Source of the DNA: an uncultured archaeon
GTDB lineage: Archaea; Aenigmatarchaeota; Aenigmatarchaeia; CG10238-14; SCSR01
Direction of reading: 5' to 3'
NCBI GenBank assembly: GCA_964581305.1
Contig: CAZONC010000002.1
Coordinates: forward strand, 1 to 36,936
DNA length: 36,936 bases
The translations under genes were made by a program, and so were the position numbers. The notes below the pieces were generated by a model, which made no database searches, had not been told where the DNA came from, and saw only the letters and a list, made by a program, of their open reading frames with translations. This document shows positions 1-36,936 of the stretch, one piece after another. The first letter of the stretch is position 1, and every line of letters starts with the position of its first letter.

Positions 1-54
1 AACTAAAGCCACCCTTACAAGGTGGAGAAGGGAGTTCGATTCTCCCCAGACCCA
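1..54 (+). tRNA. tRNA-Val(TAC), 5'-truncated by the window edge
   Basis: Anticodon stem CCACC(9-13)/GGTGG(21-25) with loop CTTACAA (anticodon TAC). T-arm GGGAG-TTCGATT-CTCCC (30-46). Acceptor 3' strand CAGACCC plus discriminator A54. The 5' acceptor strand and most of the D-arm lie upstream of the window. Confidence 0.7.
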
Positions 55-557
55 TTTAAAAATAATTGTGCAATTTCTTTTGGTAAATTTTCTCGATTTT
101 CTATTGTCACCTCAAAAATTTTTCCATAATCTTTAAATTGAAAAACAAAACTTCTATGCAAAACCGCAATAACCCTCTTATCTGAATTTAAAATTTCAAA
201 AACTTTTTGTTTGAATTTTTCGCTAAAAAATTCCATTTTTCCAATTTCATCTATTGCAATTAAATCACAGTTTTTAAAGGCAAACTGTAAGGCTGGTAAA
301 GCAATTTTTTCGAAATTATCTAGGTTTACCCTATATTTTCCTAATCTTGGTCCAAATTTGTAATCACTGCTTGCTAAAAGCCTCTCTTTTCCTGAATAAA
401 TATCTTTAACTAAAAATCCGATTCTTTTTTGCCCAATTCTTTTTTCTGGTGTTATTATTCCGCCAATTTTTAACCCTCTTTGCTTAAGAATTTCAATTAC
501 TTTAAGCAAAACAGTCGTTTTTCCACAACCTGGCAAACCAGTAAGAAAAATTTTCAT
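15..557 (-). CDS. THEP1/COG1618-type nucleoside-triphosphatase (P-loop NTPase)
   Basis: Walker A GLPGCGKTT at the N-terminus and Walker B-like LIAIDEIGKME; size about 180 aa. The ORF track starts at a GTG (566) that sits inside a GGTGG Shine-Dalgarno sequence. ATG at 557 (MKIFLTG...) is the more likely start. The last ~13 codons run antisense through tRNA-Val. Confidence 0.7.
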   Translation of the reverse strand: MKIFLTGLPGCGKTTVLLKVIEILKQRGLKIGGIITPEKRIGQKRIGFLVKDIYSGKERLLASSDYKFGPRLGKYRVNLDNFEKIALPALQFAFKNCDLIAIDEIGKMEFFSEKFKQKVFEILNSDKRVIAVLHRSFVFQFKDYGKIFEVTIENRENLPKEIAQLFLNGSGENRTPFSTL

Positions 558-606
558 CTTAACCACCCTTTTTCTTAATTTTTACTATTGTAGAAAAAGG
601 ATAAAA

Positions 607-710
607 TAGCGGGGGCTGGATTTGAACCAGCGACCTTCGGGTTATGAGCCCGACGAGCAATCTGTGATAACTCCAGGCTGCTTTGGAGAGCTTTGAGCTT
701 CTACCCCGCT
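607..710 (-). tRNA. Initiator-type tRNA-Met(CAT) carrying ~30 extra nt in the D-arm region
   Basis: Minus strand reads AGCGGGG-TA-[48 nt]-TCGGG-CTCATAA-CCCGA-AGGTC-GCTGG-TTCAAAT-CCAGC-CCCCGCT-A. It has an A1:U72 pair and three consecutive G:C pairs closing the anticodon stem, which are archaeal initiator hallmarks. The D region is 48 nt where about 18 is expected. Confidence 0.75.
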
Positions 711-730
711 ATCCTGGAGTGTTCCACTGC

Positions 731-744
731 TATAGCTAATTATC
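731..744 (-). promoter_or_regulatory. Candidate TATA-like box for the tRNA-Met gene
   Basis: The AT-rich element tatagctaattatc is centred about 27 nt upstream of the tRNA 5' end at 710. The call rests on position only. Confidence 0.25.
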
Positions 745-770
745 TTTTTGTTTAATTTAAAAATTTAATT

Positions 771-791
771 TTTACTACTTTGTGTAGTAAA
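771..791. promoter_or_regulatory. Perfect inverted repeat TTTACTAC-N5-GTAGTAAA, a candidate operator
   Basis: The 8-bp arms at 771-778 and 784-791 are exact reverse complements. The repeat lies ~68 nt upstream of the ATG at 859, in the divergent region between tRNA-Met and the small-ORF/TrmB operon. Confidence 0.35.
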
Positions 792-858
792 TTTTACATT
801 AAATACAACCTCAAAAAAGTTACAAATTTAATTATTTTCCGTTTTTTATTTTTCATTT

Positions 859-1170
859 ATGCAAGATAAAAAATTATTAAAGTATTTATTTGAGACAGCA
901 GATTATCTTAAGGAAAATCGCACTAAAAAATTTTTAAAAGAATATTTTGGCATTATACCAACCCTTAGCGGGTTTTTGATAGCAGGTGTTGCTGGAACTA
1001 TAACACAAGTAATTGGAACTATATATAGCATTTCTGAAGGCGCATGTTTTTCATCTGCACTTGCGTATGGTAGCGATTTGGCTGGAAAAGTGATTGCGCC
1101 TGGATTTATTGCTGGGCAATTTACCGGTTATAAAATCAAAAAAATGATAACATCATTCTTTAAAAAATAA
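859..1170 (+). CDS. Hypothetical small membrane protein (Gly/Ala-rich hydrophobic segments)
   Basis: 103-aa ORF and first gene of a tightly spaced same-strand cluster. Two Gly-zipper-like hydrophobic stretches (IIPTLSGFLIAGVAGTITQVIGTIY and LAGKVIAPGFIAGQF). No family recognised. Confidence 0.45.
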   Translation: MQDKKLLKYLFETADYLKENRTKKFLKEYFGIIPTLSGFLIAGVAGTITQVIGTIYSISEGACFSSALAYGSDLAGKVIAPGFIAGQFTGYKIKKMITSFFKK

Positions 1171-1180
1171 GAGGAGGTGA
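1171..1180 (+). promoter_or_regulatory. Strong Shine-Dalgarno sequence GAGGAGGTGA
   Basis: Lies 4 nt upstream of the GTG start at 1185. The neighbouring ATG at 1183 runs straight into a TGA, so the GTG is the usable start. Confidence 0.5.
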
Positions 1181-1184
1181 AAAT

Positions 1185-1442
1185 GTGATAACTGAGCGGG
1201 ATGTAATTGTGTTTACTGCTGGTGCGATTGCAGCAAGAGTAATACCCGACTATATAGCTCGCTATATAGATAAAGTAAACGAAAAAAGATCGCAAGAAAT
1301 GGCAAAATATTTAATTAACGGGTTAAAAGAAGCAGGTCTACTTGATCAACCAAAAATAAATGAACAAAAAATATACAAAACTATCGAAGAGTTAAGTAGT
1401 AGGCTAGATAAAATAGAAGAAAAAATTGGATATAAAAAGTGA
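1185..1442 (+). CDS. Hypothetical small protein (N-terminal hydrophobic helix plus charged helical tail)
   Basis: 85-aa ORF with a GTG start preceded by GAGGAGGTGA. It begins 14 nt after the previous stop. Confidence 0.5.
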   Translation: MITERDVIVFTAGAIAARVIPDYIARYIDKVNEKRSQEMAKYLINGLKEAGLLDQPKINEQKIYKTIEELSSRLDKIEEKIGYKK

Positions 1443-1446
1443 TTAG

Positions 1447-1755
1447 GTGGAAATCGATATAGGCTCATTTCTTTATGCACTATTTAAGTCAGTAGATAAG
1501 GATTTGTTTTTAAAAATGACTGAAGAATACAAAAATAGTGAAATTTCTAAGAACGAATTGAAAAATTTATTAAAAAATATTCCAGAAATGGTACCAAAAA
1601 AATATAAAATATTAATAGAAACCATAAGTACAATGCCGATGGATAGTGTAATAGATTTGATTGCAAATTTTGTGAAAGAATTATTTAGAACAAATGAAGG
1701 AAAATATAAAACTTGTGGGGAAGTAATTAGAGAGGCATTAAATGCCTATTTGTAA
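1447..1755 (+). CDS. Hypothetical small soluble protein
   Basis: 102-aa ORF beginning 4 nt after the previous stop. The GTG start is uncertain, and an in-frame ATG lies ~70 nt downstream. No family recognised. Confidence 0.4.
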   Translation: MEIDIGSFLYALFKSVDKDLFLKMTEEYKNSEISKNELKNLLKNIPEMVPKKYKILIETISTMPMDSVIDLIANFVKELFRTNEGKYKTCGEVIREALNAYL

Positions 1756-1799
1756 AATGGTGGATAAAAATTAACTATACAGAAATTTTAAATCAAAAA

Positions 1800-2114
1800 A
1801 TGTACTATGAAAGTAAATTTATTGATTTAAAAAAATCGAAAAATATAAGTGAAATTGAAAAGTTAAAAAATAATATTTTGGCTTCTAACTTGCCAAACTA
1901 CTACAAAGAAAATATGGTTAAAGAAATTGATGAGTACTTAACTGCAAACAAATCGAATAGATCAAGCACTTTACTAATGATATTTTCTTTTATTGTTGGT
2001 TTTGCTAGCGGATTTTTCCTTAAGGACAAATTAGATGATTATTTAGAAAATGAGAATAAAGCATTTATTGACCATATTGATAAAGAAATATCTAAATATT
2101 TTAAATTTAAATAA
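1800..2114 (+). CDS. Hypothetical small protein with one central transmembrane helix
   Basis: 104-aa ORF with a central hydrophobic segment STLLMIFSFIVGFASGFFL. No family recognised. Confidence 0.45.
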   Translation: MYYESKFIDLKKSKNISEIEKLKNNILASNLPNYYKENMVKEIDEYLTANKSNRSSTLLMIFSFIVGFASGFFLKDKLDDYLENENKAFIDHIDKEISKYFKFK

Positions 2115-2121
2115 GTAAATA

Positions 2122-2910
2122 GTGGTTATGGAAAAAGAAACAATTTTCAAATTACTTAAAGATATTGGGTTAAATGAATATGAATCGCGTGCATATGCAA
2201 CGCTTGTTTTTATTGGTCCTGCAAAAGCAAGTGAGATAAGCCAAGAAGCAATAATTCCGCAATCGAAAATTTATGAAGTCTTAGATCAGCTAATGAATAA
2301 ACAACTTGTTGAGGTTTTTAATGGCCGTCCAAAAGAATATAAGGCAGTAGCACCAGAAATTGCATTTAAAAATATTTTAGAACAAAGAAAAAATGAAATT
2401 CAAGAATTAGAAAAAAAATTAATCTATTTAAAAAGTTTTTTAAAACCAATTCGACCAATTGAAGAGGTTACTAGTGGTATATGGACCATAAAAGGCAAAA
2501 AATGGCAAGAGTTTTTTAACAAAACTGCAGAAATGATTGACAGAAGTAAAAATTATGTCTATGGTGTTACACGTGATTTTTCCTTGACACCAACACTTCA
2601 AAAAAGTGTAAAGAATGCTATACGGCGTGGTGTTAAAATACGCGTTATAGGAATGGAAAGACCAAATGAAATAAGTTATCCGAGAGTTAAATGGTATAAA
2701 GCAAATGGTATTGAAGTAAGGATTTTTGAAACAAAAGTACATCCAAGAATTGTTCTAATCGATGATAATGAAGTTTTGCTAAGGCTTGATCATGATCCAA
2801 CAAAAAGGAATAGATTTGGTTTTAATTCGATTTGGTCAAATGATCCTTCTTTAGTTCATGTTTTTAATGTATATGTAAAAAATCTATGGGAAAAAGCAGA
2901 AAAAATTTAA
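2122..2910 (+). CDS. TrmB-family transcriptional regulator
   Basis: N-terminal winged-helix signature LGLNEYESRAYATLV...ASEISQEAIIPQSKIYEVLDQLMNKQLV, followed by a coiled-coil linker and a C-terminal effector-like domain. The likely start is ATG at 2128. Confidence 0.75.
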   Translation: MVMEKETIFKLLKDIGLNEYESRAYATLVFIGPAKASEISQEAIIPQSKIYEVLDQLMNKQLVEVFNGRPKEYKAVAPEIAFKNILEQRKNEIQELEKKLIYLKSFLKPIRPIEEVTSGIWTIKGKKWQEFFNKTAEMIDRSKNYVYGVTRDFSLTPTLQKSVKNAIRRGVKIRVIGMERPNEISYPRVKWYKANGIEVRIFETKVHPRIVLIDDNEVLLRLDHDPTKRNRFGFNSIWSNDPSLVHVFNVYVKNLWEKAEKI

Positions 2911-2995
2911 TGGGCCCGACGGGATTTGAACCCGCAACCAACAGCTTTCATCGATTTAGAAGGCTGCTGCTCTATCCAAGTTGAGCTACGGGCCC
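2911..2995 (-). tRNA. tRNA-Arg(TCT) with a ~10-nt insertion in the anticodon loop
   Basis: Minus strand reads GGGCCCG-TA-GCTC-AACTTGGATA-GAGC-A-GCAGC-[CTTCTAAATCGATGAAA]-GCTGT-TGGTT-GCGGG-TTCAAAT-CCCGT-CGGGCCC-A. There are 17 nt between the anticodon-stem strands instead of 7. Confidence 0.65.
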
Positions 2996-3055
2996 GGACA
3001 TTTTATATTCCTATTTTGCAATAATAAAAATCTTTAAAAAAATAAACTAATATTG

Positions 3056-5767
3056 ATGAGGCAAACCAAAATTGATTTTAAAAAAATAGAAGAAAAATGG
3101 CAGGAAAAATGGCAATTAGCAGAAATATTTAATGCGGACGTAGATATAAAAAAACCGAAGTTTTTTATCACGTTTCCATATCCATATGTTAATGGGGCAC
3201 CACATATCGGTTCGGCTTTCACAGCATTAAGGACAGATAGTTATGCAAGATTTAAACGGATGAGAGGGTTTAATGTTCTTTTTCCTCAAGGATTTCACGC
3301 AACTGGCGCATCAATTCTTGGAGCAATAGAAAGATTGAAAAAAAGTGATATAGCACAAATCGAAACTTTTAAGTTATATGGTGCTACAAGTCATGATTTA
3401 AAAGATTTTATAGATAAAGGTGCGGAGTATACTGTAAAATTTTGGGTTAATAGATGGATTGAAGATCTAAAAAGTGTTGGTTATTCTGCTGATTGGAGAA
3501 GAACATTTATAACAACAACCATTACTCCTACATATTCAAGATTTATTGAATGGCAGTATAATACACTTAAAAAGAAAGGTTACATAACTAAAGGAACATA
3601 TCCTGTTGTTTGGTGTCCAAGTTGTTGTTCGCCAACAGGCGATCATGACAGATTAAAGGGTGTGGGGGAAGATCCAATTGAATATATAATTATTAAATTT
3701 AGGTTAGAGTCAGGAGAAATAATACCATGTGGTACTCTTAGACCAGAAACAGTCTATGGTGTTACAAATCTTTGGATAAATCCTGAAATTGAATATGTTT
3801 GGGTAAAAGTTGATGGTGAAGTTTGGCTACTATCCGAACCGGCAATCACAAAGTTGAAAGATCAACTCAAAAAAATTCGAGTTATAGGAAAAGTAAGTGG
3901 AAAAAATCTTATTGGAAAATATGTGGAAAATCCTGTGCTTAAAAATAAAGTTATTATTTTACCTGCTGCTTTTGTCGATCCAAATTCTGCTACTGGTATT
4001 GTTATGTCTGTACCCTCACATGCACCTTATGATTGGATTGGATTAGTTGATTTAAAAAACAACCCAGGAGAACTTAGCAAATATGGTATAGATCCAAAAA
4101 TATTGGACAATATTAAACCCATATCAATAATAGAAACAGAAGAGTTTGGAGAACATCCTGCAATAGAGATATGCGATAAAATGGAAATTCAAAACTCGAA
4201 AGAAAAAGAAAAATTGGATGAGGCAACATCAATCATTTATAAAAAAGAATTTCATTTGGGGGTATGCAAAAAAGGTTGTGGAAAATGGGCAGGAATGGCT
4301 GTTGCTGAATGTAAAGAAAAGATAGCAAAGGAGTTTATCGAACAGGGAATTGCTGATCGTATGTGGGAACTAACTGGTGAAGTTATATGCAAATGTGGCA
4401 CACCAAATCATGTGAAAATTTTAGAGAATCAGTGGTTCCTTAAGTATTCTGATGAAAAATGGAAAGAAAAAGTGAGAAAATGTATAGAAAAAATTAAATT
4501 TTATCCTGAAGAAGTTCGAACTCAATTCCTAAATACAGTTAATTGGCTAAAAGATAAGCCTTGTACACGAAAAACAGGTCTTGGAACGCCTTTGCCATGG
4601 GATAAAGAATGGATAATAGAAACTTTATCTGATAGCACCATTTATATGGCATATTATACAATTGCACGAATTATTAATGAGAAAAAAATTCCTGCCGATA
4701 AATTAACCGATGAGGTTTTCGATTATGTTTTTCTAGGAAAAGGTAATTTAGATGAAATAAGTGCTAAAAGCAAACTTAGTAAAAAAATTATACAGCAAAT
4801 GCGTGATGAATTTGAATACTTTTACCCAGTTGATTTAAGAAACTCAGGTAAAGATCTTCTTCAAAATCACTTAATATTTTATTTATTTCATCATGTTGCT
4901 ATCTGGGATAATCCAAAATATTGGCCAAAAGCTATTAGTGTAAATGGTTTTGTAAATGTCGCGGGAACAAAGATGAGTAAATCGCTTGGAAATGTAATTC
5001 CACTTAGAGCTCTTATAGAAAAATGTGGTGCAGATTTGGTAAGAATTAATTTAATTGCCTCTAATGAAGAACTAAATGATGCGGAATGGAGAGATGAAAG
5101 CTTACAGGGATATATAACAAGAATTCAATTTATCTATAATTTAATTTCTAATCTTGCACATGCAAATAAAAAGAAAACACAAAATATTGAAAAATATTTG
5201 CAAAGTCGTGTTCAGGAGTATATAAAGAGTGCAACACAAAATTTTGAGGAATTGAAATTTAGAAGTGCAACTCAAAAAGTGCTTTTCGAGTTGACAAATG
5301 ATATAAAATGGTATATTGACAGAAATGGCGGAATTGCAAATTGTAATAGAAAAACACTAACTGAAACGCTGTTAACAACAGTGAAATTGTTAACGCCGCT
5401 TTTACCTCATATATGCGAAGAGATGTGGAGCATGTTAGGTGGAAAAAAATTTGTTGCAATAGAAAGCTGGCCAGAATACGATTCAAAAAAATACAATAAA
5501 AAAATTATAGAATTGGAAGAACAGTTGAAAAAAACAATTGAAGATATAAGGCAAGTTGTTAAACTAGCAGGAAAGAAAAAAAATGCCTATATTTATGTAG
5601 TTTCGCCAGAAGAATTAACACATTACAATGAAGCAAAAGAATTCATTCAAAGAATGTTTAAATTTGAAAAAGTTTTCATTTTTAAATCAACCGATAAAAA
5701 ACGGTATGATCCACAAAATAAAGCTGCTAAAGCCAAATATGGAAAACCTGGAATTTATTTAGAATAA
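3056..5767 (+). CDS. leuS: Leucyl-tRNA synthetase (archaeal type)
   Basis: N-terminus IEEKWQEKW, HIGH-type motif NGAPHIGSAF, KMSKS motif GTKMSKSLGN, and an archaeal-style C-terminus (DPQNKAAKAKYGKPGIYLE). The ORF track starts at TTG 3053; ATG 3056 is more likely. Confidence 0.9.
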   Translation: MRQTKIDFKKIEEKWQEKWQLAEIFNADVDIKKPKFFITFPYPYVNGAPHIGSAFTALRTDSYARFKRMRGFNVLFPQGFHATGASILGAIERLKKSDIAQIETFKLYGATSHDLKDFIDKGAEYTVKFWVNRWIEDLKSVGYSADWRRTFITTTITPTYSRFIEWQYNTLKKKGYITKGTYPVVWCPSCCSPTGDHDRLKGVGEDPIEYIIIKFRLESGEIIPCGTLRPETVYGVTNLWINPEIEYVWVKVDGEVWLLSEPAITKLKDQLKKIRVIGKVSGKNLIGKYVENPVLKNKVIILPAAFVDPNSATGIVMSVPSHAPYDWIGLVDLKNNPGELSKYGIDPKILDNIKPISIIETEEFGEHPAIEICDKMEIQNSKEKEKLDEATSIIYKKEFHLGVCKKGCGKWAGMAVAECKEKIAKEFIEQGIADRMWELTGEVICKCGTPNHVKILENQWFLKYSDEKWKEKVRKCIEKIKFYPEEVRTQFLNTVNWLKDKPCTRKTGLGTPLPWDKEWIIETLSDSTIYMAYYTIARIINEKKIPADKLTDEVFDYVFLGKGNLDEISAKSKLSKKIIQQMRDEFEYFYPVDLRNSGKDLLQNHLIFYLFHHVAIWDNPKYWPKAISVNGFVNVAGTKMSKSLGNVIPLRALIEKCGADLVRINLIASNEELNDAEWRDESLQGYITRIQFIYNLISNLAHANKKKTQNIEKYLQSRVQEYIKSATQNFEELKFRSATQKVLFELTNDIKWYIDRNGGIANCNRKTLTETLLTTVKLLTPLLPHICEEMWSMLGGKKFVAIESWPEYDSKKYNKKIIELEEQLKKTIEDIRQVVKLAGKKKNAYIYVVSPEELTHYNEAKEFIQRMFKFEKVFIFKSTDKKRYDPQNKAAKAKYGKPGIYLE

Positions 5768-5768
5768 T

Positions 5769-6545
5769 TTAGAGCTGTAAAACCTCAATAAATGCTGCTA
5801 CGCAAAGAATTAAAAATCCTATTGCTAGATATATCAAGCTATCTTTTATTATTATTTTTTGCCATTTTGATTTTTTAGTTATTGCTGTAGATATTAGGCC
5901 ACCTGCAATTCCGCCTACAAAATATGCAAGAAATTCGAGAAAACCGTGTGGTAGAAATCGCAAAACAATTAAAGGCAATTTAGCAACACCAATATTGCGC
6001 ACCATTAGACCAATTGTTGTAGCAACGATTGATGCATTCCATGAAAAAATAAAAATTGCTCCTGCAGCAAAAAGCAAGGAAAGGAAAAATGATATGAGAA
6101 GAATACCAATATTGTTAATTAAAATTGCTTTTAAGTTACTACCAAAAAATTCGCCTTTTATCAGTTTAAGTTCTTCAATCTGCTCTTTAAAAAGTTCTTC
6201 AGTAACATTTGGCGGAAGCATCACAAAAATTATCGTCAAACACGTTATCATTCCAAAGAAAAAAGAGATATAAACTAAAACAATATCAAAATGGCGCCGA
6301 AATATGCTCATTTTCATTTTTCGTGCAATTTGCGCTTCTGTTTGTTCTTCTTCACGACGTATTAATTCCACCATAAATGGCATCATACAAATGGTTGTTA
6401 AAAATGTGAAAAAAAGTCCTTTGTAAGATGGAAAAATTAAAAATGAAATTGCTAGGCAAATTGTGGAAATAAATCCTCCAACTATAAACATTTTCCATGG
6501 ATGCTTAACAGCATCTTTCACTGAAGTTATTCTTTCTAAAACCAT
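5769..6545 (-). CDS. Integral membrane protein, SpoIIM/DUF95-like
   Basis: Multi-pass hydrophobic profile with the characteristic LPHGFLEFLAYFVGGIAGG segment. Confidence 0.55.
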   Translation of the reverse strand: MVLERITSVKDAVKHPWKMFIVGGFISTICLAISFLIFPSYKGLFFTFLTTICMMPFMVELIRREEEQTEAQIARKMKMSIFRRHFDIVLVYISFFFGMITCLTIIFVMLPPNVTEELFKEQIEELKLIKGEFFGSNLKAILINNIGILLISFFLSLLFAAGAIFIFSWNASIVATTIGLMVRNIGVAKLPLIVLRFLPHGFLEFLAYFVGGIAGGLISTAITKKSKWQKIIIKDSLIYLAIGFLILCVAAFIEVLQL

Positions 6546-6582
6546 AATTAAATTTTAAAAATTAAGATATATTAGTGATTCT

Positions 6583-7092
6583 GTGCAAAAAAAACATATA
6601 GGAATATTTTTGATTATAATTATGTTTTCCTCAGTAATTGTTACCTCTTTCCTCTCATCTTTGTATCCAAAAATTCCAGAAAGCCCAGTAGAATATGAAC
6701 TGAGTTTAGATCAAGAAATAGAAATATTAAGAAATGGTAAGACTATTGTTAAATTTTATTATACATCATCATGTACCGATTGCGCAGAAATAAAAGAATA
6801 CTTAATGAATCTTGCTAATCAATATAAAAATCATATTTACGTGGAAAATATTCTTGCAGAAAATAAAAGTTATTTTACCACTATTAAATTTGATGAAATA
6901 AATAAAACAATTACTTTGGTTAACCAAAGTCTAGAAAAATTGCCTTTGATACATCTAATTGGTTTTAATTTTACACAAACAAAAATCATTCCAACAACAA
7001 TTACAATTGAGGAAAATATAACAAATGAAAAAATATTTTCTGAAATTTGTAAAATTTTATTTCAGCCATTGGCAGATTGTCTGATTACGTGA
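6583..7092 (+). CDS. Membrane-anchored hypothetical protein, possibly thioredoxin-fold (CxxC)
   Basis: N-terminal hydrophobic anchor, followed by IVKFYYTSSCTDCAEIKEYL, which resembles a thioredoxin or glutaredoxin active-site context. GTG start. Confidence 0.35.
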   Translation: MQKKHIGIFLIIIMFSSVIVTSFLSSLYPKIPESPVEYELSLDQEIEILRNGKTIVKFYYTSSCTDCAEIKEYLMNLANQYKNHIYVENILAENKSYFTTIKFDEINKTITLVNQSLEKLPLIHLIGFNFTQTKIIPTTITIEENITNEKIFSEICKILFQPLADCLIT

Positions 7093-7096
7093 TTAT

Positions 7097-7657
7097 TTGC
7101 TGTGTGTAGGAATAGATTTAGCAGGGGTAGAAAAAAGGCCAACTGGCTTTTGTGTACTCGATGAAAAATTTAATGTAGAAACAAAAATACTTTACACTGA
7201 CAAAGAAATAATTACTGAAATTTATAGGATTAAACCGGATATTGTAGCTATTGATGCTCCACTTGCACGCCCAAAAAAAAGATCAGGAAGTCTAAGAAAA
7301 TGCGATGAAGAACTTAAAAAAATGGGAATAAAATTTTTTCCCATAAATTTACCAACTATGAAAAAATTAACTGAAAGAGGGATTCGATTAAGAAAAATTA
7401 TAGAGAAAAAATTTAAAGTTATAGAAACATATCCTGGTGCTGCACAGGATATACTCGGAATTCCTAGAAAACAAAAAGGAATAGAGAAATTGCGAAACGG
7501 ATTAAAAAAATTTGTTAAAATTAAAAAAAGAAAAATTTCTAATCATGAACTAGATGCTATTACATGTGCATTGGTTGGAAAAATGTACCTAGACAATAAT
7601 TGTATAATTTTAGGCGATCCAAAAGAAATATTAATGGTTCTTCCAAAAATACCTTAG
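7097..7657 (+). CDS. Predicted RNase H-fold nuclease (DUF429/COG2410-like)
   Basis: N-terminal GIDLAG...PTGFCVLD and downstream IVAIDAPL and ELDAITCAL acidic motifs typical of RNase H-like folds. TTG start. Confidence 0.45.
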   Translation: MLCVGIDLAGVEKRPTGFCVLDEKFNVETKILYTDKEIITEIYRIKPDIVAIDAPLARPKKRSGSLRKCDEELKKMGIKFFPINLPTMKKLTERGIRLRKIIEKKFKVIETYPGAAQDILGIPRKQKGIEKLRNGLKKFVKIKKRKISNHELDAITCALVGKMYLDNNCIILGDPKEILMVLPKIP

Positions 7658-9424
7658 CTACTCCAAAGTTGCATATATTCTCCTTATACCGGCTGCTACA
7701 CTTTCTTCCTTTATAATTTTAAATCGTCCCAGCTTTCGTGTATTGTCAACATGCGGTCCGCCACATACTTCAATAGAAAAATCGCCAATGGAATATACAG
7801 AGACTTTTTCATCATATTTATGCTCAAAAACAGCTTGTGCACCTCTTCTTTTTGCTTCCTCCACTGTCATTTCCTCTCTTACAACTGGCAGTCCTTTTTC
7901 AATTTGCTCATTAACCATTTTTTCTATTTCTCTTATCTCCTTTTCAGTAAGTTTTCTTTCAAAATTAAAATCATATCTTAGTCGCTCTGGTGTTATATTT
8001 GATCCTTTTTGAACTATGTCTGGCCTTTTTAGAACCCTTCGTATAGCTTCAGCCAATAAATGTGTAGCTGTATGTAATTTTGTTGTTTGTTCTGATATCT
8101 CGCTTAATCCTCCCTTGAACCTTTTTTGAGCTCCGATCCGTGATAATTCCTGATGTTTTCTATATTCTTCCTCAAATCCTTTTTCATCAACTTCTATGTT
8201 TGCTTCACGTGCTAAATCTTTTGTTATTTCAAGTGGAAAGCCGAAGCTCTGGAAAAGTAAAAATGCATCCTTTCCACTAATTTGCTTTTTTTCTTTAATA
8301 ATTTGTTTGAATTTTTTCAATCCTTTATCCAATACTTTTCTAAATTTTTCATCTTCTTTTTTTATTTCGTCCAAAATAAAATCTTTGTTTTCATCGAGAT
8401 ACGGATATTCATCTTTGTAAATTTTGATCACAATTTTTGCTAGTTCGGATAAAAACTCTTTTTCTATTCCAATAAGTTTTCCACATCTTATTGCTCTTCT
8501 TAGCAATCGACGTAATACATATCCTCTTTCAACATTGCTTGGTGTTATTTTTTCAGCTAAAACAAAAACCGAAGCTCTTATATGATCAGCAATTATACGT
8601 ATAGCTTTTTCTTGTGCCGCATCGGGTGATTTTATTTTTGCCATTTCTTTTATTTTTTCAACAATCGGTCTAAATGTCTCAATTTCATAAACAGACTTTT
8701 TTCCTTGCAAACATGCAACTGTTCTTTCAACTCCCATACCTGTATCAACATTTTTTTGTTTAAGTTTCTCGTATTTGCCAGAAGCTAATTTATTGTATTC
8801 CATAAAAACATTATTCCATATCTCAAAATATTTTCCACAATCGCAACCGGGTTTACAATTTGTGCTACATGGCTTCTTACCCGTATCATAAAAAATTTCT
8901 GTATCAGGTCCGCAAGGACCTGTCTCGCCAATCGGTCCCCACCAATTGTCTTTTTTTGGATAAAAGAAAATTCTTTCTTTTGGTATCCCTAAACTTTGCC
9001 ATATTTTAGCACTCTCATCATCTCTAGGAGCATCTTCGCTCCCACCAAAAACAGTTACATATATTCGCTCTTTATCAATACCTAGCCATTTTTTATCTGT
9101 CAAAAACTCAAATGCCCACTTTATGGCTTCAGGTTTCCAATAATCGCCCAATGACCAGTTGCCAAGCATCTCAAAAAAAGTTAAATGGCTATCATCACCA
9201 ACTTTTTCTATATCGTCTGTTCGCAAGCATTTTTGAACATTTACAAGTCTTTTTCCAAGCGGATGTGCCCTTCCTAAAAAAAACGGTATAAGTGGGTGCA
9301 TGCCTGCAGTTGTAAATAATACTGCTGTATCCTCGGTTACAAGAGGCACATTTGGAATGACTTTATGATTTTTTTCTTTAAAAAAATTTATGTATAATTT
9401 TTTCAGTTTTTCCGAATCTATCAT
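7658..9424 (-). CDS. alaS: Alanyl-tRNA synthetase, bacterial-type core, compact (588 aa, no C-Ala domain)
   Basis: Catalytic-core motifs FTTAGMHPL, FFEMLGNWSLGDYWK, IWNNVFMEYN and VDTGMGVERT. Editing-domain metal ligands HTATHLL (HxxxH) and CGGPH (CxxxH) lie near the C-terminus. Confidence 0.9.
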   Translation of the reverse strand: MIDSEKLKKLYINFFKEKNHKVIPNVPLVTEDTAVLFTTAGMHPLIPFFLGRAHPLGKRLVNVQKCLRTDDIEKVGDDSHLTFFEMLGNWSLGDYWKPEAIKWAFEFLTDKKWLGIDKERIYVTVFGGSEDAPRDDESAKIWQSLGIPKERIFFYPKKDNWWGPIGETGPCGPDTEIFYDTGKKPCSTNCKPGCDCGKYFEIWNNVFMEYNKLASGKYEKLKQKNVDTGMGVERTVACLQGKKSVYEIETFRPIVEKIKEMAKIKSPDAAQEKAIRIIADHIRASVFVLAEKITPSNVERGYVLRRLLRRAIRCGKLIGIEKEFLSELAKIVIKIYKDEYPYLDENKDFILDEIKKEDEKFRKVLDKGLKKFKQIIKEKKQISGKDAFLLFQSFGFPLEITKDLAREANIEVDEKGFEEEYRKHQELSRIGAQKRFKGGLSEISEQTTKLHTATHLLAEAIRRVLKRPDIVQKGSNITPERLRYDFNFERKLTEKEIREIEKMVNEQIEKGLPVVREEMTVEEAKRRGAQAVFEHKYDEKVSVYSIGDFSIEVCGGPHVDNTRKLGRFKIIKEESVAAGIRRIYATLE

Positions 9425-9522
9425 AAATTGGAATTGCTAATTTGAAAATTTAAATAATTATTAAAACCACCTCTTCGAGTAGTTCTAAATTTATTACTAT
9501 TTCTTTTGACTAGGTTTTAAAC

Positions 9523-9897
9523 ATGGAAGAAAAAAAGCTGTTATACATTGCATTAACAAGTGCTATAATTGGTATATTGTCCCTATTTTTCATATCTAGC
9601 CATTTATCATCCAACCAAATACCTATTTCACAAATAACGCCAGAATATGAAGGCTCGAATGTAAGAATTTGTGGAAAAATAACTTCTAAAACTGTAACAA
9701 GTGCTGGACATGTTTTTTTAACTATTAAAGATAATAGCGGGAGTATAAAAGTTGTGGCATTTAATGATACAGCAGAAAAGCTTGGCATTTATTATTTAGA
9801 AAAATATGATAACATTTGCGTTTCTGGTAAGGTAAAGGAATATAAAGGCGAACTTGAAGTTTTGCTTTCCAAAAATAGCAAAATCGAGATGAAATGA
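9523..9897 (+). CDS. Membrane-anchored OB-fold (tRNA_anti-like) protein
   Basis: N-terminal TM helix, then VRICGKITSKTV...HVFLTIKDNSGSIKVVAF...ICVSGKVKEYKGELEV, a typical OB-fold nucleic-acid-binding pattern. Its stop overlaps the next start (ATGA). Confidence 0.5.
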   Translation: MEEKKLLYIALTSAIIGILSLFFISSHLSSNQIPISQITPEYEGSNVRICGKITSKTVTSAGHVFLTIKDNSGSIKVVAFNDTAEKLGIYYLEKYDNICVSGKVKEYKGELEVLLSKNSKIEMK

Positions 9898-11126
9898 TGT
9901 TTTTGGAAATTTTGCTATTCGCTTTAATTGGAATAGCTGCTGGTACTTTTACAGGACTTGTGCCTGGAATTCATACAAATACGCTTTGTGCACTAATTCT
10001 TGGTATAACACCATCATTAATTGGTTTTGGCTTACACCCACATGGAATAATTGTTTTAATAATTTCAATGGTTGTTACCCACACAGTAATTGATTTTATT
10101 CCAAGCATCTTCCTGGGTGCACCAGATGATGCAACAGCATTATCCGTATTACCTGGGCATAGAATGGTTCTGGATGGTAAAGGGCTTGAAGCGGTTTATC
10201 TTACAGTGATAGGGGGTGTTGGAGTTGTTTTTCTCTATATTTTACTTTTACCGCTTCTTTTAAAAATTATTCCAATTTTTTATTCGTGGATAAAAAGTTA
10301 CATTCATTTTGTTCTCTCAGGGATTGCTTTTTTAATGATTGCAATAGAAAGAAAAATTAAAAAACTTTTTTCGCTTTTCATTTTCCTTTTATCCGGAACT
10401 TTTGGATTTTTGATATTAAATAATTCTTTTCTCCCTTCAACATATGTCTTTTTTCCAATTTTTACTGGTATGTTTGGCATTTCCACTTTACTCATAAGCT
10501 TAAATAAAAAAGCAAAAATTCCTAAACAGAAGAAAGATATAGAAAAAATTGATAAGAAAATTGCAGTTTTTGGAACTATTAAGGCTTTCTTTTCAGGACT
10601 ATTGGTTGGTATTTTACCTGGAATTGGATCTGCGCAAGCCACTATTCTTTCGCAACAACTTACTAGATCAACAAATGAAATGCACAATACAAAAGAATTT
10701 TTAGTTTGCATTGGAGGTATAAACACAGCTAATGCGCTATTTGCACTTACATCATTATATTCTATTGGAAAACCAAGATCCGGAGCTGCCATAACCATTC
10801 AAAAAATTCTTGAAACTTTTGGAATGAATGAACTTCTTCTACTTATAGCATCTAGTTTAATTGCAGTTGGTGTTGCGTCAATTCTTACCTTAAAAATCAG
10901 TAAAAAAATTGCATTGTTATTGGAAAAATGCCCATATCATAAACTTTCATTGTTCATTATAATTTTCTTTCTTATACTTACAATTTATTTTACAGGCTTT
11001 GTTGGGTTGTTGATTTTATTTACCTCCACTGCGATTGGTTTGCTTCCGCCCTTGCTTGGTACTAAACGAAGTATTTGCATGGGTGTGATAATGTTACCAG
11101 TTATACTATACTATTTTGGATTTTAG
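9894..11126 (+). CDS. Polytopic membrane protein, TctA/DUF112-like
   Basis: About 10 hydrophobic segments. Internally duplicated signature GLVPGIHTNT / GILPGIGSAQAT, reminiscent of the TctA family. Confidence 0.5.
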   Translation: MMFLEILLFALIGIAAGTFTGLVPGIHTNTLCALILGITPSLIGFGLHPHGIIVLIISMVVTHTVIDFIPSIFLGAPDDATALSVLPGHRMVLDGKGLEAVYLTVIGGVGVVFLYILLLPLLLKIIPIFYSWIKSYIHFVLSGIAFLMIAIERKIKKLFSLFIFLLSGTFGFLILNNSFLPSTYVFFPIFTGMFGISTLLISLNKKAKIPKQKKDIEKIDKKIAVFGTIKAFFSGLLVGILPGIGSAQATILSQQLTRSTNEMHNTKEFLVCIGGINTANALFALTSLYSIGKPRSGAAITIQKILETFGMNELLLLIASSLIAVGVASILTLKISKKIALLLEKCPYHKLSLFIIIFFLILTIYFTGFVGLLILFTSTAIGLLPPLLGTKRSICMGVIMLPVILYYFGF

Positions 11127-11467
11127 CATGTAACATGCATATATCCAACAACTTTTTTATTTTTTCGAATAAGTTCATTAAATTTATTAATCGCTTTTGG
11201 TGTCGGCAAACAAATTATTTCCACATTTTTTTCTTTTGCAGCTTTAATTGCAGAAGGCGAAATTTCGCATGCACCATATTGGCCAGTACCGATAACTATT
11301 ATTTCTGGATGTTCTTCTAAAAGAATATTAATTTCTTTTTCTGAAATTAAGTGTCGTTCATACATACTTGCCTCCTCTACTTTTCCTTTATAACTCAAAA
11401 TTACATCCGAATTATACATTTTTTTATTAACTACAATTGAACCAAATTCTGTACTATCAATTTGCAT
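11123..11467 (-). CDS. Mth938-domain (DUF498) protein
   Basis: 114 aa with the pattern PEIIVIGTGQYG...NVEIICLPTPKAINKFNEL characteristic of Mth938-like proteins. Confidence 0.6.
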   Translation of the reverse strand: MQIDSTEFGSIVVNKKMYNSDVILSYKGKVEEASMYERHLISEKEINILLEEHPEIIVIGTGQYGACEISPSAIKAAKEKNVEIICLPTPKAINKFNELIRKNKKVVGYMHVTC

Positions 11468-11488
11468 ATTTTAAAATTAAGAAAAAAT

Positions 11489-14362
11489 CTAAATTAACTT
11501 TTCGAAAGCGATTTCAATTTGCACATTCTCAAATTTTATACTTCCCTTATATCGACCTTCTAATTTACCCACATATACTTTTTTTGCGCCAACTTCCTTT
11601 TCAAACACTTTTTCATTTTTCTTTAAAATCTGATTTGTTCTTTCATCAGAATTTAAAGTCAAAATGATATATTCGCTTACATTAAACTTATTTTCTTTTC
11701 TCAATTGTTGAACTGCACGTATAACTTCTCTTACCAGTGCTTCCTCTAAAAGTTCTTTATCCAGTTCTTTATCAATTAAGATTTTTCCAAAATTAAAATC
11801 TGCTTCGGCAAAATCGCCTTGTGGTTTTTCCTTCACAATTTTTATCTCTTTGCAGTTGCACATATTCAGTAGAATTTCCTTCAATTTGTTTGCGGCTGAA
11901 ATAGCTTTTTTATTTTCTGTAAATATGTAAACACTTTTTATTGGCCAGCGTAATTTGATTCCTGCGCTCTGCCTTGCGGCTGCACATGCCTCGACCATTT
12001 TTTTCACAATTTCCATATCTTCCTCAATTTTTTTGTTTATACGCTTTTTATCCACTTTTGGCCAATCGCTTAAATGAACCGATTCTTCACCTTTTTTAAA
12101 CTTTAACACAATATTTTGATAAATTTCTTCAGCAAGAAATGGACAAAATGGCGCCAAAATTTTAACTAAATTTTCTGTTACAGTTAAAAGTGTGTAAAAA
12201 GCTGCATATTTATCTTTCCCTTCATACGTTGGCCAAACTCTATCTCTTATTATCTTAACGTACCAACGTGAGAAATCATTTATAATAAAATCTAAAATTT
12301 CTTTTGCGGCCTCATGCGCATTGTATTTTTTAAAGTTGTTTGTCACATGTTCAATGACCGCATTGAGTCGTGAGAGTATCCATTTGTCTTCATTTTTTAA
12401 TTGTGTTGATTTGCCATTTTTTTCCACATACATTTTTACAAAATTAAAAACATTTTTCACAATTATGAAAGATTTAGCAATTTTTTCAACATCTTCCCAT
12501 TTGAAATAAAAGTCATCCCACGGAGTATTTGATAAAAAGTAAAATCTGAGAACATCACGTCCATATTTCGCTATAATTTCCTCTGGCATAACAACATTTC
12601 CTTTTGATTTAGACATTTTTACACCGTGTGCATCCAGTACAAAGCCATGGAAAAGAACATTTTCAAAAGAAAATCTACCAAAAGTTATGAAACTTGTTAT
12701 TGCAAGCGAATTCCACCAGCCTCTAATCTGATCAGGACCCTCTGTAATAAAAATAACAGGCCACATTTTCTTGAAGAGTTTTTTATTTTTTGGGTAACCA
12801 AGGCTTGCCCATGGTGCTACACCGGAATCGAACCACACATCCAAAATATCCGGTACTCTTTTCATTTTTCCTCCACATTTGCAATCCAAAATTACTTTGT
12901 CAATGTGTGGTTTGTGTAAATCACTTAACTTAATTGGTAGTTCATCGGCTGATCCAATTACTTTTATATTTTTACATTTTTCGCAAACCCAAATCGGTAA
13001 AGGTATTCCCCAGTATCTTTGTCTGGATATTGGCCAATCACCAAGATTTTCTAGCCAGTTTTGAAATCTTTGTCCAGCCCATTTCGGAACCCAATTTATT
13101 TTTTTATTTAATTCAATAAGATCCTTCCTTATTTCTGTAATTTTGAAAAACCATTGCGGAACAGCGATCATTATTAGGGGCGATTCACATCTCCAGCATA
13201 AAGGATAATCGTGTGTTATTTTTTCCTCATAAAATAGTAACCCTCTTTTTCTTAATTCATCAATTATCAATTTATCTGCGTTTTTTACATACATCCCAGA
13301 AAATGGTCCACACTCCTCAGTAAATGTACCATCTAGTTTAACTGGTGATGGAGAAGGTAATCCATTCTCCATACCTACTTTAAAATCTTCTTGTCCGTGC
13401 CCTGGTGCACAATGTACAAGACCTGTTCCTTCATCTAAACTCACAAATTGATCGGATAAAACAACTCTATATGCATTTGTTAAATTTTTTTGAAATGGAA
13501 ACAAATCGTATAGAGGATGGTTATATTTTATTCCTTCCAAATCCTTTCCTTTTACGCTCTCAATTATTTCATAATTTTTTATTTCAGCCTTTTCCATTGT
13601 TTTTTCAAGAAGATCCTTTGCAAGAATTAATATTTCGTCCGCGATTTTAACTTTAACATATTCTGCGTCTGGCTTGGCCATTATACCTGTATTTGCAGGG
13701 ATTGTCCATGGTGTGGTTGTCCATATTAGTAAAAATTGCTTTTCTTTATCCTTAACAGGAAATTTAACATAAATAGATGGATCTGTTACTTGTGTATATT
13801 CAATTTCATTGTACGCAACCACCGTTTCGCAATGCGGACAAACATGAACTGGATATACACCTTTATATAAGTATCCTTTTTTAAATCCTTCTTTAAAAGT
13901 AAACCATGCACCTTCAATATAATCATTTGTTAATGTAAGATATGGATTTTCCCAGTCCATCCATACTCCTAAATTTTTAAACTGATTACTCATTATACCG
14001 ATATATTGAGTTGCAAATTTTTTGCATTCATCAATAAATTTTTCCACACCAAATTTTTCTATATCCTTCTTATTTCTGAAATTGAGCTTTTGCTCAATGC
14101 TATTTTCTATTGGCACACCATGACAATCGAATCCTGGTCGGTCCCAAACATTATAACCAAACATCCTTAGAAATCGTAAATAGCAATCTTTTATAATTTT
14201 GTTAAGTGCAGTTCCCATGTGTATCGATCCAGTAGCATAGGGTGGACCATCAAGAAAATAAAATGTTTTTCCACGTTTACGCTTTTCTTTAACTTTTTGA
14301 TATATTTTTTCCCTTTCCCAAAACTCCATTATTTTTTCTTCTATTTCTTTCAAATTGTTCAT
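11489..14362 (-). CDS. ileS: Isoleucyl-tRNA synthetase
   Basis: DGPPYATGSIHMGTALNKIIKD (archaeal IleRS HIGH region), WPISRQRYWGIPLPIW, KMSKSKGN, and an editing-domain insertion. At 957 aa it is on the short side for IleRS. Confidence 0.88.
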   Translation of the reverse strand: MNNLKEIEEKIMEFWEREKIYQKVKEKRKRGKTFYFLDGPPYATGSIHMGTALNKIIKDCYLRFLRMFGYNVWDRPGFDCHGVPIENSIEQKLNFRNKKDIEKFGVEKFIDECKKFATQYIGIMSNQFKNLGVWMDWENPYLTLTNDYIEGAWFTFKEGFKKGYLYKGVYPVHVCPHCETVVAYNEIEYTQVTDPSIYVKFPVKDKEKQFLLIWTTTPWTIPANTGIMAKPDAEYVKVKIADEILILAKDLLEKTMEKAEIKNYEIIESVKGKDLEGIKYNHPLYDLFPFQKNLTNAYRVVLSDQFVSLDEGTGLVHCAPGHGQEDFKVGMENGLPSPSPVKLDGTFTEECGPFSGMYVKNADKLIIDELRKRGLLFYEEKITHDYPLCWRCESPLIMIAVPQWFFKITEIRKDLIELNKKINWVPKWAGQRFQNWLENLGDWPISRQRYWGIPLPIWVCEKCKNIKVIGSADELPIKLSDLHKPHIDKVILDCKCGGKMKRVPDILDVWFDSGVAPWASLGYPKNKKLFKKMWPVIFITEGPDQIRGWWNSLAITSFITFGRFSFENVLFHGFVLDAHGVKMSKSKGNVVMPEEIIAKYGRDVLRFYFLSNTPWDDFYFKWEDVEKIAKSFIIVKNVFNFVKMYVEKNGKSTQLKNEDKWILSRLNAVIEHVTNNFKKYNAHEAAKEILDFIINDFSRWYVKIIRDRVWPTYEGKDKYAAFYTLLTVTENLVKILAPFCPFLAEEIYQNIVLKFKKGEESVHLSDWPKVDKKRINKKIEEDMEIVKKMVEACAAARQSAGIKLRWPIKSVYIFTENKKAISAANKLKEILLNMCNCKEIKIVKEKPQGDFAEADFNFGKILIDKELDKELLEEALVREVIRAVQQLRKENKFNVSEYIILTLNSDERTNQILKKNEKVFEKEVGAKKVYVGKLEGRYKGSIKFENVQIEIAFEKLI

Positions 14363-14471
14363 AAATTCACCTTAGAAAAATAAGTAAATAAAATTTTAAA
14401 ATTAGACAATCCGAGTATCACCCACGCTCCTCACTTAAATAAATTAAATAAATTTTTTAAATTTTTTTATG

Positions 14472-14861
14472 TTAAATTAAAATTCCCTTTTCAATAATGA
14501 AAAAATCTGTTATTATGTGAACAATAAACCCTAGGATCATCAGAATTAAAAACATAGTCAAATTGATTTGTTTAATTTTCTTTCCACGATAAACAAAATA
14601 AACCAAATATAAAATAACAAATGGTATCATCCATATAATTTGCAAGTTCAATATTTCATGAAAAGATTTCCAAGCAAATGATTGTAAAATCACATGATAG
14701 TCTAAAGATCTAACTAATATTGCTGCATAACAAGTGCTCATAATGTCTGGTAAAAAAATTCCAAAAAATATGGCACATGAATATTTTACGTTTCTAAAAA
14801 ACTTAAATACAACTATTCCACAAACTATTCCTATAACCGCGTGAATTAATAATCCTGCCAT
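14472..14861 (-). CDS. Small integral membrane protein (possibly a DUF457-like membrane-bound hydrolase)
   Basis: Four hydrophobic segments, with His/Asp residues near helix ends (LLIHAV, VHIITDFF). The family assignment is weak. Confidence 0.35.
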   Translation of the reverse strand: MAGLLIHAVIGIVCGIVVFKFFRNVKYSCAIFFGIFLPDIMSTCYAAILVRSLDYHVILQSFAWKSFHEILNLQIIWMIPFVILYLVYFVYRGKKIKQINLTMFLILMILGFIVHIITDFFIIEKGILI

Positions 14862-14901
14862 TTATATAAAATTATTTTTGAAGTAATTAATAGTGAGGAA
14901 A

Positions 14902-16188
14902 ATGAAATTTCAACCTCCAAAAGGAACAAGAGATTTTTTGCCTAAGGAAATGATTTTGCGTGAATATATTATTCAGAAAATTAAGAATACTTTCGAATGT
15001 TATGGTTTTGAACCTATAGAAAGCCCTGCAATTGAAAATTTAAAAATATTGGAGGCGAAGTGTGGAAGTGATATAAAAGAACAAATTTTTAAATTTGAGG
15101 ATAAGGCCGGTCGAAAAATTGGATTAAGATTCGATTTAACTGTACCTTTGGCAAGAATAGTTGCAAACAACCCCCAATTACCTAAACCCCTTAAAGTTTA
15201 TCAAATATCTAGAGTTTGGAGATATGAAGAAGTAAAACGTGGACGAAAGCGCGAGTTTTGGCAAGCAGACATTGACATCATTGGCTCTGATAAGGTAGAT
15301 GCAGAAGTAGAGTGCATGGCCTGTGCTATCGATTGTCTTCGAAATTTAGGATTTGAAAATTTGAGAATAAGAATTAATAATAGAAAAATTTTGGATGGAA
15401 TATTGGAAGTGATGGGTGTAGATAGAGAAAAATATCTTGATATTTTTAGATTGATTGATAAGTTAGAAAAAGTTGGCCAAGCAAAAGTCATTTCTGAACT
15501 TGAAAAATTATTAAGTCCTGATAAAGTAAAAAAACTGATGAAATTTATTACAATTAGAGGTAATTCAAAAGATATTATAAATAAAGGCAAAAAAATATTG
15601 AAGAATAGTAAAATGGGAATTGAAGGATTGAATGAACTTGAAGAAATAATTAGAATTGCTAAAATATATAATATTTCAGATTTAATTGATATCGATTTTA
15701 GTCTTGCTCGTGGGCTTGATTATTATACAGGTCCAATTTTCGAAATTCCGAGTAAAATTGGTGCAATTGCTGGTGGTGGAAGGTATGATACTTTGGTTCA
15801 GATTCTGGGTGGTCGACCAACCCCTGCAACGGGTATTTCACTTGGCATTGAAAGAATAGCTGAAATTTTAAAAGAAAAAGATTTGAATCTACCAAAAACA
15901 AAAGTTAAAATTTTCATTGCAAATGTCAATGAGGATGTTAAATCTTATGCAATTAAAATTGCACAAAAACTAAGAAAAAATGGAATTTCTTGTCAAACCG
16001 ATTTACTTGGCAGGAACTTAACAAAACAACTTGAATTTGCCAATTCTATTGGAATTCCGTATGTTATCATAGTTGGCCCTAAAGAAATCAAAAGCAAAAA
16101 ATATAAATTTAGAGATATGGCAAAGAAAACTGAAAAAAGTTTAGGCCTAAATGATATAGTTAAGTTAGTGAAGGGTAATAAGAACTGA
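14902..16188 (+). CDS. hisS: Histidyl-tRNA synthetase
   Basis: PKGTRDFLP N-terminal motif, class II motifs (RYEEVKRGRKREFWQADID, GGGRYD) and a C-terminal anticodon-binding domain. ATG 14902 is preceded by GTGAGGAA. The ORF track starts at GTG 14893. Confidence 0.9.
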   Translation: MKFQPPKGTRDFLPKEMILREYIIQKIKNTFECYGFEPIESPAIENLKILEAKCGSDIKEQIFKFEDKAGRKIGLRFDLTVPLARIVANNPQLPKPLKVYQISRVWRYEEVKRGRKREFWQADIDIIGSDKVDAEVECMACAIDCLRNLGFENLRIRINNRKILDGILEVMGVDREKYLDIFRLIDKLEKVGQAKVISELEKLLSPDKVKKLMKFITIRGNSKDIINKGKKILKNSKMGIEGLNELEEIIRIAKIYNISDLIDIDFSLARGLDYYTGPIFEIPSKIGAIAGGGRYDTLVQILGGRPTPATGISLGIERIAEILKEKDLNLPKTKVKIFIANVNEDVKSYAIKIAQKLRKNGISCQTDLLGRNLTKQLEFANSIGIPYVIIVGPKEIKSKKYKFRDMAKKTEKSLGLNDIVKLVKGNKN

Positions 16189-16208
16189 TAAAAAAATTTT
16201 TATTACTT

Positions 16209-16307
16209 TTATTCGAAGTCATTTATTTCTAGGCCACAATTCGTACAGATTCTTCTTCCTCTATTTCGCAAATAATTTCTGCTGCCACATTCTATGCATC
16301 TTCTCAT
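16209..16307 (-). CDS. Unannotated 32-aa zinc-ribbon mini-protein (TFIIB-type CxxC...CxxC)
   Basis: My translation is MRRCIECGSRNYLRNRGRRICTNCGLEINDFE*. There is an AGGA 5 nt upstream of the ATG. The ORF is below the size cut-off of the ORF track. The pattern resembles the N-terminal Zn ribbon of TFB/TFIIB. Confidence 0.4.
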   Translation of the reverse strand: MRRCIECGSRNYLRNRGRRICTNCGLEINDFE

Positions 16308-16453
16308 CTGTATCCTTTTAAAGAAATAAATAAAAGAAATAAAAAGTTTTCTTTTCTTGAAAAGATATTTTACAAAAAAAACTTTTGAATTTTAAATTTT
16401 TAAAAGAAAAAGTTTAAAATTTATAAAAATTATAGTTTTAAAGAGCTGATTGA

Positions 16454-18259
16454 ATGAGTATAAAAAAAATTGTATGCGATACCAGCATAATAATAGATAG
16501 AAAAATATCTGAAATAATCGAAAGTGAAAAGCTGAAAAATATTGAGATAGTTATACCTATAGCGGCTTTAGATGAATTGCAGGCACAAGCTGCAAAGGGG
16601 AAGGAGCCTGGATTTATTGGTCTTGATGAACTCAAAAAATTAAGAGAAATTTGCAGAAAAAAAAGAATAAAAATTCGTTTTGCAGGAAAAAGACCTGAAT
16701 TAGAAGATATAAAATTGGCACGTGCTGGAAGGATTGATGCAATAATTCGCGATGTTGCAAAAAATGAAAAAGGTGTTCTTTATACAGCTGATTATGTTCA
16801 GGCTTTAGTTGCTGAAGCAGAAGGAATAAATGTTTGTTATATTCCTCCTGAAATAAAAACTACTGGCCTTAAATTTGAAAAATTTTTCACACCAGATACA
16901 CTTAGTGTCCACTTAAAAGAAGGTGCTGTGCCTTTAGCAAAAAGAGGTAAACCAGGAAAGTTTGAATTGGTAAAATTGCAAGATAAAAAATGTACAAAAG
17001 AAGAGATCGAAGAAATAATTCGGGAAATTACTGAAGCAATAAGAATAAGTGAAGAAGGGATTGTTGAAATTTCGAGAAGTGGTGCATTAGTTTTGCAATT
17101 GGGTAATTTCCGAATTGCAATTGCTCGACCACCTTTTTCAGATGCATTAGAGGTAACGATCATCCGACCTATTGTTAAACTTAAGTTAGAAGATTATAAG
17201 CTTTCTAAAAAATTAATGGAAAGATTGAAAGAAAAAGCAGAAGGAATTATTTTAGCAGGACCTCCTGGAAGTGGAAAAACAACATTGGCTTCTTCTATAG
17301 CCGAATTTTATGCAAAAGAAAAAAAAGCTGTTGTTAAAACTCTGGAATCACCACGCGATATGCAAGTAAGTGATGAAATTACACAATATCGCCCACTAGA
17401 AGGTGACTTTGAAAAAAGTGCAGAAATTTTACTTTTAGTAAGACCTGATTATGTTGTATTTGATGAGATAAAGAAAACGAAGGATTTTGAAATATTTGCT
17501 GATATGCGACTATCTGGAATTGGAATGATTGGTACAGTTCATGCAACTGATCCTATAGATGCAATCCAAAGATTTATTCCTAGAATAGAGCTTGGAATGA
17601 TTCCACATATAATCGATACAATTCTTTATGTTAAAGATGGGGAGGTAAAAAAAGTTTATAGCCTCAATATGACTGTGAAAGTTCCAACAGGAATGACAGA
17701 AGCTGATCTTGCACGACCTGTTGTGGAAGTAAGGGATTTTGAAACTGATAAACTAGAATATGAAATTTACACTTATGGTGAAGAAAATGTAATAGTTCCA
17801 ATTAAAACAGAAAAAATAGAAGGAATAAAAAAACTTGCAACACAGGCAATTTTGAATGAAATAAAGAAATTTGATCCTAAAGCTGAAGTAGAGATAGTTT
17901 CGGAAAATAAAGCTGTGGTAAAGGTCGGTAATGAAATAATACCTCGCCTAATTGGAAAAAATGGTGCAACAATTTCAAAAATTGAAGAAAAACTTGGAAT
18001 ACATATAGAGGTTGAGCCAAGAATTCCTTCTTTAGGGAAAGAAGTTGAATATAAAATTAGAGAAAGTGGAAATAGCATTGAATTCAATTTTGAGAAAAAT
18101 CTTATAGGAAAACTTGTAAGTATTTATATCGAGGATAAGTTTCTTTTTTCAGCAACTGTGGGAAAAAAGGGACGTATACGTATTAATAAATCTTCTTCTT
18201 TAGGAAAAGAATTGATTAAAGCATTAGTAAGTGGGAAAAAAATTAGAGCAATGATTTAA
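16454..18259 (+). CDS. PIN domain / PilT-like ATPase / KH domain protein (COG1855-like)
   Basis: N-terminal PIN-like segment (VCDTSIIID...), Walker A GPPGSGKTT, Walker B VVFDEI, and a C-terminal KH motif LIGKNGATISKIEEKLG. Confidence 0.7.
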   Translation: MSIKKIVCDTSIIIDRKISEIIESEKLKNIEIVIPIAALDELQAQAAKGKEPGFIGLDELKKLREICRKKRIKIRFAGKRPELEDIKLARAGRIDAIIRDVAKNEKGVLYTADYVQALVAEAEGINVCYIPPEIKTTGLKFEKFFTPDTLSVHLKEGAVPLAKRGKPGKFELVKLQDKKCTKEEIEEIIREITEAIRISEEGIVEISRSGALVLQLGNFRIAIARPPFSDALEVTIIRPIVKLKLEDYKLSKKLMERLKEKAEGIILAGPPGSGKTTLASSIAEFYAKEKKAVVKTLESPRDMQVSDEITQYRPLEGDFEKSAEILLLVRPDYVVFDEIKKTKDFEIFADMRLSGIGMIGTVHATDPIDAIQRFIPRIELGMIPHIIDTILYVKDGEVKKVYSLNMTVKVPTGMTEADLARPVVEVRDFETDKLEYEIYTYGEENVIVPIKTEKIEGIKKLATQAILNEIKKFDPKAEVEIVSENKAVVKVGNEIIPRLIGKNGATISKIEEKLGIHIEVEPRIPSLGKEVEYKIRESGNSIEFNFEKNLIGKLVSIYIEDKFLFSATVGKKGRIRINKSSSLGKELIKALVSGKKIRAMI

Positions 18260-19071
18260 GCTAAAGATTTAGAATTTTTCCAGATAAGTTCAAAAACAGG
18301 CTCAAGAACTTGGCCTGCTGCATATTCACTTTTACTCCATATAGCCATATCTTGGGTTGAATGAACTTTTGAGTCTGTAAGTGAAAGAATGAGTTCTTTT
18401 CCATCTACAACAGTAAATCGCCCAGAAATAGGAATTTCTTTTTCATTTATTATTCTTATTTCTGCTATTCCAGAAAGTGATTTAATTGCATCAGCATTTT
18501 TTTCATCAGCTATTGTTGCAATTCTTATTTGTACACCTTTTTCCTTTGCCTTCTTTAATATGTCAAAATGTGATTTAAGCAATTCATTTAACCCATCAGA
18601 GGTTGTTAAAATGCTTATTTTTTCCTTCGCATCTTTAAACATTGTTTCAAATTGTTGATGAACGGAATATTTTCCTTTCAATGCACCTGTAATATCTTCT
18701 GGTGAAATGATCTTCAATCCCTTGGAAAATAAATCATTTAGATCGCGCATAACTACTGATTCCTTTAAATCATCAATGCGCTGTATAGCTATTTTATATT
18801 CCTCCTCTAATTTTTTCTTTGCTCGCTCTAATGCTTCATCGGGTGGAATAGCTACATATTTTATTGGCTTTCCTGTTTGAACAACCACAAAACCCTTGTC
18901 TGCTAGACTCTGAAGAACATCATATGTTCTTGATCTCGGTACTCCAGCAATTTCCGATAATTCGCTTGCTGTTCCTGTTCCACGAGCTAACAAAGCAACC
19001 CAAAGTCGCCTTTCATATAAATTTAGTCCTATTCCTTTCAATGCATCAAAAACTTTTGCGGAAACTAACAT
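18256..19071 (-). CDS. TrmB-family transcriptional regulator (second paralog)
   Basis: LGLNLYERRLWVALL...ASELSEIAGVPRSRTYDVLQSLADKGFV winged helix, followed by a coiled coil and a C-terminal domain. Confidence 0.75.
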   Translation of the reverse strand: MLVSAKVFDALKGIGLNLYERRLWVALLARGTGTASELSEIAGVPRSRTYDVLQSLADKGFVVVQTGKPIKYVAIPPDEALERAKKKLEEEYKIAIQRIDDLKESVVMRDLNDLFSKGLKIISPEDITGALKGKYSVHQQFETMFKDAKEKISILTTSDGLNELLKSHFDILKKAKEKGVQIRIATIADEKNADAIKSLSGIAEIRIINEKEIPISGRFTVVDGKELILSLTDSKVHSTQDMAIWSKSEYAAGQVLEPVFELIWKNSKSLA

Positions 19072-19165
19072 TATAATTATTTTTACTAATAAAACATTTA
19101 AAGTTAAGCTTTGGTGTTATTGGTAAGTAATAATTTTAAAAGAAATGACGCAAAAATATTTAAAA

Positions 19166-20872
19166 TTAACCTCTCCAGCCTTGTGATTTAAATAATTCTT
19201 CCAATCTTTTTATTGTATCTGCTTCATCCGGCCCCTTATCTTCTCTTATTCTTACCAATCTTGGAAATCTTAGAGCAAATCCAGAATCATAATGTGGCGA
19301 TTTTTGAATTTCCTGATAAGCTATTTCAACTACTATTTTTGGCTTTATCTTTACTTCCCTCCCCTTTTCACTTATAATCAATTCTTTCAACCTTTCAGTC
19401 ATCATCTGAAATTGCTCCTCTGTCAGACCTGTGCCCATCATCCCGCATGTTAAAAATTTTCCTGTATCCGGATCTCTGCAAGCTAAAATATACGAACTTA
19501 ACCATTTTGCACGAGCACCAGTACCCCATGTTGCGCCCACAATTACTAAATCCAAGGTCTCCATTATCGGCTTTATTTTATACATCCCCTCAACATGTCG
19601 GCCAAATATATAAGGTGATGTTGGTATTTTTAACATGAGTCCTTCTTGTTTTGCATTTAATGCTTCGTGATAGAATTTTTCCAATTCTTTTACATTATCT
19701 GAAATTATTTCCTTCGCAAGTTGTAGTTTACCAGGAAAGACCTTAACTACTTTTTTCAAAATTTTTTCTCTTTCTATCAGAGGTTTATCAAAAAGCATTT
19801 TTCCGTTCAAGTAAACTATATCGAAAAGATTTACTTGAACAGGAATTTCTTTAACCATTTTTTCTATATCATATTTTCTATGAATTCTTTGGCTGAGGAT
19901 TTGAAAGGGCAATGGATTGCCTGTTTTTCTATCTATACCTAAAGCTTCACCTTCAACTATGCATTCATCTGCTTTCAATCCTTTTTGACAAATTTCTACT
20001 ATATCTGGAAATTGGCTTGTAACATTTTCCAATCGGCGCGTAAAAATCCATATTTTATTTCCTTTTTTATGAATTTGACACCGCGCACCATCATATTTAT
20101 ATTGAGCTATAACTTTTCCAAATTTTTTAACTACTTCCTCTATATTTTTAGCTGCCAAACCTAACATAACTTGAATTGGCTTTCCTATCTGAACCTTTAT
20201 TTTTCTTAACCCCTCAACTCCCTTTTCTTTTGCAATTAAAGCAATCTCACTAAAATCAGATAAAATATTCCATGCGTAATCAACTATTTGTATTAATTTT
20301 TCTTTTTCTTCTTTATGCATCCCTTTTTTGAATAAAAATGCTTCAACTATTGCATCTCGCAAAATGCCTTCAGCTATACCAATTCTTAATTCCCCCAATA
20401 TTGTTCGTACAATATATCTCGCCTCTTTTGGTTTAGCTGAAACCAATAATTCGGCAATTAAATTTAATTTTTTTTCTTGTGAACCTTCACCAGTAATATA
20501 TGGTAACTGTTGTAATTTTTGAAAAATCTGCGCAACTGTTAAACGTTTTTTGAAAAGAGTTGTTTGTTTTCTATATTTTACACATTCTTCTGCAACTAGA
20601 CCCAGATCACCAGTTTTTTTAAATTTTTCTTCCACATCTTTTGTGCTAAATCCTGTTGCTTTTGATATTGCCTTTATCATCATTTGTGTTGCTATTCCTA
20701 GTTCCAAACCGGTAAATTTGGGGAAGACAGTTCCTTGTGAAAGAAGCACAACTTTTGGCAACATTTCTGTCGGTGTTTTTGAAAGCAAATCTGCAAGTAT
20801 CTCTGTTTTTTTAATTTTAGACGACGTAGATTCTAAAATTTCATACATATCTGCAAGAACTTCATATTCCAT
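19166..20872 (-). CDS. lig: ATP-dependent DNA ligase
   Basis: Adenylation motif I AQYKYDGARCQIH (KxDG), plus EGLMLK and a conserved C-terminal OB domain ending LRFPRLVRIREDK. Confidence 0.9.
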   Translation of the reverse strand: MEYEVLADMYEILESTSSKIKKTEILADLLSKTPTEMLPKVVLLSQGTVFPKFTGLELGIATQMMIKAISKATGFSTKDVEEKFKKTGDLGLVAEECVKYRKQTTLFKKRLTVAQIFQKLQQLPYITGEGSQEKKLNLIAELLVSAKPKEARYIVRTILGELRIGIAEGILRDAIVEAFLFKKGMHKEEKEKLIQIVDYAWNILSDFSEIALIAKEKGVEGLRKIKVQIGKPIQVMLGLAAKNIEEVVKKFGKVIAQYKYDGARCQIHKKGNKIWIFTRRLENVTSQFPDIVEICQKGLKADECIVEGEALGIDRKTGNPLPFQILSQRIHRKYDIEKMVKEIPVQVNLFDIVYLNGKMLFDKPLIEREKILKKVVKVFPGKLQLAKEIISDNVKELEKFYHEALNAKQEGLMLKIPTSPYIFGRHVEGMYKIKPIMETLDLVIVGATWGTGARAKWLSSYILACRDPDTGKFLTCGMMGTGLTEEQFQMMTERLKELIISEKGREVKIKPKIVVEIAYQEIQKSPHYDSGFALRFPRLVRIREDKGPDEADTIKRLEELFKSQGWRG

Positions 20873-20932
20873 ACAATTTAAAATTTCTTCTATTTATCTA
20901 AATACTTAAGTTTAACTAAACAAATATTTTTT

Positions 20933-21571
20933 GTGAAGATGAATGTTTTTGACTGTATTTTTAATAGACGCTCTATAAGAAAATTTGAAAAAAAAGATGT
21001 AGACGATAAACTTATTGGATTAATTTTATATGCTGGAACCCATGCACCATCAGCTGGAAATGTCCAGGAATGGCGTTTTGTTATCATAAAAGATATGGAA
21101 CAAAAAGAGAAAATTGCTAAGGCAGCTTGGGATCAAGATTTTATAAAAACTGCACCTGTTGTTATAGTTGTATGTGCTGATATGGAAAAAATTTCTTTAA
21201 AATATGGTGAAAGGGGAGAAAAGTTATACTTTGCTCAAGATATCGGTGCATGTGTCCAAAATATGTTACTTGCCGCGTATGCATTGGATTTAGGTACATG
21301 CTATGTTGGAGCCTTTGACGATAAAAAAATAAGTGATATTTTGCAATTACCAAATTATATAAGACCAGTTGCGATTATTCCTATCGGTTACCCTGCTGAA
21401 AAACCGGATATGCCAAAAAGAATCCCTATTGAGAACATAACATATTTCAACTATTATGGAAAAAAATACGAAATTGAATACAAACCTCTATTGGAATATA
21501 TTAAAATGGCATTTAAGGAAATTGAAGAAAAAGTTAAACTAAGTTTAAAATATAAAAAAATAAAGTTATAA
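20933..21571 (+). CDS. Nitroreductase-family flavoprotein
   Basis: RRSIRKF...HAPSAGNVQEWRFVII signature. The likely true start is ATG at 20939. Confidence 0.75.
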   Translation: MKMNVFDCIFNRRSIRKFEKKDVDDKLIGLILYAGTHAPSAGNVQEWRFVIIKDMEQKEKIAKAAWDQDFIKTAPVVIVVCADMEKISLKYGERGEKLYFAQDIGACVQNMLLAAYALDLGTCYVGAFDDKKISDILQLPNYIRPVAIIPIGYPAEKPDMPKRIPIENITYFNYYGKKYEIEYKPLLEYIKMAFKEIEEKVKLSLKYKKIKL

Positions 21572-21584
21572 TAGGTGAGATTTA

Positions 21585-22985
21585 GTGAAAAAATGGTTTT
21601 TTTATCTAATGTCGTTTATTTTTATTTTACTCTCCTCAACGCTTGCTGCAGCGAAAGATGTTGATTTGATATTACCATCCGAAATCACATTTTTTTCAGG
21701 AGAAAGTAAAGATATTGATGCATTAATAATTAATAATCAAAATGTAGCAGACAATTTTGCAATTTATATATTTCCATCAATTTGGAACAAAATAAGCGCA
21801 GCCCCTGAAAAAATGCATATTACGATTGGTGCAAATTGCAATGCAACTGTTAAATTATTTTTTAGTGCGCCTATTGAAGCAGAAGAACTTATATCGTTGT
21901 TTACTGTAACCATATTTTCAGAAAGTAATAAAGAAGTTTTTATCTCAAAAACAATACAAGTGAATTTAAAAAGAAAAAGCCCACTATCGATATCAAGCTT
22001 TAATATAAGCGAAAAAACCATAAACCCTGGCGAAATGATAACAATAACAGTCAATATAAGTAATGCTGCTAATATCGACTCTGACGAACATACTCTAATA
22101 ATTAATATTGAAAACAAGAGTATAGAAAATCGAATTGTAGTTGGTGCTAGATCTTTCAAAATTCTCTCATTTAATTATACATTTGATAAATATGCTCCGC
22201 CAGGAACGTATTCAGTTAGTGCATCTTTAAAAGATAATTACAACAAAGAAGTAGATAGAAGACAAGATAGTGTAAAAGTCAGGGCAATTTATGTTATACC
22301 AGAAAAATATACAGAAAAAACGAAAAGTTTAGGATTTCTTTACTCAACCATAACAATAAAAATAAAAAATGAAGGTAATATCGAATCGCCAGCATTTTTT
22401 GTTACTGAAGTCATTCCGTTATATGCATCAAGCCTTTTTGAACCTATAGATAAGCCAGCTATCGAAAGCCGATCAAATAATAAAATTTTATACAGTTGGC
22501 TTGTTCCGCCATTAGGACCAGGTGAAGAAATTACAATTAAATATAGAGTTGTTGTGTGGAAGCCTGTACTTGCGATTGTGATTATAATCTTATTGATATA
22601 CTTTTTCTTAAGAATTACACTCGCGCCTTCAATATCAAAAAGAAGTAAACATATACCTGGAAAAGAAATTTTAGTTTCGCTAGAAATAAAAAATAGAGGA
22701 TTTAGCGAAATAAAAAATGTTGTTATAACAGATTTTGTTCCGCCAATGATGCAAGTTTTGGAAAAATTTGAAACTGTGAAACCAAAAATAAGAAAAAGTA
22801 GGAAGGGGTGTGAATTGGTTTGGACATTCGATGTACTTAAACCCGGAGAAGATAGAATTTTAATATATCGTATTAAACCTATATTAGAAATAAAAGGAAT
22901 GCTAAAACTACCATCTGCAACTATGGAATATGTGGTAAAAACTGAGAAAAAAATTATAAGTTCAAAAGCCATTACCCTGGCATAA
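21585..22985 (+). CDS. Secreted/membrane surface protein with DUF11-like beta-sandwich repeats
   Basis: Signal-like N-terminus and a Ser/Asn/Ile-rich beta-strand pattern. Two DUF11-like segments (VTEVIPLYA...WLVPPLGPGEEITIKYRV and VITDFVPPM...WTFDVLKPGEDRILIYRI) flank an internal TM helix (LAIVIIILLIYFFL). GTG start preceded by AGGTGA. Confidence 0.5.
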   Translation: MKKWFFYLMSFIFILLSSTLAAAKDVDLILPSEITFFSGESKDIDALIINNQNVADNFAIYIFPSIWNKISAAPEKMHITIGANCNATVKLFFSAPIEAEELISLFTVTIFSESNKEVFISKTIQVNLKRKSPLSISSFNISEKTINPGEMITITVNISNAANIDSDEHTLIINIENKSIENRIVVGARSFKILSFNYTFDKYAPPGTYSVSASLKDNYNKEVDRRQDSVKVRAIYVIPEKYTEKTKSLGFLYSTITIKIKNEGNIESPAFFVTEVIPLYASSLFEPIDKPAIESRSNNKILYSWLVPPLGPGEEITIKYRVVVWKPVLAIVIIILLIYFFLRITLAPSISKRSKHIPGKEILVSLEIKNRGFSEIKNVVITDFVPPMMQVLEKFETVKPKIRKSRKGCELVWTFDVLKPGEDRILIYRIKPILEIKGMLKLPSATMEYVVKTEKKIISSKAITLA

Positions 22986-22996
22986 TTACCTAAAAA

Positions 22997-23007
22997 TTTT
23001 TATATTA
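22997..23007 (+). promoter_or_regulatory. Candidate TATA box for tRNA-Tyr
   Basis: TTTTATATTAT is centred ~28 nt upstream of the tRNA 5' end at 23030. The call rests on position only. Confidence 0.3.
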
Positions 23008-23029
23008 TTAAGAACGTTATTCTTTTTAG

Positions 23030-23143
23030 CCCGACTTAGCTCAATGGTAGAGCAACCGGCTGTAGGCGAGTGCTATGGCACTTGCTAGTAGCCATTGCTC
23101 GGTCAAAACCGGTAGGTTGGGAGTTCAAGTCTCCCAGTCGGGA
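23030..23143 (+). tRNA. tRNA-Tyr(GTA) with a 42-nt intron at the canonical 37/38 site
   Basis: Reads CCCGACT-TA-GCTC-AATGGTA-GAGC-A-ACCGG-CTGTAG|intron 23066-23107|A-CCGGT-AGGTT-GGGAG-TTCAAGT-CTCCC-AGTCGGG-A. The C1:G72 pair is the archaeal/eukaryal Tyr identity feature. Confidence 0.85.
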
Positions 23144-23149
23144 CTCTAA

Positions 23150-23155
23150 TTTTTT
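23150..23155 (+). terminator. Oligo-T tract (T6) after tRNA-Tyr
   Basis: TTTTTT lies 7 nt downstream of the tRNA 3' end. Archaeal RNAP terminates at oligo-T tracts. Confidence 0.4.
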
Positions 23156-23196
23156 AAACCAAAAATATTAAAAATAAGAAATTATTAAAATAATAC

Positions 23197-23319
23197 TGAG
23201 TTGGTGGCCAAAGCGAAGAGGAAACGTCCGATCCCATTCCGAACTCGGTAACTAAGCTCTTCAGCGATCTGGTGTGTACTCTGCGCAAGCAGGGGAAAAC
23301 CAGGACGCTACCAACTCAC
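23197..23319 (+). rRNA. rrf: 5S ribosomal RNA
   Basis: Terminal helix TGAGTTGGT.../...ACCAACTCA. Conserved internal blocks CCGATCCCATTCCGAACTCGG, AAGCTCTTCAGCG, GTACT and GGGAAAACCAGG. About 123 nt, with no linked 16S or 23S in the window. Confidence 0.85.
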
Positions 23320-23347
23320 CCCCTAATAAAATTGGTGAAATATTGAT

Positions 23348-23451
23348 GCCCCGATCGTCTAGCGGCCTAGGATACAGGTCTGTCACACCTGTGACACGGG
23401 TTCAAAAAAACACTGCTAAAAAGCAGTGTTTGGAAAGTCCCGTTCGGGGCG
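23348..23451 (+). tRNA. tRNA-Asp(GTC) with a ~31-nt intron inside the T-loop
   Basis: Reads GCCCCGA-TC-[D arm]-A-CAGGT-CTGTCAC-ACCTG-TGAC-ACGGG-[38 nt]-CCCGT-TCGGGGC-G. The T-stem strands are 38 nt apart instead of 7. The insert holds a perfect 9-bp hairpin (23408-23416 with 23423-23431). Confidence 0.8.
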
Positions 23452-23457
23452 CTTAAA

Positions 23458-23465
23458 TTTTTTTT
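23458..23465 (+). terminator. Oligo-T tract (T8) between tRNA-Asp and rpoH
   Basis: TTTTTTTT lies 7 nt after the tRNA 3' end and immediately before the GGTGA Shine-Dalgarno sequence of rpoH. Confidence 0.4.
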
Positions 23466-23474
23466 GGTGATGTT

Positions 23475-23714
23475 TTGAAATTTGATATAAGAGAACATAA
23501 TCTAGTTCCGAAACACATTGTTTTAAATGAACAAGAAAAAGAAGAATTGCTCAAAAAATACGGTATAAATATTCGACAATTACCAAGAATATTAGTTACA
23601 GATCCTGTAGTAAAATTGTTAAATGCAAAAGTTGGTGATGTAATTAAAATTATAAGAAAAAGTGAAACTGCGGGTGAAACAGTATATTATAGAGTTGTTG
23701 TTAAGTCGGTGTGA
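23475..23714 (+). CDS. rpoH: DNA-directed RNA polymerase subunit H (Rpb5 homolog)
   Basis: HNLVPKH...LPRILVTDPV...GDVIKIIRKSETAGE..YYRVV signature. TTG start preceded by GGTGA. Confidence 0.9.
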   Translation: MKFDIREHNLVPKHIVLNEQEKEELLKKYGINIRQLPRILVTDPVVKLLNAKVGDVIKIIRKSETAGETVYYRVVVKSV

Positions 23715-23717
23715 AAT

Positions 23718-25193
23718 ATGGATAAGTTTCTCACATTGCTAAATGTGCTTGCTAAACAAAAAGGATTTGTTAGATTTCAAATAGATTCGTACAATGATTT
23801 TATTGCAAGGCGAATACCAAAGGTTCTAGAAAGTATTGGTGTAATTAAACCAGAAGTTCCGGAGATTGGAGATTTTAAAATAAAATTGGGTGAATTCAAA
23901 ATAGGTGAACCGAGTATTAAAGAAGCTGATGGCTCGATAAGAAATATACTTCCAATGGAAGCAAGAATTAGAAATTTAACCTATTCTGCGCCAATGTACG
24001 TTGAAATGATACCGATTCTTAATGATATAGAAAGTGAACCTGTTCTTGTTAATTTTGGTGATATGCCTGTTATGGTAAAATCAAAAATATGTCCTTTATC
24101 CGAAATGTCAAGAAAAGAACTTATAGCTGCTGGTGAAGATCCTGATGATCCTGGTGGATATTTTATTATCAATGGTACAGAAAGGATTTTGGTCTTGGTC
24201 GAAGAAATTGCTCCAAATAGAATAATTACTACAAAGGTTGAAAGTGGAAATATAACTGCGATTGCAAGGATAAATTCTGAAAAAGATGGCTACGTGCAAA
24301 AACATTTACTTGAAATGCGAAATGATGGCATTATAACAATAAGCTTTGCAAATATAGTTAGATTGCCGATTGTGATTTTGCTTAGAGCACTTGGACTTGA
24401 AAGTGATAAAGATATTTTAACAGCTATTTCGCTTGATGAAAATATACAAGAAGAGTTTGCTATGAATTTATATGAAGCAGAAGCTAGTACAAAAGAGGAA
24501 GCTTTAGATGAAATTGGTAAGCACATAAAAATTCCTCAAAAAGAATACCGAATAGACAGAGCAATAAAATTAATTGACAAATATTTGCTTCCTCATCTTG
24601 GACAGGAGCCAACAAATAGATTTGATAAAGCAATGTTTTTGGCAAAGGCCATAGAAAAATTATTAAAATTGCATCTAGACCAAATCGAAGAGGATGATCT
24701 TGATCACTATTCCAATAAAAGACTAAGATTGGCAGGCGACTTACTTGAGATTTTGCTTAGATCTATACTTCTTGGTAAATGGGGTTTAATAACAAGAATG
24801 ACATATAATTATCAAAAATTAACAAAAAGAGGAAGATTACCTCCACTACAGGCAATTGTCGAATCAAACGTTTTGACAAATCAGTTAGTCTCTGCCTTAG
24901 CAATAGGTACTTGGGTTGGTGGGAGAACTGGTGTTAGTCAAAGACTAGAAAGAGGTAGTTACATAAAAACTATATCACACATGAGAAATATTCTTTCACC
25001 CTTGACCTCGACACAGGAGCATTTTGAAGCACGAGAGCTTCATCCGACACATTGGGGCAAATTATGTACAAGCGAAACACCAGAAGGGAGTACTATAGGA
25101 TTAAGAAAATATCTTGCAATTACGGCAGAGGTTACAAGAGGTATAAGTGAAAAAGATATAAAATCAATAATTAGTGTTTTAGAAAAAAAGTGA
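23718..25193 (+). CDS. rpoB2: DNA-directed RNA polymerase subunit B'' (N-terminal half of split RpoB)
   Basis: Conserved Rpb2 N-terminal blocks (QIDSYNDFI, GYFIINGTERILV, HPTHWGKLCTSETPEG). Ends at the usual B''/B' split point. Confidence 0.92.
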   Translation: MDKFLTLLNVLAKQKGFVRFQIDSYNDFIARRIPKVLESIGVIKPEVPEIGDFKIKLGEFKIGEPSIKEADGSIRNILPMEARIRNLTYSAPMYVEMIPILNDIESEPVLVNFGDMPVMVKSKICPLSEMSRKELIAAGEDPDDPGGYFIINGTERILVLVEEIAPNRIITTKVESGNITAIARINSEKDGYVQKHLLEMRNDGIITISFANIVRLPIVILLRALGLESDKDILTAISLDENIQEEFAMNLYEAEASTKEEALDEIGKHIKIPQKEYRIDRAIKLIDKYLLPHLGQEPTNRFDKAMFLAKAIEKLLKLHLDQIEEDDLDHYSNKRLRLAGDLLEILLRSILLGKWGLITRMTYNYQKLTKRGRLPPLQAIVESNVLTNQLVSALAIGTWVGGRTGVSQRLERGSYIKTISHMRNILSPLTSTQEHFEARELHPTHWGKLCTSETPEGSTIGLRKYLAITAEVTRGISEKDIKSIISVLEKK

Positions 25194-25197
25194 AAAC

Positions 25198-28100
25198 ATG
25201 ACAAATGTATTTTTAGATGGCAAATTCATAGGAAGTGTAAGTGAACCTGAAAAAATTGTAAATGAAATAAGAGAAAAAAGAAGAATTGGACTTATTTCCG
25301 ATCAGGTAAATGTTGCTTATCATCCTCATCTAAACGAAATAAGAATACTAACAGATCCTGGTAGAGTACGAAGACCTTTAATAATTGTTGAAAATGGTAA
25401 ACCAAAACTTACACAGGAACATATAGAAAAACTAAAGAAAGAAGAGATTTATTGGGACGATTTAATTAAAAATGGTATTATTGAATATCTTGATGCAGAA
25501 GAAGAAGAAAATGCCTATATTGCACTTAAACCCGAAGAACTTACGCCAAAACATACTCACTTAGAACTAGATCCTTCTATAATTCTTGGATTTTCTGCAT
25601 CGCATATACCATATCCAGAATTTAACCGTGGTGACCGGGTAAATTACGGAGCAAAAATGGTTGGTCAGAGTATTGGTTTGTTTGCAATTAACTATCTACA
25701 GAGAACAGATACAAAGTCCAATGTAGGAATTTATATGCAAAGACCACTAGTTCAAACACATATTTATAAAGTAGTAAATTACGATTCGCATCCAAATGGA
25801 ACAAATGTAATTGTTGCTGTCAGTTGCTTTGAAGGATACAATATGGAAGATGCTATAGTAATCAATGAAAGTTCTATTCAGAGAGGGTTATTTTGGAGCT
25901 ATATGTACAGAACGTATGAGGCTGAACAAAAAAGATATATGGGTGGACAGGAAGATGTTATTGGAATACCATCACCAAATGTAAGGGGATATGCAGGCGA
26001 AGATGCATATAAGCATTTGCCTGAAGATGGAATAATTAATCCAGAAACGCCAGTTTCTTCGGATGATATTTTGGTTGCACGATCTTCTCCGCTTCGCTTT
26101 TTTGGAACTATGGAAGAATTTATAGCAGGAATAGAAAATATAAGAGAAACTTCTGTAAGACTGAGACACGGTGATAAAGGAATTGTGGATAGAGTATTTA
26201 TTACTGAAACTGCAGATGGGACAAAGTTGGTAAAAGTTGTTGTCAGAGATTTAAAAATTCCAGAAATTGGAGATAAGTTTGCTAGCCGACATGGCCAAAA
26301 GGGTGTAATAGGTCTTGTTGTTCCACAAGAAGATTTGCCTTTTACAGAAGACGGAATAATACCAGATATAATTTTTAACCCACACGGGCTACCATCGAGA
26401 ATGACTGTCGGGCAATTATTAGAGCTTTTAGCTGGAAAGCTTTCTGCTTTATCTGGAAAATACATATATTCACCAGCCTTCAATCCTACACAAGAAAAAA
26501 TGATAAGAGAAATGTTAAGAAAATATGGTTTTAGAAATGACGGTAAAGAAACAATGTATGACGGAATGACTGGAAGAAAAATAAATACACAAATATTTAT
26601 TGGCAGTTGCTTCTATCAAAAACTTGATCACCTTGTTTCGAATAAAATACATGCAAGATCAAGAGGACCTGTTGCACTCTTGACAAAACAACCAACAGAA
26701 GGAAGAAGCAAAGAAGGTGGTCTAAGACTTGGTGAAATGGAAAAAGATTGTTTAATTGCTCATGGTTCCGCATTAACATTAAAAGAAAGGTTTGACTCTG
26801 ATAAAGCAATTATTCCATTTTGCACAGAATGCGGGTTGGTAGCTGTACATGATAAAATCAAAAATAGAAAATATTGCACACTATGTGGTGAGACCAAAAT
26901 AGTTGATGTGGAAATGTGCTATGCTTTCAAATTAATGTTAGATGAGCTTAAAAGTATGCTAATTTATCCAAAAATTATTGTGAATGAGGAAGAAAGAACA
27001 GTCGATAAAATTGAATTTGGAATAATGGATCCAGAAATGATAAGAAAACTAAGCGTTGCTAAAATTACAAAAACCGAACTTTATGATCAAGAAGGTTATC
27101 CAATAGAAGGAGGGTTAATGGATCCGAGACTTGGTGTCGTAGATCCGGGTATAAGATGTAGAACGTGTGGTGGTTCGATTGGCGAATGTCAAGGTCATTT
27201 TGGATATTTAGAATTAACAAAACCTGTTATCCATGTTCATTATGCAAAATTCATATTCGACTTACTGAAGATATTTTGCAGAAAATGTGGCAAAATTTTA
27301 CTTGAAGATAAAAATAGAGAAAAAATAAAAGAGAAAAAAGCTTCACTTAAAGATATAATAAAAATGGTTAAAAATAAATGTCCTCAATGTAAAACTTCCC
27401 AAAAGGATCTTAAATTTATTAAGCCTTATACAATTGTTGAAGACGGAGATATAATTAATCCGATCGAAATTAGAGAAAGACTTGAAAAAATTCCAAACGA
27501 AGACCTAGAACTTATTGGAATTAAAATTCGTCCAGAATGGCTAGTTTTAACTTTACTTCCAATACCACCTGTAACAGTTCGTGCAAGTATAACTTTAGAA
27601 ACCGGAGAAAGGTCTGAAGATGATTTGACACATAAGCTTGTAGATATAGTAAGAATAAATGAAAGATTGAAAGAAAACATCGATCTTGGAGCACCTGACT
27701 TTATAATAAATGATTTGTGGGAGCTTCTACAATATCATGTAGCAACATATTTTGATAATGAGATATCGGGTGTGCCACCAGCTCGACATAGATCTGGCCG
27801 CATACTTAAAACTCTTTCTCAAAGATTGAAAACAAAAGAAGGGCGATTTAGAGGAAATCTTGCTGGTAAAAGAGTTAACTTTTGTGCACGAACAGTTATT
27901 TCTCCTGATCCAATGATTGATGTAGACGAAGTTGGTGTACCAGAAATTGTTGCAAGAGAATTGACAATTCCTGTAATAGTAAATGAAAAAAATATAGATG
28001 AATGTCGAATGCTTGTTTTGAACGGACCTAATATATGGCCCGGTGCAAATTATGTTATTAAACCAGATGGCCGAAGGAAAAAAATTATAGAGAATAATAA

Positions 28101-29484
28101 AGAAGAAATAGCAAAAGAACTCGCACCTGGTTACATCATTGAAAGGCATATAAGAGATGGTGATATTGCTTTATTTAATCGACAACCAAGTCTGCATAGA
28201 ATGAGTATAATGGCACATAAAATCCGCGTAATGCCATTTAAAACATTTAGATTGAATGTCTGTGTCGCCCCACCATATAATGCTGATTTTGACGGTGATG
28301 AAATGAATTTACATATACCTCAAACCAAAGAGGCACAGGTTGAAGCAGAAGTCCTAATGAGTGTTATAAAACACATACGAAGTCCACGTTTTTCTGGTCC
28401 AATAATTGGTGTTACACGTGATCATTTATCTGGATTGTATCTATTAACAAAAACGGATAAAAAATATGAAAGAAAGGATTTTGTTCAAATGATACGAAGC
28501 ATTGATAGCGAAATTGAAATTCCTGATAAAAACTATTTGACTGGAAAAGAAATCTTTAGTCTATTCTTGCCAAAAGATTTTTCTATTAAATACAAATCAA
28601 AAACCGGTGAACCTGTAATAATTGAAAATGGCAAGTTAATTAAAGGTGTGATAGATAAGGCTGGTGTTGGAAGCGAAGGTGGAAAAATAATTGATAAAAT
28701 TGAAAAAGAGTATGGTCCTGAGTTTACCAAAAAATTCATATATAATCTAACAAAACTTGCTACTGAAGTTCTAATGATGGAAGGATTTTCAATAAGCATT
28801 TCTGATCTAGACGTACCTGAAAACGTTAAAAAGGAAATTAAGGCTGTAATTGAAAATGTGAAAAAAAGTGTTGATAAAATTATTGAAAAGTTTAAAAGTG
28901 GTGAGCTAAAGGTTTTAAGTGGTAAGAGTCCGAAAGAAGGTCTAGAAACTATAATTAAAAGACGGGTTAGTAAGGCATTGGAAGAAGTAAGCGAAATACT
29001 AGAAAAGAATTTAAAAGAAAGTCCTTCTGTTGTTATGGCAAAAAGTGGTGCAAAGGGTGAAATGGTTAACTTAGTACAAACGGCGGCAATGGTCGGGCAG
29101 GAAATGATTATGGGTGAAAGAATTGAAAAGGGCTATTATAAAAGAAGCTTTCCTCATTTTTCGATTGGTGATTTAAGCCTAGAATCAAAAGGGTTTGTTA
29201 GTAGTGGTTTTAAAGATGGTTTAACCCCATTTGAATTTTTCTTTGATGCAATGAATAGCAGAGAATCATTAATGGATAAATCACTTAAAACGCGCCACTC
29301 TGGTTATATGGAAAGAAGGTTAGTTGGAGCATTACAAGATTTAAAAATAGAATATGATGGAACTGTAAGGGATGGTTCAAACCGAATAATAGAGTTTATT
29401 CCTGGTGAAGATGGTTTGGATCCGTCAAAAATTGAGAGGGGAGGTATAAATGTTAGAGGAATTGCCGAAAGATTATTTGGATAA
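25198..29484 (+). CDS. rpoB1/rpoA1: RNA polymerase subunit B' fused in frame to subunit A' (1428 aa)
   Basis: Residues ~1-592 are B' (GYNMEDAIV, GDKFASRHGQKG, KQPTEGRSKEGGLRLGEMEKDC, and Zn ribbon CTECG...CTLCG). Residues ~595 onward are A' (IEFGIMDPEMIRKLS, CRTCGGSIGECQGHFG, NRQPSLHRMS, and catalytic NADFDGDEMN). There is no stop codon between them in the given sequence. Confidence 0.85.
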   Translation: MTNVFLDGKFIGSVSEPEKIVNEIREKRRIGLISDQVNVAYHPHLNEIRILTDPGRVRRPLIIVENGKPKLTQEHIEKLKKEEIYWDDLIKNGIIEYLDAEEEENAYIALKPEELTPKHTHLELDPSIILGFSASHIPYPEFNRGDRVNYGAKMVGQSIGLFAINYLQRTDTKSNVGIYMQRPLVQTHIYKVVNYDSHPNGTNVIVAVSCFEGYNMEDAIVINESSIQRGLFWSYMYRTYEAEQKRYMGGQEDVIGIPSPNVRGYAGEDAYKHLPEDGIINPETPVSSDDILVARSSPLRFFGTMEEFIAGIENIRETSVRLRHGDKGIVDRVFITETADGTKLVKVVVRDLKIPEIGDKFASRHGQKGVIGLVVPQEDLPFTEDGIIPDIIFNPHGLPSRMTVGQLLELLAGKLSALSGKYIYSPAFNPTQEKMIREMLRKYGFRNDGKETMYDGMTGRKINTQIFIGSCFYQKLDHLVSNKIHARSRGPVALLTKQPTEGRSKEGGLRLGEMEKDCLIAHGSALTLKERFDSDKAIIPFCTECGLVAVHDKIKNRKYCTLCGETKIVDVEMCYAFKLMLDELKSMLIYPKIIVNEEERTVDKIEFGIMDPEMIRKLSVAKITKTELYDQEGYPIEGGLMDPRLGVVDPGIRCRTCGGSIGECQGHFGYLELTKPVIHVHYAKFIFDLLKIFCRKCGKILLEDKNREKIKEKKASLKDIIKMVKNKCPQCKTSQKDLKFIKPYTIVEDGDIINPIEIRERLEKIPNEDLELIGIKIRPEWLVLTLLPIPPVTVRASITLETGERSEDDLTHKLVDIVRINERLKENIDLGAPDFIINDLWELLQYHVATYFDNEISGVPPARHRSGRILKTLSQRLKTKEGRFRGNLAGKRVNFCARTVISPDPMIDVDEVGVPEIVARELTIPVIVNEKNIDECRMLVLNGPNIWPGANYVIKPDGRRKKIIENNKEEIAKELAPGYIIERHIRDGDIALFNRQPSLHRMSIMAHKIRVMPFKTFRLNVCVAPPYNADFDGDEMNLHIPQTKEAQVEAEVLMSVIKHIRSPRFSGPIIGVTRDHLSGLYLLTKTDKKYERKDFVQMIRSIDSEIEIPDKNYLTGKEIFSLFLPKDFSIKYKSKTGEPVIIENGKLIKGVIDKAGVGSEGGKIIDKIEKEYGPEFTKKFIYNLTKLATEVLMMEGFSISISDLDVPENVKKEIKAVIENVKKSVDKIIEKFKSGELKVLSGKSPKEGLETIIKRRVSKALEEVSEILEKNLKESPSVVMAKSGAKGEMVNLVQTAAMVGQEMIMGERIEKGYYKRSFPHFSIGDLSLESKGFVSSGFKDGLTPFEFFFDAMNSRESLMDKSLKTRHSGYMERRLVGALQDLKIEYDGTVRDGSNRIIEFIPGEDGLDPSKIERGGINVRGIAERLFG

Positions 29485-30586
29485 AATAGAATTGCCTGAA
29501 AAAATTGTGAAAGAAATAGAAGAAGTGGTAAAAGAAAAAAAACTGAACAAAGAACAAAGAAAAATCTTGGAGGAAAATGTAAAAGCTGAATATATGAAAG
29601 CGCATTTTGAGCCTGGTGAAGCCATAGGAATAATTTCTGCACAAAGTATATCTGAGCCGGCTACACAAATGACAATGCGTACCTATCATTTTGCTGGAAC
29701 TGCTGGTATACGAGTTACATATGGTTTGCCACGACTTATAGAACTGCTTGATGCAAGAAAAGTTATGGAAAGTCCTATAATGACAATCTACCTCAAAAAA
29801 CAGTTCAATAATATAGAAGATGCAGAAAAAATTGCAGAAAAAATCATAGAACGAAAGATTAGTGATATTATAAAAAGAATTTCATTAAACCTAAGTGAAA
29901 ATTCGATCGAACTTGAATGTTTGGATAGAAAAAAAATCGGTGTAATTATAAATGTAATAAAAAAAGCTTTTCCAAATCTGAAAGTGAAGGTTAGGGAAAA
30001 TAAAATTTCTCTTATCCCAAAAGACGATCTTGAATTAAAAGAATTACAGAAATTAAAGACGAAAATTTTAGAATTGCATGTTTCTGGAATTGAAAAAATT
30101 ACTAATGCAGTTGTTAGAAAAGAAAATAATGAATGGATAATAAATACAATTGGATCTAATCTTGAAAAGGTTTTGGAACTCCCCGAAGTTGATGAAAAAA
30201 GAACTATTACTAGTGACATTCATGAAACGCTAAAAGTACTTGGTGTTGAAGCAGCAAGAAATGTTCTATTTAATGAAATATGCAGAACTCTTGATGAACA
30301 GGGTCTTGACGTTGATAGACGACATGTAATGCTTGTTGTCGATATTATGACATTTAGAGGTGATATAAGGCCAATTGGGAGATATGGTGTTGCTGGTGCA
30401 AAAACATCTATACTAGCAAGAGCTGCATTTGAAGAAACTGTAAAACATTTAATTAGGGCTGCTATAAAGAAAGAGACAGATGATCTAAGAGGTATTTTTG
30501 AAAATGTAATGATTGGGAAAGTAATACCTTCTGGTACAGGAATGTTTGATCTTTTGGCGCGATTGGAAAAAAGTGAAGGAAAATGA
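29450..30586 (+). CDS. rpoA2: DNA-directed RNA polymerase subunit A''
   Basis: GEAIGIISAQSISEPATQMTMRTYHFAG and a C-terminal GKVIPSGTG. The ATG is preceded by GGGGAGG and overlaps the A' 3' end by 35 nt. Confidence 0.92.
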   Translation: MLEELPKDYLDKIELPEKIVKEIEEVVKEKKLNKEQRKILEENVKAEYMKAHFEPGEAIGIISAQSISEPATQMTMRTYHFAGTAGIRVTYGLPRLIELLDARKVMESPIMTIYLKKQFNNIEDAEKIAEKIIERKISDIIKRISLNLSENSIELECLDRKKIGVIINVIKKAFPNLKVKVRENKISLIPKDDLELKELQKLKTKILELHVSGIEKITNAVVRKENNEWIINTIGSNLEKVLELPEVDEKRTITSDIHETLKVLGVEAARNVLFNEICRTLDEQGLDVDRRHVMLVVDIMTFRGDIRPIGRYGVAGAKTSILARAAFEETVKHLIRAAIKKETDDLRGIFENVMIGKVIPSGTGMFDLLARLEKSEGK

Positions 30587-30846
30587 ATATCACTGAGATA
30601 ATTCAATCAGCAATCAAATCAAAAAAAGCAATAATAGGCTATAAAGAATCTATAAAGTTTATTAAATGCGGTAAGCCAAAAATGGTTATAATTGCTAAAA
30701 ATGCTCCAGAAAAAATAATGAATGAAATAAAATATAATGCAAAAATTTTTGAAATACCAGTTGAAATATTCAATGGTACAAGTAAAGATTTAGGTGTAAT
30801 ATGTGGAAAACCGTATCCGATAACAACAATAACAATAGAGGAATAG
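30583..30846 (+). CDS. rpl30e: Ribosomal protein eL30 (L30e)
   Basis: 87 aa with the pattern GYKESIKFIK.GK.KMVIIAKN.P. It sits in the conserved position after rpoA'', with an ATGA overlap to rpoA''. Confidence 0.8.
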   Translation: MNITEIIQSAIKSKKAIIGYKESIKFIKCGKPKMVIIAKNAPEKIMNEIKYNAKIFEIPVEIFNGTSKDLGVICGKPYPITTITIEE

Positions 30847-30847
30847 T

Positions 30848-31270
30848 ATGATAATTAAGTTTGATACAGAAACTATTCGGATGATTACACTTTTTGAAAA
30901 TTTAACTAATGTAAGGGTAAAAGATTGTTTAATTGATAATGCAACCAATACTGTCTATTTTATTGTTGAAAGTGGAAAAATTGGTATTGCAATAGGGAAA
31001 AATGGTATAAGTGCTAAACGTATAGAAAAAGTTACTGGAAAAAACATAAAGATATATGAATACTCAGAAAATTTGGAAAAATTTGTAAAAAATTTGATAC
31101 CACAATCAAATGAAGTAAAAGTAAAAAATGAAAATGGAAAAATTATAGTCGAAATAAAAGTTGATAAAACAAATAGAGGAATAGTTATAGGAAGGGATGA
31201 GAAAAAGCTTAAATTATATAAAGAGATACTTCAAAGAAATCATAAGGTAGACGATTTGGTGGTGAGATAA
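30848..31270 (+). CDS. nusA: Archaeal NusA-like transcription termination/antitermination protein (KH domains)
   Basis: 140 aa with two KH-like GxxG segments ([12 protein letters not shown] and [10 protein letters not shown]). It sits in the conserved position between rpl30e and rps12. Confidence 0.8.
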
Positions 31271-31689
31271 TGGGTGAATTCAGCGGAAGGGTAATGAAAA
31301 AAAGAAGGAAAAAGTTTAGATGGAAAGATATACATTACAAAAGACGTATGCTTCAATTATGGAAAAAAGATCCGCTAGAAGGTGCACCGCAAGCAAGAGG
31401 AATAGTAATTGCAAAAAAAAATGTTGAACAAAAACAACCATCTTCTGGTTTAATAAAATGTGTTCGTGTGCAGTTAATTAAAAACAATGTTCAAGTAACG
31501 GCACATGTTCCTGGTGAAGGTGCAATAGATTATATAGATGAACATGATGAAGTTATTATTGAAGGTATAGGCGGTTCGCAGGGTGGGCCAAAGGGAACTA
31601 TGTGGGGTGTTAAATATAAAGTAGTTGCAGTAAACGGTGTTGCGCTTAGTGAAATTCTTTCTGGAAAAAAGCAGAAACCAGCACGATAA
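31270..31689 (+). CDS. rps12: Ribosomal protein uS12
   Basis: [13 protein letters not shown]...[18 protein letters not shown]...VTAHVPG signature. TAATG overlap with the nusA stop. Confidence 0.92.
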
Positions 31690-31698
31690 CGTGATTAT

Positions 31699-32292
31699 AT
31701 GAAAATATTTGGTAGATGGGATATTACTGGAGTAGAAGTGAAAGACCCAGGCTTAAAAAAATATATAAATCTTCAGCCAGTGTTGATACCAAAATCGAGG
31801 GGAAAATACGCAAAAAAACAATTTCATAAATCAAAGATGAATATTGTGGAAAGATTAATAACAAAGCTCATGGTGCCTGGCCATAGAGGCAAGAAACATG
31901 TTTTAACGTCTGGAAGGGTTACTGGAAGGTATATAACAAATTACAATATTGTAAAAAAAGCCTTTGAAAAAATAGAAAAGCAAAGTGGAAAAAATCCAAT
32001 AGAAGTATTTATTCGTGCATTAGAAAACGCGGCTTGGCGTGAAGAAATTGCTGCATATCAAGTCGGTGGAATAATAGTTCGAAGGGCGGTTGTTACAAGT
32101 CCACAAAGAAGAGTTGATATTGCATTAAGAAATATTGTGCAGGCCGCCTATAGAAAAAGTTTTGGAAAAAAAGAAACAATTGTTGATGCTTTAGCTTCAG
32201 AAATAATTGCAGCTGCAAATAATGATGCGAGCAAAAGCGATGCAATAAAAGAAAAGGAAAGAATAGAAAGAGAGGCTGAGGGTGCAAGATAA
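31699..32292 (+). CDS. rps7: Ribosomal protein uS7
   Basis: Size and conserved blocks (IVERLITKLM and the C-terminal KEKERIEREAEGAR). It follows rps12 as in all str-type clusters. Confidence 0.88.
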   Translation: MKIFGRWDITGVEVKDPGLKKYINLQPVLIPKSRGKYAKKQFHKSKMNIVERLITKLMVPGHRGKKHVLTSGRVTGRYITNYNIVKKAFEKIEKQSGKNPIEVFIRALENAAWREEIAAYQVGGIIVRRAVVTSPQRRVDIALRNIVQAAYRKSFGKKETIVDALASEIIAAANNDASKSDAIKEKERIEREAEGAR

Positions 32293-32293
32293 A

Positions 32294-33214
32294 TTACGAA
32301 ATTTTAAATTTTACATCATTTTTTCCTCTAGCTTTTGTTGAATAATACTGTGTTAGCTTTTTTGCTTGATTTATAATTTCTTTGCTAATTTTTTTATTGC
32401 CATAATTTCGAATAAGTGTCAATGGACCAGGATAATTTTCCATCTCAATTATAATATCTCCTTTTTTTGCCAGCTTCGCTATCTCTCTATTTTCTTCTGC
32501 ATTTCGGCCAATAACTATTTTTACCTTATCTTTCCATACATGACGACCAAATTTTAAAAGACAAACGTCATTGCCATCACAGTTGGGCGATATTTTTAAA
32601 AGTTCTTTTACACGCTTGCCAAATTGTGGATCTGTTAAAATGCATCCACCAGCTGGTTGTGGATACCAATCAATATTAAATGATTTTGCTAACTGAATTT
32701 GCTGTTTTCTCGATCTTCCAGAAATGGCTAATAATTTAGTTTTATCCACCCAACCGGCCTTTATAGGAATATTTTCTGGTAATAATTTTGCAGAAAGCGG
32801 TCGTAACAAATATCCTGTAAGAGAAGATTCTTTTTCCACAATTTCAAGTGCCTTCAAATTTTGACTCATTGGCCTTTCTCCCAGCACCTCGCCAGTTGCA
32901 ACAAAATTATATTTTCCTTTTTTCATCAATTCTTTTGCTTTTTTAAGCATTAAAATATGACAGTCTATACATGGATTTGCAGCCGAGCCATATCCATATT
33001 TTGGTTTTTTCACAATTTCCAAATGCTCACTAGAAAAATCAATAACTTTTAATGGTATTCCTAATTTTTTCGCAGCTATTTTGGCACGCTTTTCATCAAA
33101 AAAATAACTCTTAAAACAAACACCAGTTACATCTATTCCTTGCTCAATTAGTAGTTTTGCTGCTAAAATTGAATCTAAACCACCAGAAAGCAAAACAATT
33201 GCCTTAACTTTCAT
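32294..33214 (-). CDS. PP-loop ATP pyrophosphatase, MnmA/ThiI-like putative tRNA sulfurtransferase
   Basis: N-terminal PP-loop LLSGGLDS and a NPCIDCH Cys pair. About 300 aa with an extra C-terminal domain. The exact subfamily cannot be decided by eye. Confidence 0.6.
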   Translation of the reverse strand: MKVKAIVLLSGGLDSILAAKLLIEQGIDVTGVCFKSYFFDEKRAKIAAKKLGIPLKVIDFSSEHLEIVKKPKYGYGSAANPCIDCHILMLKKAKELMKKGKYNFVATGEVLGERPMSQNLKALEIVEKESSLTGYLLRPLSAKLLPENIPIKAGWVDKTKLLAISGRSRKQQIQLAKSFNIDWYPQPAGGCILTDPQFGKRVKELLKISPNCDGNDVCLLKFGRHVWKDKVKIVIGRNAEENREIAKLAKKGDIIIEMENYPGPLTLIRNYGNKKISKEIINQAKKLTQYYSTKARGKNDVKFKIS

Positions 33215-33266
33215 ATTAAATGGTTAAAAAATAAATTTAATATAAATTCTTCTATAAAGTGTTTAT

Positions 33267-35471
33267 ATGACTGTGAAAAAAGAAGTAATTGAAAAAATTG
33301 TAGAAATAATGAAAGATCCAACAAAAATAAGAAATATTGCTACTGCTAGCCATGTTCATCATGGAAAAACAACTCTTACAGATGCTTTGGCTGCATTGGC
33401 AGGTATGATATCAGAAACTGTGGCAGGCGATTTAGAAAAAGGTATGCTCACATGGATTGATGAACAAGAAAGAAAAAGGCAATTGACAATATATGGTGCG
33501 AATGTAAGCATGTTACATAATTATGAAGGGCAAGACTATATTATAAATTTAGTTGATACACCTGGTCATGTAGATTTCGGTGGCGATGTTACAAGAGCTA
33601 TGAGAGCAGTTGATGGTTGTATTGTGCTAGTTGATGCTGTTGAAGGTATTATGCCACAAACAGAAACTGTTTTTCGACAAGCACTTAAAGAAAGAGTGAA
33701 ACCAATTTTATTTATAAATAAAACAGACCGGCTAATTAAGGAATTAAAATTATCGCCGGCAGATATGCAAAAAAGGTTCGAAAAAATAATAGAAGATGTT
33801 AATGCGATCATCCAAAAATATGCAGATGAAGAATATAAAGATAAGTGGTTAGTAAATGTTTCTGAAGGAACAGTTGCGATTGGTAGTGCAAAGAAACATT
33901 GGGCTATTTCTATTCCTTTTATGAAAAAAACTGGAATAACATTTAGAGATATAATTGAGTTGACGCTTGCTGGAAAAGAAGATGAATTGGCAAAAAAAGC
34001 ACCTTTACACCAGGTTATTTTGGACATGATAATCAAGCATTTGCCTAGTCCTGTAGAAGCACAAAAATACAGACTGGAAAAAATATGGAAAGGTGATCTA
34101 AATAGCGAAATTGGAAGAGACATGATTAATGTTAATCCAAATGGAAAATTGGCAATTATAATTACAAAAATGGTTCCAGATCCGCACGTTGGTTTTGTAG
34201 CAACTGGTCGTATTTTAAGTGGAAAAATTTTCAAAGGAAAAGATGTTTATTTAGTTGGACAGCGCAAGCGTGAAAAAATACAGCAAGTAGCTGTTTATAA
34301 AGGACTTACGCGCATACCTGTAGAAGAAGTTACGGCCGGGAACATAGCCGCGATTGTTGGTATACCAGATGCATTTACAGGTGAAACTGTATGCGAACCA
34401 GATGCAATAATTGAACCTTTTGAGGAAATTAAGCACTTGTTTGAACCCGTAGTTACAAAATCTATTGAACCGAAAAATCCAATGGAACTACCTAAATTGG
34501 TTGATATGCTTAAAAAAATTGCTAGGGAAGATACAACACTCCAAGTAAAGATAAATCAAGAAACTGGCGAATATCTTGTTTCTGGTTTGGGTGAATTGCA
34601 TCTTGAGGCAAAAGTTGAAAACAAGTTAAAAGAAATGGGAATTGATGTTGAAATGAGTAAACCGATAGTGGTGTATAGAGAAACTATTTTTAGTCCATCA
34701 CCAAAAATTGAGGGCAAAAGCCCAAATAAACATAATAAATTCTATATAGTTGTTGAACCACTAGAAGAAGGTGTTTATAAAGCAATGGTTGATGGCATAT
34801 TACCATCAACATATAAAATAAAAACAAAAGATATACAGCTGTTTAAGAAAATGGCAGATTGTGGAATGCCATATGAAGAGGCAAAAAATATTATTCTGCT
34901 TTATAACCGAAATGTGTTAATTGATCTTACAAAAGGTGTGCAGTTTATGAACGAAGTTATAGAAATGGTAAAAGATGCTTTTGTAGAAATGATGGATGAA
35001 GGACCGTTAGCAAAGGAGCCGTGCACAAGGGTAAAAGTTAAAATTGTTGATGCTGAATTACACGAAGATCCTGTGCATAGGGGCCCTGGACAAATAATGC
35101 CAGCCGTCCGATTTGCAATAAGAGAGGGTATGTTAAAAGCCGGTACTTTGTTACTTGAACCTAAACAAATTATCCGAATCGATGTACCTACTGAGCTAAT
35201 GGGAAATGTTATACATGAAGTAGAAAATAGGCGTGGACAAATTCTCGATATGGCCGAAGAAAGAGGAGCGAGTATAATAACAGCTAAAATACCTGTAAGT
35301 GATATTTTTGGTTTTGATTCTTCACTTAAATCGGCAACTGGTGGAAGAGGATTTTATAGCTTAATAGAAATTGTTTTTGAAAAACTGCCACTAGAATTAT
35401 TCGAGAAGGTTGTCAAAGAAATAAGAAAAAGGAAGGGATTGCCAGAAGGTATACCAAAACCAGAAACTTAA
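33267..35471 (+). CDS. fusA: Translation elongation factor 2 (aEF-2)
   Basis: G-domain motifs HVHHGKTT, DTPGH and NKTD. Diphthamide-region HEDPVHRGPGQ. Confidence 0.93.
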   Translation: MTVKKEVIEKIVEIMKDPTKIRNIATASHVHHGKTTLTDALAALAGMISETVAGDLEKGMLTWIDEQERKRQLTIYGANVSMLHNYEGQDYIINLVDTPGHVDFGGDVTRAMRAVDGCIVLVDAVEGIMPQTETVFRQALKERVKPILFINKTDRLIKELKLSPADMQKRFEKIIEDVNAIIQKYADEEYKDKWLVNVSEGTVAIGSAKKHWAISIPFMKKTGITFRDIIELTLAGKEDELAKKAPLHQVILDMIIKHLPSPVEAQKYRLEKIWKGDLNSEIGRDMINVNPNGKLAIIITKMVPDPHVGFVATGRILSGKIFKGKDVYLVGQRKREKIQQVAVYKGLTRIPVEEVTAGNIAAIVGIPDAFTGETVCEPDAIIEPFEEIKHLFEPVVTKSIEPKNPMELPKLVDMLKKIAREDTTLQVKINQETGEYLVSGLGELHLEAKVENKLKEMGIDVEMSKPIVVYRETIFSPSPKIEGKSPNKHNKFYIVVEPLEEGVYKAMVDGILPSTYKIKTKDIQLFKKMADCGMPYEEAKNIILLYNRNVLIDLTKGVQFMNEVIEMVKDAFVEMMDEGPLAKEPCTRVKVKIVDAELHEDPVHRGPGQIMPAVRFAIREGMLKAGTLLLEPKQIIRIDVPTELMGNVIHEVENRRGQILDMAEERGASIITAKIPVSDIFGFDSSLKSATGGRGFYSLIEIVFEKLPLELFEKVVKEIRKRKGLPEGIPKPET

Positions 35472-35513
35472 ATATTTAAATATCAAATAACAAAATAAAA
35501 AAGTTAGATAAGT

Positions 35514-36788
35514 ATGCCGGCAAAACCGCACTTAAACATAGTAACAATAGGACACGTTGATCATGGGAAATCAACAATAATTGGTAGATTATTGTTCGAA
35601 ACAGGGGCTATAAGAGAGGAAGAACTTAAAAAAATGAGAGAATTGGCAGCAGAATATAAAATTGAGGGTGCGGAATTTGCTTACATTCTTGACAAAATTA
35701 AAGAAGAAAGAATAAGAGGAATGACAATAGAACTTTCACATAAACCATTTGAGACCAATAAATACTTTTTCACAATAATAGACTGTCCAGGTCATAGAGA
35801 CTTTGTTAAAAACATGATTACTGGTGCCTCACAGGCAGATGGTGCTATATTAGTGATTTCCGCAAGACCTGGTGAAGGTGTACAAGAGCAAACGAGAGAA
35901 CATCTTTTCCTTGCAAAAGTAATGGGTATTAATCAACTTGTTGTTGCGATTACTAAAATGGACCTTGCAAATTGGTCAAAGGAAAAATACGAACAGCTGA
36001 AAAAAGAAGCATCCGATTTACTCAAAATGTCTGGTTATGATATAGGAAAAATTCAATTTGTACCAGTTTCCGGACAGCTTGGGGACAATCTTTTGAAAAG
36101 ATCGCAAAACATGCCTTGGTACACCGGCCCGACTCTTGTCGAAGCTTTAGATAATTTTCAAGTTCCACCAAGACCAACAGAGAAACCATTAAGAATGCCT
36201 GTACAAGATGTTTTCACAATTACTGGTGTAGGAACGGTTCCTGTTGGAAAAGTTGAAACTGGTATTGTAAAAGTTGGTGATACAGTTATATTTGAGCCTA
36301 GTGGTGTAAAAGGAGAGGTTAAGTCAATTGAAATTCATCATCAGTCAATACCGGAAGCAAAACCTGGTGATAATATTGGTGTAAATGTCCGCGGAATAAG
36401 TAAGAAAGATATAAGGCGTGGTGACGTCATGGGTCATCCTGATAATCCACCAACAGTTGCAAAAGAATTTATTGCTCAGATTGTAGTTTTAAATCATCCA
36501 AGTGTTATTGCGGCTGGTTATACTCCTGTATTTCACTGCCACACTGCTTCAGTAGCATGTAAAATAGAAGAAATAATTGCAAAAATAGACCCAAAAACTG
36601 GTGCAGTTATCCAAGAAAAACCAGATTTCATAAAAATGGGCGATGCAGCAAAAGTAAGGGTTGTTCCCACAAAACCAATGGTAATAGAAAAAATATCTGA
36701 GTTTCCTGAATTGGCAAGATTTGCTATTCGAGATATGGGAATGACGGTAGCAGCTGGTGTTTGTTTAGATGTGGTTAAAGCCAAGTGA
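35514..36788 (+). CDS. tuf: Translation elongation factor 1-alpha (aEF-1alpha)
   Basis: [17 protein letters not shown] and TKMD motifs. The protein is full length at 424 aa. Confidence 0.93.
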
Positions 36789-36856
36789 AGTTTGCTTTAA
36801 TAACTGATTAAAGTTTCTATAAAAATGACACAGTACTACTGAGTTTATTTTATAAA

Positions 36857-36936
36857 CTTCGAACAATAAACAAGTACAACCCATGGTGGGCTGGTAAAGA
36901 AATTCCAAAATTTAAATTAGGCACAGCGGTAGTCTA
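36857..36936 (+). CDS. Possible 5' end of an AAA+ ATPase gene (COG1373-like NPWW N-terminus), truncated by the window edge
   Basis: The open frame reads ...LRTINKYNPWWAGKEIPKFKLGTAVV to the window edge. The frame opens at 36812, and I could not identify an ATG, GTG or TTG start in it. Confidence 0.2.

Follow-up and report, generated by a model that had tools for sequence, protein, structure and literature searches.

A single open reading frame (ORF) in an uncultured archaeon of the Aenigmatarchaeota (DPANN) carries what is very probably a genuine, evolutionarily maintained fusion of the genes for RNA polymerase subunits B' and A', predicted to yield one polypeptide of 1428 aa. The window (the whole stretch of DNA that was analysed, 36,936 nucleotides) contains this fusion within an RNA polymerase operon. 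It parallels, in archaea, the fused beta-beta' gene known from Helicobacter, is found in dozens of species and in several architectures, and does not seem to have been described. In the open-access literature, no description of an archaeal B-A' fusion was found, and an earlier mention elsewhere is possible. The fused proteins are labelled in databases simply as "subunit A'" or "subunit B", and such labels on proteins of 1430 aa and 1911 aa can distort the output of marker-gene pipelines designed for RpoB and RpoA' as two proteins.

The ORF (25198..29484, + strand; 4287 nt) runs from B' into A' without an intervening stop, and its first stop codon lies only at 29482-29484. Pfam assigned Rpb2_4, Rpb2_5, Rpb2_6 and Rpb2_7 to aa 4-594 and Rpb1_1 to Rpb1_5 to aa 600-1406, with scores far above the curated cut-offs; ORF and domains agree with the first-pass annotation, which had described one 1428-aa ORF with B' followed in frame by A'. 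The B' part (25198..26991, + strand; aa 1-598), delimited by Pfam, PDB alignment and unfused relatives, has Rpb2 domains 4-7 in order and the C-terminal CxxC...CxxC zinc ribbon (CTECG...CTLCG) of an archaeal B' (Rpo2C), and ends in ...IYPKIIVNEE without the stop codon of a separate polypeptide. The A' part (26992..29484, + strand; aa 599-1428), delimited by Pfam and PDB alignment, has the Rpb1 domains 1-4, the start of domain 5 and the NADFDGD signature of A' (Rpo1N), here in the catalytic motif NADFDGDEMN, and has no start codon and ribosome-binding site of its own. The B' part matched the C-terminal half of archaeal Rpo2 chains in the PDB to 2-3 residues before the chain ends, and Rpo1N/A' chains aligned from chain residues 3-5 onto aa 599 of the query. 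Because this 4287-nt open frame covers two essential genes and recurs in more than 100 diverged relatives, it is not a product of chance.

The first gene of the operon is rpoH (Rpo5; 23475..23714, + strand), called on the identical JGI contig with Pfam RNA_pol_Rpb5_C; it starts with TTG, and its stop lies 3 nt upstream of the B'' ATG. The rpoB'' gene (Rpo2N; 23718..25193, + strand; Pfam Rpb2_1, Rpb2_2 and Rpb2_3) is separate and has its own stop, TGA 25191-25193, followed by ATG 25198 of the fused ORF. Also separate is rpoA'' (Rpo1C; 29450..30586, + strand; Pfam Rpb1_5 positions 34-266, the remainder of the domain begun in A'), which overlaps the end of A' by 35 nt and whose ATG at 29450 is preceded by GGAGGT at 29440-29445. 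A stop codon, a ribosome-binding site and a start codon are kept at the other three gene boundaries of the operon in the window.

At the junction, positions 26968-26988 read cca-aaa-att-att-GTG-aat-gag, and direct reading places an A5 run (26970..26974, + strand) within cca aaa, the Pro-Lys codons of IYPK, a conserved motif in the tail of B', exactly as annotated earlier. The accompanying frame arithmetic is also correct: with A4, B' would end in PKLL at TGA 26981-26983, and with A6 it would stop at TGA 26985-26987. According to the first-pass annotation, a single homopolymer nucleotide separates the fusion from a two-gene layout, with a GTGA overlap and an A' start at GTG 26980, a conclusion that is not supported. 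In unfused relatives, B' extends four residues further (...IYPKIVLKEE-stop), none of them uses such an overlap, and GTG 26980 encodes a hydrophobic residue of the B' tail (V, I, L, M or T in relatives). Relatives have ATA, ATC, GTC or TTG there, so what this codon conserves is a hydrophobic residue rather than a start.

The window is collinear codon for codon with the unfused loci L110-L114 (KEE-TAG-AAA-ATG-IDK). Alignment to unfused relatives defined a junction turn (26986..27000, + strand; aa 597-601, E-E-E-R-T), in which E599 (GAA) occupies the B' stop position of the in-frame unfused relatives and T601 (ACA) the position of their A' initiator Met. This collinearity, together with GAA in place of the stop and ACA in place of the Met, puts the B'/A' boundary near 26991/26992 and not at GTG 26980. 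In unfused relatives, the A' ATG lies 0-13 nt past the B' stop and has a Shine-Dalgarno-like motif upstream; no ATG, GTG or TTG with a ribosome-binding site was found at the B'/A' boundary of the window. The most variable positions among 42 fused loci sharing the linker length were those of the turn; aa 596-601 varied freely, and the residues flanking the junction were conserved, with many synonymous changes. The predicted junction-spanning tryptic peptide is IIVNEEER in the window, and VVVDEEMNTIDK is one of its lineage-specific equivalents.

If the true run were A4 or A6, the fused frame would be a homopolymer sequencing or assembly error covering two genes, with the GTGA overlap in the A4 case. 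Adding or removing a base in the A5 run does bring a stop within 1-3 codons, and A' and B' lie in different frames in several relatives at 75-77% identity. However, four independent public sources (NCBI, JGI/IMG, Logan and ENA) contain the identical 1428-aa protein, on 3-4 contigs of different sizes, and an identical 10,287-bp stretch occurs on a JGI contig that differs in extent. The two nearest relatives (78% identity), P0176 (...KEGEMLVDR) and P0177 (...EEPDMLVGR), are fused with an equal linker length, and fused relatives that have no A5 align collinearly and in frame with the window. Across 100 fused loci, the A run at the same Pro-Lys codons was 1 nt long in 1 locus, 2 nt in 36, 3 nt in 25, 4 nt in 21 and 5 nt in 17 (≤4 in 83/100 and ≤3 in 62/100); the codons there are CCGAAG, CCAAAG, CCCAAG and similar, and the frame is unchanged. 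The fusion is neither confined to one assembly nor missing from relatives without the run, as a homopolymer artefact would be. Furthermore, A4 would cost B' the conserved tail residues kept by every unfused relative (...KEE-stop) and would give A' six additional N-terminal residues from a GTG without a ribosome-binding site, a layout seen in 0 of 56 unfused loci. As judged from these comparisons, the open frame across the junction is independent of the A5 run. Of the alternatives raised in the first-pass annotation, a homopolymer error is strongly disfavoured by the identical copies, the fused relatives and the run-length survey, and we consider it highly improbable, whereas a real fusion is supported by the copies in four sources and the fused relatives.

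Programmed frameshifting or slippage at the A5 run, which would yield B' alone in addition to the B'-A' fusion, is barely conceivable. Although the run is A-rich (CCAAAAATT) and B' would end a few codons after a shift of -1 or +1, a complete product comes from the zero frame without any shift, fused relatives do not conserve the run, there is no conserved slippery heptamer with downstream structure, and a B' ending in PKLL or PKNYCE would be unlike that of any relative. The suggestion of frameshift-dependent expression fell with the unconserved run and the complete zero frame. Lack of conservation, of the run in one case and of the GTG in the other, led us to reject both programmed frameshifting and initiation within the ORF at GTG 26980, and the alignments indicate that a frameshift plays no part at the B'/A' junction.

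A search with the full-length protein showed that all 119 of the best-scoring other 90%-identity protein clusters are fused alike, at 54-78% identity, with lengths of 1417-1461 or 1909-1932 aa except for a few truncated entries. Among 159 classifiable related loci, 103 were fused, including 39 GTDB species representatives, and 56 had separate genes, but match ranking skewed this sample towards in-frame layouts, so these proportions are not frequencies. Loci with an in-frame stop between B' and A' (L057, L110-L114 and L156) were not counted as fused. A comparison of orthologous junctions had been proposed in the first-pass annotation as a check; among the relatives compared, many are fused and none has the GTGA two-gene junction. 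Some close relatives (L069-L081; 75-77% identity) have two separate genes, indicating that the polymerase of this group can function unfused. A fusion unique to the window was also considered, as a 300-aa junction query returned only fragments covering half of it; this idea was rejected, since the half-only fragments were due to candidate selection by a word index and the full-length query and DNA scans show the opposite.

A GGAG or GAGG motif precedes the A' N-terminus in 41 of the 56 loci with separate genes versus 22 of the 103 fused loci, and initiation signals are, by this sequence measure, lost in fused loci. This depletion of Shine-Dalgarno-like motifs bears on the idea that separate subunits are made from the fused ORF, either through an internal translation start close to the junction, such as GTG 26980, or through proteolysis of the linker. 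Such products would fit the variable linker residues and the Met at the old A' start in 12 of the 71 fused linkers examined, a vestige that many fused relatives keep, including both P0176 and P0177. However, the linker in the window has neither a Met nor a ribosome-binding site, initiation at the next in-frame ATG (aa 611, GIMDPEM) would delete the conserved IEFG strand, and the GTG 26980 position is kept hydrophobic and not as a start codon. In addition, the linker is a 4-residue hairpin turn modelled with a pLDDT of ~90 rather than an exposed loop. The production of separate subunits is improbable, and a single B'-A' polypeptide is the preferred reading.

The AlphaFold model of aa 520-900 had a pTM of 0.78 and pLDDT values of 86-94 around the junction, and it placed strands at aa 589-596 and 601-609 with a turn between them (pLDDT ~90). 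The junction is modelled confidently as a beta-hairpin. The best PDB match of the model was 3qqc_A (TM 0.74 over 376 columns), and the 3QQC sequence spans the window junction without gaps (E = 2e-36). That structure is an engineered Pyrococcus furiosus clamp, B(1053-1115)-linker-A'(3-318), which was soluble, bound Spt4/5 and was crystallised (PDB 3QQC; PMC3094117). Like the window ORF, it joins the B C-terminus to the A' N-terminus, with a two-residue spacer, but this 436-residue mini-domain is artificial, contains part of A'' as well and is not a natural fusion of full-length subunits (Martinez-Rucobo et al. 2011). The 3QQC alignment and the AlphaFold hairpin back the earlier view that a B-A fusion is structurally plausible. 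Nature has apparently closed the contact between the B C-terminus and the A' N-terminus in the clamp into a hairpin, a join that structural biologists made by engineering.

We propose an ancestral layout in which the B' stop lay next to an in-frame A' ATG. The B' stop would have changed into a sense codon (GAA here), creating the fusion, and the redundant initiator Met (its codon now ACA here) and ribosome-binding site would then have decayed. The strands that end B' and begin A' already lie next to each other in the clamp of the enzyme, so the four-residue turn EEER could close the hairpin and tether the subunits without disturbing the fold. The fusion likely makes synthesis of B' and A' obligatorily 1:1, and we conjecture that it benefits the cell by letting the clamp and catalytic core assemble more easily or more stably. 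It may help in studying how the polymerase of genome-reduced DPANN archaea is assembled and how its subunit stoichiometry is set.

Fused rpoB-rpoC (beta-beta') genes are known in Helicobacteraceae and Wolbachia, according to the relevant part of PMC7483510 (citing Zakharova et al. 1999; Lane & Darst 2010). As in the window ORF, one ORF carries the second-largest subunit followed in frame by the largest, linked C-terminus to N-terminus. In both cases the fusion is conserved within its lineage (here in 103 loci and 119 clusters), and relatives have adjacent or overlapping separate genes. The archaeal fusion differs in its independent origin and in its archaeal-type partners, which are the split B' and A', or the unsplit B and A' in a sister clade, so its product is only part of a beta-beta' equivalent; A'' stays separate, and in this genome B'' does as well. 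With archaeal-type partners and with outgroup archaea and the inferred gene-tree root unfused, common descent with the bacterial fusions finds no support, and the archaeal fusion is an analogue, not a homologue, of rpoBC. H. pylori tolerates splitting of its rpoBC fusion, and E. coli tolerates an artificial fusion, indicating that beta-beta' tethering is compatible with function and not essential.

Rearrangements described in archaea are the B''/B' split of methanogens and halophiles, the split between A' and A'' and, in Pacearchaeota, a secondary fusion of A' with A'' (Da Cunha et al. 2017, PMC5484517). These rearrangements, used as rare genomic characters, affect the same large-subunit genes at operon boundaries, but they concern pieces of one subunit, whereas two different subunits are joined in the window. 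The archaeal fusion also differs from rpoBC in being patchy within its phylum: the fusion state changed at least 11 times on a simple neighbor-joining (NJ) gene tree built from the polymerase itself. In this tree, the sister group of the window was entirely fused in 33 of 40 bootstrap trees. The B/A' fusion state appears labile and is unreliable as a rare genomic change for phylogeny. On balance, we lean towards the view that the archaeal enzyme works in fused form (as B'-A', B-A' and B''-B'-A', and as B-A'-A'' elsewhere) and that about a dozen gains and losses took place through stop-codon changes. If so, the repeated gains and losses would overturn the view of such rearrangements as rare, and DPANN archaea with a working fused enzyme would be a natural experiment on the assembly of a multisubunit polymerase.

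The architectures themselves vary. In one clade, an unsplit B is joined to A' in a protein of ~1911 aa. A B''-B'-A' form of 1924 aa was also seen. In another divergent archaeon (SRR24908257), B, A' and A'' are putatively combined in one ORF of 2214 aa.

The ORF at 25198..29484 (+) encodes 1428 aa, with B' (Rpb2 domains 4, 5, 6, and 7 at aa 4-594) followed by A' (Rpb1 domains 1, 2, 3, and 4 and the start of domain 5 at aa 600-1406) in the Pfam search. Direct reading of the sequence at approximately 26960-27010 gave ...tta-att-tat-cca-aaa-att-att-GTG-aat-gag-gaa-gaa-aga-aca-gtc-gat-aaa..., placing the A5 run at 26970-26974 (+). The first-pass annotation had described one uninterrupted B'-A' ORF, which the ORF span, A5 position, and Pfam domains confirmed as written, and its account of the two alternative frames was correct. 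The setting is a standard archaeal RNAP operon, in the order rpoH (23475..23714), rpoB'' (23718..25193, 5' of the fused ORF), the fused ORF, rpoA'' (29450..30586, 3' of it), L30e, NusA, S12, and S7, with EF-2 and EF-1alpha further on. Stop and start codons were all retained at the H/B'', B''/B', and A'/A'' boundaries. The A'' start (ATG 29450) lies 35 nt ahead of the A' stop (TAA 29482-29484), and a strong GGAGGT is found ahead of it at 29440-29445, inside the A' coding sequence, indicating that classical translational coupling signals are kept at A'/A'' although they are lost at B'/A'.

A genuine fusion had been weighed against an error in the A5 homopolymer and a frameshift. The exact 1428-aa protein was present in NCBI, JGI/IMG, Logan, and ENA on 3-4 contigs of up to 43 kb, and the JGI contig (30,999 bp) was identical to the window (36,936 bp) across the 10,287 bp compared. 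When the full-length protein was used as the query, each of the 119 best-scoring clusters (90% identity) other than its own combined Rpb2 and Rpb1 domains in a single protein; approximately 80 were B'-A' (1417-1461 aa, 55-78% identity to the window ORF), and approximately 35 were unsplit B-A' (1909-1932 aa, 54-58% identity). The nearest relatives, protein clusters P0176 and P0177 (78% identity), were fused with a linker equal in length to that of the window. In the word-indexed protein search, a 300-aa junction query returned only short one-sided fragments, so that a negative would mislead, and the whole ORF returned >100 full-length fused proteins. At the DNA level, 80 GTDB species representatives and 80 metagenome contigs provided 159 loci among the matches listed. 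These were classified as fused (103, including 39 GTDB species representatives), where B' or B shares one frame with A' and no stop precedes the A' end, or as separate (56); the numbers are counts rather than frequencies because the ranking favors single in-frame matches. The identical public copies and fused relatives bear out the fusion reading; the B'-A' fusion is real and not an artifact.

IYPK is a conserved motif in the B' tail, and the A5 run falls within its Pro-Lys codons. At this site, the longest stretch of A in 100 fused loci was 1 (1 locus), 2 (36), 3 (25), 4 (21), or 5 (17), as in CCGAAGATT and CCCAAGGTC, and the frame was identical in all 100. With run length varying from 1 to 5 and the frame unchanged, the homopolymer framing was not supported. 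The run is incidental; any ORF is one indel from a stop, and nothing marks this run out.

In unfused relatives, B' ended in ...IYPKIV-L-K-E-E-stop, and A' began 0-13 nt past this stop with M-x-V-D-K-I-E-F, usually preceded by an AGGAGG-like motif within the KEE codons. B' and A' were in frame in some of them, with nothing but the stop and a single codon in between, as in KEE-TAG-AAA-ATG-ATA-GAT-AAG of loci L110-L114. The window sequence I-I-V-N-E-E-E-R-T-V-D-K was collinear codon for codon with this layout, E599 (GAA) occupying the stop position and T601 (ACA) the Met position. The same relation was observed in the unsplit-B clade (NVSG-stop-M-IES in the separate locus L060 versus NLNG-K-L-IGS in the fused locus L028). 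A vestigial Met persists in many fused genes, such as VVVDEEMNTIDK (locus L016), P0176, and P0177, and GGAG/GAGG preceded the A' N terminus in 41/56 separate loci versus only 22/103 fused loci. Because of the collinear unfused layouts and the vestigial Met, we infer that fusion would arise where B' and A' are adjacent and in frame and the stop between them is lost, after which the A' start signals would decay. The boundary had earlier been proposed at GTG 26980 within a GTGA overlap. This overlap matched no relative examined, and GTG 26980 was rejected as a relic A' start, as it codes for a hydrophobic B' tail residue (V/I/L/M/T in relatives).

To compare conservation, 42 fused loci with a linker length equal to that of the window were used. 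The junction flanks (YAFKL..DEL...IYPK and ..I.F) showed 83-100% protein identity with abundant synonymous differences, and aa 596 and 598-601 were only 5-29% identical, the pattern of functional coding sequence containing a short turn that tolerates substitutions. One junction-spanning chain was found among PDB sequences, 3QQC chain A, a recombinant Pyrococcus furiosus clamp. This construct joins B 1053-1115, A' 3-318, and A'' 334-371 through short Gly/Ala/Ser linkers, giving a soluble, Spt4/5-binding product that was crystallized (PMC3094117). The window aligned to it gap-free across the join (pkiivneeertvdkiefgi against PKLNLSEGGKVIGSIEFGI); thus, the natural linker is exactly as long as the engineered one. 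With 51 fused homologues as input, AlphaFold2 modeled aa 520-900 at a pTM of 0.78; the best PDB match of the model was 3qqc_A (TM 0.74 over 376/381 columns), with strands at aa 589-596 and 601-609 flanking an EEER turn (pLDDT 86-94 there). In the clamp of native enzymes, the B tail strand pairs with the first A' strand. The fusion would simply close these two strands into a hairpin, and the tether may improve assembly, stability, or stoichiometry.

A neighbor-joining tree was built from concatenated B'+A' of 131 loci whose sequences were near-complete. The window was sister to two fused loci (L093 and L089), and this sister group was entirely fused in 33/40 bootstrap trees. Both lie inside a large split-B clade (71 tips, 54 fused) interspersed with separate-gene lineages (L069-73, L075-77, L079-81, and L110-114). 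Fused states were found in three further clades, namely, the unsplit-B clade (>30 loci), L030 with L040, and L036, L046, L048, L058, and L151. Fitch parsimony gave 12 state changes (11-12 across the 40 bootstrap trees). The tree is based on the polymerase's own genes and was made by a simple method from a biased locus sample; despite these caveats, the fusion state is clearly labile. Some records with RNAP genes clustering with Aenigmatarchaeota were labeled Heimdallarchaeota, Woesearchaeota, Nitrospirota bacterium, or bacterium (L013, JAEOTG010000167.1; P0236; P0044; P0119) and are probably mis-binned or mislabeled MAG contigs.

Other fused architectures were also found. Unsplit B is fused to A' in ORFs of approximately 1909-1932 aa in a large Aenigmatarchaeota clade (L028, L039, L042, L045, L054, L055, L124-L147, and others; proteins P0155 and P0258-P0285), with the junction ...IYPKINLNGKLIGSIEF collinear with ...NVSG-stop-MIESIDF of separate relatives. 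In P0244 (1924 aa, NCBI, split-B clade, 66% identity to the window ORF), B'', B', and A' form one protein with the B''/B' join ...MIKLGNEGADVFFDGEYLGK..., a secondary re-fusion of the B split atop the B'-A' fusion. The 2214-aa ORF P0309 (L162:4732-11376, Logan contig SRR24908257_10944), from a single assembly, carries Rpb2 domains 1-7 and then complete Rpb1 1-5, that is, B, A', and A'' in one reading frame, among archaeal neighbors (S19e ... S12, S7, EF-2, FEN1, and GatB/GatA). Given its approximately 29-35% identity to the window and a B/A' linker 10 residues longer, it looks like an independent, more extreme fusion. P0372 (1665 aa; L163:6001-10998 and L164:6001-10998) joins RPB2 domains 1-7 to RPB1 domains 1-2 only, on 13 contigs of up to 79 kb. 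Judging by its neighbors (DOT1, GIY-YIG, DnaJ, and numerous ORFs lacking Pfam hits), the genome is apparently of a giant-virus type and carries an RPB2-RPB1N fusion of its own.

Among natural systems, the closest analog is the rpoB-rpoC fusion gene found in Helicobacteraceae and Wolbachia (Zakharova 1999 and Lane & Darst 2010, as cited in PMC7483510). The archaeal fusion shares its join topology and lineage conservation, whereas it is of independent origin and its partners are archaeal split pieces. Splits of archaeal B into B''/B' and of A into A'/A'' have been described, as has a secondary fusion of A' with A'' in Pacearchaeota, and such events were called rare (PMC5484517). The words fused and fusion are absent from a 2026 survey on the evolution of RNAP in archaea that covers Aenigmarchaeota (PMC13257274), and the B'-A' fusion is unmentioned in a 2026 preprint analyzing the Aenigmarchaeota B'' subunit. 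No description of an archaeal B-A' fusion was found in the open-access literature, although non-open-access text or supplements may mention it; in public databases, the fused proteins carry no other name than "subunit A'" or "subunit B". The bacterial fusions and the engineered clamp are precedents for this biology, but in Archaea, a fusion between the two catalytic subunits that spans a phylum and evolves repeatedly seems unreported, and it is directly testable.

Elsewhere in the window, the alanyl-tRNA synthetase (7658-9424, -) is only 588 aa long and ends right past tRNA_SAD (second additional domain, aa 541-584), so the usual C-terminal (C-Ala) region seems to be missing. Two paralogous TrmB-type transcriptional regulators of approximately 265 aa are encoded at 2122-2910 (+) and 18256-19071 (-), the former with a weak PLD-like C-terminal domain.
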